This document shows, one piece after another, positions 1 through 64,000 of a DNA stretch of 64,000 nucleotides (position 1 is its first letter; every line of letters starts with the position of its first letter). The stretch is taken from positions 77,418 through 141,417 of the forward strand of contig BPIH01000002.1 in the NCBI GenBank assembly GCA_026004015.1. Direction: 5' to 3'. The notes below the pieces were generated by a model. That model was not told where the DNA came from. It made no database searches and saw only the letters and a program-made list of their open reading frames with translations. The stretch is from Chloroflexota bacterium (GTDB lineage: Bacteria > Chloroflexota > Limnocylindria > Limnocylindrales > CSP1-4). The position numbers were made by a program, and so were the translations under genes.

Positions 1-2075
1 TCGCCGAGACCCTCGACGCGGCGGCCCGCCTGGCGACGCAGCTCGCCGACGACCGGCGGCCGCTCCTCCGGGACCTGGCGCGGCGTCTCCACGCCCTGCC
101 CGCCCTCCGGGCGACCCTGGCTCGGAGCTTCGATCCGACGGGCGAGCTCCTCGACACCGCCTCGCCGAGGCTCGGTGCCCTCCGGGCGGCGGTCCGGGTC
201 GCCTACGAGCGGCTCCGACGGCGCCTCGACAGCCTCGTCGCCTCCGAGCTCGGCTCGGCCCTCCAGGAGCCCATCGTCACCGTCCGCAACGGCCGCTACG
301 TCGTTCCGATCCGGGCCGAGGCCCGCGGCCGGGTCCGCGGCATCGTCCACGACGCCTCTTCGAGCGGCCAGACCCTCTTCGTCGAGCCCCTCGTCGTCGT
401 CGAGCTCGGCAACGCCTGGCGGGAGGCGCAGGCCGCCGAGGCGGAGGAGGTCGAGCGGATCCTCGACGAGCTGTCGGCCCTCGTCGGCGCCCACGCGCCC
501 CTCCTCCGGGAGACCCTCGATGCCCTGGCGACCCTCGACTTCTGGCTCGCCAAGGCGCGCCTGGCCGAGGTCCTCGAGGCGGTTCGACCCGAGCCGAGCC
601 CCGACGGCAGCCTCGAGCTCCGGGCCGCCCGGCATCCCGGCCTCGGACCGACGGCCGTCCCCATCGACGTCCGCCTCGGCGGCGAGTTCTCGGCCCTCGT
701 CGTCACCGGGCCGAACACCGGCGGGAAGACCGTCGCCCTCCGGACCATCGGTCTCCTCGCCCTCATGCACCAGGCCGGCCTCCACGTGCCGGCTGCCATC
801 GGGACCCGATTGCCGGTCTTCCGGGACGTCTTCGCCGACATCGGCGACGAGCAGTCCATCGCCCAGTCGCTGTCGACCTTCTCGGGCCACCTCCGGCGGA
901 TCATCACCATCGTCGAGCGGGCCGGACCGGGCAGCCTCGTCCTGCTCGACGAGCTCGGGGCGGGCACGGACCCGACCGAGGGCTCGGCCCTCGCCCAGGC
1001 GATCCTCGACCACCTCCTGGCCGCCGGCGCCCTCGTCGCCGCGACGACCCACTCGGCCGAGCTCAAGGTCTACGCCCACACGACGCCCGGTGTTCGGAAC
1101 GCCGCCGTCGAGTTCGACCTCGAGACCCTCCGGCCGACGTACCACCTCTCCATCGGCCTTCCCGGGGGAAGCCAGGCCTTCGCCATCGCCGAGCGGCTCG
1201 GGCTGCCGCCGGCCATCGTGGAGGCGGCCCGGTCGCGCCTCACCGAGGACGAGCGGGCCTTCGAGGCGACCCTGGCCCGGATCCGCGAGGCGGAACGGGA
1301 GACGGCGGCGGCCCTGGAGGCCGCCCGCCGGGCCGAGGATCGAGCGGTCGAGGCGCTCCGGGTCGCCGAAGAGGAGCGGCGCCGGGCGCGGGCCGAGCGG
1401 GAGGCGACCCTCGCCGCTGCGCGGGCCGAAGCCGAGGCCGTCCTTGCGCGACTCCGGGCCGAGCTCGAGGCGGCCCGGCGGGCCCTCGAGCGGGAGACCC
1501 TCACCGTGCCCCGAATCGACGCCCGGCTCGCTCGGGCCGAGGCGGCCCTCGCCGCCCTGCCGGCTGCCGCCCGACCAGAGGCCGAGGTCTCGTGGCGGGT
1601 CGGCGACTGGGCCCGGAGTCGGAGCGGCGGCTGGGAGGGTCGGGTCGTCGCCGTCGACCGGGCCCGCCGGCGGGCGCGGCTCGAGAGCGAAGGAAAGCGG
1701 GTCTCCGTCGACCTCGCCGAGCTCGTCCAGAGCCCCGCACCACGAAGCCCGGCCGAGGGTGGCTCCGGGTCCGAGCGCGGTGCGATCCGGGCGGGGACGA
1801 ATCGGAGCCGGCTCGGCCTCGAGCGGGTCCGACGGGTCGCCAGCTCCCTCGACCTCCGGGGCGCGAGGGTCGAGGAGGCCGTCGCCGCCCTCGAGCGGTA
1901 CCTCGAGGACGCTGCCCTCGCCGGGCTCGCCCAGGTCACGATCGTCCACGGCCTCGGGACCGGCGCCCTTCGGGACGCCGTCCGAGCGACGGCGACTGCC
2001 CATCCGCTCGTCGCCGCCGTCCGCGGTGGGGGACCGAACGAAGGTGGCGACGGGGTGACGATCGTCGCCCTCTGA
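1..2075 (+). CDS. mutS2: Endonuclease MutS2 (5'-partial; P-loop ATPase domain plus C-terminal Smr domain)
   Basis: The frame starting at nt 3 translates continuously. It shows the Walker A motif (TGPNTGGKTVALRTIGL), the LLDELGAGTDPTEGSALA box, a coiled-coil linker and a C-terminal Smr domain. Stop TGA at 2073-2075. Confidence 0.88.
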   Translation, partial: AETLDAAARLATQLADDRRPLLRDLARRLHALPALRATLARSFDPTGELLDTASPRLGALRAAVRVAYERLRRRLDSLVASELGSALQEPIVTVRNGRYVVPIRAEARGRVRGIVHDASSSGQTLFVEPLVVVELGNAWREAQAAEAEEVERILDELSALVGAHAPLLRETLDALATLDFWLAKARLAEVLEAVRPEPSPDGSLELRAARHPGLGPTAVPIDVRLGGEFSALVVTGPNTGGKTVALRTIGLLALMHQAGLHVPAAIGTRLPVFRDVFADIGDEQSIAQSLSTFSGHLRRIITIVERAGPGSLVLLDELGAGTDPTEGSALAQAILDHLLAAGALVAATTHSAELKVYAHTTPGVRNAAVEFDLETLRPTYHLSIGLPGGSQAFAIAERLGLPPAIVEAARSRLTEDERAFEATLARIREAERETAAALEAARRAEDRAVEALRVAEEERRRARAEREATLAAARAEAEAVLARLRAELEAARRALERETLTVPRIDARLARAEAALAALPAAARPEAEVSWRVGDWARSRSGGWEGRVVAVDRARRRARLESEGKRVSVDLAELVQSPAPRSPAEGGSGSERGAIRAGTNRSRLGLERVRRVASSLDLRGARVEEAVAALERYLEDAALAGLAQVTIVHGLGTGALRDAVRATATAHPLVAAVRGGGPNEGGDGVTIVAL

Positions 2076-2117
2076 CCGAGTGGCCTCGGCGTCAGCCTCG
2101 GCTCGGTCGGACGGACC

Positions 2118-4884
2118 TCAGCTCGGGCTCGGCGTCGGGCTCGGCCGCGGTCGACCGCCCCCGCCGCCGTTGCCGCCTCCGCCACCGCCGGTCGACGGGC
2201 TCGGCTCCGGCGGCAGGGACGGGCAGGTCTCCGGGGCGAGGGGATCGCAGCTCGGTTCCGGCGACGGCGACGGGGAGGGGAGGGGCGTGCACGTCTCGGT
2301 CGGGGCGAAGGGAGCGCCCCAGGTCCGGCCGAAGGGGGCGAAGGCGCGGTTGTAGAAGTACATCGTCCGGGTTCGCCTCGGGCCTCCGGCGACGCCGACG
2401 CCCCGACGGGCACGTTCGATCCAGGCGTTGTTCGCCTTCTGCCACTCGGGGAAGTTCGCCTCGACCCGACTGAGGTCGAGGAAGCCCTGGGTCACCGGCG
2501 GACCGGCGCAGCCCTCCTGCCAGAGGAGACCCGTGGCCGAGTCGATCTCGAGGGCGACCTTCGTGTCGTCGACCTTCGTCGGCACCGTCCCCTGGATGAA
2601 GATCTCGTCGATGGTCCGGGTCGTGAAGGGGCCGGGCAGGAGGCCGCTGTGGGCGTCGATCGTGGCGGTGACGATCCCGCTCGGGCGGCTGTCGCGGAAG
2701 CGGGCGAAGGGGAGGCCCTTCGAGACCTCGGTCATGATCCGCGACCAGAGCGGGGCCGACGAGTCGAGGGAGAGGCTGCCCTTGTTCGGTTCGTTGTTGC
2801 TGTTCCCCATCCAGACGCCGACGACGAGGTGGGGTGCCTTCGGATCCTCGGGAGGAGCGAGGTAGCCGTAGGCGGCGACGTCGCGGTTGTCCTGGGTGGT
2901 GCCGGTCTTGTAGGCCGCCTCCCGTCGGGTCTTGCCGTCGATGATCCGCCACTCGCCCCAGTACGGGTTGGCCGAGGGGTCCGTGTTGCCGGCCAGGATG
3001 TCGGTGATGATGTACGCCGCCTGAGGGCTGACGACCCGTTCGCCCTTCGGCGGCGCGTCGCCCTCCGGCCAGACCCGGTTGCCGGAGCCGTCGGTCACCT
3101 CGCGGATGTACTGCTGCGGCATCCGGACGCCCCCGTTGGCGAGGGTCGCGTAGGCGGTGAGCATGTCGATGGGCCGAACCTCGATGGTCCCGATGGACAT
3201 GCTGACGACGGGGATGGCGTTCGGCGCGTAGCGGAGGCCGAAGTCCTTGTCGCGGGCGAAGAGGTGATCGAGGCCCATGATGATCCCGGCCTTGATGGCG
3301 GGGATGTTCAGGGAGAACTGGAGGGCCGACCGGAGGCGAACGGGGCCGCGCTCGTAGCCGTCGGCCTGGGTCGGGTAGTAGGGCTTCTGGTTCGGCGGGG
3401 CGAAGTTCGTGACGACCTCCATGAAAAGGCTCGCCGCCGTCAGGACCCGATCGTCGATGCCGATGGCGTAGTGGATCGGCTTGATCGCCGAACCCGGCTG
3501 GCGCATCCCGTCGCCGAGGACGTCGAACTGGGGCTGGAAGCGCTCGTTGCCGGTCTCGTAGTAGCCCGCCGAGCCGACGTAGGCGAGGATCTCGCCGGTC
3601 CGAGCGTCCATGATCCCCGCGGCGGCGTTGTGGATGTTCCGGCCCTTGAGGGCCTTGATCCAGGCCCAATCGCCCTTCGGAATCCGGTAGCGCTCGAGGA
3701 TGGCGTCGGGGTTCCTCGCCTGGGGGGCCCGGGCGGCGACGTAGACCCACTTCTCGGCCGTCTGCTGCATCGTCACGTCGAGGGTCGTGACGACCCGGAA
3801 GCCGCCCGTGTCGACCCGCTCGCAGCTGTCGGCCTGGGCCGCGCCGCAGAGGATCGTCCCCAGCTGTCGGCGGACCTGCCAGACGAAGTGGGGCGCGATC
3901 CAGCGCGGCGTCGGTGGCGGGGTGAGGACGACCGGCTCGCGCTTGGCCTTCTCGTAGTCGGCGACGGTGTGCCGGCTCCCCGAGAGGACGCTCCGGGTCT
4001 TCATGAGCTCGAGGATGTGGTTCCGGCGGACGACGACCTCCCGGTCCGGGGGGACGACGAGCCGGACCTTGTCGGCCGGGCAGGTGTCGCCCTCGGCGAC
4101 CTCGACGGTGCACTCCTCGACGGCGTTCCGGATGAGGTCGAAGGTCGTCGGCGACTGGGGGATGGCGGCGAGGAGGGCCATCTCGGCGAGGGTGAGCTCG
4201 GAGAGGTCCTTGTTCCAGTAGCCCCGGGCGGCGGCCTTCACCCCGTAGCTCTGGTTGCCGTAGAAGTTCTGGTTCAGGTAGGCGGTGATGATCTCCTGCT
4301 TGCCCTCGATGCCGGGATACTCCTGGGTGAGGCGGATCGACTGGATGATCTCCCGGATCTTCCGCTCGTAGATCGAGCCCTCGAAGGCCTCCTTCGGCAG
4401 GAGGCGGGCGCGGACGAGCTGTTGGGTGATCGTCGAGCCGCCCCGCTCCCGTCCGGCCGAGGGTGTCGAGGGCGGCCGAGACGAAGCCGAGGGGGTCGAA
4501 GCCGACGTTCTCCCAGAAGGTCTTGTCCTCGATGGCCGTCGTGGCGTCGACGAGCTCCGGCGGGAGCTCGTCGAAGGTGACGAGCTCGCGCCGGGCCGAC
4601 CCGAGGCGAGCCAGCTCGACCGTCCCGGTCCGGTCGTAGACGATCGTCTGCTGGTCGAAGGTGAGGTTCTCGAAGACCGTCCGCGGGTCCGGAAGGCCCT
4701 GGGCGTACTGGTTGTAGGCGAGAACGATGCCGGCGAGCCCGACGAGACCGACGACGAGGAAGGAGCCGAAGAGGAAGAGGGGGAAGGCGATGGCGACGGT
4801 GACGGCCGCTCGCCGACCAGTCGATGGGCGGCGACCGTTGCCGAGCCGACGCTGGCGCTGCCGCCGCGCGAGGCTGGTGTTCAT
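2118..4884 (-). CDS. Class A penicillin-binding protein (transglycosylase/transpeptidase, PBP1A family) with a Pro/Ser/Gly-rich C-terminal tail; apparent frameshift near 4445
   Basis: N-terminal TM helix plus glycosyltransferase motifs (DATTAIEDKTFWEN, GGSTITQQLV) lie in one frame. The RGYWNK...transpeptidase region continues in the -1 frame down to the TGA at 2118. The frames switch inside a G/C run around 4440-4450. Confidence 0.75.
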
Positions 4885-5003
4885 GCCGGCGGTGACGATA
4901 GCATAGGGACCGCGATGACCCTCCTCGTCTCCTTCCGTCGCTTCGACCGTGCCCCCCGCGGCACGATCCCCCTCGGCACCGGAACGAGCCGGTCGGCCCT
5001 GCT

Positions 5004-6334
5004 GTGACGGCCCCGTCCCCGGCGGCGGTCGAGCCCGCCCCCGGCCTCGCCGGTCTGCTCGACGAGCTTCGCTGGCGCGGGCTCCTCTACGCCGCCACGC
5101 CCGGCCTCGCCGCGCGCCTGGCGACGGGGCGTCCCATCGCCGGCTACAACGGCTTCGATCCGACCGCTCGCTCCCTCCACGCCGGCAACCTCGTCCCCAT
5201 CTTCGGCCTCATCCACCTCCAGCGGCGCGGCGGCCGGCCGGTCGTCGTCATCGGCGGCGGCACCGGCATGATCGGGGACCCCTCGGGCCGGGCGACCGAA
5301 CGGGCCCTCCTCGACGCCGAGACCCTCGCCGCCAACGCGGCCGCCATCCGGGCCCAGCTCGAGCGGTTCCTCGACCTCGGCTCGGGTCCCGGCGGGGCGC
5401 TCGTCGTCGACAACGCCGAGTGGCTGAGCCGCCTCTCCCTCATCGAGTTCCTCCGGGACGTCGGCAAGCACTTCACGGTCCCGTACATGCTCGACAAGGA
5501 ATCCGTGCGGACCCGCCTCGAGCGAGGCCTCTCCTACACCGAGTTCAGCTACATGCTCCTTCAGGCCTACGACTTCCTCCACCTCTACCGGACGTACGGC
5601 GTCGAGCTCCAGATGGGTGGCGCCGATCAGTGGGGGAACATCACGGCCGGCCTCGAGCTCATCCGACGGGTCGTCGGGGGCGGCGAGGCGGGGAGCGGCG
5701 AGGAGCTCGCCCACGGGCTCTGCTATCCGCTCCTCACCCTGCCCTCGGGCGAGAAGTTCGGCAAGACGGCGGCCGGGACGTCGGTCTGGCTCGATCCGGA
5801 GCTCACCTCGCCCTTCGCCTTCTACCAGCACTGGCTGAACGCCCCCGACGCCGACGTCCCGACCTACCTCCGCTTCTTCACCCTCCTCGGGCGGGCCGAG
5901 ATCGAGGCCCTCCTGGCCGAGGGCGAGGCCCGCCCCGAGGCCCGCGTTCCGCAGCGGGTCCTGGCTCGGGACCTGACGGCCCGGGTCCACGGCGCGGCCG
6001 CGGCGGAGCGGGCCGAGCGGATGGCGGCCCTCGCCTTCTCCGACGAGCCGGTCGAGGAGCCCGAGCTCCTCGAGGCCCTCTGGCGGGAGGCCGACGGCTT
6101 CGACGTCCGTCCGGAGCTCCGGGGGGCGCCGGTCGCCGTCTTCCTCGCCGAGACCGGCCTCGTCGCGTCGCGGAGCGAAGCCCGGCGGCTCGTCGCCGGG
6201 GGCGGCGTCACCATCAACGGCCGCCGGCCGGCCAGCCACGACGAGCCGTCCCCGAGCCGATCGCCGGACGCTACTGGCGGGTCGGCATCGGGCGGCGGAG
6301 TCGGCGGACGGGGCGCCTCGTCGAGGGCGGCTGA
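5004..6334 (+). CDS. tyrS: Tyrosine--tRNA ligase (with C-terminal S4-like domain); apparent frameshift near 6245
   Basis: TyrRS class I signature (HAGNL = HIGH variant, KFGKT = KMSKS), GGGTGMIGDPSG box, and a C-terminal GGVTINGRR...GRYWRVGIGRR S4 motif completed in a different frame ending at 6334. Confidence 0.8.
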
Positions 6335-6401
6335 CGGAAGGGCGCCGGGATCCGCGGCGGTCCCGGCGGTGGCGTGGCCCGGCGGCGAACGCCCGCCCGG
6401 C

Positions 6402-7073
6402 TCAGGGCCGGTGGCGGCGCTGGAGGACGCCGACGACCTCCTCGGGCGAGAGGGCCCGCTCGGCGAGGAGGACGAGAAGGTGGTAGAGGAGGTCGGCGGC
6501 TTCGCCGGCGAGGGCGGCCCTCGTCGCTGACGGCGCTCCGTCGGCCGCCGCCGGCCGGAGGCGGCCGCTGCCTGGCGTCGTCCTTGGCGGCCAGGAGGAC
6601 CTCGACGGCTTCCTCGACGACCTTCCGCCCGACGGCCTCGGGGCCGCCGGCGAGGAGGCTGGCGGTGTACGAACCCGGGGGTCTGGCCGCGGCTCGTTCG
6701 GCGATGGTGGCCCAGAGGACGGCGAGCCAGGCGAAGGCGGCTTCGGCGGCGGGGTCGGGCTGCCGGGTGGCGGGTTCGGGCCGCTCGGCGGTGGGCGCCT
6801 GCTCTCCGGCGAAGAGGCCGGGGCGCGCCTCGCCCGCCGCCGGGAGGCGGGTCGAAGCAGCTGCGGGTCCCTCGGTGGCAGGTCGGACCGGCCGGGTCGA
6901 CCCGGAGGAGGAGGGTCGTCGGCGTCGCAGTCGGCGGCGATGGAGCGAAGCCGAAGGACGTTGCCGCTCGTCTCGCCCTTCCGCCAGAGGCGCCGGCGGG
7001 ACCGGGAGTGGAAGTGGACGTCGCCGGTCCGGAGGGTCGCCTCGAGGGCCTCCGCGTCCATGTAGGCGACCAT
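6402..7073 (-). CDS. hisI: Bifunctional phosphoribosyl-AMP cyclohydrolase / phosphoribosyl-ATP pyrophosphatase HisIE (multiple apparent frameshifts)
   Basis: HisI motifs ([24 protein letters not shown], then [21 protein letters not shown] in another frame) and the HisE C-terminus ([23 protein letters not shown]) lie on the same strand. Confidence 0.7.
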
Positions 7074-7220
7074 GAGGACGTCGCCCGACGCCGCGTCGGT
7101 GACGACCGCCGGAACGAGGCCGTCTGGCCCGAAGCGAACCCCGCCGGGGCGACGGCGGCGGCAGCGGCGAATTCCGGAGCCGGTCCGGGGGCCGGGCGAG
7201 ACCCCTCCGTCGACGCCACC

Positions 7221-8024
7221 TCAGCCTCCCGGGACGAGGCGGACGGGGATCCCGGCCGCCGCCATGGCCGCCTTCACGGCGGCGATGGAGTGGATCCGGC
7301 GGTGGAAGATGGAGGCGGCGAGGACGGCGTCGGCGCCGCCGTCGCGAACGGCGGCCACGAAATCGTCGGGCCCGGCCGCCCCGCCCGAGGCGATGACCGG
7401 CACCGGGACCCGGCTCGTGATCGCCCGGAGGAGCTCGGTGTCGTAGCCCGACCGGGTCCCGTCCCGGTCGATGGAGGTGACGAGGAGTTCGCCCGCCCCG
7501 AGCTCGACCGCCCGCTCGGCCCAGGCGACGGCGTCGAGGCCCGTCGGGCGGCGGCCGCCGGCGACGACGACCTCCCAGCTCGGCTCGGCGGTGTCCGGAT
7601 CGCCGTTCCGACCTCCGGCGGGCCGGCGTCGGGCGTCGATGGCGACGACGACGGCCTGGCTCCCGAACCGTCGGGCGCAGCGCCGGACGAGGGCCGGTTC
7701 GGCGACGGCGGCCGTGTTCAGGGAGACCTTGTCGGCTCCGGCCCGCAGGACGGCCCGCATGTCGGCGACCGAGCGGACGCCGCCGCCGACGGTGAGGGGG
7801 ATGAAGGCCCGCCGGGCGGTGCGCTCGACGATGTCGAGGAGCGTCGAGCGGCCCTCGGGGGCGGCCGCGATGTCGAGGAAGACGAGCTCGTCGGCGCCTT
7901 CGGCGGCATAGCGCTCGGCGAGGGTCGGCGGGTCGCCGGCGTCGACGAGGTCGACGAAGCGGGTCCCCTTGACGACCCGGCCGTGGGCGACGTCGAGGCA
8001 GGGGATGACGCGTCGACGGAGCAT
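7221..8024 (-). CDS. hisF: Imidazole glycerol phosphate synthase cyclase subunit HisF
   Basis: Intact 267-aa ORF with the full HisF (beta/alpha)8 signature ([37 protein letters not shown]). Confidence 0.92.
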
Positions 8025-8025
8025 C

Positions 8026-8778
8026 CTAGGCCGTCCGTTCGAGGTCTCCGGACCGAGGTCGTCGCCGGCTCGGCCGGCGGCTCGGCCGTCGGTTCGGCCG
8101 CCGGTTCGAGTCCCCGCCGGTCCGGGCGGCCTCGGCCGCGGCGAGGCCGAGGAAGTTCGCCAGGAGACGGAGGCCGTCGCGGCCCGACCGCTCCGGGTGG
8201 AACTGGACGCCGCAGAGGCGCCCTCGGGCCACGGCCGAGACGAAGGGTCGGCCGTGGGTCGTCCAGGCGAGGATCGCCGCCTCGGCCGGGCCGGCCGGCG
8301 ATCCGGCGTACGAGTGGACGAAGTAGAAGTCGGCTCCCTCGGCGATCCCCTCGAAGAGCCGGTGGGGGCGGGTCCGCTCGACCTGGTTCCAGCCGATGTG
8401 GGGCAGGGTCGGCGCGTCGGCGAGGCGGACCGTTCGGCCGGCGAGGACGCCGAGGGTCTCGGCGCCGTCCTCGTCGCTCCCCTCGAAGAGGAGCTGGAGA
8501 CCGAGGCAGATGCCGAGGAACGGCCGGTCGGCCTCGATCCAGGCGCGGATCGGCTCGACGAGCCCGCGGCGGGCGAGGCGGATCATTGCCGGACGGGCGG
8601 CGCCGACGCCCGGCACGACGAGGGCGTCCAGATCGGCCAGGTCGGCCGGACGCCGGACCATGGTCACCCGGCCACCGACGGCGACGACGGCCTGCTCGAT
8701 GCTGACGAGGTTGCCGGCGCCGTAGTCGACGATCCCGACCCGAGGCGAAGCCCCGCCACCGGCCGGAGCCAGCGTCAC
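8026..8778 (-). CDS. hisH: Imidazole glycerol phosphate synthase glutaminase subunit HisH
   Basis: Class I glutamine amidotransferase motifs ([26 protein letters not shown]). GTG start at 8778, coupled to the hisF start. Confidence 0.88.
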
Positions 8779-9450
8779 CCGAGGACCCCCTTCGTCGAGG
8801 CGACCCCGCTCCGCCGGGGATCGGGCTCGCAGGCGGCGCGGAGCGCCCGTCCGAGGGCCTTGAAGGCGGCCTCGGCGAGGTGGTGGTCGTTGCGGCCACG
8901 ACCGGTCAGGTGGATCGTCAGGCCGCCCGCGCGGGCGAAGGCCTCGACGGCGTGCTCGACGAGCTGGAGCGGCAGGCCGCCGACCCGCTCGCCCCGGAAC
9001 GGGAGCTCGACGGCCGTGTAGGCGCGGCCGCCGACGTCGACGACCGCCTCGGCGAGGGATTCGTCCATGGGTACGGCCGCCTGACCGAAGCGGCTGGATC
9101 CCCGCTCGATCGCCGAGGGCTCGTCCGAGGGCCGCGCCGAGGCAGAGGGCGACGTCCTCGACGGTGTGGTGCTCGTCGACGTCGAGGTCGCCGGAGGCCT
9201 CGACGACGAGGTCGAAGGCGGCGTGGTGGGCGAGGCTGGCGAGGAGGTGGTCGTAGAAGCCGATCCCGGTCGCCACCGCCGTCCGACCGGTCCCGTCGAG
9301 GTCGAGCTCGACCCGGACCTCGGTCTCCCGGGTCCGCCGCTCGACCGCGCCGCGGCGGCCGCCCAGCGCCGACGGGCCCGATCCGTCCGGGCCGGCGCCG
9401 GGCGCCGTCGCCGCGCCGGCTGCCGGTGTCCTGCGTTCCTTCGCTCATCG
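8775..9450 (-). CDS. hisB: Imidazoleglycerol-phosphate dehydratase HisB (apparent frameshifts)
   Basis: HisB motifs RRTRETEVRVELDLDG, GIGFYDHLL, HHTVEDVAL and the C-terminal GRNDHHLAEAAFKALGRALR sit in two frames. An ATG with an AGGCGAGGAG RBS overlaps the upstream TGA (ATGA). Confidence 0.72.
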
Positions 9451-10676
9451 CCGCTCCTCGCCTCCGTGCGTGATCGCTCGTTCCGTCGCCGCTCCGGCGC
9501 TCCTCGCGACGGCTGGCCTCGGTGGGGTCCTCCGCGTCCATCTCGGCCGCGATGGCCCGCGCCGCCTCGACGAGCCGGTCGTTCTCGGCCGGTGCCCGGA
9601 CCGTGAAGCGGAGGCAACCGGCGAGGACGTGGCCCGCCCCGAAGGTCCGCGGGACGAGGCCGCGCCGGAGGAGGGCCTCGGCGACGGCGGCCGCCCGGGC
9701 CGGTGCCTCGAAGTCGACGAGGAGGAAGTTCGTCACCGACGGCGCCACCCGCCAGCCGAGGGCCGTCAGGCCTGCCGCGAGGCGTGGTCGCTCCGTCTCG
9801 ATCCGGGCGAGGTTCTCGGCGAGGCTCGTCGGGTCGCGCAGGACGGCGGTGCCGACGGCCACCGACGGGACGCTCACCGAGCCCGGCGGCCGGTACGGCT
9901 CGAGGCGGGCGATGGTCGGCCGCGCGGCGATGGCGAACCCGACCCGGGCTCCGGCGACGGCGTAGGCCTTCGAGAGCGTCCGGACCGTCACCACGTTCGG
10001 CCAGCGCCGGTGGCGGACGACGGCCGCCCGCCCGACGAACTCGGCGTAGGCCTCGTCGACGACGATCGTCGGCGCCGGTCGGCCGGCCGCTGCGGCGTCG
10101 GCCGCTATGGTCGTCGAGCAGGGCGTCGAGGCTCCCCTCGGGCTCGGCTTGGCCCGTCGGGTTGTTCGGATCGCAGAGCCAGACGAGGTCGGCCCGGGCG
10201 GCCGCCGAGCGAAGGGCCTCCCGGTCGAGGCGCCACCCGTCGCTCGCCGGCCGCCGGTGGACGGCCACGACCGTGGCCGGCCGCTGCTCGCTCAAGACCC
10301 GGTACATGGCGTACGTCGGGGTCGGGACGACGGCCGTCCCGCCCGGTGGGAGGAAGGCCTTCGCGCAGAGGTCGAGGACCTCGTCGGCCCCTGCCCCGAC
10401 GAGGATCTCGTCGGGTTCGACCCGGTAGACGGCGGCGGCGGCCTCGACGAGGCGGCGGTAGTCGCTCGGCGGGTACTCGCTCAGGGGCACGTCGAAGCGG
10501 CCCTCGGCGAGGACTCTGGCCGCGACGGCCGGCGGGCTCGGGCTCGTGTTCAGGTCGAAGCGGACGATGGTCGTCGGATCGAGCCCGTAGCGGGCGGCGA
10601 CCTGCTCCGTCGTCGCCTCCCAGGCGTAACCGGCGGGGGCGACGGGCGAGGCGAAGGTGACCGGGGTCGGCGTCAT
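9447..10676 (-). CDS. hisC: Histidinol-phosphate aminotransferase HisC (apparent frameshifts)
   Basis: Class II aminotransferase motifs (NPTG, IVVDEAYAEF, VRTLSKAYAVAGARVGFAIA) are spread over two or three frames. The start is coupled to the hisD stop. Confidence 0.75.
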
Positions 10677-12080
10677 CGGTCGCTCCCGCCGAGAGCGGGC
10701 CCCTCGTCGGCGGCTCGCGTCGGCCCGTCCCCGGCCTCCGGGTCACCGAGGCGGGCGAAGCGGACCTCGACGGCGGCCCGGTGGGCGAAGAGGCCCTCGG
10801 CCGCGGCGAGCTCGCCGATGGTCGCTCGAAGGGCGGCGAGGCCGGGTCCCGAGACCCGCTGGATCTGCACGAAGCGGCCGTAGTGCTCGACCGAGAGGGC
10901 GCCGCAGGACCGGGCCAGGCCGCCCGTCGGCAGGACGTGGTTCGCCCCCGTGGCGTAGTCGCCGGCCGATTCGGGCGCCCAGGGACCGACGAAGACCGAG
11001 CCGGCACTCCGGATGCGCCCGACCAGGGCCTCGGCGTCGGCGACGTCGAGAGAGAGGTGCTCGGGGGCGTAGTCGTTGACGAAGGCGACGGCCGTCTCGA
11101 GATCCGGGGCCAGGACGATCCGACCGTGCTCGGCGAGGGCGGTCTCGAGGATCTCGCGCCGGGGTGCCGCCGCGAGCTGCCGGAGAAGGGCGGCCTCGAC
11201 GGCGTCCGCGACGACCGGGCTCGTGGTGACGAGGATGGCCGGCGAATCGGGCCCGTGTTCGGCCTGGGTGAGGAGGTCGGCGGCGGCGACCTCGGGGTCG
11301 GCCGCCTCGTCGACGAGGACCATCCCCTCGGACGGCCCGGCCGGGAGGTCGATGCCGACGATCCCGGCGAGCTCGAGCTTCGCCGCCGTGACGTAGGGGT
11401 TGCCCGGGCCCGACGATCCGATCGACGGGCGCGAACCCCTCCTCGGGGAGGCCGAAGGCGAGGGCGGCCACCGCCTGGGCGCCCCCGGCGACGAGGACCC
11501 GCTCGAGGCCGAGCAGGCCGGCCGCCCCGGCGAGGATGGGATGGAGTTCGCCCTCGGGGCCGGCCGGCGTGGCGGCGACGATCTCGCCGACGCCGGCGAC
11601 CTGGCCAGGAACGACGCCCATGACGAGGGACGAGGGATACGGAGCCCGCCCGCCCGGGGCGTAGGCACCGACCCGCTCGAGGGGGATCCAGCGCCGCTCG
11701 ACCTCGACTCCGGCCACCGTGGTCACCCGAACCGACGTCGGCAGCTGGGCCTCGGCGAAGCGGCGGACGTTCGCCATCGCCGCCTCCAGGGCCCGGCGCA
11801 CGGCGACCGGGAGGCGGTCCCGAGCCGCCGCGAGGTCGGGCCGCTCCAGGAAGAGGCGACCGTCGGCCAGCCCGCCGCCGAAGCTCCGGTTCGCCTCGCG
11901 GACGGCGGCTGCCCCGTCCCGGGCGACGGCCTCGACGATCCGACGGGCGGCCTCTCGAACGGCCGGGTCCGGGACGGCGCCGCGGCGGACGAGGGCAGCA
12001 CGCTCGGCGGCGAGGGCCGGATCTCCGGCCGCCCCGAGATCGAGGCGCCGGAGACGAAGGGTCGTGGGAATGGTGCTCAC
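10673..12080 (-). CDS. hisD: Histidinol dehydrogenase HisD (apparent frameshift near 11400)
   Basis: N-terminal half (from a GTG at 12080) and the C-terminal half (QAEHGPDS, GDYATGANHVLPT, SVEHYGRFV) are recognisable HisD in two frames. Confidence 0.78.
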
Positions 12081-12937
12081 GGAACGATCTTCTCGATGGG
12101 CAGGACGAGGATGCCCGACGCTCCGGCTGCCTTGAGGCGGGGCAGGAGGCCCCAGACCTCGTCGGCGCCGACGACGGAATGGAGGGCGATCATCCCCTCG
12201 TGGGCGAGGGGGATGACCGAGGGCGAGGCGAGGCCCGGCAGGAGGGCTTCGAGCTCGGCCAGCTTCTCCGCCGGGGCGTTCATCATGACGTACTTCTTGT
12301 CCCGGGCGGCGATGACGGCCCCGAGCATCGTCTCGATGGCGGCCAGCTGCTCGGCGCGCTCCCGACGGGCGACGGGGTTGGCGACGAGGACGGCCTCGGA
12401 ATCGAGGATGTCGCCGATCGGCCGGAGCCCGTTCATGGCGAGGGTCGAGCCCGTGGAGACGAGGTCGACGATGGCCTCGGCGAGCCCGAGGCGCGGGGCG
12501 ACCTCGACGGCGCCCGAGATGGCGATGACGTCGACGGGGATCCGTCGCTCGGCGAAGAAGCGACGGGCGGTGTTCGGGTGGGCCGTCGCGACCCGGAGCC
12601 CGGCGAGATCCTCGACGACCTGGTACGGGGTGTCGTTGGGGACCGCGGCGGCGAGGCGGCAGCGCCCGAAGCCGAGGGAACGGATCCGCGGCAACTCGGC
12701 CCCGGCCTCGGCGAGGAGGTCGATGCCGGTGATGCCGAGGTCGGCGACGCCGTCGCCGACGAACTCGATGACGTCGTTCGTGCGGACGAAGAGGATGTCG
12801 AGGTCGAAGTTCTGGACCCGGGCGACGAGGCTCCGGTCGTGCTCCTCGAAGACGAGGCCCGCGTCGTGGAGGAGGGCGAGGCTCGGCTCGACGAGGCGGC
12901 CCTTGTTCGGGACCGCGAGTCGGAGGCGGCGGCTCAT
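12077..12937 (-). CDS. hisG: ATP phosphoribosyltransferase HisG (long form with C-terminal regulatory domain)
   Basis: Intact 286-aa ORF from MSRRLRLAVPNKGRL. Full-length similarity to long-form HisG. Start overlaps the upstream stop. Confidence 0.9.
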   Translation of the reverse strand: MSRRLRLAVPNKGRLVEPSLALLHDAGLVFEEHDRSLVARVQNFDLDILFVRTNDVIEFVGDGVADLGITGIDLLAEAGAELPRIRSLGFGRCRLAAAVPNDTPYQVVEDLAGLRVATAHPNTARRFFAERRIPVDVIAISGAVEVAPRLGLAEAIVDLVSTGSTLAMNGLRPIGDILDSEAVLVANPVARRERAEQLAAIETMLGAVIAARDKKYVMMNAPAEKLAELEALLPGLASPSVIPLAHEGMIALHSVVGADEVWGLLPRLKAAGASGILVLPIEKIVP

Positions 12938-13305
12938 CGGTCGCCTCCGCGGGGGCTGGCACCGGACGCCGGCGCCTCGGTCTCGGATGGAGCTGCCCGA
13001 CCCTCGGGCCGGCCCGCCAGACGGTCGAGGAGGAGTCGGTAGCCGCCCTCGCCGTGGTGGAGCCACGCGGCGATCCGGGTGATCGTCGCCGTGCTCGCTC
13101 CCGTGCGGCGGGAGATCTCGGCGTAGTGGAGCCCCTCGTCGAGGAGGCGGACGACGGCCCACCGCTGGGCCATGTCGTGGAGCTCGCCGAGGGTGCAGAG
13201 GTCGCGGAAGAAGCGAGCCGCCTCGTCGACGGTCTCCAGGCGAAGGATCGCCTCGAAGAGGGCCGTCGTCTCGGGCGTTCGCCAGGAGTCGTCCCGGGGG
13301 AGCAT
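12934..13305 (-). CDS. YerC/YecD (TrpR-like) family DNA-binding protein, first gene of the his operon
   Basis: A 123-aa protein with the TrpR-related motif YAEISRRTGASTATITRIAAWLHHG and a C-terminal HTH. Translationally coupled to hisG. Confidence 0.78.
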   Translation of the reverse strand: MLPRDDSWRTPETTALFEAILRLETVDEAARFFRDLCTLGELHDMAQRWAVVRLLDEGLHYAEISRRTGASTATITRIAAWLHHGEGGYRLLLDRLAGRPEGRAAPSETEAPASGASPRGGDR

Positions 13306-13377
13306 CGGTCGTCAGGGTTCTCCGTCTCGTCGAGGGCCGACCGGGGTCACCGCCGGCACCGGTGAGGCTCCTGCTAT

Positions 13378-13402
13378 GCTAGCATGCTAGCATGCTACAA
13401 CA
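13378..13402. promoter_or_regulatory. AT-rich CTAG-containing tandem palindrome (TATGCTAGCATGCTAGCATGCTACA), candidate operator for the TrpR-like regulator in the divergent yerC-his / hisA promoter region
   Basis: The only AT-rich stretch in an 87-bp divergent intergenic region of a 75% GC genome. It holds three GCTAGC cores. TrpR-family operators are CTAG-based palindromes. Confidence 0.5.
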
Positions 13403-13511
13403 GGAACCTGCCGGAGCCTACCAGAGCGGCGCCGGACCCGTCAAGCCTCGGACCCGGCCGACGGGTCGAGCGCCGCCGAGTCGACCCCGGCCGGATGCGG
13501 CGGGCTCGGCG

Positions 13512-14264
13512 GTGAGCTTCGAGCTCCTGCCGGCCATCGACCTCCGGGGCGGGCGGGTCGTCCGGCTCGTCGAGGGGGACTTCGGGCGGGAGACCCGCTA
13601 CGCCGACGACCCCCTGGCCGTCGCCGAGGGTTTCGCCGCGCCGGCGCGACCTGGCTCCACGTCGTCGACCTCGACGCCGCCCGGGACGGGGAGGGGACCC
13701 CGGCGAACCGGACGGCCCTTCGCGCGGCTCGTCGGCGCCGTCGGCGGGCGGATGGCCGTCGAGGTCGGGGGCGGGATCCGGAGCGCGGCCGCGGCCGAGG
13801 CCTGGCTCGAGCTCGGAGTCCGGCGGGTCGTCCTCGGCACGGCCCTCCTTCGGGACCCCGAGCTCGGGGCGACCCTCGTCCGACGGGTCGGCTCGGGCCG
13901 CGTCGCCGCCGCCCTCGACGTGCGGGAGGGAGCGGCGGTCGGGGAGGGATGGCGCCCGGGAGCCGTGGCCGCCCCCGTCGAGGCCATCCTCGATCGGCTC
14001 GCCGGGGTCGGGATCGAGACCTTCGTGGTGACCGCCATCGCCAGGGACGGCCGCCTGGGCGGGCCCGACCTCGACCTCCTCGGCCGGCTCGTCCACCGCC
14101 GTCGGGGGCGCATCGTCGCCTCGGGCGGCATCGCCGGTCTCGCCGACCTGGAGGCCGTCATCCGGCTCGGCTGCGCCGGCGCCATCGTCGGGCGCGCCCT
14201 CTACGAAGGTCGACTCGACCTCGGCGCCGCCCTCGCCCTCGTCGACCGGCTCGGACGGGCCTGA
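13512..14264 (+). CDS. hisA: 1-(5-phosphoribosyl)-5-[(5-phosphoribosylamino)methylideneamino]imidazole-4-carboxamide isomerase HisA (two close frameshifts near 13620-13740)
   Basis: HisA motifs LLPAIDLRGGRVVRL, WLHVVDLD (alternate frame), VEVGGGIRS and IVASGGI. GTG start at 13512. Transcribed divergently from the his operon. Confidence 0.78.
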   Translation: MSFELLPAIDLRGGRVVRLVEGDFGRETRYADDPLAVAEGFAAPARPGSTSSTSTPPGTGRGPRRTGRPFARLVGAVGGRMAVEVGGGIRSAAAAEAWLELGVRRVVLGTALLRDPELGATLVRRVGSGRVAAALDVREGAAVGEGWRPGAVAAPVEAILDRLAGVGIETFVVTAIARDGRLGGPDLDLLGRLVHRRRGRIVASGGIAGLADLEAVIRLGCAGAIVGRALYEGRLDLGAALALVDRLGRA

Positions 14265-14378
14265 GCGGCGCCGGCGGGCCGTCCTGGGAGCGCGGGCGAC
14301 GCGCCCGGGGAGGGCAGGGCCGCCGGGCACGCCGTCGAAGGCGAGGCCCCGGCCGGCGGCCGCCCCCGGCCCGGGGTC

Positions 14379-16453
14379 AGCTCGCCTGCTCCTTCTTGTG
14401 GGCCTCGATGATCTTCTGGGCGATGTGGGGCGGCACGTCCTCGTAGTGATCGAAGCGGGCGCTGAAGGTGCCCCGGCCGCCGGTGAGGGAGCGGAGCTCG
14501 GTGGCGTAGTTGTAGAGCTCCGCCTCGGGGACGTGGGCGGTGATCCGCTGGAGGCCGTTCGCCGGCCGGCTCCATGCCGAGGACCCGGCCCCGCCGCCCG
14601 CTGAGGTCCCGGCTGACGTCGCCCATGGCGGCCTCGGGCACGAGGACCTCGACGAGCATGATCGGCTCCATGAGGACCGGATTGCACTGCATGACGCCCT
14701 GCTTGAGGGCCATGGAGGCGGCGATCTTGAAGCTCAGCTCGTTCGAGTCGACGGTGTGGTACTGGCCGTCGTAGAGGGTCGCCTTGAAGTCGACGAGGGG
14801 GTAGCCGGCCAGGACGCCCTCCGCGGCCGCCTCGCGGATCCCCTTCTCGACGCCGGGGAAGAACTGCTTTGGGACGACCCCGCCGACGATCCGTTCGGCG
14901 AACTCCACCCCACCGCCCGGGTTCGGCTCGAGCTCGAGCCAGACGTCGGCGAACATGCCGTGGCCGCCGGTCTGCTTCTTGTAGCGGCCGTGGACCTGGG
15001 TCCGGCCGCGGATCGTCTCCCGGTAGGCGACCTTCGGCGGCTTGGTGACGATGGAGACGCCGAACTTCCGCTTCAGCCGCTCGGCGATGACGGCGACGTG
15101 GGCCTCCCCCATGGCGAGGAGGACCTGCTCGCCGGCCTCGCTCCGCTCGACCCGGGCGGCCGGCTCCTCCTCGAGCATCCGGGCGATGGCCGAGCTCAGC
15201 TTGTCGAGGTCCGCCTTCGTCTGGGGCTCGATGGCGACCCGGAGGGTCGGGCTCGGGAACTCGAGGGCGGGCAGGCGGTACGGCCGGTCGCGGGTCGACA
15301 GGGCGTCGCCGACCTGGGTGACGGTGAGCTTCGCCACCGCACCGATCTCGCCGGCTCGGAGCTCGCCGATCGGCTCCTGCTCCTTGCCGTGGAGGGCGAG
15401 GAGGGCGCCGACCCGTTCGTCCTCGCCCCGGTCGGCGTTGTAGACCGTCGTCTGGGCGTGGAGCGTTCCCGAGAGGACCCGGAGGTAGGTGAGCCGGCCG
15501 ACGAAGGGATCGGCGCTCGTCTTGAAGGCACGGACGAGGAGCGGCCCGTTCGGATCCCGGTCGAGGCGGACGGTCTCCCCGGAGCGGGCGTCGATGGCCT
15601 CGACGGGGGGCAGTTCGTTCGGGGCCGGCAGGTAGCGGACGATGGCGTCGAGGAGTCCCCGGATCCCGATGCCGCGGCTCGCGCTGGTGACGAGGACGGG
15701 GGCGAGGAGTCGGTCGCGCACGCCCCGATGGAGGCAGGCGTCGAGCTCCTCGTCGCTGATCTCTTCGCCCTCGAGGTACTTCGTCAGGACGTCGTCGTCG
15801 GCCTCGGCCGCCGCCTCGAGGAGCTGGTCGCGGCGCCGGTCGACCTCGGCGGCGAGCTCGGCCGGGACCGGGATCTCCTCCTCGCTGCCGTTGGCGAACC
15901 GATACGCCCGCCGATGGACGAGGTCGACGTAGCCGCTGAAGGATTCGGCCGCTCCGATGGCGAGGTGGAGGGGAGCGAGCTTCGGGCCGAAGGCGCTCCG
16001 GAGGGCGTCGAGGGCTCGGTTCGGATCGGCGTTCTCGCGGTCGGCCTTGTTGACGACGAAGAGGGCCGGCAGGTCCCGCTCGCGCGCCAGCCGGACCGCG
16101 GCCTCGAGACCGGCTTCGACGCCGCCCGAGGCATCCATGACGAGGATCGCCGCGTCGGCGGCGGCGAAACCCTCGACGACCTCGGCGAAGAAGTCGCTGT
16201 ACCCCGGGGTGTCGACGAGGGTGATCCGGTGTCCGGCGTGGTCGAGGCTCGCCACGGCGAGGCTGAGGGACTCGTGGCGCTTCTGTTCCTCGGGCTCGAA
16301 GTCGAGGCTCGCCGTCCCGTCGTCGACCCGGCCGAGGCGACCGATCGCCCCGCCGGCAAAGAGGAGCTGCTCGGCGAGCGTCGTCTTCCCGGCCCCCGCG
16401 TGGCCGGCGAGGACGACGCTCCGAAGGTGGGGGATGTCAACGCTCTTCGCCAT
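14379..16453 (-). CDS. Elongation factor G-like GTPase (EF-G2 paralog family); apparent frameshift near 14540
   Basis: Has the G domain (AGHAGAGKTTLAEQLL, DTPGYSDF, NKAD) and domains II-V of EF-G (YRETI, GGHGMFADV). It is not beside rpsL/rpsG/tuf, so it is a paralog. Confidence 0.8.
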
Positions 16454-16588
16454 CGGATCCTCTCGAGCTGCCAGGTCGCTCCGTTGTCAGGGTGGGGTGG
16501 GCTCGGTGGGCGACCGACCCGCAACCGAGCCGGGGGCGGCCGGGGACGGGGCCGGTCGGCCCATCATAGTCCGCTATACTCCGGCGCG

Positions 16589-17341
16589 ATGTCCGGGCAC
16601 TCGAAATGGTCCCAGATCAAGCGCCAGAAGAGCGCCAACGACGCGAAGCGGGGCGCCCTCTTCACGAAGGTCGCCCGGGAGATCACCGTCGCCGCCCGCC
16701 AGGGCGGCGGCGATCCCGAGGCGAACTATCGGCTCCGGCTCGCCATCGAGAAGGCCCGCTCCATCAACATGCCCCAGGAGAACATCCGGCGGGCCATCGA
16801 GCGGGCCGTCGGCGGAGGCGAGGCGGACCAGTACGAGGAGATCGTCTACGAGGGCTACGGGCCCGGCGGGGTCGCCATCCTCGTCGAAGCGGCGACCGAC
16901 AACCGGAACCGGACGGCGGCCGACGTTCGCTCGGTCTTCTCGAAGCACGGCGGCCAGCTCGCCGGGGCCGGGGCGGTGGCCTGGCAGTTCGAGCCGCGGG
17001 GCATCATCACCGTTCCCCGCGACGGCCGCGATGCCGAGGAGATCGCCCTCGCCGCCATCGATGCCGGCGCCGAGGACGTCGACACCGACGACCCCGAGCG
17101 GGTCGAGGTCTACACGACCCCGGGTGCCCTCGAGCCCGTCCGCCGGGCCCTCGAGGCGGCGGGGCTGCCCATCGAGTCGGCCGAGACGGCGATGGTCGCC
17201 CGCCAGACGATCAGCCTCGATCCGGATCGGGCTCGGGCCGCGCTGCGGCTCATCGACGCCCTGGAAGAGCTGGACGACGTCCAGCGGGTGACGGCGAACT
17301 TCGACATCCCGGAGGACGTCTTCGCCGAGGTCGCCGGGTGA
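16589..17341 (+). CDS. yebC: YebC/PmpR family transcriptional regulatory protein
   Basis: Intact 250 aa beginning MSGHSKWSQIKRQK, the canonical YebC N-terminus. Confidence 0.92.
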   Translation: MSGHSKWSQIKRQKSANDAKRGALFTKVAREITVAARQGGGDPEANYRLRLAIEKARSINMPQENIRRAIERAVGGGEADQYEEIVYEGYGPGGVAILVEAATDNRNRTAADVRSVFSKHGGQLAGAGAVAWQFEPRGIITVPRDGRDAEEIALAAIDAGAEDVDTDDPERVEVYTTPGALEPVRRALEAAGLPIESAETAMVARQTISLDPDRARAALRLIDALEELDDVQRVTANFDIPEDVFAEVAG

Positions 17342-17943
17342 TCATCCTCGGGATCGATCCCGGGACGGCGGCCCTCGGCTTCGGGGTCGTCGAGCGGAAC
17401 GGGGGGCTGCGAGCCCTCGACCACGGCTGTCAGACGACCCCGGCCGACGTCGGGCTCCCGGCCCGGCTCCTGGCCCTCCACGCCACCGTCCTCGAGCTCA
17501 TCGACCTCTACGCGCCCGAGCTCGTCGCCGTCGAGCGGGTCTTCTTCTCCCGGAACGCGCAGACGGCCTTCGCCGTCGGCCAGGCCCGGGGCGTCGTCCT
17601 CCTCGCCGCCGCCGAGCGGGACCTGCCGGTCGTCGAGGCGACCCCGTCGGCGATCAAGATCGCCGTCGCCGGGACGGGTTCCGCCGACAAGGACCAGGTG
17701 GCTCAGATGGTCGCCCGAATCCTCGGCCTGCCCGAAGCGCCGGTTCCCGACGATGCCGCCGACGCCCTCGCCGTCGCCGTCTGGGCCGCCCACACCTGGC
17801 CGGCGGGCGCCGTCGACGGGACGGGGCGACTCGACCTGGCCGCCGCCGTCCCGGCTCGTCGGGGTCGCTCCCCCTTCGAGGCCGCCGTGGCCGCTGCCCT
17901 GCGCCACGAGGAGGGCGGAGACCGGCGTCGCCGGAGCCGATGA
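17338..17943 (+). CDS. ruvC: Crossover junction endodeoxyribonuclease RuvC
   Basis: ILGIDPGTAALGFGVV, ERVFF and PSAIK motifs. GTG start overlaps the yebC stop. Short C-terminal extension. Confidence 0.85.
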   Translation: MIILGIDPGTAALGFGVVERNGGLRALDHGCQTTPADVGLPARLLALHATVLELIDLYAPELVAVERVFFSRNAQTAFAVGQARGVVLLAAAERDLPVVEATPSAIKIAVAGTGSADKDQVAQMVARILGLPEAPVPDDAADALAVAVWAAHTWPAGAVDGTGRLDLAAAVPARRGRSPFEAAVAAALRHEEGGDRRRRSR

Positions 17944-18528
17944 TCGCCTCCCTCGAGGGGGTCGTCGGGGCCGTCTCTGCGGACGCCCTCGTCCTCGAGG
18001 TCGGGGGCATCGGCTACCGGGTCTTCGCGGCCCCCGCCGTCCTCGCCGCCGTGGCGCCCGGGCGAGCGGCTGAAGCTCCACACGTACCACCTCGTCCGCG
18101 AGGATCAGCAGGCCCTCTACGGCTTCCGGACGGCCGAGGAGCTCGGCTTCTTCTCCCTCCTCCTGACCGTCACCGGGGTCGGCCCGAAGGTCGCCCTCGC
18201 CGTCGTCGGCTCCCGACCGCCGGCCGACCTCCAGCTCGCCATCCTCCAGGAGGACCTGGCCGTCCTGACGGCGGTTCCCGGCGTCGGCCGGCGCCTCGCC
18301 GAGCGGATCATCTTCGAGCTCCGGGAGAAGGTCGCCGCGGCCGGGACGGCGGTCGCCGCCGCTGGGGCCGGTGGCGGCGAGCCCGAGGTCGTCGCCGCCC
18401 TCCTCGCCCTCGGCTACTCGCAGGCCGAGGCGCGGCAGGCAGCCCGAGCCGCCCTGGCCGAGTCCGGGGTCGGTGGGAGCCTGGAAGAGCGGGTGAAGGC
18501 GGCCCTCCGGAGCCTCGCTCGCGGTTGA
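17940..18528 (+). CDS. ruvA: Holliday junction DNA helicase subunit RuvA (apparent frameshift near 18060)
   Basis: MIASLEGVV...GIGYRV N-terminus. The remainder (LKLHTYHLVREDQQALYGF, GVGPKVALAV, C-terminal domain LLALGYSQAEA) lies in a second frame ending at 18528. Confidence 0.8.
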
Positions 18529-18577
18529 GGACCGGCCCCGACCGTCGGCTCGGAGACCGCGACCGGCGGCGCCGGCC

Positions 18578-19088
18578 TCAGGTGGCCGGGCCGGCGTACG
18601 GGGCGAACTCGCGGACGATCCGCTCGTAGACGGGTCGCTTGAAGGGGACGACGAGGTCGGGCACCTCGGCGCAGGGGCACCCAGCGCCAGGCGTCGAACT
18701 CGGGGTGCTCGCCGCCGAGGTCGATCTCGTCCTCGGAGCCGACGAAGCGGAAGGCCAGCCACTTCTGGCGCTGACCGCGATAGCGGTCCGCCCAGCGCGG
18801 CGGACGGGGCAGGTCCGGCGGCAGCTCGTACGTCAGCCAGTCGCTCGATCTCGCCGAGGAGACGACGCTCCGGATCCCCGTCTCCTCGGCGAGCTCCCGG
18901 AGGCCGGCGGCGAGGGGGGTCTCGCCGTCGTCGATCCCGCCCTGGGGCATCTGCCAGCCCGGGCCGTCGTTCCGGGCCCGGTGGCCGACCCAGACGAGCC
19001 CCGCCGCGTTGAAGACGCAGCAGCCGACCGACGGTCGATAGGGCCGCTCGTCGGGTCCGCCCGAGCGCGGTCTCCTCGGCTCCCTCAC
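18578..19088 (-). CDS. rppH: NUDIX hydrolase, RppH-like RNA pyrophosphohydrolase (apparent frameshift near 18640)
   Basis: Nudix box GGIDDGETPLAAGLRELAEETGI and RppH-like flanks (YRPSVGCCVFN, RYRGQRQKWLAFRF, EFDAWRWVPL). The C-terminus is completed in another frame. GTG start overlaps the rrf2 stop. Confidence 0.72.
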
Positions 19089-19561
19089 GGACGGAGCCCG
19101 GCCAGGGCGTCGGCGTGGAGCCCGCGGGGGTCGATGGAGGCTCGGCCCTGGCGGGCGGCGAGCTCGGCGAGGGTCTCCCGATCGAGGATGGCGAGGATGG
19201 CGTCGCGGACGTCGATCATGACGTCGCGGAGGGCGCAGGTCGCCTCGTCGGGGCAGGTGCAGGGCTCGTAGTAGCGGAGGGAGACGCACGAGAGGGGCGC
19301 CAGGGCGCCGTCGAGGAGCCGGATGACCCGGCCGATGGTGACGCTCCGCGGGTCGGCGGCGAGGGTGTAGCCGCCGTGGGCGCCGAGGGTCGTCCGGACG
19401 AGCCCGGCGTGCTTGAGGACGGCGAGGATCTGCTCGAGGAACTTCGGGGGCAGGTTGTTCCGCTCGGCCAGGACGGCCAGCGGGATCGGGCCCTCGGAGC
19501 CGTGGCGGACGAGGTCGACGAGGGCCCGCAGACCGTACTGCGAGCGGGCCGAGAGACGCAT
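19085..19561 (-). CDS. Rrf2 family transcriptional regulator (IscR/NsrR-like, three-Cys cluster ligand motif)
   Basis: A 158-aa protein with an N-terminal wHTH ([11 protein letters not shown]) and a [18 protein letters not shown] cysteine motif. Confidence 0.85.
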
Positions 19562-19627
19562 GGCCCAATGATGCCAGAAGTCCTACTCGCCGACTCGGGC
19601 TTCACCGGCGATCGGACGGAGCGCGAG

Positions 19628-19645
19628 TTCGAACATGCGTACGAA
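19628..19645. promoter_or_regulatory. Cheo-box-like LexA/SOS operator candidate (TTCGAACATGCGTACGAA) 30 bp upstream of ruvB
   Basis: Matches CGAACRNRYGTTCG at 13 of 14 positions. It overlaps a TAGACT -10-like hexamer before the ruvB GTG. ruvAB genes are frequent SOS regulon members. Confidence 0.45.
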
Positions 19646-19674
19646 ATGGACGCCGGCGTGCTAGACTGCCACCC

Positions 19675-20757
19675 GTGACCGACGACCCGCTCCGCGTCCT
19701 CGCCGCCGACCTCCTCGACGACGCCGACCGGACCATCGAGGCGACCCTCCGGCCGCGGTCCCTCGACGAGTACGTCGGCCAGCGCGAGGTGAAGGCGAAC
19801 CTCGCCGTCCTCCTCGAAGCCGCCCGGGGGAGGGGAGAGGCCGCCGATCACATCCTCCTCTACGGGCCGCCGGGCCTCGGCAAGACGACCCTGGCGACCA
19901 TCGTCGCCCGCGAGCTCGGGGTGAACATCCGCTACACCTCGGGTCCGGCCGTCGAACGGCCGGGCGACCTGGCCGCCATCCTGACCGCCCTCGACGAGCG
20001 GGACGTCCTCTTCATCGACGAGATCCACCGCCTCGGTAAGGCCGTCGAGGAGATCCTTTACCCGGCCATGGAGGACTACGCCCTCGACGTCATGATCGGC
20101 AAGGGTCCCTCGGCGCGATCGCTCCGGCTCAGCCTCAAGCCCTTCACCGTCGTCGGGGCGACGACCCGGGCCGGCCGGTTGAGCAGCCCCCTCCGGGACC
20201 GCTTCGGCGCCACCTTCCGGCTCGACTTCTACGCCCTCGACGAGCTGACGGCGATCGTCCTCCGCTCGGCTCGGATCCTCGACGTCGCCATCGACGAGGA
20301 CGCCGCTCGGGCCATCGCCCGCCGGGGCCGGGGGACGCCCCGGGTCGTGAACCGCCTCCTGAAGCGGGTCCGGGACCACGCCCAGGTCCACGGCTCGGGC
20401 CGCATCGACGAGGCGGCCGTCGAGCTGGCGATGGCGAGCCTCGAGATCGACGAGGCCGGCCTCGACGGGACCGATCGGCGCCTCCTGGCCGCCATCGTCC
20501 AGAAGTTCGCCTCCGGGCCGGTTGGGGTCGCCGCCCTCGCCGCCGTTCTCGCCGAGGAGGTCGAGACCATCGAGGACGTCTACGAGCCGTACCTCCTCCG
20601 CCTCGGCTTCCTCGACCGGACGCCCCAGGGCCGGATCGCCACCGAGGCGGCCCGGAGCCACCTCGCTCGCCTCGGCTACGAGGTCCCGCCGCCGCGGCGA
20701 GGCGAAGCCGAGACGCCATCGCTCTGGGACGGGGCCTCTGGCCCGACGGCCGTCTGA
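19675..20757 (+). CDS. ruvB: Holliday junction branch migration DNA helicase RuvB
   Basis: Intact 360-aa ORF with AAA+ motifs ([20 protein letters not shown]) and the RuvB winged-helix C-terminus. Confidence 0.93.
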
Positions 20758-20769
20758 CCGACCCACCGC

Positions 20770-20997
20770 ATGCCCGACCTCGCCCCCGTCGGCCGCACCC
20801 TCATCGTCCTCGGCGTCGTCCTCGTCGTCCTCGGCGCCGCCCTCGTCGTCGCCCCGAAGATCCCCTTCGTCGGCCGTCTGCCCGGCGACATCCGGATCGA
20901 GCGCGACGGCCTCGTCATCTACATCCCTCTGGCGACGATGCTCCTCGTCTCCATCGCCCTCTCCGTTCTGGCATGGCTCGTCGACCGGCTCCGCTGA
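20770..20997 (+). CDS. DUF2905 family small membrane protein
   Basis: A 75-aa protein with two TM segments and the conserved PFVGRLPGDIRIERDG...IYIPL motif. It occupies the yajC-like position between ruvB and tgt. Confidence 0.7.
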   Translation: MPDLAPVGRTLIVLGVVLVVLGAALVVAPKIPFVGRLPGDIRIERDGLVIYIPLATMLLVSIALSVLAWLVDRLR

Positions 20998-21070
20998 GCC
21001 CCGAGGCCCGGCCGTCGGCTGGTCAGGGCGGCCGCCGGCGGATCGTGCCGCCTGGGGTCGGTCCGTCCCG

Positions 21071-22234
21071 ATGAGCGGCGCCGCCCGCTTCGAGGTCCTC
21101 GTCCCGCCGCCGGCCGACGGGTCGACCCGGGCCCGTCTCGGACGGCTCGTCCTGCCCCACGGCGTCGTCGAGACACCCCAGTTCATGCCCGTCGGGACGA
21201 ACGCCACGGTCAAGGCCCTCGACCCGGCAGACCTACGGGCCGTCGGGGCCACGATCATCCTCGCCAACACGTACCACCTCTCCGAGCGACCCGGTCACGA
21301 GCGGATCGCCCGCCTGGGCGGGCTCCACCGCTTCATGGCCTGGGACCGGCCGATCCTCACCGATTCGGGCGGCTTTCAGGTCGTCTCCCTCGGCGACCTG
21401 CGGGTCGTCGACGACGACGGCGTCACCTTCCGGAGCCACCTCGACGGCTCCCTCCGCCGCTTCACCCCCGAATTCGCCATCGAGGTTCAGGAGGCCCTCG
21501 GGGCCGACGTCGCCGTCGCCTTCGATCAGCCCGTCCCGCCAGCCGCCTCGGACCGGGCCACCGTCGCGGCGGCGACGGAGCGGACCCACCGCTGGGCCGA
21601 GCGCTGTCTCGCCGCCCACCGGCGCCCGGATCAGGCCCTCTTCGGCATCATTCAGGGCGGTCTCGAGCCCGACCTCCGGGCAGCCTCCACCCGCTTCATC
21701 GCCGGCCTTTCCTTCGATGGCCTCTGCATCGGCGGTCTCGCCGGGGACGAGACGCCGGCCGAACGGGCGGCCGCCATCGACGTCGTCGTCGAGACCCTCG
21801 GCCCCGACCCGCGGCCGCGGTACCTCATGGGCCTCGGTTCGCCGGCCGACCTCCTCGAGGCCGTCGACCGCGGCGTCGACCTCTTCGACTCGGTCCTCCC
21901 GGCCCGGGTCGCTCGGAACGCCCAGCTCTGGGTCCCCGGCGGTAGGCTCAACCTCCGGAACGCCCGCTTCCTCGACGACCCGGCCCCAGTCCAGGAGGAC
22001 TGCCCGTGCATCCTCTGTCGCACGTTCTCTCGGGCGTACCTCGCCCACCTCTTCCGAGCCAGGGAGCTCCTGGCGTATCGCCTCGCAACTTGCCACAACC
22101 TCACCTTCACCCTAGACTTCATGGCCAGGATCCGGGCTGCGCTGCGGGCCGGGACATTCGCCGCCAACCTCCCGGACCTCCGGCTGCGGACCGCTCGAAC
22201 GGTGGGCGGCGAAGCCGCGGTGAAGTCGGCGTGA
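21071..22234 (+). CDS. tgt: Queuine tRNA-ribosyltransferase
   Basis: TPQFMPVGT, DSGGFQ, LMGLGSP and a CPCILCRTF...H zinc site. Intact. Confidence 0.9.
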   Translation: MSGAARFEVLVPPPADGSTRARLGRLVLPHGVVETPQFMPVGTNATVKALDPADLRAVGATIILANTYHLSERPGHERIARLGGLHRFMAWDRPILTDSGGFQVVSLGDLRVVDDDGVTFRSHLDGSLRRFTPEFAIEVQEALGADVAVAFDQPVPPAASDRATVAAATERTHRWAERCLAAHRRPDQALFGIIQGGLEPDLRAASTRFIAGLSFDGLCIGGLAGDETPAERAAAIDVVVETLGPDPRPRYLMGLGSPADLLEAVDRGVDLFDSVLPARVARNAQLWVPGGRLNLRNARFLDDPAPVQEDCPCILCRTFSRAYLAHLFRARELLAYRLATCHNLTFTLDFMARIRAALRAGTFAANLPDLRLRTARTVGGEAAVKSA

Positions 22235-22276
22235 AGGGCCCCTCGATATCCTGGAGTTCGATGCGGAGGCGATCGC

Positions 22277-22438
22277 ATGGGTTCTCGAGACCGTCCGCAC
22301 CGCGAGCCGAAGAAGAAGCCGAAGGAGAAGGCCACGCAGCCGAAGCTCGAGCCGCTCTCCGAGCCGCCGATGCAGGTCGAGGTCATCCGTCGACCGCGGA
22401 AGCCGCGCGTCGAGATCGAGCCGGAAGGCGAGGGCTGA
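22277..22438 (+). CDS. Small basic hypothetical protein (53 aa, Lys/Pro/Glu-rich) between tgt and recA
   Basis: ATG with a GGAGG RBS 8 nt upstream. Its Lys-rich AAG codon usage is atypical for the GC background, which argues for real coding. Confidence 0.4.
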   Translation: MGSRDRPHREPKKKPKEKATQPKLEPLSEPPMQVEVIRRPRKPRVEIEPEGEG

Positions 22439-22507
22439 GCCGGCCGGGCGGGCGCTCGCAGCGCTCGCTCCGTCGACCGTGGCCGTGAGCGACAGGAGCG
22501 AGCGACG

Positions 22508-23583
<1,076 letters not shown>

Positions 23584-23589
23584 GACGGC

Positions 23590-24246
23590 CCCCCGCCGGC
23601 CAGCGGAGCGGCGCTCCGACCGCGGCAGCCTCACCGAGGTCGGTCCGGTTCTCGACGCCGCCGCTCGCTACCTCGAGGCTCGGCCGCGATCCGTCGCCGA
23701 GGTCCGGCGGCGGCTCGTCGCTGCCGGCTATCCGCCGTCCCTCGTCGAAGCGGCCATCGAGCGCCTCCTGGCGGCCGGCTACCTCGACGACCTCGCCTTC
23801 GCCCGGGCCTGGGTCGCCTCCCGAGATCGGGCCCGGCCACGGGGCGCCGTCGCCCTCCGGCGGGAGCTTCGGCTCCGGGGTGTCGCGGAACCCGTCATCG
23901 CGGCCGTCCTCGCCGAGCGGGACGCCGCGGCGGCCGGCAGCGCCGGAGACGACGCCGCTGCCTCCGCCGCCGGATGGCCCGACGAGGAGGCCGAGGCGCC
24001 CCGGCAGGGGCACCGCCCGAGTGCTCGAGTGGCTCGCGGGCCTCGGTCGGGGCCGACGCGGCGGCCGCCCGTCGGCTCCTCGCCCGTCGGGCCGCCGCCC
24101 TCGCCCGGATCGCCGACCCCCTCCGCCGGCGGGCGAGGGCGTACGCCCTCCTCGTCCGGGCCGGGTTCGAGCCCGATCTGGCGGCCGAACTCGCCCGATC
24201 CGTCGCCGCGCCGCCCGCCGAGGACGAGGCGACCGAGGACGACTGA
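23590..24246 (+). CDS. recX: Regulatory protein RecX (apparent frameshifts)
   Basis: Three-helix-repeat RecX-like sequence (ARYLEARPRSVAEVRRRLVAAGY, LDDLAFARAWV, C-terminal RRLLARR...DPLRRRARAYALLVRAGFE), immediately downstream of recA. Confidence 0.65.
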   Translation, partial: PPPASGAALRPRQPHRGRSGSRRRRSLPRGSAAIRRRGPAAARRCRLSAVPRRSGHRAPPGGRLPRRPRLRPGLGRLPRSGPATGRRRPPAGASAPGCRGTRHRGRPRRAGRRGGRQRRRRRRCLRRRMARRGGRGAPAGAPPECSSGSRASVGADAAAARRLLARRAAALARIADPLRRRARAYALLVRAGFEPDLAAELARSVAAPPAEDEATEDD

Positions 24247-24480
24247 GCGGCCCGGGACGTCGGCTCCGCCCCGTCGGCGACCTCCGGGCGGCGTTCGGCG
24301 TAGACTAGCCGCCAATCCGGACCGGTCGGTCGATCGATCCCGGAGCTGCCCAAGCCGGTATCGGCGGCGCCCGCCGGTCGGCGCGAGCGGAGGCTCTCCG
24401 TCGCCGAGCGTCCCGATGCCCGAACCGATCATTCACACCGCCGACCGCCCTACCGCGGCCGGTGCGGAGGACAACGGATC

Positions 24481-26016
24481 ATGGTCGAGATTCCGATCGC
24501 CCTCGTGGCGGCGCTCGTCGTCGGCGCCGTCGGGGTCGGCGTCGGGTTCGTCCTCGCTGCCAGGGTCTGGGCGCCCCAGGCCATCCGGGCCGCCCAGGCC
24601 GAAGCGAAGCGGATCGTCGCCGAGGCCCGCGAACGCCAGAAGGACCTCATCCTCGAGGCGAAGGACGCCAAGCTCCGGCTCGCCCAGGAGGCCGAAGAGG
24701 AGGCCCGGGCGAAGCGGACCGAGCTCGCCGCCCTCGAGCGACGCCTCCTCGCCCGCGACGCCCAGCTCGACGAGCGCGCCGACCTCCTCGAAGAACGCCA
24801 GCGGAAGCTCCTCGAGCGGGAGCGCGAGCTCGAGCGGTCCCGCGAGGAGATCGCCCGGCTCCACGCCGAACGGGTCGCCGCCCTCGAGCGGGTGAGCGGT
24901 CTGTCGGCGGAGGATGCCAAGGCCCTCCTCATCGAGGCCGTCCGCGACGAGGCGGAGCACGATGCGGTGAAGCTCGCCCGAGCCATCGAGCGGCGGGCCC
25001 GGGAGGAGGCGACCGAGAAGGCCCGGGAGATCATCGTGACCGCCATGCAGCGGATCGCCGCCGACCACACCGCCGAACACACCGTGACCGTCATCCACCT
25101 CCCGAACGAGGAGATGAAGGGTCGGATCATCGGCCGCGAGGGTCGGAACATCCGCGCCCTCGAGCAGGCGACCGGCTGTGATCTCATCATCGACGACACC
25201 CCGGAGACCGTCGTCGTCTCCGGCTTCGACCCGATCCGTCGGGAGGTCGCCCGCCTCGCCCTGACGAAGCTCATCGCCGACGGCCGGATCCACCCCGGCC
25301 GGATCGAGGACGTCGTCGCCAAGGCCCGGGCCGAGGTCGAGCTCGTCGTCCGCCAGGCCGGCGAACAGGCCGCCTACGAGGCCGGCGTCCCCGGCCTGCC
25401 GCCGGAGCTCATCCGCCTCCTCGGCCGGCTGAAGTTCCGGACGAGCTATGGCCAGAACGTCCTCCTCCATTCCGTCGAGACGAGCCGCCTGGCGGCGATC
25501 ATCGCCGCCGAGCTCGGGGCCGACGTGGCGGCGGCCAAGGCGGGCGGGCTCCTCCACGACATCGGCAAGGCCGTCGACCACGAGGTCGAGGGCGCCCACG
25601 CCGCCATCGGGGCCCAGATCGCCCAGCGCCACGGTCTGCCCTTCAAGGTCGTGAACGGGATCGCCGCCCACCACCAGGAGGTCGAGTACGCCTGTCTCGA
25701 GGCCCCCATCGTCCAGGTCGCCGACGCCATCAGCGCCTCGCGACCGGGCGCCAGGGGGGAGACCGTCGAGACGTACCTCAAGCGCCTCGAGGATCTCCAG
25801 GCCATCGCCAACAGCTTCGCCGGGGTCGAGCGCTCCTTCGCCGTCCAGGCCGGCCGCGAGGTCCGGATCCTCGTCCGCCCCGACGAGATCGACGACCTCT
25901 CGGCGAGCCGGCTTGCCCGCGACATCGTCCGCAAGATCGAGGAGACCCTGACCTACCCGGGCCAGATCAAGGTCACCGTCATCCGCGAGACGCGGGCCGT
26001 GGAGTACGCGAAGTAG
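24481..26016 (+). CDS. rny: Ribonuclease Y
   Basis: Intact 511 aa with an N-terminal TM helix, a coiled coil, a KH domain ([15 protein letters not shown]) and an HD domain (LLHDIGKA). Carries the YEAG peptide. Confidence 0.93.
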
Positions 26017-26042
26017 GCGGTCGGGGGCCGGCGGGGAGCGGC

Positions 26043-26876
26043 ATGACCGGGCAGCCCGGCCGGGCGCCGAAGCCGCCCGGCGTGTGTCGGATCCTCATGA
26101 TCGGCGACGTCATCGGCAAGCCGGGGCGGGAAGCGGTCGAGCGCTGCCTGCCGACCCTCCGCCGGGAGCGGGGGATCGACTTCGTCACCGCCAACGGGGA
26201 GAACCTGGCCGGCGGGATGGGCCTCACCGGGCCGACGGCCGAGGCCCTCTTCGCCGCCGGCGTCGACGTCATCACCTCGGGCAACCACATCTGGGACAAG
26301 CGGGAGATCTACCCGATCCTCGAGCGGGACGAGCGGATCCTCCGGCCCCTGAACTACGGCACCCGAGACGTGCCCGGCCGCGGCTGGGGGATCTACACGG
26401 CCGCCGACGGGACCGAGCTCGCCGTCCTCAACCTCCAGGGCCGGACGTACATGACCCCCATCGACAACCCCTTCACCGAAGTCGATCGGCTCCTCGACGA
26501 AGGCTCCGAGCCGCTGCCGGCCGTCCGGGTCGTCGACTTCCACGCCGAGGTGACCTCGGAGAAGAACGCCTTCGGCCTCTACCTCGACGGTCGGGTGAGC
26601 GCCGTCCTCGGGACCCACACCCACGTCGTGACGGCCGACGAGCGGATCCTGCCGAAGGGGACGGCCTACCAGACCGACATCGGCATGACCGGGCCCCTCC
26701 ACTCGATCATCGGCTTCGCCCCGCGAACGGTCCTGCCCCGCTTCCTGAACGCCCTGCCCACCCGCTTCGAGGTCGGCGACGGACCGGTCGTCTTCCACGC
26801 CACCCAGGTCGACGTCGAGCCGGCCTCGGGGCGGGCCGTCGCCGTCGAGCGGATCTCCGCCGTCGTCGAGCTCTGA
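26043..26876 (+). CDS. ymdB: TIGR00282/YmdB family metallophosphoesterase
   Basis: GDVIGKPGR, GENLAGG, GNHIWD and GTHTHV motifs. Sits in the conserved rny-ymdB arrangement. The start may be the internal ATG at 26097. Confidence 0.88.
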   Translation: MTGQPGRAPKPPGVCRILMIGDVIGKPGREAVERCLPTLRRERGIDFVTANGENLAGGMGLTGPTAEALFAAGVDVITSGNHIWDKREIYPILERDERILRPLNYGTRDVPGRGWGIYTAADGTELAVLNLQGRTYMTPIDNPFTEVDRLLDEGSEPLPAVRVVDFHAEVTSEKNAFGLYLDGRVSAVLGTHTHVVTADERILPKGTAYQTDIGMTGPLHSIIGFAPRTVLPRFLNALPTRFEVGDGPVVFHATQVDVEPASGRAVAVERISAVVEL

Positions 26877-26880
26877 GCGG

Positions 26881-27842
26881 ATGGGCATGGGGCGCTATCC
26901 GCCGCCCGGCGTCTCGACCCCGGCCCGGGCCGCGGGGCCAACGACGGTCGACCTCCACACCCACAGCCGCCGCTCCGACGGCGTTCTCGAACCACCGGCC
27001 CTCGTCGCCGCCGCAGCGGCGGTCGGTGTCCGCCTCCTCGCCCTGACCGACCACGACACCCTCGTCCGGCGTCCGCGAGCTTCGTGCGGCGGGTGCCCCG
27101 CCCCTCCCGGCCGGCCTCGAGCTCGTGGCCGGGATCGAGCTGAGCACGACCATCGACGGCGACCGAGAGCTCCACCTCCTCGGCTACGGGCTCGATCCCG
27201 ACGACGAACGCCTCGAGGCCCGCCTGGCTGGGCTTCCGGGCCGAGCGGCGGCGCCGCTTCGAACGGATCGTCGACCGCCTCCGGGCCATTGGCTGTCCCG
27301 TCGACGAGGTCCTCGCCGGGATCGACCTGGCCGCCACCGACGCCCTCGGACGGCCGACCATCGCCAGGGCCCTCGTCGCCGCCGGGTACGCCTCGAGCGT
27401 CGCCGACGCCTTCGAGCGCTTTCTCGGCCGGGGCGGCCCGGCCTACGTGCCGCGACCAAAGCTCGACCCGCCGGCCGCCATCGGCCTCGTGCGCCGGGCC
27501 GGAGGCGTCGCCATCCTCGCTCACCCGGCCGACGTCCTGCCCGACGAGCCCCTCCTCGGCGCCCTCGTCGAGGCGGGGCTCGCCGGCCTGGAGGTCCACT
27601 ACCGCGGCTACCCGCCGGAAACCGTGGCGACCCTCGCCGCCATCGCCCGCCGCCATCGCCTCCTCGCCACCGGAGGAACGGACTTCCACGGCGACGACGG
27701 CCCCTACGAGCGGGCCGCCTCCGAGGTCGAGGTCCCGGCGTCGGTCGGCCGCCGCTTCCGGGCCGCCCTCGAGGCGCACCCGCGCCCCGGTCGTCCCCGT
27801 CGGAAACGGGAGCCGGATCGGGCTACACTCGTCGGCCGATGA
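26881..27842 (+). CDS. PHP domain phosphoesterase (TrpH/YciV-like) (apparent frameshifts)
   Basis: DLHTHSRRSDG, LALTDHDT and ILAHPA motifs with the C-terminus in a shifted frame. Stop overlaps the miaB ATG. Confidence 0.7.
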
Positions 27843-29476
27843 GCAGCCGCCTCCTCCCGGTCCTCGACCGCTCCCATCTCGAGCCGGCCCCGCCGCCGCC
27901 GGCGCCGGTCGTCGACCCCCGGCTCGCCGAGTACGGGCCGGACGGCGCCGTCCTGCCCCGCTTCGCCATCTGGACCCTCGGCTGCCAGATGAACAAGAGC
28001 GACTCCGAGGAGATGGCCGGCCGGCTCCTCGCTGCCGGCTGCGAGCCGGCGCCGACCTTCGAGACGGCCGACCTCATCGTCATCAACACCTGTGCCATCC
28101 GCGAGGCGGCCGAGGCCAAGGTCATCGGCCGCCAGGGCCAACTCCGCCGCCTCAAGGCGGCGAACCCGCGACTCCGGGTCGTCCTCACCGGTTGCGCCGT
28201 CCGGGAGGCCTCCCGGGCGAGCCTCGCCCGTCGCTTCCCGGCCGTCGACCTCTTCCTCCGGCCCGACGAGGAGCCCGAGATCGTCGAGCGCCTCGGCCTC
28301 GCCTCGGCCCAGGCCGGCCTCGGGCGAGCCGTCGTCGCCCCGAGCCGAGCCACGACCCTCGTCGGCGGGCAGCCGGTCTCCGATGCCGTCCACCTGCCGA
28401 GCGCCCGGGCGGCGGCCGTCGCCGCCGGGGCCGTGGCTCGCTCGAGCCGGATCTCGGCCTGGCTGCCGATCATCTACGGCTGCGACAAGACGTGCACGTA
28501 CTGCATCGTCCCCTTCAGCCGCGGCCCGGAGCGGAGCCGCCCCTTCGACGAGGTCCTCGCCGAAGCGCGGGCCCTCGCCGAGGCCGGCTACCGCGAGGTC
28601 ACCCTCCTCGGCCAGAACGTGAACAGCTACGGTCATGACCTGCCGCCCGAGCCGCGCTTCGCCCACGTTGCCCCCGAGCGGTGGGCGGGGCGGCGGCTCG
28701 ACCTCCGGGGCCGGCCCGACCTGGCCGAGCTCATCCGGGCCATCGACGCCCTCCGGACGACCGACGGTCGCCCGGCGATCCCGCGCCTCCGCTTCGTGAC
28801 GAGCCATCCCTGGGACCTCTCGGACCGCCTCATCGCCGCCATGGCCGAGTGCCCGTCGGTCTGCGAGCACCTCCACCTGCCGGTCCAGTCGGGCGACGAC
28901 GCCGTCCTCCGCCGGATGGGCCGCCAGTACACGATCGAGCACTACCTCGAGCGGGTCGAGCGGCTCCGAGCGGCTGTCCCCGACCTCGCCCTCAGCACCG
29001 ACGTCATCGTCGGCTTCTGCGGCGAGACGGAGGCCCAGTTCGAGGCGACCCTCGCCCTCCTGCGCCAGGTCGGCTACGACCAGGTGTTCGCGGCGGCCTA
29101 CTCGGAACGGCCGGGCACGCCGGCCACGAAGCTCGCCGACGACGTCCCGGCCGAGGAGAAGCGGCGCCGCCTGAACGAGCTCCTCCGGGTCCAGGAGGCG
29201 ATCGGCCTCGAGCGGAACCGGGCCTGGCTCGGTCGGACCGTCGAGGTCCTCGTCGACGAGATCGTCCCGCCGCGGTCCCACGATCACGAACCGGCGGAGG
29301 AGGGGAGGGGTCGGCTCCGGCCGGCTCCGGGCGAGGTCGCCCTCGCCGGTCGGACCCGCCAGAACAAGCTCGTCCACTTCACTGGGCCGGCCGACCTCCT
29401 CGGTCGCTTCGTCGAGGTCCGGATCGACCACGCCGGCCCGTACTCGCTCCGCGGCACCCGCCTCGGTGCCGCCTGA
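27839..29476 (+). CDS. miaB: tRNA-2-methylthio-N6-dimethylallyladenosine synthase MiaB
   Basis: Intact 545 aa with an MTTase N-domain (TLGCQMNKSDSE), the radical-SAM CDKTCTYC motif and a TRAM domain. Confidence 0.92.
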   Translation: MSSRLLPVLDRSHLEPAPPPPAPVVDPRLAEYGPDGAVLPRFAIWTLGCQMNKSDSEEMAGRLLAAGCEPAPTFETADLIVINTCAIREAAEAKVIGRQGQLRRLKAANPRLRVVLTGCAVREASRASLARRFPAVDLFLRPDEEPEIVERLGLASAQAGLGRAVVAPSRATTLVGGQPVSDAVHLPSARAAAVAAGAVARSSRISAWLPIIYGCDKTCTYCIVPFSRGPERSRPFDEVLAEARALAEAGYREVTLLGQNVNSYGHDLPPEPRFAHVAPERWAGRRLDLRGRPDLAELIRAIDALRTTDGRPAIPRLRFVTSHPWDLSDRLIAAMAECPSVCEHLHLPVQSGDDAVLRRMGRQYTIEHYLERVERLRAAVPDLALSTDVIVGFCGETEAQFEATLALLRQVGYDQVFAAAYSERPGTPATKLADDVPAEEKRRRLNELLRVQEAIGLERNRAWLGRTVEVLVDEIVPPRSHDHEPAEEGRGRLRPAPGEVALAGRTRQNKLVHFTGPADLLGRFVEVRIDHAGPYSLRGTRLGAA

Positions 29477-30545
29477 GGTCGCAGCCGGAGCACCGGGGGC
29501 GCCGGCGGGCGAGGCGAGGGAGGGGGTCTCCGGCGGAGCAGCGGCCGCGCCAGCCGTCGAGACGCCGGCCCCGCCCCTCGTCGTCATCGGCGGGCCGACG
29601 GCGACGGGCAAGACGGGTCTCTCGCTCCGGCTCGCCGACGTCCTCGCCGAGCGAGGGATCGGCGCCGAGATCATCTCGGCCGATTCGCGCCAGGTCTACC
29701 GCGGCCTCGACATCGGAACGGCCAAGGTCACGCCGGCCGAGCGGGCCCGGATCCCCCACCACGGCCTCGACCTGGTCGATCCCGACGAGCCCTTCAGCGT
29801 CGCCGACTTCGTCCGCCATGCCCGGGCGGCCCTGGCCGGCATCGCCGCCCGCGGCCGGGTCGCCCTCCTCGTCGGCGGGACCGGCCTCTACCTCCGGGCC
29901 GTCGCCCGGGGCCTCGAGCCCGACGCGCTGCCGCACGACCCCGAGCTCCGGGCGCGCCTCGAGGCCGAGCTCCGCTCGACGGGCCTGGCCACGCTCGTCG
30001 AGCGGCTCCGCCGGATCGCCCCAGGACGGGCGGCCGCCGTCGACCTCGCCAACCCGCGGCGGGTCGTCCGGGCCCTCGAGGCCGCCCTCCTCGTCGGGGA
30101 TCGGCCGCCGCCACCCTTCCGCTCCTATCCGGGCCGGGCGATCTTCCTCGTCCTCGACGTCGAGCCGGCCACCCACCGGGCCTGGATCGCGGCCCGGGCC
30201 CGGACCCAGTTCGAGATGGGGCTCCTCGACGAGGCGGCCGCCCTCCGGGCTCGCTACGACCCGAACCTGCCCGCCTTCAGCGCCATCGGCTACCGGGAGG
30301 CGTGGGCCGTCCTCGACGGACGCCTCAGCCTCGAGGCGGCCATCGAGCTCGACGCCCGCCGGAACGTCGCCTTCGCCCGCCGTCAGCGAATCTGGTTCCG
30401 CCGGGAGCCCGAGGCGGTCTGGCTCGACGCCACCGAGGATCCCCTCGCGCGGGTCGTCGCCCTCGTCCGGCCCGTCGTCGAGGGCGACCGGGCGAGGACA
30501 GGCGGGCGGGGAGGGGAGCGGGGGGACCGCCGAGCGGCTCGCTGA
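29466..30545 (+). CDS. miaA: tRNA dimethylallyltransferase MiaA
   Basis: GPTATGKT P-loop, DSRQVYRGLDIGTAK and GGTGLY motifs. Has an A/P-rich N-terminal extension. Confidence 0.88.
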   Translation: MPPEVAAGAPGAPAGEAREGVSGGAAAAPAVETPAPPLVVIGGPTATGKTGLSLRLADVLAERGIGAEIISADSRQVYRGLDIGTAKVTPAERARIPHHGLDLVDPDEPFSVADFVRHARAALAGIAARGRVALLVGGTGLYLRAVARGLEPDALPHDPELRARLEAELRSTGLATLVERLRRIAPGRAAAVDLANPRRVVRALEAALLVGDRPPPPFRSYPGRAIFLVLDVEPATHRAWIAARARTQFEMGLLDEAAALRARYDPNLPAFSAIGYREAWAVLDGRLSLEAAIELDARRNVAFARRQRIWFRREPEAVWLDATEDPLARVVALVRPVVEGDRARTGGRGGERGDRRAAR

Positions 30546-30631
30546 CCGCGACGCGGGCTCGGCGCCCGTCGTCGTGGCGGCCGCCACCGCCCCCGGCGCG
30601 TTCCTCCACCCCCTCCGCTATCCTGGCGGCG

Positions 30632-32014
30632 ATGCCGCGGAACCAGACCATCGATCTCGCTCCGCCCGTCGAGCGAGCCTTCCTCATCGCCGTCGAAACG
30701 GACGACGCCGACGGCTGGACGGCCGAGGATTCCCTGGCCGAGCTGGCGAGCCTCGCCGACACGGCCGGGGCGGTCGTCGTCGGGGCCGAGTGGCAGCGCC
30801 GCCGCCACGTCGATCCGAACTGGTACGTCGGCAAGGGGAAGGCCGAGTCCCTCGTCGCCGCCAAGCACGAAACGGGGTTCACCCTCCTCGTCGCCGACGA
30901 CGAGCTCTCCCCGGCCCAGCAGCGTCGCCTCGAGGGCCTCCTCGGGGTGAAGGTCATCGACCGAAGCCGCCTCATCCTCGACATCTTCGCCCAGCACGCC
31001 CAGACCCACGAGGGCCGCCTCCAGGTCGAGCTCGCCCAGCTCGAGTACCAGCTGCCGCGCCTGACTCGTCTCTGGACCCACCTCTCCCGGACGGGCGGCG
31101 GCATCGGGACCCGGGGACCGGGTGAGACGCAGCTCGAGACGGACCGGCGGGTCATCCGAGAGCGGATCAAGGTCCTGAAGGAACGGGTCGAACAGGTGCG
31201 CCGCCAGCGGGCGACGGCCGCTCGGGGCCGCGATCGGCGCCTCATCCCGGCCATCTCCATCGTCGGCTACACGAACGCCGGCAAGAGCACGCTGCTCAAC
31301 GCCCTCGTCGGGTCCGACGTCGTGCGGGCCGAGGATCGCCTCTTCGCCACCCTCGATCCGACGAGCCGCCTCGTTCGCCTCGGCGAGGGCCAGACGGCGA
31401 TCGTGACCGACACCGTCGGCTTCATCCACAAGCTCCCCCACCAGCTCGTCGATGCCTTCCGGGCGACCCTCGAGGAGGTGACGCGCGCCGACGCCCTCAT
31501 CGAGGTCGTCGACGCCGCCGACCCGCACGCCCCCGAGCATCGGGCCACGGTTCAGGCCGTCCTCGACGAGCTCGGGGCGGGCGACAAGCCGCGGATCGTC
31601 GCCCTGAACAAGATCGACCTCCTCGAACCCGCGGCGACGACGCCCGTCCTCACGGCTCCCGCCGTCGGGATGGCGGTGCCGATCTCGGCCAGGACGGGCT
31701 TCGGGATCGAAACCCTCCGGACGGCGATCTCGGCCCTCCTCGCTGACCTCTGGGTGGCCGTCGACGTCGTGCTCCCGTACCAGGCCGGCGAGCTCCTCGC
31801 CCGGGTTCGGGAACGGGGCACCGTCGGTCTCGACTACCGCCCCGACGGCGTCCGGGTCCGAGGTCGGGTCTCGCCGGCCCTCGCATCCGAGCTCCTGGCG
31901 GCCGCCGACGGACGGCTGGGCGCGGCCCGTCGGGCGGCGCGCCCAGCCGGTGCCGGGGTGGGGGAGGGACGCCAGCCGGAGCCAGCGGTCGGCGGGGAGA
32001 CCCGGCGGGGCTGA
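30632..32014 (+). CDS. hflX: GTPase HflX
   Basis: HflX N-domain, then the G domain (GYTNAGKSTLLN, DTVGF, NKID), all in one 460-aa frame. Confidence 0.9.
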   Translation: MPRNQTIDLAPPVERAFLIAVETDDADGWTAEDSLAELASLADTAGAVVVGAEWQRRRHVDPNWYVGKGKAESLVAAKHETGFTLLVADDELSPAQQRRLEGLLGVKVIDRSRLILDIFAQHAQTHEGRLQVELAQLEYQLPRLTRLWTHLSRTGGGIGTRGPGETQLETDRRVIRERIKVLKERVEQVRRQRATAARGRDRRLIPAISIVGYTNAGKSTLLNALVGSDVVRAEDRLFATLDPTSRLVRLGEGQTAIVTDTVGFIHKLPHQLVDAFRATLEEVTRADALIEVVDAADPHAPEHRATVQAVLDELGAGDKPRIVALNKIDLLEPAATTPVLTAPAVGMAVPISARTGFGIETLRTAISALLADLWVAVDVVLPYQAGELLARVRERGTVGLDYRPDGVRVRGRVSPALASELLAAADGRLGAARRAARPAGAGVGEGRQPEPAVGGETRRG

Positions 32015-32024
32015 CGGGGGTTCC

Positions 32025-32645
32025 GTGGTCGGCGCGGGCGGCGAGGGAACGGACCGGTCGCCGGCCGCCGGCTGGCTGCGCGTCGCCGGGTCGGCCCGGC
32101 TCGCCGACGGCCGCCGGCTCCTGTGGTCGGTCGCCGAGGGCGTCCGGGGACGGCGCTGGCGGTGGGCGATCGCCCGAGGCGACGCGGTCGGGCATGCCGT
32201 TCTCCTCGAGACCGATCCCGACGGGCGCCCGGTTCGCCTCGAGGCGACGAGCGCCAGCGGGCTCCTGACGCTCCACCCGGATCCGGACTTCGCTGCCCTC
32301 CACGGCAACCTCGTCACGACGAACGGGATCGAGCACCTCTCCCTCCCCTGGTCGGCGGGCCACGTCATCGACGTCGTCGACGCCTTCGGGCCCTTCGTCG
32401 TCGTCGCCTGCCGGGGGATGGGACTGCCGGTCGAGGGCTCCTTGGAGCTCGGCGGCCTCGGGATCGATCGCTTCCTCCGACCGACGCCGGGCGTCGTGCG
32501 GCTCGTCCGGACGGCCGAGACGGCCTGGTCGCTCGTACCGGGCGAGCCCGCCGGCCGCCGCCGGGCGCCCTGGTCGGGGACGCTGACAGGGGACGGCCTG
32601 CCGCGCCTCCCCGACGGCACCTGCTGGCCTCTCGAGCTCGACTGA
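32025..32645 (+). CDS. Hypothetical protein
   Basis: An ORF of about 206 aa from a GTG just after the hflX stop. No recognisable domain. Protein-like composition. Confidence 0.45.
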   Translation: MVGAGGEGTDRSPAAGWLRVAGSARLADGRRLLWSVAEGVRGRRWRWAIARGDAVGHAVLLETDPDGRPVRLEATSASGLLTLHPDPDFAALHGNLVTTNGIEHLSLPWSAGHVIDVVDAFGPFVVVACRGMGLPVEGSLELGGLGIDRFLRPTPGVVRLVRTAETAWSLVPGEPAGRRRAPWSGTLTGDGLPRLPDGTCWPLELD

Positions 32646-32772
32646 GGCAGAGGTCCCGGCAAGCGCACGGCTGCGCCGCTCCCACGAACCGACGCCGCTT
32701 CCGGGGCTCCAGGGCGAACGTCACCCGTATCCGCTCGACGGACGAAGAACCGCGGCGGTCTGTTGGAACCTC

Positions 32773-32960
32773 GTGGACAACTCGCGACGCTGGGACGGTC
32801 GAAGTCTGAAAATCGTGGATAACGCCCCTTGTCAGGTGCCGGTCCGTCGCGTACCGTTCGTCTTGCCCGAAGGGGCCCTGGACCGAACGGCACCGGCGAT
32901 GCCTCGCATCACCGGTACCGACCTCGGATCGGCGGTTCCTTCGGGCGTTTTGTCGTCCCG
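32773..32960 (+). repeat. Unit A of a tandem structured element: GTGGACAAC, ATCGTGGATAAC, GCCCGAAGGGGC and GGTTCCTTCGGGCG blocks at fixed spacing, plus an internal hairpin
   Basis: The blocks are exactly identical to unit B, while all spacers have diverged. Confidence 0.7.
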
Positions 32961-33135
32961 CGGGGTCGCTGCGGCCGTCGCTCCCTGCCTGAGCCTCGCG
33001 CGCTCCTGCCGTCGCGCTCGATGGGCGGCGAGTGCCGAAGTGCCCGCCGGCTGATGTGACGTCCCGCGTCGCGGTGCCTCCCCAGGCCGACCAGGCCGAA
33101 GGCGCTCCTGCCGTAGGCGCTCCTGTGGATCGATG

Positions 33136-33320
33136 GTGGACAACGCGGCCTCGGTCGGGCCGGCAACCCTCGAGATCGTGGATAACCCACTTGCGCGGGC
33201 GGCTCGGCCCAGGGTAGCGTTCGAGGTGCCCGAAGGGGCCTCTGACGATGGCGATCCGGCCGGTGCCTGCACCGGTCGTGAGCCAGGACGGACGGTTCCT
33301 TCGGGCGCTTTCGTGTCTGC
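33136..33320 (+). repeat. Unit B of the tandem structured element (same four conserved blocks, spacing within 2 nt of unit A), in the leader of the EamA transporter gene
   Basis: Blocks at 33136, 33174, 33228 and 33294. The internal hairpin CCGGTGC-CT-GCACCGG sits where unit A has ACCGGCGATGC-CTC-GCATCACCGGT. Confidence 0.7.
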
Positions 33321-33686
33321 CGCAACCGGCGTCGCGCGGCTGGTCAGTCCAATCGTTCCCAGCCGGCCCCAAGCCGGTCCTCCGAGTCCGCCGGGCGTGC
33401 CGTCGACGACCGCTGGCCTCGACCGTCGTCGGTCCCGAGGAAGGCTTCAGCTCGGAGCCCTCCGCCGAGCCGGGCTGCTGGGGTGACGCGTCCCGAGGTT
33501 TCAGGTCCTGGTCCCACCCTCTCCGCTACGCCGGAACTGCCGATAAGGGCAGTTATGTCCGTTAGGCCGGCGGCCAGAGGCGCGTCCGAGCGGGCCTCGG
33601 CTCGGCCGCGATACGATCCGGCTCGTCATGCCTCCCCACGACCGCCAGGCGGCACGATCGGGCTGCCCCTCCGCCGGACGCCGACG

Positions 33687-34619
33687 ATGACGCGCCGCGG
33701 GCTCGTCTTGTTCGCGGCGATGTCGGTGATCTGGGGCATCCCGTATCTGCTCATCCGCATCGCCGTCGGGGAGATCTCGCCGGCGACCCTCGTCCTGGCG
33801 CGGACCGCCATCGCGGCGGCCATCCTCCTGCCGATCGCCGTCGCCCGGGTCGACTTCGGCGCCCTTCGCCCGCACTGGCCGTGGATCGTCGCCTTCGCCC
33901 TCGTCGAGATCGCCGGGCCCGTGGGTCCTCCTCGGCTCCGCCGAGCAGCGGATCTCGAGTTCCCTCGCCGGGATCCTCGTCGCCGCCGTGCCGCTCGTCG
34001 GGAGCGGCCATCGCCCTCCTGACAGGAGGGGCCGATCGGCTCGGGCCGACCGGCCTCGCCGGCCTCCTCATCGGGATCGTCGGCGTCGGCGCCATCGTCG
34101 GGGCGGACGTGGGGGCCGAGGACGCCGTGGCGGTCCTCCAGATGGGCGGTGTCGTCCTCGGCTACGCCCTCGGGCCGGCCATCCTCGCCCGCAGGCTCGG
34201 CGGGGTGTCCTCGCTCGGGGTCATGACGGCCTCGCTCGGCCTCTGCGCCCTCCTCTACCTCCCCATCGTGGCCCTCGACCCGCCGGCCGGCCTCCCCTCC
34301 CCGGCTGTCCTCGCCGCCGTCGTGATCCTCGCCGTCGTCTGCACGGCCCTCGCCTTCCTCGTCTTCGCTGCCCTCATCGCCGAGATCGGCCCCGTCCGGG
34401 CCACGGTCATCACCTACGTCAACCCGGCCGTGGCGGCCGTCCTCGGCGTCCTCCTCCTTGGCGAGGACTTCAGCCCCTCGATGGCCCTCGGCTTCGCCCT
34501 CGTCGTCGCCGGTTCGGCCCTCGCCACCCGCGAGCCCGACGGCGTCGACTGCCGAGGCATCGCCGCTCGTCCTCGAGCCGGCCGGCGACGCCGAACCCGG
34601 GAGCGCGGCCTCGCCCTGA
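33687..34619 (+). CDS. EamA/DMT superfamily transporter (apparent frameshifts; 3' end uncertain)
   Basis: Polytopic membrane protein with two EamA-like halves (WGIPYLLIRIAVGE..., TYVNPAVAAVLGVLLLGE). Confidence 0.65.
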
Positions 34620-34912
34620 TCCGCCCCCGTCGCTGGAGGGCCCTCGCTCCGCGCCGCCGGGTCCTGCGCCCTGGCGACCGCTTGGCCCCCGGAGCGACCC
34701 GCGGGCCTCGGGGGCGGATCCACGGCCACGGCGCGGCTGCGCGGCTCGGACGGGGGAAGGCCAGGCGTCACTCATCCCGCGCCGACGGCGGCCAAAGTGT
34801 AGGGGTTCCCCGACTTTCCATGAGGACGCAGCCTGTCTACCGTTGTCGCGAACGGCCGTTCTCGGGCGGCGCTCGAGGGGGCGACAGCTGGGCCGGCGAG
34901 GAGGAACGCGAG

Positions 34913-37506
34913 ATGTGGAAACAGCCCGTGGAAGCGGCCGGGGAGGGTGACGAGCGCGAGCTTCGGCTCGCACCCGAGGCGGAGTCGACCCCACCACGGC
35001 GGGGGCGGAGACGACGGCCACCACGGCGGGGGCCGACACGACCACCGCCGCTGCCGGAACCGAGACGACCAGCGAGCCGGTTCTCGGCGACCCCGAGCGC
35101 CGTGCCTCACCCCAGCCTCGCGACAGCGGGCACCGGCCCGCCCGAGGACCTGCTCCAGCCCGGTGCCGTCGGGCAGACGCCCGACCTCGACCGTGAGGCC
35201 GCCATCGACCCGCGGACCGGGCCGCTCGCCGGCCTCGTCGGTCCGGCAGCCCTCGACGGACGCCCTCGGGGTCGAGATCGACACGGCGACCGACGTCGGG
35301 AAGGCCACCGGCTTCGACACCGGGCTCTCGGTCGACCGGGTCGGCCTCAACCTCGACCCGTTCGCGGAGCGCCGAGGCAGACAGCCGTCGCCGCAGGCCG
35401 CGGCCCGCCACAGCGGCCAACAGGTGTCCGGTGGCGGCGGCGACAGCACGAGCCCGGCCGAAGAGAAGGGCGTCCTCGACACCATCATCGACGTCGCCGC
35501 CGGCGTGCTCATGGCGGTCTTCGACAAGACGCCCGAGCCGCTCTCGACGCTGGCACCGCTGGCGAGCGAGGAGGGCGCGGCCGCCGAGCAAGGGGCGTTC
35601 AACGCTCCTGCAGGAGAAGGACGCGAAGGACTCCAGCCGACCTCGGCACCGAGGAGGGCAACGAGGAGTACTACCGCCTCCGGGCCCAGTCCACGGCGGA
35701 CTTCTACAAGTCGAAGACCCAGGCCAACGAGAGCGAGAACGAGACCGAGACGGACGAGAGCGAGTCGGACGGCGGCACGTCCGCTCCGTCGGGCTCGGGC
35801 GAAGCGCAGCGGCCCGTGAACCCGCGACTGCGGCGACGGCGGGACCTCGCCCGGCAGCCCGGGGGACGTGCTCCTCCAGCGCCCAAGCGTCATCGACCCA
35901 GCCTCCGGACGAGACCGACTCGAGCATCGTCGTCGACCCTCGAGCTGGAATCCCCAAGCTCGAAGCGGCACCGTACGACCCGAACCCGCTGGATGCCTAC
36001 GGGTCGGTCGTCGAGGCGGGGCCGCTTCGCCAGCCGGACCAGGTCTACGACCCAGCCCCGGACAGCGACGCCACGGACATTGCGGGGACGGTCACGGTCA
36101 ACCCCTACTCCGGGGGGCCGGGCATCGTCGGCCCCGGGCCCGCCCCGAGCCCCGGATCGGGCGGCGGGGGGTACGAAACGGCGCAGTCGGCGATGATGAA
36201 GGCTGATCCGGACGACGAACCGCCACCCGAGGCCGGCTCGGTCGCCGGAGGTGGATCGCTCGGCGGCGAGTGGGGCGATCTCGGCGCCGCCGCCTCGTCG
36301 GTGGCATCGGCAGCGGCGGCCGCCGGAGCGGCGGTCGAGAGCGCGGGCGAGTGGGTCGATGACCAGGCGCGCACGGCGGGTGCCGTGGTCAAGAACGCCA
36401 CCAACGTGTTCCTCGATGCCGCCCAGTCCACCGCCTCCAGCGCCGCCCGCGCGGCCGGTGGCGTCCTCTCGAGCGACTGGGCCGACCGGGCGATCGGCGA
36501 CGCACGGGACGCCGTGGAGGGGCGCCGTCGTCGGCGCCGTGGACTCGCTGGTCAATACGGTCGACGACGCGACCGACGTGGTCGAGGCGGGCGGGGTCGG
36601 CGGCCCAGGGGGACTGGGCCGCGGCCGGAGAGAAGGCCCTCGACGCCAGCGGTATCCTGACCGGCGGCTTCGTCGACGTCGAGCAGGATCCCAGCGGGAC
36701 GCACATCTCCATCACCGTCCCGGGCTCCGGCATGACCGGCCCGGCGCCGTCGGTCGGCGGAGGCGGTGAGCTGGAGATTGACGTCGGAGGCGGGAGCGTC
36801 GACGCTCAGCTCACATCGACGACGCCGGTCGGCAGCGGCTCGATCACGACGACGAGCGACGTGGGTCTGACCGGCACCGACGACGGACTGGAGGCAAGCG
36901 TGGCCGTCGAGGCCACGAGCCGTGGTCTGGCGAGCAGCGTTCCTACCAGTCAGGGGAGCGAGGTCCTACCGACCGCCGTCGGGGCGTCGGGCGACATGGC
37001 GCTCGGAGCGACCGGCGTCGACCTCACCGGCAGCGCCTGGAGCGAGAGCGATGGCCTGCTCCTGGGAGGGAGCAGCACGGCATCGGCCGAGGTCCACCTG
37101 GGGGCAGATGGGATCGCCGCTTCCGCCCGTCAGGACACCTCGGGCCATGCCGGATTGGTGTCCTTCTCGGACTCGACCGCAGCTGAGGTGTCCCTCGATG
37201 CCTCTGGCCTCGGCGCGAGCTTCGAGCGGAGCCACGAGCTGGCCGCCCTGGGAATGACCGATGCCTGGAGCACCAGCGCTGAGGTCGAGGTCGGCGCGAG
37301 CGGCGTCGATGTGACAGCGGACGCCGCCTACGTCGACGTCGATCCCGCACTCGGGGCCGTCGGCGTCAGCGTCGGTTCCTCGGGCGATCGGAGTGGAGCA
37401 ACCGCTCGGGCCGGGCCTCGCGGATGCCGAAATCGCGGTCTCCGGCGACGACTCGGGCGGGACCGCGGCCGCGACCACGGACACGGAGTCCGACCCGGTG
37501 CCCTGA
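34913..37506 (+). CDS. Large acidic low-complexity hypothetical protein (about 860 aa after frame correction; Ala/Gly/Ser/Thr/Asp-rich with degenerate C-terminal repeats); local GC lower than flanks
   Basis: ATG with a GGAGGA RBS. Protein-like segments occur in three frames, so the sequence shifts frame. No signal peptide or known domain is recognisable. Ends at the TGA at 37506. Confidence 0.5.
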
Positions 37507-37563
37507 CCGCCGGCAGCCCGGCAACGCCCACGGCGCGCGCCCACCGGCTCCGCGAGACCCGAC

Positions 37564-37883
37564 CTACGGCTGCCGGTAGAAGACGTCGGTCGAGTCCGGC
37601 AAGACGAACCGCAGGGTCATGTCGCCGACCGCAGGGGCGGGAGCGACACGATCATCAGCGTGGGTGGGGCCGCGGTCGTCGGCGGTCCGCTCGCGGGGAC
37701 GATCCGGCTCGGCGCGGACCCGTTGGCGGCGATCGAGGTGCCGGCACACGGCTCGGTATCGTGCTCCGGGCGCCAGCCCTGAGCGCAGGCCGCCAACGAG
37801 ATCGCCACCGCCACCTTCAAGAAGGCGGGACCGGGCGACCGCCTGGCGTGTCCGCATTCCAGGCGCCGTCGGTCCCCATCCAT
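37564..37883 (-). CDS. Small putative lipoprotein/secreted protein (apparent frameshift)
   Basis: Signal-peptide-like FLKVAVAISLAACAQG with an LAAC lipobox. The C-terminal 18 aa are in a shifted frame ending at 37564. Confidence 0.4.
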
Positions 37884-38020
37884 AGGCGGACGCTACGTCA
37901 GCCGATACGGTGGGGCAATTCGGGGGACCTCTACAGTCTGACGTCCCCGATCGCCGTCCCCGAACGGTCTCGCGCCGGTCCGTGGGCGCCGGCTCCGCCG
38001 CGGGGAACAGGATCGAACGC

Positions 38021-39076
38021 CTAGCCAGGGGATCGGCCTCCTGGCGCCGCCGGGGCGGGGACCGGGGCGGCCGCGTCGGCACAGGCGTCGATGGGCAGGC
38101 ATTCAGGGGCGGCCGAGGCGCTCGTCCGGGCCGGCCAGTGGAGGAAGGCGCCGACGTAGACACCGACGAGGACGACGGCGCCGCCGAGGAGGAAGGCGAC
38201 CGAGGGACGCTCGGCGGTGAGGATGGCCGCCGCCACGATCGTCACCATCGGCATGAGGAGGCTCACGTAGGAGACCGCCGAGGCCGTCCACCGGCCGAGG
38301 GTGAAGAGGAAGAGGGCGAACATGACGACGGAGCCGAGCAGGGCGAGGTAGCCGAGGGCGACCCAGGTGTCCGTCTCGACTGGCACCGTCCACCGTTCGG
38401 CACCGAGGGCGGAGCCGACGAGGAGGAGGCCCCCGCCGGCCCCCATGGCGACGACGTTCGTCCCGAAGGGATCGCTCCGGGGGATCCATTTGGCGATGAC
38501 GGAGCTCTCGGCGAGGCAGACCGTAGCGAGGACGGCCAGGAGAAGCCCCACCGCCGGAACGTTCGCACTGAGCTGGTCGGCGGTGACGATGCCGACTCCG
38601 CCGAGGGCGACGAGGGCACCGACGAGGCCCTGGAAGCGGAAGGCCTCCTGGCGGTGGGCGATGGCGAGGCCGAAGGTGAAGAGGGGCGCCAGGGCGATGA
38701 GGAGCATCGCCGTTCCCGCCGGCACCGACTGGAGGGCCGTGTAGAGGAACCCGTAGCCGGCCCCGATGCCGACGGCGCCGTAGAGGGCGGCTCCGCCGAG
38801 GCTCCGGCCCCGGGGCAACGTCCGCCGGCCGTAGGTCACGAGCCCGAGCATGAGGATCGAAGCGGCGATGAAGCGGACGGCGGCCGACCAGAGCGGTTCG
38901 AGCTCACCGACGGTCGCCTTCACCGCGATCCCGTTCAGCCCCCCGATGAGGACGACGCCGCCGAAGCTGGCGAGGGTGAGCCGGTCGACGCCGGCGAGCT
39001 GGACCACGATGCACCTCCCTCCCCTCTCCCCGGGGCGCGGTCGCCGAAGCATGCCACGGGTCGTCCCTGAAGGCAA
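38021..39076 (-). CDS. EamA/DMT superfamily transporter
   Basis: A 351-aa ORF with about 10 TM segments in two EamA halves. The real start is probably internal, near 39050. Confidence 0.75.
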   Translation of the reverse strand: MPSGTTRGMLRRPRPGERGGRCIVVQLAGVDRLTLASFGGVVLIGGLNGIAVKATVGELEPLWSAAVRFIAASILMLGLVTYGRRTLPRGRSLGGAALYGAVGIGAGYGFLYTALQSVPAGTAMLLIALAPLFTFGLAIAHRQEAFRFQGLVGALVALGGVGIVTADQLSANVPAVGLLLAVLATVCLAESSVIAKWIPRSDPFGTNVVAMGAGGGLLLVGSALGAERWTVPVETDTWVALGYLALLGSVVMFALFLFTLGRWTASAVSYVSLLMPMVTIVAAAILTAERPSVAFLLGGAVVLVGVYVGAFLHWPARTSASAAPECLPIDACADAAAPVPAPAAPGGRSPG

Positions 39077-39165
39077 GGGTGAACGGCGCGAGGACCGGCG
39101 TTCGTGCTCGCCAGCAGTCCGGGCCGGCAGGACCCCGATTGGTCGGGTCTACGACCCCTCCCCTA

Positions 39166-40116
39166 CCCCGTCGCGGACCGTCGGGTCGAGTCGCGCCGCG
39201 ACTCGACGATCTCCGTCGGCGCGTGGTGAACGGCCGGGATCGTCCCGAGCCGACCGGCCTGGTAGTCGGCGATGGCCTCGAGGATCTCCTCACGGCTGTT
39301 CATGACGAAGGGTCCGTACCAGACGACCGGCTCCCGGATCGGTCGCCCGCCGAGGAGGAGGACCTCGAGCTTCGGGCTCCGGCTCTCCTGGCGCTCGGCG
39401 GCGGCGACGGTGAGGGCCTCCCCCGGTCCGAAGACGGCGAGCTGGCCCGTGCGCCATCGGCACCCGCTCGCGGCCGGCGAAGCCGGCGCCGGCGAGGACG
39501 TAGACGAGGGCGTTGTAGTCGGCCCGCCAGGCGAGGGACAGCTCGGCCCCGGGGGCGAGGGTGGCGTGGACCATGGTCATCGGCGTGTAGGTCACGCCCG
39601 GCCCGCGGTGGCCAGCGACCTCGCCGGCGATGACCCGGAGGAGGGCGCCACCGTCGTGGGAGGCGAGGAGGGCGACGGCCTCGGCCCGGAGGTCCTGGTA
39701 GCGCGGCGGTGCCCACTTCTGGGCCCGCGGCAGGTTCACCCAGAGCTGGAGGCCGTGGAAGAGCCCCCCTGATGCGACGAGGGCCTCGGGCGGCCGTTCG
39801 ATGTGGAGGATCCCGGCCCCGGCCGTCATCCACTGGGTGTCGCCGTTCGTGATGACGCCGCCGCCGCCGTTCGAGTCGCTGTGCTCGAAGGTCCCGTCGA
39901 TCATGTAGGTCACCGTCTCGAACCCCCGGTGGGGGTGCCAGGGCGTCCCCTTCGGCTCCCCGGGGCGTACTCCACCTCCCCCATCTGGTCGAGGTGGACG
40001 AAGGGGTCGAGATCGGCGAGGTCGACCCCGGCGAAGGCCCGCCGGACCGGGAAGCCCTCACCCTCGAAGGCGTGGGGTGCCGTGGTCACCGAGCGGACGG
40101 GCCGCTGGCGGCTCAT
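39166..40116 (-). CDS. Pirin family protein (bicupin; apparent frameshifts)
   Basis: HPHRGFETVTYMIDGTFEHSDSNGGGG and QWMTAGAGILHIE cupin motifs, with a C-terminal cupin in other frames. Confidence 0.72.
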
Positions 40117-40376
40117 GACCGGGTCGGGTCGGGGGACCCGCGGCAGGACGGTGATGTCGGGGACGGTGATGGCAGGCATGACGCTCCCTTCGGCGCCATC
40201 CTCGCACGCGATCGTTGCGTTGTCAACGACCTCGGTCCGGCCGGGCCGGGAGGCCCGGCTGAGACCCGGGTGAGGGTCGGGACGGGCTGATGCGAGCCCG
40301 GCGTCGAGCGACCGTGGACGGCGGGCTGGCGGGGCTCGTGGCGCGGCGTCCCTTCCGCGGGCCGGCTCGCCGGGAC

Positions 40377-42060
40377 TCAGCCCGCGGCGAAGGGGTGGTC
40401 GTTCACGCTCACCCAGCGGCGATCGAGGACGAGGTGGAGGACCGTCGGGCGGTCGGCGGCGAGGGCCTCGCGAAGGGCCGGCTCGAACTCGCCGTCGGCC
40501 TCGACCCGAACCCCCCGCCCACCGAGGGCCCGGCCGACGGCGGCGAAGTCGACGGGCCCGAGGTCCGTCGCCACGCCCGTCGAGTCGCCGCGGTCGTCCT
40601 GGTGCATCCGGATCATGCCGTAGCGTTCGTTGTCGAAGACGACGACGATCGGCCGCACCCGCTCGCGGACGGCCGTCTCGAGCTCGGCCATCGTCATCGC
40701 CATACCGCCGTCCCCGACGAGGGCGACCACCGGCCGGTCGCGGTGGATGAGAGCCGCCGCCACGGCGGCCGGCACGGCGTAGCCCATCGCTCCCGAGGTC
40801 GGGCCGAGGAAGGTCCCCGGGCGCCGGAAGCGAAAGCCGCGGGCCGCCCAGCCGGCGAAGTTGCCGGCGTCGGTGACGAGGATGGCGGCATCGGGGAGGA
40901 CGCGCCGGAGGGTGGCGACGACGCGGCCCGGGTGGACCCCGGGCCCGGTCCAATCGCCCCCGTCGACGACGCTCGCCGCCTCGAAGGCGGCCCGATCGCG
41001 GGCGTTCCGCTCGGCCCGGGCGTCGGCGACGGCCGCGTCGAGGACGCCGTTCGCCAGGCGATTCACGGCCGCCCGCAGAAAGGCCCGGGCGTCGACGGCG
41101 AGGGCGAGGTCGGGCGGCCGGAGGCCAGCGCGACCGCCCCGCGGCTCGACGTCGACGTGGGCCCAGCGCGTAGCGGGCGCCGGGATCTCGTAGCCGTACG
41201 TCGTCACCTCGTTCAGGCGGCAGCCGATGACGAGGAGGGCGTCGGCGGTGCGGAGGCGCTCCCGGACCGTCGGCGGCGCGCCGTGCCCGGCCATCCCGAG
41301 ATAGAGGGGATGGTCGTTCGGGACGACGTCGCCCCCGGCGCCAGGCGGCGACGATGGGGACCCGGAGGAGCTCGGCGACGCGGACGAGGTCCGTCGAGCA
41401 GCGGGCTCGGAGGACGCCGCCCCCGGCGAGGATGACCGGTCGCTCGGCACAGGCGAGGAGCTGGAGGATCGAGCGGACGAGGACCGGGTCGGGTCGGAGC
41501 CCGGCGCTCGGGACCGCCGGCCGCTCCCGGACGGGCGCCTCGAGGGGCTCGTCGAAGAGGTCGGCCGGGATCGAGAGGAGGACGGGGCCCGGGACGGCCG
41601 CTCGTCGCCTGCCGGAGGCCCTCGTCGAGGAGGGCGGGGAGCTCGCCGACCGTCGCCGGCTCGGCGGCCCACTTGGCGAGACCGCCGACGGTGCCGACGA
41701 GGTCCGCCTCCTGGAAGGCTTCACGGCCGAGGAAGGGCCGCTCGACCTGGCCGGCGATGGCGAGGAGGGGCGTCGAGTCGGCGTAGGCGGTGTGGAGGGC
41801 GATGGCGAGGTTGCCGGCCCCGACGGCGCGGGTCACGATGACCGCGGCGGGGCGACCGGTGAGCTGCCCGTAGGCCTCGGCCATGAAGCCCGCCCCGGCC
41901 TCGTGGCGGGTGGCGACGACGGCGACGCCGACGGCGTCGAGGGCGTCGAGGAGCGGCAGGAAGCTCTCGCCCGGCACGGTGAAGGCGTACCGGAGCCCGG
42001 CAGCCCGGAGGGATCGGGCGAGCCAGGTGGCGACGCGTCGGACGGTCGCTCGCCGGTCCC
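40377..42060 (-). CDS. Thiamine pyrophosphate-dependent enzyme, acetolactate synthase large-subunit-like (apparent frameshifts; 5' end uncertain)
   Basis: N-terminal Pyr domain (YAFTVPGESFLPLLDAL, ATRHEAGAGFMAEAYGQLTG), a central domain and a C-terminal TPP-binding domain (GAMGYAVPAAVAAAL, LVGDGGMAMTMAELETA, NERYGMI). Confidence 0.7.
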
Positions 42061-42432
42061 CGACGGGGCGCTTCGGCCGGGCTGGTCGGAGCGGCGGGAC
42101 CCTCCGCGGCGGGAGGGACCTCGGCGGCGCGGGCCGAGGGATTCCGCGGGCGGGGCGCTCGCGACGCTCGTGGCGCCCAGGGCGACGTCGCGGCCGTCGG
42201 TCGGCTCGGCCGGGGCGACCGCCGGCGCCTCGAGGGGCGCCTCGTCGAGGGTCGCCGCCGCAGGGTCTCCGGCCCCCACGCCGGGACCGTCGGGGTCGGG
42301 CTCGGTTCGGGACGGTTCGGCCGGGAGGCGCGAGCCGAGGGCGTCGGTCTCGGCGCCGGCGTGCAGTTCGGTCATCGATCCACCTGGTGCGGATGGGAAG
42401 CGGCTTCCTGGACGGCTCCGGTCCGGAGCGGA

Positions 42433-42531
42433 TCAGAGCGGATAGGCGATCGCCGAGGCCACGAGGCCGAGGACGACGATGACGGCGACGATGGCGAAGA
42501 CGAAGCGGGCGAGACGTGTCCCTGGCAACAT
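42433..42531 (-). CDS. Possible 32-aa single-TM membrane peptide
   Basis: An ATG...TGA ORF (MLPGTRLARFVFAIVAVIVVLGLVASAIAYPL) with a lower-GC hydrophobic core. Weak evidence. Confidence 0.25.
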   Translation of the reverse strand: MLPGTRLARFVFAIVAVIVVLGLVASAIAYPL

Positions 42532-42717
42532 GCCCCTCGATCCTTCGAGCGTTCGTGCGGGCTGGCCCGGCGGGTCCCGGGTCGAGCACAGGGCGCCTGG
42601 AGCGCGCTCTGTGCTCCAAGAGTATGCCCGAGTCTACGCCGCGACCGGGACGGTGGCCGCCGACGGTCGCTCCGTTGCGTCCCGGCGACCGGACTCGGAC
42701 GGCTCGGGGACGGCGGC

Positions 42718-44336
42718 TCAGCGAGCGGGTCGGCTCGACTCCCTCTCCGACGACGGGCGTCCGCCGAGGGCCGCCAGGAGGAGCCGCCCGATCCGGTAGC
42801 TCCGCCCGCCGCCCATGACGAGGACGACGTCTCCCGGCCGGACCCGCTCCGCCAGCCAGGCCGCCGTCGCCTCGACCGAGCCCGGCGCCCCGACGGTGCG
42901 GGCCGGGGCGACGGCCGCCACTCGCGCCGCCAGGCCGGCGGCCGAGGCGATGGTCCGGTCGGGGTCACGCCCGGGCCAGATGTCGGCCACGGCCACGGCG
43001 TCGGCTTCGGCCAGGACGGCGGCGAAGGCGTCGAGCATGGCCGCCGTCCGGTGGTACGTGAGGGGCTCGTAGACGGCCCAGACCGGCCGGCCCGGTTCGA
43101 GCTGGCGGACGGCGGCGAGGGTCGCCCGGATCGCCGTCGGGTGGTGGGCGTAGTCGTCGTAGACGGTGACGCCGGCGGCCTCGCCGAGCCGCTCGAGGCG
43201 GCGGCCGACGCCCTCGAAGGTCTCGAGGCTGGCCGCCGTGGATGCCCACGGCAGGCCGAGGACGGCACCGGCGGCGGCGACGAGGAGGCCGTTGGCGGCG
43301 TTGTGGCGGCCGACGAGACCGACCCGGAGCCGACGGGCCGGCCCGGGCTCGCCTGAGCCCCGACGCCGCCGACGAGGAGCTCCGTCCCGGCCGCCGAGGC
43401 CGACGTGACGACCCCAATGACCGCCGTCGCGGCGCCGAGGGCGGTCCCGTACCGGGCTGCGAGGGCCCGTTGCCGCGCGGCGAGGCCGGCCGCTTCGGCG
43501 GCGACCCCCGGTCCCCCGAGCTCGACGACGACGAGCCGGCCGGACCAGTCCCCGGAGCCGATCGGCGAGCTCGGCACCGCCCGGGTCGGCCACGTCGACG
43601 ACGGCCGTCGCCTGCCTCCCCTCCCCTGCCCGCCGGAGCCAGGCCTCGATGGCCTCGACGGCGGCGGTCCGGTCGGCGAAGACGTCGGGGTGGTCCCACT
43701 CGACGTTGGTGACGACGGCGACGTCGGGCAGGAAGGGATCGAAGTTACCGGCGTACTCGTCGGCCTCGACGACGGCGACCGGGCCGCGTCCCGTCCGCGC
43801 CGTGCTCGGGGGACCACCGAGGAGCCGCGCCGGGAGGAGGGCGCCGACGAAGGCGAGGGGATCGAGGGCAGCCCGAACGAGGAGATCGACGAGCCAGCCG
43901 GCGGTCGTGCTCTTGCCGTGGGTTCCGGTCACGGCGACGAGGGTCCGGCCGACGGCGGCGTCGGCGACGACCTGCTGCCACGGCTCGAGGGGGATCCCGC
44001 GGCCCGGGCGGCGGCGAGCTCGGGATGATCGGGCTCGACCGAGGTGAGGGCCTTCGTCACCGCGAGCCGAGTCGGGCGTGGGGCGGCGGTCACGTGGGCC
44101 GCGTCGTGGCCGACGGCGAGGGGGATGCCGACCGAGGCGAAGGGCTCGGTGTAGGGCGAAGCACCGCCGCGGTCGCAGCCCGTCACCTGCGCCCCGGCGG
44201 CGGCGGCGAGGAGGGCGGCGGCGCTCGCCCCGGCCCCCGCCGCGCCGACGACGTGGATGCATTCGCCCGGCTCGATGGGGCGCGGCCGGCGGGCCGGCGC
44301 CAGGCCGGCGGAGATGTCGGCGGGCGAGCGGAGCAT
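42718..44336 (-). CDS. murC: UDP-N-acetylmuramate--L-alanine ligase MurC (apparent frameshifts)
   Basis: Mur ligase motifs ([46 protein letters not shown]). Confidence 0.78.
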
Positions 44337-44349
44337 GCGGACGGAGGCG

Positions 44350-44905
44350 TCAGCCGCCGGTCGAGCCCGTGGCTCCGGCGCCTCCGGCGTCCCGGCCGGC
44401 AGCCGCGCGAGCGGCGGCGAGGGTCTCGGCCCGTTCGAGGAGCAGCTCGAGGGCGAGCTCCGCCGACGCCCGCTTGTTCTCGTGCCGGTTCCCCGTCCAG
44501 ACGACCCGCCGGACGACGGCCTCGCGTCCGTCGGCGACGGCGACGTACGTCAGCCCGACGGGCTTGGCCGGCGTCCCGCCCTCGGGACCGGCGATCCCGG
44601 TCACGGCGCAGGCGAGGTCGACCCCGAAGCGGCTCCGGAGTCCCGACCGCCATCGCCCGGGCGACCTGGGCGCTCACCGCGCCGTGGGCCTCGATGAGGG
44701 CCGGGTCGACCCCGCAGAGGGCGACCTTCGCCTCGTTGGCGTAGGCGACGACGCCGCCCCGGAAGTAGCCGGACGAACCCGGCACCTCGGTCAGGAGGTG
44801 GGCGACGAGGCCGCCGGTGGAGGATTCGGCCGTCGCGATCCGGAGACCGGCGGCGAGGCAGACGGCCTGGAGGGCGGCGGCTCGGGCGACGAGGGGGTCG
44901 TCCAT
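44350..44905 (-). CDS. CinA C-terminal domain protein / nicotinamide-nucleotide amidohydrolase PncC-like (apparent frameshift)
   Basis: [37 protein letters not shown] plus the C-terminal [10 protein letters not shown]...GLTYVAV. Confidence 0.72.
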
Positions 44906-44914
44906 CCGACGCCG

Positions 44915-46330
44915 TCAGCGGCGGTCCGTGCGGACCGGCGGGTTCGGCGGCTCGAAGCGCCAGGTCTCGGGCACGCCGACCCGGCCGAGCCGACCGAGGG
45001 AGACACCGTTCAGGGTGAAGTACGTCACCCCCGACGAGCCGGTCCGAACCTCGACCGAGCGCTGACCGGTGAAGGTGAGGGTCTTCCCGTCCCGGTAGAC
45101 GGTACCGGCCGCACCGACGGTCGGATCGACCCTGTCGTCGACCCAGACCTTCAGCCAGGCCCGCCCGCCCTTGATCTGGACGACGAGGGTGACCCCCCGG
45201 TAGCTCACCTCGACCGTTCGGCGGAGGGTGACCGTCCGGTTCTCGGCCGAGGCGGCGGTGATGGTGATCGTCCAGCGTCCGGTCGTCAGATCGAGGGGGA
45301 CGCTGAAGGTGCCGTCGTCGGCCGGCTCCGTCGTCTGGGGCTCGGGGGCCGGTGGGGGCGACGGGCTCGGGCCGCCCGAGGGCTGCGGTTCGCCGCTCGC
45401 CGGTCCGGCATAGGCCGCCTCGACGGTCACCTTCACGGCGTTCGTCGTCCGTCCCTCGACCGGGACGGCGCCGTTCTCGTACGTCGCGCCGTCGGCCGGC
45501 GAGTCGACGGTCAGGGTCGGTGCCGCGACGACCGGGAAGGGAACGTTGATGAGGACCTGGACCGGCGCCTCGGCGACCTTGCCGGTCTCGGGATCCTTGG
45601 CCGTGACGACGAACTCGTTCCGGCCGCGTCGGAGCTCGACGACGACGCTCCAGGTCCCGTCGGGTCCGGCGGTCACCCGATACGGTTGGTCGCGGCCGGG
45701 TGCCTGAACCTCGACGGTGACACCGGGCTCGGAGAGGCCGCGGAGGGTGTACTCGGCCGTTCCCTCCTCGACCTCGACCACGGCCACCGGTGGCTCGGTG
45801 ACCGTCACCGTCGGCGGCTTGGCGAACCGGACGAGCTGGAGGCCGAGGTAGCCGACGAAGGCGACGACGGCGATGGTGAGGAGAGCCGCCACGACGACGC
45901 CCGGGGTGAAGGTGAGGCCCTGGCGGGGTGCCTCGAGGGGCCGCGGGACGGCCAGGGGCGGGGTGGCCAGGGCGGCCTCGCCCCGCTCGCGCCGCCACTG
46001 GCGGAGGACGTCGTCGGGGTCGAGGCCGAGGTAGAGGGCGTAGTTCCGGAGGAAGCCCTTCGTGTAGACGGCCCCGGGGAGCTCGCGGTCGTCGCCGCGT
46101 TCGAGGGCCGCCAGGTAGCGGGCCCGGATCTTCGTGTCCCGCTCGGCCCGATAGAGATCGACCCCCTTCCGCTCGCGGGCCGCCACGAGGCGTTCGCCGA
46201 GGGTCGGCTCGGATCGCGCCTCGCCCCGCGGCTCCGTTCGATCCTCACCCCGGGTTGCCGCCCGCGCGCCGGCACCCTCGGCCCAGCCCCGGTCGCGGCC
46301 GAAGGGTCCGTCGGGCGCCGCCCGACCGCG
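44915..46330 (-). CDS. RodZ-like protein: Xre-type HTH, TM helix, Pro-rich linker and a C-terminal DUF4115-like beta domain (5' end uncertain)
   Basis: HTH LGERLVAARERKGVDLYRAERDTKIRARYLAALERGD, a TM helix VVVAALLTIAVVAFVGYL and a beta-rich C-terminus. Confidence 0.65.
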   Translation of the reverse strand, partial: RGRAAPDGPFGRDRGWAEGAGARAATRGEDRTEPRGEARSEPTLGERLVAARERKGVDLYRAERDTKIRARYLAALERGDDRELPGAVYTKGFLRNYALYLGLDPDDVLRQWRRERGEAALATPPLAVPRPLEAPRQGLTFTPGVVVAALLTIAVVAFVGYLGLQLVRFAKPPTVTVTEPPVAVVEVEEGTAEYTLRGLSEPGVTVEVQAPGRDQPYRVTAGPDGTWSVVVELRRGRNEFVVTAKDPETGKVAEAPVQVLINVPFPVVAAPTLTVDSPADGATYENGAVPVEGRTTNAVKVTVEAAYAGPASGEPQPSGGPSPSPPPAPEPQTTEPADDGTFSVPLDLTTGRWTITITAASAENRTVTLRRTVEVSYRGVTLVVQIKGGRAWLKVWVDDRVDPTVGAAGTVYRDGKTLTFTGQRSVEVRTGSSGVTYFTLNGVSLGRLGRVGVPETWRFEPPNPPVRTDRR

Positions 46331-46421
46331 CCCGCTCCCGGCGTGCCCCGGGCGGGGGCGGCGGGCGCCGCGAGATCGTCGTCGGCGGGCGGTCGCTGAG
46401 GTCGGGCCTGGTCGCGTGTCC

Positions 46422-48902
46422 TCATCCGTCGAGATCGTCCTCGTCGTCGACGGCCGTCCGTCGCGGCGCCGGCTCGTCGCGACGGAGGACCTGCCGGGCG
46501 TTCGAACCGTCGAAGGGACCGACGTACCCCCGCGCCTCGAGCTGGTCGATGATCCGTGCCGCCCGGGCGTAGCCGATCCGGAGGCGCCGCTGGAGGAGCG
46601 ACGCCGAGGCACGATCGTACTCCCGGATGACGGCGATCGCATCGGGGAGGAGGCGGTCGGCCTCGCCGTCGATCGGCTCTTCCGTCTCCTCCTCCTCGTC
46701 TTCGCCGGCGATGATCGCCAGATCGTAGCGATGCGGCCACGACCGCCAGTACTCGGTGATGTTCCTGATCTCCCGGTCCGAGACGAAGACGCCCTGGAGG
46801 CGGATCGGGCGGGGCATGTCGGCCGGCTGGAAGAGCATGTCGCCCCGACCGATGAGGTCCTCGGCCCCCGGAGCGTCGAGGATCGTCCGGGAGTCGATCT
46901 GGGAAGCCATGGCGAAGGCGATTCGGGACGGGAAGTTCGCCTTGATGAGGCCGGTCACGACGTTCACCGACGGGCGCTGGGTGGCGAGGACGAGATGGAT
47001 CCCCGTGGCCCGGGCCTTCTGGGCGAGGCGGACGATGGGATCCTCGATGTTCTTCCCCTCCCGCATCATGAGGTCGGCCAGCTCGTCGACGATGATGACG
47101 ATGTACGGCAAGCGGTCGGCCGGGTCGACCCGGGACTCGTTGAAGGCGCTGATGTTCCGAGCCCCGGCCCCCGCGAAGCGCCGGTAGCGGTGCTCCATCT
47201 CGCCGACCGCCCAGCGGAGGGCTGCCTTCGCCTTGTCGGGCTCGGTGATGACCGGGACGAGGAGGTGCGGTAGCTCGTTGTAGGCGGCGAGCTCGACCCG
47301 CTTGAGGTCGACGAGGATGAAGCGGACCTCGTCCGGGGTCGCGTGCATGAGGAGGCTGCTGATGAGGGCGTTCACCATGACGCTCTTGCCCGAGCCGGTC
47401 GCCCCGGCGATGAGGAGGTGCGGCATCTTGGCCAGGTCGGCCGCCCGGGCGTGGCCGGCCACGTCGCGGCCGAGGGCGAAGGTGAGCTTCGGGGCGTGGG
47501 CGATGTCGACCTCTTCCAGGACCCGGCGGAGGGCGACGATGTTGAAGTCGCTGTTCGGGATCTCGATCCCGACGACGCTCTTGCCGGGGATCGGCGCCTC
47601 GATCCGGATCGTCCGAGCAGCGAGGGCCATGGCCAGGTCGTCGGCGAGGGACTCGATCCGGCTCACCTTCACCGAGGGGTCCGGCTCGACCTCGTACTGG
47701 GTGACGACGGGGCCGGCGTTCCAGCGGACGACCCGGGCGGCGATGTTGAAGCTGGCGAGCTTCCGCTCGATGGTCGCCGCGTTCTGGTGGTGGTCCATGG
47801 CCGGCCCGCCGGCCCGGCTCGCGACGTCGTCGAGGAGAGTGAGCTCCGGTAGCCGATAGGGATCGGGGGCGACCTCGGCCGGCCCCTCGGTGGCGTCCGG
47901 CGGCGACGAAGCCTGGGCGGTGGACGCCGAGCCGACGGTCGCCGTCGCTGCTGCCGCCTCCTCGGCGGGGCGCTCCTCGACGGGAGCCGCGGGTCTGGGG
48001 CCGATGAGGGTCCCCGAGGCGGCCACGAGGCCCGGACCCGGCAGTGGTTCGGCGGACGGGCCGGTCCCGCGCCCGGCCGGCGAGCCGCCGAGCTCGCCCT
48101 CGTCCTCGCTGCCCCAGAGGCCCCGCTGACCCGGGCTCGTCGGTCGTCCGAAGAGCGCCCGGGCCCGGCCGCCGATCCGGTCCCGGAGGGATCCGAGGTC
48201 GCCCCGGGCCGACTCGCGGCTGCCCGGGGATCGGGTCGGGCTCCGTCCCTCGGCCTCCGGCCGGCGAGCCGGGGCGGGGCTGCTCGGGGTCGGCGGGCTG
48301 GCCAGGGCGGCCCCCACGGCGCGGGCGGCACGCCCGACGGGAGCGACGAGGGTTCGGAGACTCGTGTCGAGCATGACGAGGAGGCCGGCGACGAGGCCGG
48401 CGCTGAGGACGACGAAGGCCCCGGCGCGGCCGAAGAGGGGGCCGAAGAGGGCGACGAGGCCGGCCCCGATCCGGCCGCCGGTCAGGACCTCGCCACCCCG
48501 GAAGGGGTTCGGCGGGGCGAGGAGCTCGAGGAGGCCGAGGCCGGCGGCGAAGGCGAGGCCGGCTCCCAGGAGGGTGACCCGCCAGCCGCCGCCCGTCCCG
48601 CGGGCCCGCTCGACGTAGACCCCCGCGGCGAGGAGGGCGAAGGGCAGGGCCCACCGGCCCGTGCCGAACCAGGGGGCGAAGACGTTGCGCCACCAGGTCG
48701 TCAGGGTCCCCTCCCCCGGCAGGGCGAGGGCGATGAGGGTCACCGCCCCGAAGGAGAGGAGGGTGACGCCGACGAGGGAGCGGACGACCTCGGGACTGAG
48801 CGACCAGCCGCCGCCGAGGGACGGCAGGCCGAGGCCGCGGCGCCGCCTGCTCGGGGCGCGCCGCGTCGACGATCGCGTCGTCGTCCGCCGTCGGGTCGCC
48901 AT
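46422..48902 (-). CDS. ftsK: DNA translocase FtsK/SpoIIIE
   Basis: Intact 826 aa with N-terminal TM helices, a Pro-rich linker, the motor domain (LLIAGATGSGKSV, IVIIVDELADL) and the gamma winged helix. Confidence 0.92.
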   Translation of the reverse strand: MATRRRTTTRSSTRRAPSRRRRGLGLPSLGGGWSLSPEVVRSLVGVTLLSFGAVTLIALALPGEGTLTTWWRNVFAPWFGTGRWALPFALLAAGVYVERARGTGGGWRVTLLGAGLAFAAGLGLLELLAPPNPFRGGEVLTGGRIGAGLVALFGPLFGRAGAFVVLSAGLVAGLLVMLDTSLRTLVAPVGRAARAVGAALASPPTPSSPAPARRPEAEGRSPTRSPGSRESARGDLGSLRDRIGGRARALFGRPTSPGQRGLWGSEDEGELGGSPAGRGTGPSAEPLPGPGLVAASGTLIGPRPAAPVEERPAEEAAAATATVGSASTAQASSPPDATEGPAEVAPDPYRLPELTLLDDVASRAGGPAMDHHQNAATIERKLASFNIAARVVRWNAGPVVTQYEVEPDPSVKVSRIESLADDLAMALAARTIRIEAPIPGKSVVGIEIPNSDFNIVALRRVLEEVDIAHAPKLTFALGRDVAGHARAADLAKMPHLLIAGATGSGKSVMVNALISSLLMHATPDEVRFILVDLKRVELAAYNELPHLLVPVITEPDKAKAALRWAVGEMEHRYRRFAGAGARNISAFNESRVDPADRLPYIVIIVDELADLMMREGKNIEDPIVRLAQKARATGIHLVLATQRPSVNVVTGLIKANFPSRIAFAMASQIDSRTILDAPGAEDLIGRGDMLFQPADMPRPIRLQGVFVSDREIRNITEYWRSWPHRYDLAIIAGEDEEEETEEPIDGEADRLLPDAIAVIREYDRASASLLQRRLRIGYARAARIIDQLEARGYVGPFDGSNARQVLRRDEPAPRRTAVDDEDDLDG

Positions 48903-48914
48903 GGGCGGGCGCCC

Positions 48915-50582
48915 CTAGACCTCGACGACGACCGGCAGGACCATCGGCCGTCGCTTCGTCTGCTCGTAGAGGAAGCGCGACACGCTCTCCTTGATCTGCG
49001 ACTTCAGGAGGGCGATCTCGCTGATGTGGTCGCCGGGGTTCTCGATGGCGGCCACGACCCGCTCGGCCGCCTCGGTGATGAGCGGATCCCGCTCGTTCAA
49101 GGGGACGAAGCCGCGGGTCACGATCTCGGGCCGGCTGACGAGGTTACCGGTCTGCTTGTCGACGGTGACGACGACGATGAACATCCCGTCGGCGGCGAGG
49201 GCGCGCCGATCGCGAAGGACGACCTCGCCGACGTCGCCGACGGAGAGGCCGTCGACGAAGACGTACCCGGCCGGAACCGGCGTCCCCCGGCGAGCGCGTC
49301 CGTCGGGGTAGATCTCGATGGGTTGTCCGTTCTCGATGATGAAGACGTTCTCCGGTCGGACGCCCATCTCGACGGCGAGGCGACCGTGCTGGACCATCAT
49401 CCGGAACTCGCCGTGGATCGGGATGAAGTAGCGCGGCCGCGTCAGGCCGAGCATGAGCTTCAGCTCCTCCTGGCTGGCGTGGCCGGAGACGTGGGCGCGT
49501 TTGATGGTGTGGTAGTAGACGTTCGCTCCGGCCTTGAAGAGGTTGTCGATGGTCCGGGCGACGTACTCCTCGTTGCCGGGGATGGGGCTGGCCGAGACGA
49601 TGACCGTGTCGCCCGGCTCGATCTCGACGAAGCGGTGGTCCCGGTTCGCCATCCGGGCGAGGCCCGACATCGGCTCGCCCTGAGCGCCCGTCGTGGCGAT
49701 GACGAGGCGACCGGGCGGGGTCTGGCTGATCTGGTCCTTGGCGACGACCCCCGACGAGGGGTAGCGGAGGTAGCCGAGGTCGACGGCGATGCGGACGTTC
49801 TGCTCCATCGACCGGCCGACGACGGCGACCTTCCGACCGAAGGCTTCGGCGGCGTCGAAGACCTGCTGGATGCGGGCGATGTTGCTGGCGAAGGTGGCGA
49901 CGATGACCCGGCCCTCGAGGGGCTCGATGATCTCCCGGAAGGCTTCGCCGACGGTCCGCTCCGAGGGGGTGTAGCCGGGGTTCTCGGCCCGGGTCGAGTC
50001 GGAGAGGAGGCAGATGACGCCCTCCTGCCCGAGGCGGGCGAGGGTCGCGAAGTCCGACGGCTTCCCATCGACGGGGGTGTGGTCGAACTTGAAGTCGCCG
50101 GTGTGGACGACGGTCCCGACGGGGGTCCGGAGGGCGATCCCCATGGCGTCGGGGATCGAGTGGCCGATCCGGAACGGGATGGCCCGGAAGGGCCCGATCT
50201 CGAGTTCGTCGCCCGGCTCGAGGGCGACGAGGGGATGGTCGGTGAGGCGGTGCTCCTTGAACTTCGCTCCGAGGAGCCCGCGGGCGAGGGTCGAGGCGTA
50301 GACGGGGACGCCCGGAAAGTTCGGGAGGACGTACGGGAGCCCACCGACGTGGTCTTCGTGGGCGTGGGTGATGAGGAAGGCCCGGACCTGGTCTCGGCGC
50401 TCTCGGAGGTAGGTGACGTCGGGCACGACGAGGTCGATCCCGAACATCTCCTCGTCGGGGAACATGAGGCCGCAGTCGATGACGACGATGTCGTCGCCGT
50501 ACTCGAAGACGTACATGTTCTTGCCGATCTCCCCCACCCCACCGAGGGGGATGATCCGGAGCGGTCGGTTCGGGTCAGCCAT
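48915..50582 (-). CDS. rnj: Ribonuclease J
   Basis: Intact 555 aa with metallo-beta-lactamase (HAHEDHVGG), beta-CASP and C-terminal domains. Confidence 0.93.
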   Translation of the reverse strand: MADPNRPLRIIPLGGVGEIGKNMYVFEYGDDIVVIDCGLMFPDEEMFGIDLVVPDVTYLRERRDQVRAFLITHAHEDHVGGLPYVLPNFPGVPVYASTLARGLLGAKFKEHRLTDHPLVALEPGDELEIGPFRAIPFRIGHSIPDAMGIALRTPVGTVVHTGDFKFDHTPVDGKPSDFATLARLGQEGVICLLSDSTRAENPGYTPSERTVGEAFREIIEPLEGRVIVATFASNIARIQQVFDAAEAFGRKVAVVGRSMEQNVRIAVDLGYLRYPSSGVVAKDQISQTPPGRLVIATTGAQGEPMSGLARMANRDHRFVEIEPGDTVIVSASPIPGNEEYVARTIDNLFKAGANVYYHTIKRAHVSGHASQEELKLMLGLTRPRYFIPIHGEFRMMVQHGRLAVEMGVRPENVFIIENGQPIEIYPDGRARRGTPVPAGYVFVDGLSVGDVGEVVLRDRRALAADGMFIVVVTVDKQTGNLVSRPEIVTRGFVPLNERDPLITEAAERVVAAIENPGDHISEIALLKSQIKESVSRFLYEQTKRRPMVLPVVVEV

Positions 50583-50594
50583 CGTGGACGGGCC

Positions 50595-51488
50595 TCATGG
50601 TGCGGAAAAGAGGGTGAGCTGGTTGCGATCGATCTCGGTCGGCGGCTCGGTGGCCGGCGAGGGCGCGTCGGCGACGGGCGAGGGCGCCGCCATGGCCGGC
50701 GAGGGTGCCTCCACTGCCGGCGGGTCGGTTCGGCCCGTCGCCTCGGCGGGTCCGTCCGCCTCCGCCTCCCCGTCGGATGCGGCCGCTGCCTCGGCCGGCC
50801 CGGTCGGGCCCTCGGCCGTCCCGGCGGGGACCGTCGGAGCCGCATCCGCCGGGGCCTCGTTCGCCGTCGCCCCGGTCGCCGTCGCCGCGGCCAGGCGTCG
50901 ACGCCGTGCCTCGAGAAGGGCTGCCGGCACCCGGAGGACGTCGGCCTCGAGGACGGGTCGCAGGGCGCCCTGGTGGAGGGCGGCGGCAGGGTGGTACATG
51001 GCGAAGACGAGGGCGTCCCGGGCGCCCGTCTCGGGCGGTGCCGGTCGGACGGTCCCGTGAGCGGAGCCGATCTTCGCCCCGGGCATGAAGCGGGCCATCG
51101 AGTGGCGACCGAGGGTGACGACGAGGGCCGGGTCGAGGATCTCGACCTGGCGGCGGAGGAAGGGAGCGCAGGCGGCGATCTCGTCGGGCTCGGGATCGCG
51201 GTTGCCCGGAGGGCGGCACTTCACGACGTTCGTGATGTAGACCTCCTCTCGCCGCCAGCCGATGGTCGCCAGGAGCTCGTCGAGGAGGGCGCCGGCGGGG
51301 CCGACGAAGGGTCGACCCTGCCGATCTTCGTTCAGCCCGGGCCCCTCGCCGACGAAGAGGACCTCCGTCGAGGGGTGCCCCTCGCCGGGGACGGCCTGCG
51401 TTCGCTGTTCGTGGAGGCGGCAGCGGCGGCAGGCCCGGATCTCGGCTGCCACCTGCTCGAGCGCCGCGCGGCGCTCGGCTTCGGTCAC
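50595..51488 (-). CDS. Uracil-DNA glycosylase family 4 (Fe-S cluster type) with an Ala/Pro-rich C-terminal tail
   Basis: CRRCRL Fe-S motif, GEGPG, and an HPAA motif near the C-terminus (AMYHPAAALH). Confidence 0.85.
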   Translation of the reverse strand: MTEAERRAALEQVAAEIRACRRCRLHEQRTQAVPGEGHPSTEVLFVGEGPGLNEDRQGRPFVGPAGALLDELLATIGWRREEVYITNVVKCRPPGNRDPEPDEIAACAPFLRRQVEILDPALVVTLGRHSMARFMPGAKIGSAHGTVRPAPPETGARDALVFAMYHPAAALHQGALRPVLEADVLRVPAALLEARRRRLAAATATGATANEAPADAAPTVPAGTAEGPTGPAEAAAASDGEAEADGPAEATGRTDPPAVEAPSPAMAAPSPVADAPSPATEPPTEIDRNQLTLFSAP

Positions 51489-52564
51489 GTCCGGCTCCCG
51501 GTCACCGCTTCCGTCTCGGCGGCCCGGGCGCTCGCCCGGCGGACCCAGCCCCGTTCGACGAGGATCTCGGCCAGCTCGACGGCGTTCGTCGCGGCGCCCT
51601 TTCGCAGGTTGTCGGCGACGACCCAGAAGGCGAGGCCGCGGCCGTCGGGGACCGACGGGTCGCGGCGAACGCGGCCGACGAAGATCTCGTCCCGTCCGGC
51701 GGCGAGGGTCGCGATCGGGTAGCGGTGGGCGCCCGGATCGTCGACGACGACGACCCCCGGCACGGCCGCGAAGCGCTCCCGCGCCTCCTCGGGGCTGATC
51801 GGTCGACGGGTCTCGACGTGGACGGCCTCGGAGTGGCCGACGAGGACGGGGACCCGGACGGCCGTGCAGGAGACCCGGAGGTCCGGCAGGTGGAGGATCT
51901 TCCGACTCTCCTCGATGACCTTCCGCTCCTCCTTCGTGTACCCGTCGTCGAGGAAGACGTCGATCTCGGGCAGGGCGTTGAAGGCGATCGGGTGCGGGTA
52001 GACCCGGGCCTCCTTCGGCGCCCCGGCGACGTGGGCCCGGATCTGCGCCTCGAGCTCGGCGATGGCCTCGGCACCGGTTCCCGACACCGACTGGTACGTG
52101 TCGACGACGACCCGCTCGAGACCGACGCTGTCGCGGAGGGCCATGAGGACGGGCACGAGCTGCATCGTCGAGCAGTTCGGGTTGGCGACGATCCCCTCGT
52201 GCCAGGCGAGGTCGTCGGGATTGACCTGGGAAACGACGAGCGGGACCCCGGGGTCCATCCGCCAGGCGGCGGAGTTGTCGATGACCGTCGTGCCACCGGC
52301 CGCGGCCAGCGGCGCGAGCTGGCGGGAAACGTCGCTGCCGGCCGAGAAGAGGGCGATGTCCACCCCGGCCAGGGCCTCCGGGGTCGCCTCGGCGACCTCG
52401 AAGGAGCGGCCGTCGACCGAGACGACGGTACCCGCCGAGCGACCCGAGGCGAGGAGCCGGAGCTCCCGCATCGGGAACTCGCGCTCCATGAGGACGCGGA
52501 TCATCGTCTTGCCGACGACGCCGGTGGCACCGACGACGGCGACGGTCAGGGGTTCTGGATTCAC
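51485..52564 (-). CDS. asd: Aspartate-semialdehyde dehydrogenase
   Basis: Intact 359 aa with the NAD-binding VAVVGATGVVG and the active-site NPNCSTMQL. Confidence 0.92.
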   Translation of the reverse strand: MNPEPLTVAVVGATGVVGKTMIRVLMEREFPMRELRLLASGRSAGTVVSVDGRSFEVAEATPEALAGVDIALFSAGSDVSRQLAPLAAAGGTTVIDNSAAWRMDPGVPLVVSQVNPDDLAWHEGIVANPNCSTMQLVPVLMALRDSVGLERVVVDTYQSVSGTGAEAIAELEAQIRAHVAGAPKEARVYPHPIAFNALPEIDVFLDDGYTKEERKVIEESRKILHLPDLRVSCTAVRVPVLVGHSEAVHVETRRPISPEEARERFAAVPGVVVVDDPGAHRYPIATLAAGRDEIFVGRVRRDPSVPDGRGLAFWVVADNLRKGAATNAVELAEILVERGWVRRASARAAETEAVTGSRT

Positions 52565-52746
52565 CGTGGATTCGACTCCAGCGACAGGCTAACGCGGCCG
52601 GGCACCGGGGCCGAGTATAGCAGCGGCCCCTGGCCGTCCCGGTGAGGGCGGGCGGGCCTCCAGTCCGTCGACGGCGGGCCGGAACCCGCGGTCAGTCGGT
52701 GCCGACGGGCGAGTGCCGACGGGCGGGTGCCTCCGACGACCCGGAC

Positions 52747-55333
<2,587 letters not shown>

Positions 55334-55452
55334 GGGTGTCCTTGTCCTCCGTCGTCGTGGAGGAGGAAACGGTCTCGAGGCTCTGGGCCCGGCCGCCTCG
55401 GCGGTCGGTACGAGAGGACCTCGGGCCGGTGCCCGAGGTCCCGGGAGCAGCG

Positions 55453-55722
55453 CTAGCGGCGCAGACCGAGCCGTGCGACGACGGCTCGGTAGCGGGCGCT
55501 GTCCTTCTTCACGAGATACGCGAGGAAGCGACGACGCTGGCCCACGAGCTTGAGGAGGCCGCGACGCGAGTGGTGATCCTTCGGGAAGCGCTTGAGGTGC
55601 TCGGTCAGGCCTCGGATCCGCTCGGTGAGGAGCGCGATCTGGACCTCCGCCGAACCGGTATCGCCGGCGGAGCGGGCGTACTCGGTGATGACCTGCTGCT
55701 TCTGTTCCCGCGTTAGCGGCAC
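55453..55722 (-). CDS. rpsO: 30S ribosomal protein S15
   Basis: GTG start with a GGAGGAC RBS. An 89-aa protein ([13 protein letters not shown]...HHSRRGLL). Confidence 0.9.
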
Positions 55723-55875
55723 ACGGTCCTCCGACACGAACTGCTGTGGTTGGGCAATCTTCATCTCTGCCGGGCGGAGGATAGCAGGTGTCGTCGGGAC
55801 GTGCAGCGGTGGGCGGGTCGGGTCGATCTGCCGCGGCCGGCCGCTGGGCAGCCACCCTCCGCGCGGCGGGCCCGG

Positions 55876-56748
55876 TCAGGGCACGGCCTCGGGCGAGCGC
55901 CCCTCGAAGACGACCCGAACCCGGTCGGCCTGGGCGAGGGCGCCGGAGCCCGCCCGGGCGGTCAGGCGAAGCCGCTCGCCGACCCGCTCCGCGACGGCGA
56001 CCCGGACGATCGGACTCCGATCCGGAGGCGGGTCGAGGGCCGGGGCCGGGCCCGTTCTTCCGTCGGCGAGACGCCAGGCCGAGCCGACCCGGACTCGATA
56101 CGTCTCGGCCGGCGGGAGGGCGACGGGGAGTTCGGGCACGACGAGCGCCGTCCCCTCGCGCGCCTCGAGCTCGAGTCGCCCGGTGACGGCGTAGCGGCGG
56201 CCGAGGAGACGCCGGGCCGCCTCGAGGTCGCCGGCCTCGATCCGCGACCGGATCTCCCCGCTCCGGACCTGCTGCCCGTCGACGACGAAGGCCGGCACGA
56301 CGAGGACCGTCCAGCCTGCCCCGGCCGCCAGACGCCGGAGGGCCTCGGGCGTGCCGCGGCGTTCGAAGCCGAAGGCGGCGTCGGGGGTCATGAGGAAGCC
56401 GGCGAGATCGACCCGCTCGGCGATCCGCTCGACGTAGACGTCGTACGGGGTCTCCCGAAGGCGACGGTCGAAGTGCTCGACGACGGTGACCTCGACCCCG
56501 AGCCGGGCGAGGCGGACGAGCCGCTCTTCGGGATCGCAGAGGAGCGGCGGAGCCTGGCCGCGGAGGATCTCGTCGGGGTGGTGGTCAAAGGTGATGACGG
56601 CGGGTCGAGCACCGAGGCGGGCGGCGGCCCGGCGGAGCCGACCGAGGAGGTAGCGGTGACCGCGATGGAGGCCGTCGAAGACGCCGACGGCGAACAGCAG
56701 CCGGCCGAGGTCGCCGCGCAGGGCGTCGGTTCCGGGAACGACGTCCAT
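55876..56748 (-). CDS. ribF: Bifunctional riboflavin kinase / FMN adenylyltransferase
   Basis: [13 protein letters not shown] in the FAD synthetase domain, plus a C-terminal riboflavin kinase domain. Confidence 0.88.
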
Positions 56749-56772
56749 CGAGGGGCAGAACGAGGTGCGCCG

Positions 56773-57774
56773 TCAGGTCCGGGAGCGGGCCGGTCCACCC
56801 GGTGGGTCGACGAGGACCTTGTGGGGGACGAGGCGCGGCCCCTCCCACTCGGCGATGGCGACGAGGCCGTCGGGCCCGATGAGGCGGACCGGTCCGGTCC
56901 GGGGCCCGGGCGGGAGCGACGTCCGGGCGAGGGGCCGGACGAACTGACCCCGGGCGACGGCGGCGACCTCGGCCGGCGTGAGCGGGATCGGCGGCATCGC
57001 CTCGAGACCGGCGTCGAGGGGGAGGAGGAGGTCCCGGAGGCCCTCGGGGCCGCCGGCCGCGGCCGAGCGGATGGCGTCGAGGTCGTGCGCCATCTCCAGG
57101 CTGAAGGCGCCGCTTCCGGTTCGGGTCAGGGCCCCGAGATAGGCGGCGCTGCCGACGGCCCGCCCCAGGTCACGGGCGAGGGCCCGGACGTACATCCCCG
57201 CCGAGCAGAGGACGTCGAGGACGGCGATGGGACGGGCGGGATCGCTGGCGTCCCAGTCGACGAGCTCGAGGAGGTCGATCCGGACCGGCCTCGGTTCGAG
57301 GGCCGGCTCGCCGCCTCGCCGGGCCACGGCGTAGGCTCGCCGCCCGCCGACCTTGACGGCACTGTACGTTGGCGGCACCTGGAGGATGGGGCCCCGGAAC
57401 TGGTCGAGGGCGGCCTCGACGGCCGCCCGATCCGGCGGCGGCCCCTCGGCCGGCGTCAGCTCGCCTTCGAGGTCGTCCGTCGCCGAGCTCGCCCCGAAGC
57501 AGACCGTCGCCCGGTAGCGCTTCGGGGCCTTCAGGTGGTACTCGGCGAGGCGGGTCGCCTTGCCGAGGAAGAGGACGAGGACGCCGGTGGCGAAGGGGTC
57601 GAGGGTGCCGCCGTGGCCGACCCGACGGGTCGCCGCGAGGCGGCGGACGAGGGCGACGATGTCGTGGGAGGTCGGCCCGGCTGGCTTGTCGACGACGAGG
57701 ATGCCGTCGAGGCCGGCGGATCTCCGGCGGCGGGCCTCCTCGGGGCTCGACCGAGTCGTCGACGGGGTCGTCAT
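56773..57774 (-). CDS. truB: tRNA pseudouridine(55) synthase TruB
   Basis: GILVVDKPAGPTSHD, HGGTLDPFATGVL and a PUA domain. Confidence 0.9.
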   Translation of the reverse strand: MTTPSTTRSSPEEARRRRSAGLDGILVVDKPAGPTSHDIVALVRRLAATRRVGHGGTLDPFATGVLVLFLGKATRLAEYHLKAPKRYRATVCFGASSATDDLEGELTPAEGPPPDRAAVEAALDQFRGPILQVPPTYSAVKVGGRRAYAVARRGGEPALEPRPVRIDLLELVDWDASDPARPIAVLDVLCSAGMYVRALARDLGRAVGSAAYLGALTRTGSGAFSLEMAHDLDAIRSAAAGGPEGLRDLLLPLDAGLEAMPPIPLTPAEVAAVARGQFVRPLARTSLPPGPRTGPVRLIGPDGLVAIAEWEGPRLVPHKVLVDPPGGPARSRT

Positions 57775-58799
57775 CGCCGGAGGGCTCCGACGAGGGCGGC
57801 GGCTTCGGCGAGGACCCGCTCCCGGGCGACGGCCAGAGGCGCCTCGATGGTCGCCCCGGCGGCCCGGGCGTGGCCGCCACCGCCGAAGCGCCCGGTGAGC
57901 ACCGTGGCGTCGACGCCGCCCGGCTTCGTCCGGACCGAGATCCGGGTCCGATCGCCCTGCTCCTTGAAGAGGATCGCCACCTCCGCCGTTTCCGACTGGC
58001 TCAGGAGGTCGACGAGGCCCTCGGAGTGGGCCGGGTTCGCCCCGGTGGCGACGAGATCGGCGGCGGTGAGGGTCGAGAAGATGATCCGCCCGTCGGCGGC
58101 CGTCTCGAGGCGGTCGAGGACGCGCCCGAAGAGCCGGAGCTGGCTGTCGGGCTTCGTTCGATAGAGGCGTCGCGAGATCTCGGCCAGGGGCGCTCCGGCG
58201 GCGAGGAGGGCGGCCGCGACGGCGAGGGTCCGGGGCGTCGCGTTCGGGTGGGCGAAGGTGGCCGTGTCCATGACGATGCCGGCCAGGAGGGCCGTGGCGA
58301 GGTCGCCGCCGTCGAGGTCGAGGGGCGCGCCGAGGCGGACGGCGAGGAGGGCGACGAGCTCGCAGGTGGCTGCCGCCTCGGGGTCGACCCAGTCCGCCGG
58401 TCCTCGGGCCTCGTTCGTCGCGTGGTGGTCGAGGACGAGCCGCGGCAGGGCCTCGATCCGCTCCCGATGGCGCTCGAGGAGGGGCCCGATCCGGTCGAGG
58501 GCGCCGCAGTCGGAGAGGACGAGGAGGTCGTAGTCGAGGTCCGGGTCAGGCTCGGTCCGGAAGGCCTCGATCCCGGGCAGGAAGCGGTAGAGCTCGGGAA
58601 CCGGATCGGCGCAGACCGGCGTCGCCCGACCGCCGAGCCACGCCACGAGCCGGACGACGCCGAGGGTCGCCCCGAGGGTGTCGGCATCGGGGTGCTCGTG
58701 GCCGACGGCGAGAACCGTTCGCGACCGGCGGACGGCGGCCACCGTCGCCTCGGGCACGGCCTGGGCGAAGGCCTCGAGATCGATGGGCAGATCCGTCAC
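57771..58799 (-). CDS. nrnA: DHH/DHHA1 family phosphoesterase (NrnA-like oligoribonuclease / pAp phosphatase)
   Basis: GHEHPDADTLG, LDHH and GGGH motifs. Confidence 0.85.
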   Translation of the reverse strand: MTDLPIDLEAFAQAVPEATVAAVRRSRTVLAVGHEHPDADTLGATLGVVRLVAWLGGRATPVCADPVPELYRFLPGIEAFRTEPDPDLDYDLLVLSDCGALDRIGPLLERHRERIEALPRLVLDHHATNEARGPADWVDPEAAATCELVALLAVRLGAPLDLDGGDLATALLAGIVMDTATFAHPNATPRTLAVAAALLAAGAPLAEISRRLYRTKPDSQLRLFGRVLDRLETAADGRIIFSTLTAADLVATGANPAHSEGLVDLLSQSETAEVAILFKEQGDRTRISVRTKPGGVDATVLTGRFGGGGHARAAGATIEAPLAVARERVLAEAAALVGALRR

Positions 58800-59374
58800 C
58801 GCCGTCGCCTCCGGTGGGGTTCGGAGCTGCCCGCGGCCGGTCGAGGGCGACCCCGTGACCGTCGGTGCTCGATCGGCGGCCGCTTCCGAGACCCGGGGCG
58901 ACGGGCGGCTCCCCTCTGGCTCGCTGGCTCGCCCGCGGCCGCCTCGGGTGCCGGGGGCTCGGGTGCCGGTTCGGCTCGACGCGGCAGCGGCGTCGGGAGC
59001 GATTCGCCCTCCGGGAGGGGCTCCGGCTCGCGCCCCGCCTCGATGTCGGCGAGGAGTCGGAGGACGCGGGTCCCCCGCTCCGCCGATTCGTCGAGGCGGA
59101 CCTGGAGCTCGGGGATCCGCTTCAAGTGGAGGCGGTGACCGAGCTCCCTTCGAACGAAGACCATGGCCCGCTCGAGGGCGACGATGGTGGCCGACCGTTC
59201 GGCCTGCCCGCCGATGACGCTCACCCAGACCCGGGCGTGGCCGAGGTCGGGCGTCGTCTCGACCTCGGTGACCGTGGCGAAGCCGATCCGGGGATCGACG
59301 ATCTCCCGGGTCAACAGCTCCCCGATCGCCTCCCGGAGCAGCTCGTCGACCCGCCGCTGCCGCTGGGTCGGCAT
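58796..59374 (-). CDS. rbfA: Ribosome-binding factor A with a long Pro/Glu/Arg-rich C-terminal tail
   Basis: KH-like RbfA core (RVDELLREAIGELL...DPRIGFATVTEVETTPDLGHARVWVSV). Confidence 0.82.
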   Translation of the reverse strand: MPTQRQRRVDELLREAIGELLTREIVDPRIGFATVTEVETTPDLGHARVWVSVIGGQAERSATIVALERAMVFVRRELGHRLHLKRIPELQVRLDESAERGTRVLRLLADIEAGREPEPLPEGESLPTPLPRRAEPAPEPPAPEAAAGEPASQRGAARRPGSRKRPPIEHRRSRGRPRPAAGSSEPHRRRRR

Positions 59375-59432
59375 CAGCGACCTCCCCGCCTCGCCGTCGG
59401 GCGCCAGCCCCGGGAACTCCCGAGCCCCACGC

Positions 59433-61331
59433 CTAGCCCCGCCCGACGGTCTGGCTGGTCACGCACTCGATGATGTCGCCCTCGGCGACGTCGCCGAAGG
59501 AGGCGAGGCCGACACCGCACTCGAAGCCTGCGGCGACCTCGCGGACGTCGTCCCGGAAGCGACGGAGGGACTCGATCCGGTCGGTGGCGATGACCTTGCC
59601 GCCCCGCCAGATCCGGGCCCCGCCGCCCCGGACGAGCCGGCCCTCGGTCACGTAGCAGCCGGCGACGACGGTGCCCTTCCCGATCCGGAAGATCTGGCGA
59701 ACCTCGGCCCGGCCCTCGACGACCTCGACCACCTCGGGTTCGAGCATCCCCTTCAGGGCCTTCTCGATGTCGTCGGTCAGCTGGTAGATGATGTCGTAGA
59801 GGCGGACGTCAACCCCCGCCTCCTGGGCCGACCGGCGGGCGGTCTCGCTGATCCGGGTGTTGAAGCCGACGATGATCGCGTCCGAGGCTGCGGCGAGCAT
59901 GACGTCGTTGTCGGTGATCTCGCCGGCCGCCTCGTGAAGGATGTTGATCCGGACGTCGTCGGCGGGGAGCTGCTCGAGGGCGTGGCGGATCGCCTCGAGG
60001 GAGCCGGCGACGTCGGCCTTGACGATGAGCCGGAGCTCCTTCGCCTGGCCGGCCTGGAACTGCCGGTAGAGGTCCTCGAGGGTCGCCCGGGTCTGGGTCT
60101 CGCCGGTCCGGGCCGCCGCGGCGCGCCGCTCCTCGACGATGGCCCGGGCGGTCTTCTCGTCGGGCACGACCTGGAGGATGTCGCCGGCCTCGGGCACGTC
60201 AGCCAGGCCGAGGACGACGGCTGCCGTCGCCGGCCCCGCCTTCGGGATCCGCTTGCCGTTCGCGTTCTCGAGGGCCCGGACCCGGCCGAAGGTCTGACCG
60301 GCGACGACGATGTCGCCGACCCGGAGGGTCCCGGTCTGGACGATGACCGTCGCCACCGGACCGCGGCCCCGGTCGAGCTGGGCCTCGATGATCGTCCCGA
60401 CGGCCGGCCGCTTCGGGTTCGCCTTGAGCTCGGCGAGGTCGGCCACGAGGAGGACGACCTCGAGGAGGTCGTCGAGGCCCTGGCCGGTCTTGGCCGAGAC
60501 GGGCACGAGGGGGACGTCGCCGCCGTACTCCTCGATGACGACGCCGTGCTCGGACAGCTCGGTCTTCACCCGGTCGGGGTTGGCGTCGGGCTTGTCGATC
60601 TTGTTGAGGGCGATGACGATGGGCACCTTCGCCGCCCGGGCGTGGCTGATCGCCTCGACGGTCTGGGGCATGACGCCGTCGTCGGCGGCGACGACGATGA
60701 TGGCGATGTCGGTCACCTTCGCCCCCCGGGCCCGCATCGCCGTGAAGGCCTCGTGGCCGGGGGTGTCGAGGAAGACGATCCGGCGGCCGTCCTTGACGAC
60801 TTCCGAGGCGCCGATGTGCTGGGTGATGCCGCCCCGCTCGCCGGCCGCCACCGCCGTCTTCCGGATGGCGTCGAGGAGGCTCGTCTTGCCGTGGTCGACG
60901 TGCCCCATGACGGTCACGATGGGCGCGCGCGGCTGGAGGAGGCTGGGGTCGTCCTCCTCGAAGAGCAGCTCCCGGGCCGCCTCGGCCGGGGCGGGTTCGG
61001 TGCCGGCCTCGGCCGTTCCGTTGCCGCCGGCGGTCGTCGGCTCGGCGACCTCGAAGCCGAGCTCGGCCGCCACGAGGGCCGCCGTGTCGCGATCGATGAG
61101 CTGGTTGATGGTGGCGAAGATGCCGTTCTTGATGAGCTCGCGGATGACGTCGGCGACGTTCACCCCCAGCTGGCCGGCGAGGTCGGCGACGGTGATCGTC
61201 GCCGGCAGCTCGATGGGCCCCCGCTCCCGCGGTTCGGCGACCCCGACGGGCGCCCCACCGAAGGGCTGATCTCGGCGCTGGGGCTTGCGGGGCCCGCGCC
61301 GCCCGCGGGTGCCGCTCCTACTTCGTGCCAC
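59433..61331 (-). CDS. infB: Translation initiation factor IF-2
   Basis: Intact 632 aa with the G domain ([21 protein letters not shown]), the beta-barrel domains and C2. Confidence 0.92.
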
Positions 61332-61343
61332 GTGATCCTCCGT

Positions 61344-61682
61344 TCATCGGCTCAGATTCTCGTCGATTTCTCGTCGGTCGTCGCTCGGGGCCGTCGGTCC
61401 CGGGCCGCTCGCTGGACTGGCCGCCACGGCGGCCGCCAGGGCCTCGAAGACGGACGTCGGGATCGTCGTCCCGAGGGCGCGGGCGAGGCTGCCGCGCCGC
61501 TCCGCGAGGCGGAGGCACTCGGCCGTCGGGCAGAGGTACGCGCCCCGACCGCTCCGCTTCCCCGTCGGGTCGACCCCGATGGATCCGTCGGGGGCGCGGA
61601 CGACCCGGACGAGGGCGCGCTTCGGCCGGGCCGTGCGGCAGGCGACGCAGGTTCGGGTCGGGACGGGCCGGACCCGACCCAC
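61344..61682 (-). CDS. ylxR: YlxR/RnpM (DUF448) family protein
   Basis: RTCVACR...RGAYLCP motif. Sits in the conserved nusA-ylxR-infB position. Confidence 0.8.
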   Translation of the reverse strand: MGRVRPVPTRTCVACRTARPKRALVRVVRAPDGSIGVDPTGKRSGRGAYLCPTAECLRLAERRGSLARALGTTIPTSVFEALAAAVAASPASGPGPTAPSDDRREIDENLSR

Positions 61683-61693
61683 CGCTCCCCCGC

Positions 61694-62980
61694 CTACGAC
61701 GAGACCTCCCCGTCGACTGCGGCCGCCTTCCGCCGTGCGGTTCGGGGTCGCGGCGTCGGCGTCGGGGCGGGACCGGCGCCGGCCGGCGTGACGGCGGCCG
61801 CGGCGGGTGCCGGTTCGGGCTCGGGGTCACCGGTTGGGGTCGGCTCGGGCGCATCGCCGGCGTCGGCGGCGGCCGGTGCGGCACCCGGCTTCTCGGCGGC
61901 CGCCTTCCCCTTCCCTCCACCTTCGGGCGGGCTCGCGGCCGGCTCGGCGTGGCTGACGTCGCTCCGGATGTCGATCCGCCAGCCGGTCAGCCGGGCGGCG
62001 AGGCGGGCGTTCTGGCCTTCGCGCCCGATGGCGAGGGAGAGCATCCGCTCGGGGACGGTGACCGTCGCGATCCGGTGCTCCTGATCGATGTCGACGGACA
62101 GGACCTGGGCCGGCGAGAGGGCGTTGGCGACGAAGACCGCCGGGTCGTCCGACCAGGGGATGACGTCGATCTTCTCGCCGCCGAGCTCGGCGACGACGGC
62201 CTGCACGCGGGCTCCCCGCTGACCGACGGTCGCCCCGACCGGATCGAGACCCTCCTGGCGGCTGGCGACGGCGACCTTGCTCCGGCTACCGGGTTCCCGG
62301 GCGATGGCCTTGATCTCGACGGTGCCGGCGTGAATCTCCGGCACCTCGAGCTCGAAGAGGCGGCGGAGGAAGCCCTTGTGGGTCCGGGAGAGGTAGACCT
62401 GGGGGCCGCGCGGCGAACGGCGGACCTCGAGGACGTAGGCCTTCACCGTCTGGCCGATCCGGTAGTGCTCGATGGGCGACTGCTCGGTGGTGGCGAGGAT
62501 CCCCTCCACGTCGCGGCCGAGGTCGACGATGATCGCCCGCGGTTCGACCCGCTTGACGGTCCCGCTGATGAGCTCGCCCTCGCGGCTGGCGAAGGAGTCG
62601 TAGACGACGTCGCGCTCGGCCTCCCGGAGCCGCTGGAGGACGACCTGCTTTGCCGTCTGGGCGTGGATGCGGCCGAAGGATTCCTGGTCGAGCTGCTGGT
62701 ACTCGACGAGGTCGCCGATCTTGGCGTCGGGGTCGTAGCGGCGGGCCTCCTCGAGGGTGAACTGCGTCTGGGGGTCCTCGACGACCTCGACGACAAGCCG
62801 GGCCCGGAAGACCCGAATCTTGCCCGTCTCGGGGTCGATCCGGACGTGGATGTCCTCGTCGCCGTCGACCCGGCGATAGGCGGCCTGGATCGCCTCCTCG
62901 ACGGTTCGGAGGAGTTGTTCGCGGGGGAGTTGCTTCTCGGCGTTCAGCTGCAGGAGGGCGCCGATGAAATCTCGACTCAC
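61694..62980 (-). CDS. nusA: Transcription termination/antitermination factor NusA (with an Ala/Pro-rich C-terminal tail)
   Basis: GTG start with a GGGAGG RBS. Has the NTD, S1, KH1 and KH2 (GREGQNARLAARLTGWRIDI) domains. Confidence 0.9.
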   Translation of the reverse strand: MSRDFIGALLQLNAEKQLPREQLLRTVEEAIQAAYRRVDGDEDIHVRIDPETGKIRVFRARLVVEVVEDPQTQFTLEEARRYDPDAKIGDLVEYQQLDQESFGRIHAQTAKQVVLQRLREAERDVVYDSFASREGELISGTVKRVEPRAIIVDLGRDVEGILATTEQSPIEHYRIGQTVKAYVLEVRRSPRGPQVYLSRTHKGFLRRLFELEVPEIHAGTVEIKAIAREPGSRSKVAVASRQEGLDPVGATVGQRGARVQAVVAELGGEKIDVIPWSDDPAVFVANALSPAQVLSVDIDQEHRIATVTVPERMLSLAIGREGQNARLAARLTGWRIDIRSDVSHAEPAASPPEGGGKGKAAAEKPGAAPAAADAGDAPEPTPTGDPEPEPAPAAAAVTPAGAGPAPTPTPRPRTARRKAAAVDGEVSS

Positions 62981-63022
62981 GTTCGCGCCTCCCGACGATC
63001 AGTCCTTCGTTGGGGCCGACAT

Positions 63023-63046
63023 ACAAAAACGTGGGGGTCACCCACG
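63023..63046 (-). terminator. Intrinsic terminator hairpin (ACGTGGG-TGACC-CCCACGT then TTTTTGT) between ispG and nusA; it could instead be a nusA leader attenuator
   Basis: A 7-bp GC-rich stem followed by a T-tract on the transcribed (minus) strand, about 40 nt upstream of the nusA start. A TATACT -10-like hexamer lies just upstream of the hairpin. Confidence 0.6.
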
Positions 63047-63157
63047 TTCTGTGGCGGCCGTGTCCGTGCCGATGAGTATACACCGCTCCGCCGAGGCCGC
63101 CAACGGGACGGGTCGGCACCGTCCTCTCTGGGCGGCGGTCGCTGCCGACCGGCGCTA

Positions 63158-64000
63158 TCAGGACTTGCCGCCCCGACCCCCGAAGCGCGCCTCGACGTAC
63201 TCGTCGAGGAGGGCGAGGAACGCCTCCGTCAGGTCCGAGCCGCGGAGGGTGCGAACGAGGCGGCCCTCGACGTAGACCGGCGCCACCGGCTCCTCGAAGG
63301 TCCCGGGCAGGCTGATGCCGATGTCGGCGTGCTTCGATTCGCCCGGGCCGTTGACGACGCAGCCCATGACGGCCACCCGGAGCTCCTCGACGCCCGGATA
63401 GCGGTCGCGCCACTCCGGCATCTTCGCCCGCAGGTGGTCGGCGACCGAGCGGGCGAGCTCCTGGAAGAAGGTCGACGTCGTTCGGCCGCAGCCCGGGCAG
63501 GCCGACACCTGAGGGGCGAAGGAGCGCAGCCCCATGACCTGGAGGATGTGCTGGGCGACCTCGACCTCGCGCTCCCGGGGCGCGCCGGGATCGGGCGTGA
63601 GCGAGACCCGGATCGTGTCGCCGATCCCCTCGGCGAGGAGGATGGCGAGGCCGGCGGCGCTCGCCACGATGCCTCGATCGCCCATCCCGGCTTCGGTCAG
63701 ACCGAGGTGGAGCGGGTAGTCGCAGCGGGCGGCGAGGCGCCGGTAGACCTCGACGAGGTCGGGGACCGAGGAGACCTTGGCCGAGAGGACGATCCGGTCG
63801 TGGGGCAGACCGAGGGCCTCGGCGAGCTCGGCCGAGCGGAGGGCCGAGGCGACCATGGCCTCGATGGTCACCTCCCGGGCCGAACGGGGTTCCGGGGCAC
63901 GGGCGTTGGCATCCATGAGCTCGGTCAGGAGCTGCTGATCGAGGGAGCCCCAGTTGACGCCGATCCGGATCGGCTTCGCCGTGCTCGAGGGCGACCCGGA
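63158..64000 (-). CDS. ispG: 4-hydroxy-3-methylbut-2-en-1-yl diphosphate synthase IspG (gene continues beyond the window end)
   Basis: C-terminal Fe-S domain ([17 protein letters not shown]) and an upstream TIM-barrel portion. The frame stays open to 64000. Confidence 0.85.

Follow-up and report, generated by a model that had tools for sequence, protein, structure and literature searches.

The window analyzed here, a 64-kb stretch of a genome from the Chloroflexota class Limnocylindria, contains two adjacent units that share short identical blocks and lie upstream of an EamA transporter gene. Such an arrangement could reflect a leader of the downstream gene, a replication-control site, decayed small protein genes, or genes for RNAs, and we asked which of these the units represent. 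We favor the last reading: each unit is probably an autonomous small non-coding RNA gene, and the window would hold two old paralogues in tandem. If this gene model holds, the units belong to a class-wide family of non-coding RNAs found so far neither in Rfam nor in the searchable literature. Limnocylindria are a major uncultured lineage of soil, freshwater and hot springs in which, to our knowledge, no regulatory RNA has been described.

Shared blocks and promoter-like layout of the two units

A preliminary description of the locus reported four blocks identical between the units, here A and B, separated by completely diverged spacers. All four blocks are indeed present in both units, far above chance. 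Allowing up to one mismatch, TCGTGGAYAAC matched six times in the 64-kb window, with four of the matches inside the units (32771, 32813, 33134 and 33176; start-to-start distances of 42, 321 and 42, with a unit repeat period of 360-363 bp); shuffled windows gave a mean of 0.71 matches, and none of 100 shuffles reached six. The motif pair GCCCGAAGG-N40-70-CCTTCGGGC occurred exactly twice, at 32865-32946 and 33228-33306, against an expectation of 0.00. The spacers proved less diverged than described, since both units also have in common a -10-like GTAsCGTTCG block as well as CACCGGT. Other genomes carry separate orthologues of A and of B, and the two units are best regarded as old paralogues, not the product of a recent duplication, a point that the preliminary description had missed. 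The 100% identity of the blocks is best explained by selection on elements that are invariant throughout the family: the boxes, the -10 and the closing helix.

Both units follow a plan that recurs across the family described below: two or three GTGGAYAA boxes in the same orientation and on one helix face (11 bp, then 31 or 41-42 bp apart), then, 6 nt further on, a -35-like hexamer, a spacer of 17-18 nt, a -10 of the form TAnnnT, and about 7 nt to the RNA. In unit A, on the + strand, the promoter-proximal box TCGTGGATAAC (32813..32823; reverse strand GTTATCCACGA) lies at family position -52, and upstream box 1, GTGGACAAC (32773..32781; reverse strand GTTGTCCAC), at about -94 relative to CCCG. 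A degenerate distal box, GTTGGAACC (32762..32770), sits 11 bp before box 1, matching the family-wide distal box position, and is likewise degenerate in the L002 orthologue of unit A. The putative -35-like hexamer TTGTCA (32829..32834) is separated by 17 nt from the putative -10-like hexamer TACCGT (TAnnnT; 32852..32857). Unit B, also on the + strand, repeats both boxes, GTGGACAAC at 33136..33144 and TCGTGGATAAC, in agreement with the family consensus, at 33176..33186. The third, partial box reported earlier, TGTGGATCG at 33124..33132, is real, and its position exactly 11 bp ahead of unit B box 1 corresponds to the modal spacing in the family. The putative -35-like hexamer TTGCGC (33191..33196) is followed after 18 nt by a -10-like hexamer, TAGCGT (33215..33220), suggested by the repeat and by the family consensus.

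Transcription by RNA polymerase would start at the G of GCCCG or 1 nt earlier, and the modelled transcript of about 85 nt folds into a single long and irregular hairpin of some 80 nt. The predicted hairpins, both on the + strand and both indicated by folding, covariance models and compensatory changes, comprise 82 nt in unit A (32865..32946) and 79 nt in unit B (33228..33306). Their closing helix is formed by the first and last 13 nt of the RNA (GCCCGAAGGGGCC / GGUUCCUUCGGGC), includes two G.U pairs and gives way to a short U-rich tail; its arms are 32865-32877 (GCCCGAAGGGGCC) and 32934-32946 (GGTTCCTTCGGGC) in unit A, and 33228-33240 and 33294-33306 in unit B, all on the + strand. The 9-bp long-range inverted repeat described earlier is therefore real and present in two copies, but the end pairing extends to 13 bp and is asymmetric between the strands because it includes the two G.U pairs. 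Unit A has the apex GAUGC-CUC-GCAUC; in unit B the apex is GGUG-CCUG-CACC, and CUGACGAUGG / CCAGGACGG form a GA-rich internal loop.

The U-rich tails, GTTTTGTCGT in unit A (32947..32956, +) and GCTTTCGTGT in unit B (33307..33316, +), agree with the family 3' consensus GGGC.tTT.c.Tg and are putative terminator tails. After the GC-rich 13-bp closing helix come GUUUUGUCGU (unit A) and GCUUUCGUGU (unit B); both U tracts, UUUU in A and UUU in B, are short and interrupted, and the family tail consensus C.tTT.c.Tg has 90% T at two positions. Closing helix and tail together would act as an intrinsic terminator and would also seal both RNA ends against exonucleases. We infer the promoter and terminator of the units from consensus and position only. 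A simple consensus scan of 32500-33800 called neither, with thresholds (a TATAAT-like -10 and hairpin loops of at most 8 nt) unsuited to high-GC promoters and long hairpins; the loop limit left the scanner unable to call the closing helix as a terminator. The promoter-like and terminator-like signals had been missed in the preliminary description.

Across 129 promoters of the family, GTGGA started at -52 in 109, with further clusters at -84, -94 and -104, and never occurred in reverse orientation. Distances between boxes were 11 bp (87 cases), 31 bp (45 cases) or 41-42 bp (45 cases). The family consensus is aa..TcGTGGAtAAg for the promoter-proximal box at -52, TTGACC for the -35 column at about -38, and TAnnnT at -14 to -9. 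In 975 kb of DNA, 183 of 200 GTGGAYAA occurrences fell 35-115 nt upstream of an RNA 5' arm, and the other 17 are roughly at chance level by a composition estimate. The boxes would serve to bind a sequence-specific protein through which promoter activity is set.

RNA structure, coding potential and the downstream gene

The strong hairpin proposed for each unit appeared on folding as one long hairpin in each: unit A reached -57.8 kcal/mol (z = -6.9), and unit B reached -58.9 kcal/mol (z = -6.0) on the + strand against -40.9 kcal/mol (z = -2.7) on the - strand, a difference of 18 kcal/mol in favor of +. Covariance models likewise scored 78 bits on + and 43 on - for unit A, and 76 and 37 bits, respectively, for unit B. 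The L002 orthologue of unit A carries compensatory changes at two pairs (6-78 AU>GC and 26-54 GC>AU), and the orthologues of unit B (L001, L002, L038 and L128) at three (13-67 CG>UA, 14-65 UA>CG and 31-50 GC>AU).

The type I RNAs of the family (n = 51, alignment A4) provided a larger sample, with 97.8% of cells paired, compared with at most 51% in slid controls. The alignment contained 81 double-change cells, against 29.5 +/- 3.8 in shuffles, a value that 0 of 500 shuffles reached. The terminal pair immediately beyond the search pattern was G-C in 33 of these RNAs, G.U in 11 and A-U in 7. Covariation of the stems, as put forward in the preliminary description, is therefore borne out by the type I alignment and by the orthologues of the window units, with compensatory changes above controls as expected of a structured RNA. 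Since G.U pairs fit one strand only and covariation occurs at the RNA level, it is the RNA that appears to be under selection. In a MAFFT alignment of all window-like RNAs, the middle parts could not be aligned from one subtype to another, so that only the closing helix and the apical helix were resolved.

Near-palindromic ends, and ORFs of 93 and 117 aa that span the units, could instead mark palindromic DNA repeats (REP- or MITE-like, or cruciform sites) or what remains of duplicated genes for small proteins, but we regard either origin as highly improbable. We found no GC3 periodicity across 32650-33650 and no Pfam match for either ORF, and just 25 of 97 family members keep the ORF frame of the window open. 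Moreover, the distance from box to RNA varies by 1-nt steps, RNA lengths are not multiples of 3, and the L002 orthologue of unit A has a stop 8 codons after box 1; the in-frame conserved ORF and coding composition of a small protein gene are not found here. The missing periodicity and the rarely open frame agree with the earlier view of the units as cis-elements or RNA rather than paralogous proteins. Repeats of the REP or MITE kind would come in many copies, in both orientations and without synteny; the window has just two family copies in 64 kb, in fixed orientation and conserved synteny, and the asymmetry of the arms created by the G.U pairs is conserved.

We give equally little credence to a tandem riboswitch or cis-acting leader controlling the EamA transporter, one of the two main readings offered earlier. 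The units do lie upstream of EamA on the same strand, and some riboswitches have tandem structured elements, yet 370 nt separate the end of unit B from the EamA start, and each unit has its own promoter-like -35/-10 and terminator-like end. The RNA is a single hairpin with no alternative antiterminator fold, so that the 5' UTR of a conserved gene with an expression platform is not what we see. The units had no Rfam match even at E <= 10, the permissive search of 32500-33800 returning only three chance-level matches (E = 3-10, about 15 bits). The downstream gene also varies between genomes (EamA, a glycosyltransferase, a membrane protein, or an Rce1-like protease as in L004), the association being with the upstream hflX-P206 genes, and the EamA gene in the window is itself frameshifted. 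A leader role of the type I RNA for its downstream membrane-protein gene was considered separately and rejected, since TATCAT-N6-7-GTG provides this gene with a leaderless-type start of its own. We likewise discarded the idea that the apical loop of type I RNAs mimics an anti-Shine-Dalgarno sequence: GAUCACCUC is found in some members, and most have CAUC instead of CCUC. The hairpin reported at 33535-33554 is present in the window, but relatives keep its sequence, CCGATAAG...AGTTATGT, and not the 7-bp stem.

Distribution of the family in Limnocylindria

The RNAs apparently form a large, undescribed family that extends across one Chloroflexota class. The same plan was found in more than 100 Limnocylindria genomes, at conserved positions, often in tandem arrays and with covarying stems. 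A scan with one genome per species gave at least 119 stretches, and 73 of the 80 listed were labelled Chloroflexota, Chloroflexia or a name beginning with Limnocylindr. Among the matches listed were 132 units with 117 distinct RNAs, all of them long hairpins, and tandem arrays of 2-3 genes spaced 227-470 nt apart occupied 22 of 122 loci.

Family loci mostly follow miaA-hflX and a 200-aa gene; one conserved position follows hflX-P206, and the other has P200 on one side and a membrane-protein gene on the other. The window units are downstream of miaA-hflX and a gene for a 206-aa beta-barrel protein. Orthologous loci carry the same units with flanking protein identities of 77%, 62% and 45%.

Unrelated RNAs, 70-280 nt long, also come with these boxes and this closing helix. 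If the gene model holds, such a shared cassette of box array, promoter and sequence-invariant closing helix with variable cargo suggests that the RNAs have a partner protein, or a rule of processing and stability, in common. The closing-helix sequence belonged to the pattern that collected most family members, so its invariance in the collected set is partly imposed; support independent of the pattern comes only from tandem partners, near-matches and a scan anchored on the interior. That metagenome scan, anchored only on the interior of unit B, returned 40 stretches with three true relatives, too few for statistics. All three carry boxes and closing helix, and the 37 chance matches carry neither.

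The Rfam search proposed earlier matched no family in the window, riboswitches, 6S, SRP, Y RNA and tmRNA included: at the gathering score, Rfam 15 gave 0 matches in the whole window and in 17 related loci (141 kb), and a 280-nt relative had no Rfam match. Searchable literature on Limnocylindria small RNAs, on Chloroflexi DnaA boxes with small RNAs and on the RNA end sequences yielded nothing relevant. ARAGORN found no tRNA genes in 0.92 Mb of loci that could serve as a comparison for stable-RNA promoters; in the window it made one implausible call, inside coding sequence.

Candidate box-binding proteins and RNA partners

The family boxes share the core of the DnaA box and are arranged like the oligomerisation arrays of oriC. 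Compared with the E. coli consensus TTWTNCACA and the M. tuberculosis consensus YWRTCCACA, they agree at positions 1-8. This holds in both units for boxes 1 and 2 (GTTGTCCAC, GTTATCCAC), and the sole variable base of the boxes is DnaA-box position 3. The consensus A at position 9 is replaced by G in both boxes of unit A and in box 2 of unit B, and by C in box 1 of unit B; family-wide, A at this position (T before GTGGA) occurs in 7% of proximal, 20% of -84 and 70% of -94 boxes. DnaA-box positions 1-3 and 9 vary between taxa (PMC5043019), and oriC arrays have same-direction boxes 2-4 bp apart (PMC5742627). Counting against DnaA, the distal box retains only TGTGGA, and the proximal box has an extra conserved flank, AAnnT, that is not a known DnaA-box feature. 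The earlier identification of DnaA-box variants stands for the core; the head-to-tail spacing is also that of oriC arrays, and position 9 deviates.

On this comparison of motifs DnaA is our first choice as the box-binding protein, held tentatively at a little under an even chance, and a dedicated regulator is about equally likely. In a DnaA model the protein would bind as head-to-tail oligomers, a strong TTRTCCAC box nucleating binding at the weaker neighbor 11 bp away. A fuller version is possible, although rather unlikely as a whole: a DnaA-gated regulon in Limnocylindria of 70-280-nt RNAs with unrelated interiors and a protein-recognised closing helix with tandem G.U pairs, in which head-to-tail DnaA oligomers directly set transcription, so that the status of the initiator would be broadcast and the arrays would buffer free DnaA. 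We know of no RNA regulon wired directly to the replication initiator, and this one would be the first if DnaA binds; the arrays would then also be a sizeable DnaA sink.

The same gene model may equally be served by boxes that are operators of a dedicated transcription factor, which we hold to be a serious contender if still short of even. The proximal box disfavors the DnaA base at position 9 (7%) and carries the AAnnT flank, and the motif is almost exclusive to family promoters in 975 kb, as for a small dedicated regulon. Candidates are a BldC/excisionase-like HTH + GAF + GGDEF protein and an OmpR-type response regulator binding 11-bp direct repeats. The first, with an HTH_17/MerR-like domain, three GAF domains and GGDEF, is encoded about 1 kb downstream of a type I RNA at about 35 loci, two genes downstream of the type I member in many genomes, and BldC-type repeats (AT-rich 4-mer, 4 bp, C; PMC5859096) resemble the layout TTAT-CCAC-S. 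The link of either candidate to the boxes is nevertheless conjecture: the HTH-GAF-GGDEF gene is absent from the window and linked to only one family locus, and the BldC consensus AATTxxxx(C) differs from the box motif. A dedicated factor would also make the presence of all 8 DnaA-box core bases, variable position included, a coincidence. Far less probable is a function at the DNA level, the other main reading of the preliminary description, in which datA/DARS-type arrays titrate or recharge DnaA, or otherwise control replication, with hairpin and promoter secondary. A genome does contain several units, each with two or three DnaA-box-like sites that run the same way; datA, a same-direction cluster with an essential IHF-binding site that acts independently of transcription, likewise has its essential boxes in one direction (PMC5742627), and the CcnA gene at the Caulobacter origin offers a precedent for a non-coding RNA gene overlapping weak DnaA boxes (PMC8959179). 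However, the family boxes are locked to a promoter with single-nucleotide precision in more than 100 copies, a fixed distance that datA does not require, and the transcribed hairpin covaries as RNA, with G.U pairs on one strand only. DARS requires a head-to-head box pair (PMC5742627), and reverse-orientation boxes are absent, TCCAC being essentially missing from the 130 nt upstream in 129 promoters. Nor did the surroundings resemble an origin: tblastn with an approximate E. coli DnaA query found no dnaA in 0.98 Mb of fetched DNA, and the GC skew of the window gave no origin signal, following only gene orientation (genes converge at about 35-38 kb).

Several known systems share parts of the design that we favor, a family of small RNA genes under boxes bound by DnaA or a dedicated regulator. 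Sibling small RNAs with a shared activating sequence include Qrr1-5 (LuxO/sigma-54) and RsmX/Y/Z (GacA box), and tandem pairs include OmrA/OmrB with OmpR and PrrF1/PrrF2 with Fur. As in these, there are several paralogous genes per genome, some in tandem, each with its own putative promoter and intrinsic terminator, and one upstream DNA motif at a fixed promoter distance suggests one regulon. Unlike them, the units add a sequence-invariant closing helix that joins the 5' and 3' ends, enclose unrelated interiors of 70 to 280 nt that expose almost no single-stranded seed, and carry an asymmetric 8-mer in head-to-tail arrays instead of a palindrome or enhancer; Rfam indicated no homology.

The arrays themselves resemble the left and right DnaA-oligomerisation regions of E. 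coli oriC and datA: TTRTCCAC corresponds to positions 1-8 of the 9-mer, with its variable base at position 3, and neighboring boxes run in the same direction with 2 bp between them (11-bp period), inside the 2-4 bp spread of oriC arrays (PMC5742627), a strong box beside a weaker one. The arrays here differ in having G or C instead of A at position 9 of the promoter-proximal box and in lying at -46 to -100 of a promoter, not beside an unwinding element, with no dnaA and no origin skew. CcnA of Caulobacter crescentus is also a non-coding RNA locus with weak DnaA boxes and joins an RNA regulator to the cell-cycle machinery, but it is a single 182-nt gene inside the replication origin, driven by CtrA boxes and acting by base pairing (PMC8959179); the RNAs described here form a multi-member family that is not at an origin. 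The operators of BldC, a MerR-like wHTH protein, resemble the arrays in that direct repeats, variable in number and all oriented alike, follow each other at about a helical turn ahead of a promoter, each made up of an AT-rich 4-mer, 4 bp and C/G (PMC5859096), and a gene for a BldC/excisionase-like HTH lies near one family locus. The BldC consensus AATTxxxx(C) is read mostly indirectly (PMC5859096), in contrast to the invariant GTGGA of the boxes.

For what the RNAs themselves might do, their shape offers a hint. Almost every nucleotide is paired, and conservation falls on internal loops and on the closing helix, whose sequence is invariant, and not on an open seed; on these grounds we think binding of a protein the likelier mode of action, though only as a working preference, and antisense pairing a weaker prospect. 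Long-hairpin RNAs with paired 5' and 3' ends that bind proteins include 4.5S/SRP RNA, 6S RNA and Y RNA. The family shares with them an extended irregular hairpin closed by the RNA ends and conserved internal loops as likely recognition features, and differs in matching no Rfam model and in having many paralogues with different interiors; the units are also much shorter than 6S RNA and have no SRP domain IV motifs. The 206-aa neighbor of the window units was considered as an RNA-binding partner and rejected. It has no significant similarity to the 200-aa protein beside type I RNAs, and its AlphaFold model (pLDDT 93) has nothing RNA-related; the model is a beta-barrel that resembles the DUF1089 protein PA1994 (PDB 2h1t).

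Two structured units on the plus strand

The four identical blocks that a preliminary description had reported for two tandem units, A and B, upstream of an EamA gene are present in the sequence at 32760-33320, and that observation is confirmed. The 64-kb window has six matches to the box TCGTGGAYAAC at up to one mismatch, and four fall within the units (32771, 32813, 33134 and 33176); shuffled sequences averaged 0.71 matches, and none of 100 reached six. Box spacings are 42, 321 and 42, and a repeat finder placed the unit period at 360-363 bp. The pair GCCCGAAGG-N40-70-CCTTCGGGC occurs exactly twice in the window (32865-32946 and 33228-33306), where zero occurrences were expected. The third partial box that had been noted, TGTGGATCG at 33124-33132, is real and lies exactly 11 bp before the first box of unit B. 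The long-range inverted repeat does pair, but over 13 bp (GCCCGAAGGGGCC against GGUUCCUUCGGGC, two of the pairs being G.U), and the spacers, said to have diverged completely, have a GTAsCGTTCG block and CACCGGT in common.

The region is non-coding, and the RNA strand is plus. In a genome of 74% G+C, the third-position GC signal that is strong in genes disappears across ~32650-33650, and the unit-spanning ORFs at 32773-33054 and 33133-33486 have no Pfam match. We rejected a protein-coding reading because the window's reading frame is open in only 25 of 97 family members and spacing differs by single-nucleotide steps. Folding gives a single long, irregular hairpin per unit: unit A reaches -57.8 kcal/mol (z = -6.9) and unit B -58.9 kcal/mol (z = -6.0). 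Unit B is less stable on the opposite strand, at -40.9 kcal/mol (z = -2.7), since A-C mismatches replace the G.U pairs. With a covariance model derived from relatives, units A and B scored 78 and 76 bits on the plus strand, against 43 and 37 bits on the minus strand, and the model found no third copy in the 64-kb window. Elsewhere in the window, ARAGORN called a tRNA-Leu at 21744-21828 inside apparent coding sequence, where Rfam gave no tRNA; ARAGORN called none in 0.92 Mb of related loci (L001-L123), below expectation for random genome samples.

A family of predicted RNAs with covarying stems

Scanning one genome per species with the pattern CCCGRAGGGGC-N45-75-GTTCCTYCGGG returned at least 119 stretches; among the 80 listed, 73 were labelled Chloroflexota, Chloroflexia or Limnocylindr*, and several genomes had more than one locus. 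The collected set comprises 132 units, with 117 distinct RNAs 69-97 nt long. Every one folds as a long hairpin, and they fall into subtypes with unrelated interiors: type I (71-76 nt; internal loops CUAACGG and CCCACG, apex GAUCRCAUCAA), type II (to which the window's units belong; apex GGUG-CUUG-CAUC), types III and VI, and the two-armed type V. Near-match and model searches added tandem partners and larger members carrying the same boxes and the same closing helix, the 13-bp pairing of the first and last RNA nucleotides. The larger ones, which use the same promoter as well, include two-armed RNAs of 145 and 96 nt with two copies of the apical module (L092 and L098), a 180-nt RNA (L036 3706-3885), and a conserved RNA of ~275 nt adjoining a glycosyltransferase gene (L018 2088-2367; also L024, L037, L040, L106 and L121). 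Rfam gave no match for these RNAs, larger members included, in searches of the window, of 17 related loci totalling 141 kb and of the 280-nt relative. Tandem arrays of two or three RNA genes, spaced 227-470 nt, occur at 22 of 122 loci. Five genuine members (L043, L045, L055, L062 and L066) sit on contigs labelled Dormiibacterota, Verrucomicrobiia, Gaiellaceae or Alphaproteobacteria; all except L062 have typical type I neighbouring genes, and the contigs are probably mis-binned or mislabelled.

The RNA structure is under selection. Across 51 distinct type I RNAs, 97.8% of cells are standard pairs, falling to 33-51% when partners are slid by 1-3 columns, and double-sided changes number 81 cells versus 29.5 +/- 3.8 in column shuffles, none of 500 of which reached 81. 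The outermost type I pair, which lies outside the search pattern, is G-C in 33 RNAs, G.U in 11 and A-U in 7. Compensatory changes also mark the orthologues of unit B (13-67 CG>UA, 14-65 UA>CG, 31-50 GC>AU) and of unit A (6-78 AU>GC, 26-54 GC>AU). In most of the collected set the search pattern itself dictated the closing-helix sequence, and we therefore scanned metagenomes independently, anchoring solely on the unit B interior; both boxes and closing helix accompanied all three true hits, and neither appeared in 37 chance hits.

Predicted promoters, box binders and RNA function

With promoters aligned on the RNA start, GTGGA begins at -52 +/- 2 in 109 of 129, with further peaks at -84, -94 and -104, and among these 129 it never appears in the opposite orientation. 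Most promoters have three boxes, with logos running from aa..TcGTGGAtAAg (promoter-proximal) through sGTGGAyAAc to tGTGGAc (most distal), at distances of 11 bp (87 cases), then 31 bp (45) or 41-42 bp (45), all whole helical turns. Six nt past the proximal box comes a TTGACC-like hexamer, then after 17-18 nt TAnnnT at -14 to -9, and a purine at -2/-1 immediately 5' of CCCG. On the plus strand of the window, the corresponding -35-like and -10-like hexamers are TTGTCA (32829-32834) and TACCGT (32852-32857) in unit A, and TTGCGC (33191-33196) and TAGCGT (33215-33220) in unit B; the family consensus just 3' of the helix reads C.tTT.c.Tg. Of the 200 GTGGAYAA sites in 975 kb of related DNA, 183 precede an RNA 5' arm by 35-115 nt, and the other 17, several within coding sequence, are close to the ~20 that we estimate from base composition. 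The upstream blocks are predicted promoter elements, and position and consensus suggest an order in which the promoter would drive a self-closing RNA ending at a terminator. A simple scanner called neither promoter nor terminator in the unit region. We consider it likely that each unit is a small-RNA gene.

On the other strand the boxes read TTRTCCAC, positions 1-8 of a DnaA box, which is TTWTNCACA in E. coli and YWRTCCACA in M. tuberculosis and varies among taxa mainly at positions 1-3 and 9 (PMC5043019). DnaA has a little under an even chance of being the binder. The sole variable base of the boxes falls at position 3, and the 11-bp same-direction pairs, a fuller box next to a weaker one, match the geometry of E. 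coli oriC, where boxes in each half lie in the same direction 2-4 bp apart and support head-to-tail ATP-DnaA oligomers (PMC5742627). However, position 9 is A in just 7% of proximal boxes, the distal box retains only TGTGGA, and a conserved AAnnT flank, for which we know of no DnaA counterpart, lies beside the box. A dedicated factor likewise stands somewhat short of even odds. Synteny suggests a candidate: at ~35 loci, a protein combining an excisionase/BldC-like HTH with three GAF domains and a GGDEF domain is encoded ~1 kb downstream of the type I RNA. Domains of the BldC type recognise direct repeats arranged head to tail at a spacing of about one helical turn (PMC5859096). Some other binder takes up the remaining probability.

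The window's two RNAs are nearly fully paired, and the unpaired features conserved in them are small. Those of unit B are a CYUG tetraloop and an asymmetric GA-rich loop (CUGAYGAUGG / CCAGGACGG); those of unit A are a CUC triloop and a GAAC-type internal loop. Around unrelated interiors as long as 275 nt, the closing helix and its tandem G.U pairs still keep their sequence. A terminator role alone would not demand this; judging by RNA shape, we therefore tentatively favour action through protein binding, or a shared determinant of processing or stability, over classical seed pairing, which seems rather unlikely.

In mode of working, the closest parallels are Qrr, RsmX/Y/Z, OmrA/B and PrrF1/2, multicopy sibling sRNAs with a common upstream activating sequence; for the boxes, they are DnaA oligomerisation arrays. 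Among ncRNA genes with weak DnaA boxes, the closest precedent is CcnA of Caulobacter, which, unlike the window RNAs, lies inside the origin and is CtrA-driven (PMC8959179). The units lack the defining features of DARS, riboswitch leaders, REP/MITE repeats and small-protein genes. The searchable literature held nothing on small RNAs of class Limnocylindria or on these sequences. We probably have here a family of sRNA genes whose common cassette and DnaA-box-like operator are unusual, apparently new to Rfam and to that literature.

Gene neighbourhoods and age of the duplication

The order miaB-miaA-hflX-P206, ending in the gene for a 206-aa protein (32025-32645), is kept in three related genomes, whose flanking proteins share 77%, 62% and 45% identity with that of the window, and the same elements follow P206 in all three. 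L002 has both units, with a compensatory change in unit A (GCCCGGAGG / CCUCCGGGC); in L004, the most divergent of the three, two units stand in tandem directly 3' of P206 and a different downstream gene follows; L001 has an intact unit B and only the 3' half of unit A, adjoining an inserted DUF2231 gene. Units A and B have separate orthologues in other genomes, so the duplication is old and the identical blocks have been maintained by selection. Between P206 and the units, L001 (6740-7427) and L002 (6711-7393) carry a 59-aa Cys-rich ORF and a DUF2231 membrane-protein gene, both absent from the window (32646-32760); the unit A remnant in L001 (7430-7465) directly follows the DUF2231 stop codon. 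The 206-aa protein matches a hypothetical protein of Chloroflexota MAG KatS3mg065 at 100% identity and has no Pfam domain. It has 664 homologues at E <= 0.001, the few with an organism name being Chloroflexota or Limnocylindrales, and in relatives its gene begins right at the hflX stop or overlapping it. Its confident AlphaFold model (pLDDT 93) is a beta-barrel, best matched among solved structures by the DUF1089 protein PA1994 (2h1t, E = 2.5e-7).

The preliminary description's structured RNA, with real covariation, and its DnaA-box-like motifs hold; its link to EamA and its DARS reading do not, and its datA reading is unlikely. A leader or riboswitch for EamA is rejected because the downstream gene varies (EamA, Rce1-like protease, glycosyltransferase, membrane protein), whereas upstream neighbours are conserved: types II, III and VI follow hflX-P206, and type I has a 200-aa protein gene on one side and, on the other, a membrane-protein gene with its own TATCAT-N6-7-GTG start. 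We also rejected an origin-type locus, since tblastn with an E. coli DnaA query found no dnaA in the 0.98 Mb of related DNA and the window's GC skew only follows gene orientation, with genes converging at ~35-38 kb. datA has same-direction boxes and DARS requires a head-to-head pair (PMC5742627), so the 11-bp same-direction pairs exclude DARS.

At type I loci, TATCAT-N6-7-GTG lies 20-60 nt past the predicted RNA terminator (for example L042 878-915, L050 and L070), its -35 position overlapping the RNA's U-rich tail; it resembles a promoter plus the start codon of a leaderless mRNA encoding a membrane protein of ~240-300 aa, whose gene precedes that of the large HTH-GAF-GGDEF protein. In the window, the 7-bp hairpin described at 33535-33554 does form; its stem is absent from L001 and L002, where sequence alone is conserved. 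That sequence, CCGATAAG-N3-AGTTATGT, lies between unit B and EamA in three genomes (window 33540-33560; L001 ~7843-7866; L002 ~8103-8126) and may be an operator with ATAA...TTAT half-sites. Compared with its orthologue in L001, the window's EamA gene (33687-34540) is split over three frames (aa 1-78 at 33687-33920, 79-106 at 33922-34005 and 106-284 at 34004-34540), with two frameshifts within ~85 nt, and is either a pseudogene or a MAG assembly error.

Follow-up and report, generated by a model that had tools for sequence, protein, structure and literature searches.

A frameshift-interrupted gene of an uncultivated Limnocylindria bacterium encodes a very rare acidic repeat protein with a shared helical module

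RHS proteins cleave after a DPxGL motif, and the downstream part is an encapsulated toxin (10.1101/2024.02.26.582050). Polymorphic toxin systems more generally carry one C-terminal domain fused to different N-terminal regions, and in pore-forming colicins the immunity gene lies on the opposite strand (PMC4436062). The gene described here lies in a 64,000-nucleotide stretch of DNA (the window) from an uncultivated soil/freshwater member of the Chloroflexota, class Limnocylindria, and encodes a product of approximately 860 amino acids (~84 kDa). Like RHS/YD toxin C-terminal domains (DPxGL, TIGR03696), a helical module of this product is homologous to the sequence following DPSGL in an RHS protein (P0003) and is also found on several unrelated N-terminal regions. 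Unlike them, the product lacks RHS/YD repeats or an RHS core, has the module in an internal position, has no tandem immunity gene and, as far as its sequence indicates, appears to possess no evident catalytic motif or toxic activity.

Acidic repeat surface proteins, such as S-layer proteins and adhesins, and the strand-turn-strand curli protein CsgA are a second group for comparison. The product resembles these in composition, in the absence of cysteine and in its imperfect Gly/Ser/Ala/Thr/Asp-rich repeats of a few tens of residues, but differs in having no export signal, anchoring domain, accessory export genes, or sequence or confident structural similarity to them. Type VII substrates (WXG100/LXG hairpins) are alike in combining a long helical hairpin with the absence of a Sec signal. 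However, the hairpin of the product spans about 130 residues inside 860 amino acids and has no WXG100 or LXG match. The check for WxG and YxxxD/E motifs suggested with the sequence-only reading of this DNA found neither conserved in the hairpin: WxG occurs only at residue 299 of the ortholog (P0001), where it is not conserved, and the sole conserved Y-x-x-x-D sits in the beta-repeat region. No type VII ATPase was recognised among the window genes examined.

The sequence-only reading had described a 2.6-kb gene with a strong GGAGGA ribosome-binding site and an ATG. One long gene is indeed present and the peptides quoted from it are all correct, but they are spread over three reading frames, and none of the ORFs listed in the six frames covers 34913-37506. 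As had been anticipated, the frame needed correction. A codon-model Viterbi path and a frameshift-aware alignment to the ortholog call for approximately 12 frame corrections along the coding path, 10 of which are +1 (frame-advancing); eight of these are clean one-base insertions in the DNA alignment with the ortholog's locus (L001). Following correction, a single long gene is recovered with no in-frame stop in ~860 codons, and the GC3 follows the coding path across every frame change. The alignment with the ortholog runs from Met1 to the stop and holds 584 identities among 837 aligned residues (70% at the amino acid level); the nucleotide identity is 77% over 35146-37506. The dN/dS ratio is 0.32 overall and 0.24-0.32 in conserved blocks; the gene is under purifying selection.

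The raw sequence gives only overlapping ORFs in all six frames, and spurious long ORFs are common at 74% GC, as would be the case if there were no real gene here, only unrelated short ORFs or chance open frames of high-GC DNA. Against this stands the colinear, end-to-end alignment with an intact 854-amino acid protein, because of which the segments are read as one gene and not as separate ORFs. Together with the dN/dS ratio, the behaviour of GC3, and the ribosome-binding site and start codon, both kept in the ortholog, the alignment refutes the absence of a gene, which is left with a negligible probability. The stretch is one genuine protein-coding gene. Its features are collected in Table 1, in which the boundaries of segments 3-13 derive from the frameshift-aware ortholog alignment and those of segments 3-12 also from the DNA alignment with L001. 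Segment 2 has a GC3 of 0.90 in the chosen frame (0.68 and 0.75 in the other two) and contains a 27-nt tandem repeat of 2.5 copies at 34978-35043 (TRF). As the ortholog is without this insertion, the shifts that bound it (-1 near 34970 and +1 near 35107) come from the codon model only.

Table 1. Coordinates of the gene, its frame-corrected coding segments, the regions of its product and the downstream neighbour (positions in the window)
Feature	Position	Strand	Description
Whole gene	34913..37506	+	ATG at 34913 to TGA at 37504-37506; ~860 codons once frame-corrected; not an intact ORF as sequenced
Ribosome-binding site GGAGGA	34900..34905	+	7 nt 5′ of the ATG; read from the sequence; AGGAGGA...AGATG kept in L001
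Segment 1	34913..34969	+	Codon starts ≡ 2 mod 3; MWKQPVEAAGEGDERELRL...; codon-model Viterbi
Segment 2	34972..35106	+	Frame 1; Thr/Ala-rich VDPTTAGAETTATTAGADTTT...; Viterbi
Segment 3	35108..35254	+	Frame 2; ...PEDLLQPGAVGQTPDLDREAAIDPRTGPLAGL; frame change near 35255, window 11 nt short relative to L001
Segment 4	35256..35369	+	Frame 0; TDALGVEIDTATDVGKATGFDTGLSVDRVGLNLDPFAE; one-base insertion at ~35370; ortholog protein and DNA alignments
Segment 5	35371..35385	+	Frame 1, 5 codons; followed by a 2-base surplus (= -1) at ~35386
Segment 6	35388..35603	+	Frame 0; first half of the shared module; one-base insertion (G) at ~35604
Segment 7	35605..35637	+	Frame 1; LLQEKDAKDSS; one-base insertion (C) at ~35638
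Segment 8	35639..35824	+	Frame 2; DLGTEEGNEEYYRLRAQSTADFYKSKTQ and acidic linker; one-base insertion (C) at ~35825
Segment 9	35826..35900	+	Frame 0; DCGDGGTSPGSPGDVLLQRPSVIDP; one-base insertion (A) at ~35901
Segment 10	35902..36519	+	Frame 1; Pro-rich conserved motifs, Gly-rich linker, first hairpin helix; one-base insertion at ~36520
Segment 11	36521..36589	+	Frame 2; GAVVGAVDSLVNTVDDATDVVEA; one-base insertion (G) at ~36590
Segment 12	36591..37385	+	Frame 0; hairpin end and beta-rich repeats; one-base insertion (G) at ~37386
Segment 13	37387..37506	+	Frame 1; IGVEQPLGPGLADAEIAV..., acidic tail, stop codon
Shared helical module, ~75-95 residues	35433..35722	+	GVLDTIIDV...FDKTPEPLSTLAPLASEEGAAAEQGAFNLLQEKDAKD...EEYYRLRAQSTADFYKSKTQ
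Ala-rich long antiparallel helical hairpin, ~130 residues	36268..36659	+	Trp motifs EWGDL, EWVDD, DWADR, DWAAA
Seven degenerate ~32-residue beta-rich repeats	36768..37440	+	Core S-T-A-S-A-E-V-x-L-G-A-x-G-[IVL]-x-[AV]-S
Small lipoprotein-like gene	37564..37883	-	Convergent; lipobox L-A-A-C; own frameshift near 37682

Twelve shifts fall in the 2.6 kb of the gene and about 13 in the remaining 61 kb of the window, a density roughly 20 times that of the rest (Poisson P about 1e-12). This concentration would fit a genuine pseudogene, that is, an accessory gene in a variable region that was inactivated in this strain and now gathers real indels. The position of the gene, past a synteny break at ~32.67 kb and in no hflX flank of the related genomes, agrees with this reading, as does the rarity of its family, which makes the gene dispensable for the class as a whole. 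The damage, however, extends to housekeeping genes (hisD, hisC, murC, PBP1A) that cannot all be pseudogenes. Comparable shifts lie inside single Pfam domains of HisD, HisC, MurC, the PBP1A transglycosylase, Pirin_C, TPP_enzyme_M and CinA, with another in the C-terminal region of an EF-G-like gene, and 11 of the 12 shifts in these other genes are +1, in agreement with the 10 of 12 in the target. Unrelated neighbours on both strands are also affected, the EamA gene at 33915 and 34006 and the lipoprotein-like gene at the position given in Table 1, and 20 of the 25 shifts inferred in the window lie within 33.9-44.6 kb. The strong insertion bias is unlike natural bacterial indel spectra, which are generally deletion-biased.

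The corrected frame of the target likewise bears few marks of decay, with its GC3 still at 0.87 and the dN/dS ratio given above. Under decay, 0.8-6.5 in-frame stops would be expected and none is seen (P = 0.004-0.25, depending on the substitutions assumed per indel), which argues only weakly against it. Since the same +1 shifts hit housekeeping genes and cluster in 33.9-44.6 kb, the indels most likely stem from consensus errors where the assembly is locally of low quality, and the organism therefore probably makes the full-length protein; inactivation of the gene is considered unlikely. Programmed frameshifting is ruled out by the number of shifts (at least 10), the lack of a common slippery motif and the occurrence of the same defect in housekeeping genes. 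Searches for sequencing reads or a second copy of the source strain returned none, and no cleaner copy of the strain is available because metagenome scans (degenerate peptide patterns; exact 38-mer) led back only to the ortholog's two known contigs.

Those contigs, FWPU01001095.1 (GCA_900174565.1) and FWWM01009493.1 (GCA_900175145.1), belong to two metagenome assemblies and carry the ortholog intact. Among 5.8 billion proteins it is the only full-length homolog, its records hold no name or annotation, and a scan of genome collections recovered no relatives of the gene. The family is thus very rare, with two lineages among billions of proteins and a single known ortholog, and is not the common conserved housekeeping protein that would have spoken against the earlier reading. 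The ortholog matches the target in domain order, in the context of the ribosome-binding site and start, and in a convergent small downstream gene; it differs in having no frameshifts, no Thr/Ala-rich N-terminal insertion and a longer acidic Ser/Thr linker. The target is flanked by an EamA gene upstream and the small convergent lipoprotein-like gene downstream, as had been stated. The surroundings of L001 are different: two conserved small genes upstream and an extra 193-amino acid gene, followed by feoB and tig-clpP-clpX. The small lipoprotein-like gene is the only neighbour kept there (an 87-nt match of 84% identity at L001 10613-10699), with only its last ~30 residues conserved, and both downstream genes of L001 are on the minus strand. 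High-GC compositional noise dominated a tblastx comparison of the window with L001, from which no usable synteny emerged. Rfam gave no match in 31.5-38.5 kb at E <= 0.1, and promoter and terminator scans were uninformative.

An atypical composition and lower-GC stretches had been taken to indicate horizontal acquisition, a claim that does not survive the counts. The GC content of the gene (0.733) matches that of the window (0.739), so the argument from low GC fails, and the whole-gene GC3 is modestly low against the 0.92-1.0 of high-GC3 stretches in other window genes. The supposed low-GC stretch, EEYYRLR...ESESDGG, has a host-typical GC3 of 0.95; its lower GC is due to Lys/Asn/Glu/Tyr codons, and part of it falls in the most conserved module of the protein. 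Hallmarks of mobile elements were also lacking, with no tRNA in 28-48 kb and no plasmid or phage relatives in the protein search, a survey that covered integrase and transposase genes less than exhaustively. The HflX protein assigns the window to Chloroflexota/Limnocylindria, and an actinomycete origin is rejected on this ground. Synteny with Limnocylindria metagenome-assembled genomes stops just before the gene, which was absent from the 10-kb hflX flanks of these relatives. As the compared relatives are distant (HflX 76-82% amino acid identity, flanking DNA 65-87%), this absence is read as a variable location and not as transfer. The sole hint that the gene may be accessory is thus positional.

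The stitched protein is rich in Ala/Gly/Ser/Asp/Val/Thr (A 15.4%, G 13.9%, S 9.6%, D 9.1%), and its 136 acidic and 44 basic residues agree with the acidic Ala/Gly/Ser/Thr/Asp-rich protein described earlier. The ortholog has 147 D+E against 35 K+R and no cysteine. Its AlphaFold2 (AF2) model, obtained from this sequence alone, has a mean pLDDT of 41.6. The N-terminal half is acidic, largely of low confidence in the model, and carries the helical module of ~75 residues; the product also has Pro/Gly-rich linkers, in which short motifs are conserved. No other part of the model is predicted as well as the hairpin, with helices 444-506 and 509-572 of the ortholog at pLDDT 55-73; the hairpin sequence shows autocorrelation lags of 4/7/11. 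Degenerate repeats had been noted in the C-terminal half; they are borne out with a true period of ~32 residues, given by a lag-32 maximum of the autocorrelation (z 4.9 and 5.3) with a harmonic at 64 in both orthologs. TRF found no DNA-level tandem repeat over this region. The suggested check for a beta-solenoid or beta-roll yielded this periodicity and short AF2 strands of low confidence (pLDDT < 50), with no fold match.

Searches for known relatives of the protein were largely empty. Pfam and NCBIfam gave nothing for the stitched protein or the ortholog at E <= 1, in line with the earlier statement that no enzymatic domain is recognisable; a PDB sequence search at E <= 1 gave nothing, and PHROGs and PADLOC gave nothing relevant. 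Foldseek with the ortholog model matched the hairpin only to generic helical hairpins (antifreeze Maxi, chemoreceptors, ESCRT-III/Vipp1), none of them significant (E >= 0.3 throughout), and neither the ortholog model nor the module model gave a fold match at E <= 0.001.

The module is the only part with relatives beyond the ortholog. In an exhaustive HMMER search, P0002-P0005 all map to ortholog residues 171-258, and the module alignment contains 12 invariant columns with the signature FDKTP-x3-S-x-L-x-PLASEEGA...EY-x-R-[IL]. A profile search with this alignment recovered P0005 and P0006; it added only two small proteins. In all, only about eight carriers of the module are known. The module is predicted to be all-helical (AF2 on P0005 with 4 alignment rows, pLDDT 55.5), and no match to its fold was found. 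Pfam gave nothing on the module sequences at E <= 10. In P0002 the module region gave a weak PA2779-family match (E = 0.028), which was dropped, as only one of six module sequences showed it.

Three carriers are polytopic membrane proteins (P0002, P0004 and the product of 3339-4865 in L006), which the module ends, tethered to the last transmembrane helix. These share the FDKTP...PLASEEGA...EY-x-R signature with the target, but have 8-10 transmembrane segments (a positive-inside topology estimate gave inconsistent counts of 8, 9 and 10) and none of the acidic linker, hairpin or beta-repeat regions. Each is paired with a conserved membrane protein of ~220-260 amino acids, the gene of which is absent from the target window. 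At a syntenic slot, L001 holds the 854-amino acid ortholog and L006 the polytopic protein.

No secretion signal of any kind was found in the target or the ortholog. The earlier statement that there is no Sec signal peptide is upheld, since both orthologs, and the longest upstream ORF extension in L001 too, have an acidic N-terminus that is not hydrophobic; neither ortholog has a twin-arginine (RR) motif, and no hydrophobic segment of transmembrane grade is present (maximum 19-residue Kyte-Doolittle mean 1.4-1.7). An S-layer protein, an adhesin or another structural protein of the surface, displaying its beta-rich repeats as an exposed array, one of the roles first put forward, would suit the acidic Ala/Gly/Ser/Thr/Asp/Val-rich composition, the cysteine-free ortholog, the seven imperfect strand-rich repeats, the Ser/Thr/Pro-rich linkers and the adjacent conserved lipoprotein-like gene. 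No positive evidence supports it: export signals are missing, there is no SLH, LPXTG, cell-wall-binding or sortase-type domain, the Pfam and NCBIfam searches were empty, and two known lineages are unlike a major envelope component of the class. Such a role is regarded as very doubtful.

The only tie of the gene to known biology is its module, which in an RHS protein takes the position of the toxin payload. P0003 matches TIGR03696 (Rhs_assc_core, E = 1e-16) through the last model position, and the module follows directly after DPSGL; this link comes from P0003 alone, a 193-amino acid metagenomic protein from a 1-kb contig. In P0002 the module precedes a match to Hint_2 of 19.3 bits, below the Pfam threshold of 28.4. 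A polymorphic-toxin effector could be drawn from these observations, in which the module would be the toxin or pre-toxin payload, the acidic protein a new non-Sec scaffold and the lipoprotein-like gene the protecting partner. The variety of N-terminal regions that bear the module fits this, as does the L001/L006 slot, which resembles a variable cassette site; the convergent orientation of the small gene has its parallel in the opposite-strand colicin immunity genes.

The layout of the protein speaks against it. The module occupies residues ~171-258 of the 854 in the ortholog, with ~600 conserved residues beyond, and is therefore not C-terminal, and the small neighbour, of which so little is conserved, is not in the tandem arrangement of an immunity gene. 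Nothing in the vicinity was recognised as a trafficking domain, as RHS/YD repeats or as secretion-system genes. The Hint match is weak, PADLOC and PHROGs gave no matches, and apart from T-P, S-x-E-G-A and Y-x-R the module shows no conserved residues that look catalytic. The toxin reading is accordingly held to be improbable. The same low standing is given to its wider form, in which the module would be an undescribed payload or pre-toxin of conflict systems, carried by an RHS cage, Hint-bearing polytopic proteins and the Limnocylindria acidic scaffold, with the tig-clpP-clpX slot of L001/L006 as a site of effector cassette exchange. A secreted effector using a non-Sec route, as also put forward earlier, is possible, with the place of the module as the payload of an RHS protein as the one indirect clue.

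The explanation that best accommodates the observations, and which is favoured with some reserve, is one real gene with ~12 assembly-derived indels, encoding an acidic, non-enzymatic protein of envelope or effector type. The structure of the gene, its conservation, the purifying selection on it, the architecture of its product and the rarity of the family are demonstrated, whereas the envelope or effector function is itself a best guess of low confidence. The protein would work at the cell envelope or beyond it, as a scaffold or an effector-type protein without enzymatic activity; the shared module may be its interaction or payload part, and the beta repeats could form an elongated surface for structure or binding. 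Export of the protein, if it takes place, would have to use a route other than Sec.

For the window, and for 33.9-44.6 kb in particular, many one-base insertions break housekeeping genes, and ORF-based readings need prior frame correction. The analysis also defines a very rare protein family and a small new helical module that joins three otherwise unrelated architectures. Should the module be neither a toxin nor a targeting domain, the protein would be one more lineage-specific, partly disordered protein without an assigned role. If it is one of these, it would be a new element for polymorphic-toxin biology and would provide a first functional handle on the uncultivated Limnocylindria.

No single ORF in the window's ORF list covers the target gene (34913-37506, + strand), which the sequence-only reading described as one gene of 2.6 kb. 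The ORF list alone carries little information because, at a GC content of 73.9%, long open stretches occur in every frame of the window. The peptides quoted in that reading are all found, spread over three different frames, and the coding path of the target can be traced by eye in a three-frame layout. Plotting GC3 by frame reveals repeated jumps, within the gene, of the phase in which third positions are GC-rich. A Viterbi model of codon usage, trained on the window's long clean genes and run at penalties of 8-12, places 10 genuine frame changes in the target and one terminal artefact, with +1 changes in nine of the ten.

When the stitched translation was searched against 5.8 billion proteins, exactly one homolog came up: P0001, an 854-aa protein that is without a source name and is present in two NCBI assemblies. 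Its frameshift-aware protein-to-DNA alignment spans the target from ATG 34913 to the codon preceding TGA 37504-37506, with 584 of the 837 aligned residues identical and 10 frame changes required. After P0001-guided correction the target contains no in-frame stop. Nucleotide alignment gives 77% identity to the ortholog across 35146-37506, and the RBS (GGAGGA, 34900-34905) and start context are conserved. The dN/dS ratio of the two copies is 0.32 overall and 0.24-0.32 in conserved blocks. From this ratio, the conserved RBS and start, and the alignments, it follows that the proposed gene exists, although about 12 corrections are needed to recover it and no intact ORF is present. The eight single extra bases in the target (see the table) all lie within otherwise codon-aligned, conserved sequence. 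Two further frame changes flank a Thr/Ala-rich insertion. Its TTAGAETTATTAGADTTT stretch is encoded at 34978-35043 by 2.5 copies of a 27-nt unit (82% matches), and the absence of this insertion from the ortholog indicates that the N-terminal low-complexity region varies in length.

Frameshifts also occur elsewhere in the window, where one-base insertions, mostly +1, interrupt housekeeping genes. Translations at suspicious sites were frame-corrected and then scanned against Pfam, and single domain matches continue uninterrupted past the shifts in histidinol dehydrogenase, the adjoining class I/II aminotransferase (HisC), the Mur ligase (both domains), PBP1A transglycosylase, Pirin_C, TPP_enzyme_M and CinA. 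An EF-G-like gene carries one shift in its C-terminal region. These housekeeping genes cannot all be pseudogenes. The Mur ligase gene (42733-44351, - strand) lies in at least three pieces, within 42733-43317 and 43362-44351, a further sign of a low-quality patch. The target's immediate neighbours, EamA and a small convergent gene, are shifted on both strands.

The shifts are +1 in 11 of 12 cases in other genes and in 10 of 12 in the target. Of the 25 inferred intragenic shifts, 20 fall within 33.9-44.6 kb, and past 45 kb there are none. A local stretch of poor consensus with insertion-type errors would account for this pattern better than gene-specific decay. In favour of a real, recent pseudogene, shifts are ~20 times denser in the target than elsewhere in the window (12 observed against 0.55 expected; Poisson P about 1e-12). 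That no in-frame stop remains counts only weakly against decay, with P = 0.004-0.25 varying with the substitutions assumed per indel. Against a pseudogene stand the +1 signature common to the housekeeping genes and the clustering of shifts, and this state of the gene is considered unlikely. Assembly error is the probable cause of the frame breaks. Scans of genome collections and metagenomes found no second copy of this strain.

Features, frame changes and partner genes (window positions unless a locus or P0001 is named)
Feature	Position	Strand	Remarks
ORF with MWKQPVEAAGE... and EEYYRLRAQ... in its frame	33881-36196
ORF with GAVVKNATNV...	35431-36660
ORF with DVGLTGTDDGLEASVAV-type repeats	36732-38024
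Target, single extra bases	about 35370, 35604, 35638, 35825, 35901, 36520, 36590, 37386		nucleotide alignment to ortholog
Target, 2-base surplus	about 35386		nucleotide alignment to ortholog
Target, 11-nt deficit	about 35255		nucleotide alignment to ortholog
Target, frame changes flanking Thr/Ala-rich insertion	about 34970, 35107		codon model and GC3 only
Shift, PBP1A	~4452
Shift, HisC	~10067
Shift, HisD	~11411
Shift, EF-G-like	~14560
Shifts, EamA	33915, 34006		immediate neighbour of target
Small lipoprotein-like convergent gene	37564-37883	-	…FLKVAVAISLAAC…, lipobox LAAC; shift about 37682; immediate neighbour of target
Shift, pirin	39454
Shifts, TPP enzyme	41343, 41599
Shifts, MurC	43551, 43997
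Shift, CinA	44641
P0001, acidic N-terminus			poorly conserved, dN/dS 0.61
P0001, conserved block			motif GFDxGLSVDRVGLNLDP
P0001, helical module	about 160-252
P0001, acidic Ser/Thr linker			length variable
P0001, Pro-rich conserved motifs			AAPYDPNPLD, QVYDPAPD
P0001, Gly-rich linker			between Pro-rich motifs and hairpin
P0001, Ala-rich helical hairpin	444-572		AF2 pLDDT 55-73, sole part predicted with moderate confidence
P0001, seven ~32-residue beta-rich repeats			autocorrelation z about 5 at lag 32, harmonic at 64
P0001, acidic tail			C-terminal, after the repeats
Partner membrane protein homologs	L003 6631-7296; L004 7253-7918; L005 256-921; L088 1195-1899; L089 453-1091; L006 2570-3346		loci of module carriers

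The HflX encoded at 30698-31804 shares 76-82% identity with its counterparts in Candidatus Limnocylindria/Limnocylindrales MAGs (L007-L023). The window is therefore Chloroflexota, and an actinomycete origin is ruled out by the same identity. It is core chromosome, with RNase Y, a YmdB-like protein, MiaB, MiaA and HflX upstream of the target, and Pirin, a TPP enzyme, MurC, CinA, a RodZ-like protein and FtsK downstream. Some of these assignments come from Pfam; the others are presumed from the translations. Gene order matches that of related MAGs over ~22.0-32.67 kb, and synteny ends there. Neither the target nor the window's next several genes occur within 10 kb of hflX in these relatives, which places the target in a variable segment. 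In the interval that separates the last gene in synteny from the EamA gene upstream of the target, a ~100-nt segment is present in two diverged copies (32851-32951 and 33214-33311), ~360 nt apart, with 76-85% identity over 27-42-nt cores. These copies make up the tandem structured element noticed earlier, at roughly 32700-33500, for which no Rfam family is found at E <= 0.1.

The sequence-only reading described the gene's composition as atypical and took stretches of lower GC to point to horizontal acquisition. Its GC content is 0.733 vs 0.739 for the window, and the supposed low-GC stretch has a GC3 of 0.95, its lower GC arising from Lys, Asn, Glu and Tyr codons. Whole-gene GC3 is mildly low at 0.87. 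There is no tRNA near the target, and no relatives of it are found on plasmids or phages. Recent transfer has no support from composition. Of what that reading observed, the gene and its features stand, but an intact ORF and an atypical GC do not; its interpretation is supported in part.

With the frame corrected, the gene encodes about 860 aa (~84 kDa). P0001 has 147 acidic vs 35 basic residues, no cysteine and no TM-grade hydrophobic segment. A motif scan found no twin-arginine motif and no conserved WxG/YxxxD/E (T7SS) motif. Pfam, NCBIfam, PHROGs and PADLOC families and PDB sequences give no match; the empty Pfam and NCBIfam results agree with the earlier view that a recognisable enzymatic domain is lacking. 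The structural comparison proposed alongside it yields no Foldseek match to the P0001 model at E <= 0.001. The C-terminal repeats are borne out by autocorrelation in both orthologs, and no tandem repeat lies beneath them at the DNA level. Orphan proteins without an assigned function are common.

An exhaustive HMMER search of 1.84 billion representative proteins gave only four weak matches to P0001 (E = 3e-6 to 2e-4), all at residues 171-258. The aligned module has the invariant columns T-P, L-x-S-x-E-G-A, G, A, G and Y-x-R, and a profile search with it gained two more small proteins. Its AF2 model is helical, of modest confidence and without a fold match. The carriers are of three kinds: an RHS-core protein, polytopic membrane proteins and small stand-alone proteins (P0005, P0006). 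In P0003 an Rhs-associated core (TIGR03696) is matched at E = 1e-16, better than the curated cutoff and up to the last model position, and the module comes immediately after it. RHS proteins undergo autocleavage after DPxGL, the downstream part being the encapsulated toxin (10.1101/2024.02.26.582050), and the module in P0003 therefore sits where the payload would be. The polytopic membrane proteins, with the module at the end, are P0002, P0004 and the protein at L006 3339-4865; P0002 has an additional, sub-threshold Hint_2 match. The module-ending polytopic proteins each adjoin, in either orientation, a homolog (~50% identity) of one ~212-258-aa membrane protein, and this pair is a conserved two-gene unit.

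The P0001 locus (L001) and L006 are syntenic, with two upstream genes in common and tig-clpP-clpX on the other side. What lies in the slot between varies: the 854-aa protein in L001, the polytopic module protein in L006. The upstream pair (L001 5942-6930, L006 931-2315), 54-56% identical between the loci, encodes a membrane protein whose sequence ends ...TKETIEW[LV]R... and a second protein of ~171-197 aa; neither has a Pfam or NCBIfam assignment. The window has no copies of these partner genes. The sole neighbour conserved alongside the target is the convergent lipoprotein-like gene, of which only the last ~30 residues (VAPxPAVGDMTLxFxLPDxxDVFYxQ) are kept, with L001 10616-11074 (-).

That a single module is joined to several N-terminal regions with no relation to one another recalls polymorphic toxin systems (PMC4436062). 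The target lacks the features that define them: its module is internal, an RHS core and trafficking domain are absent, and the one conserved neighbour is the convergent lipoprotein-like gene. Among the main rivals on function, a polymorphic-toxin-like effector is rather improbable and a surface structural protein more doubtful still. On the best-supported reading the gene is genuine, very rare and restricted to its lineage, and encodes a large, acidic, modular protein without a detectable enzymatic domain; it is most probably broken here by assembly errors. Tentatively, the product is an envelope or effector-type scaffold, in which the shared module would be the interaction or payload part. 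The data-quality warning is a useful output, as shifts run through the window, densest at 33900-44650, and any ORF-based reading of this region needs frame correction first. The other is the helical module itself, a candidate new one.
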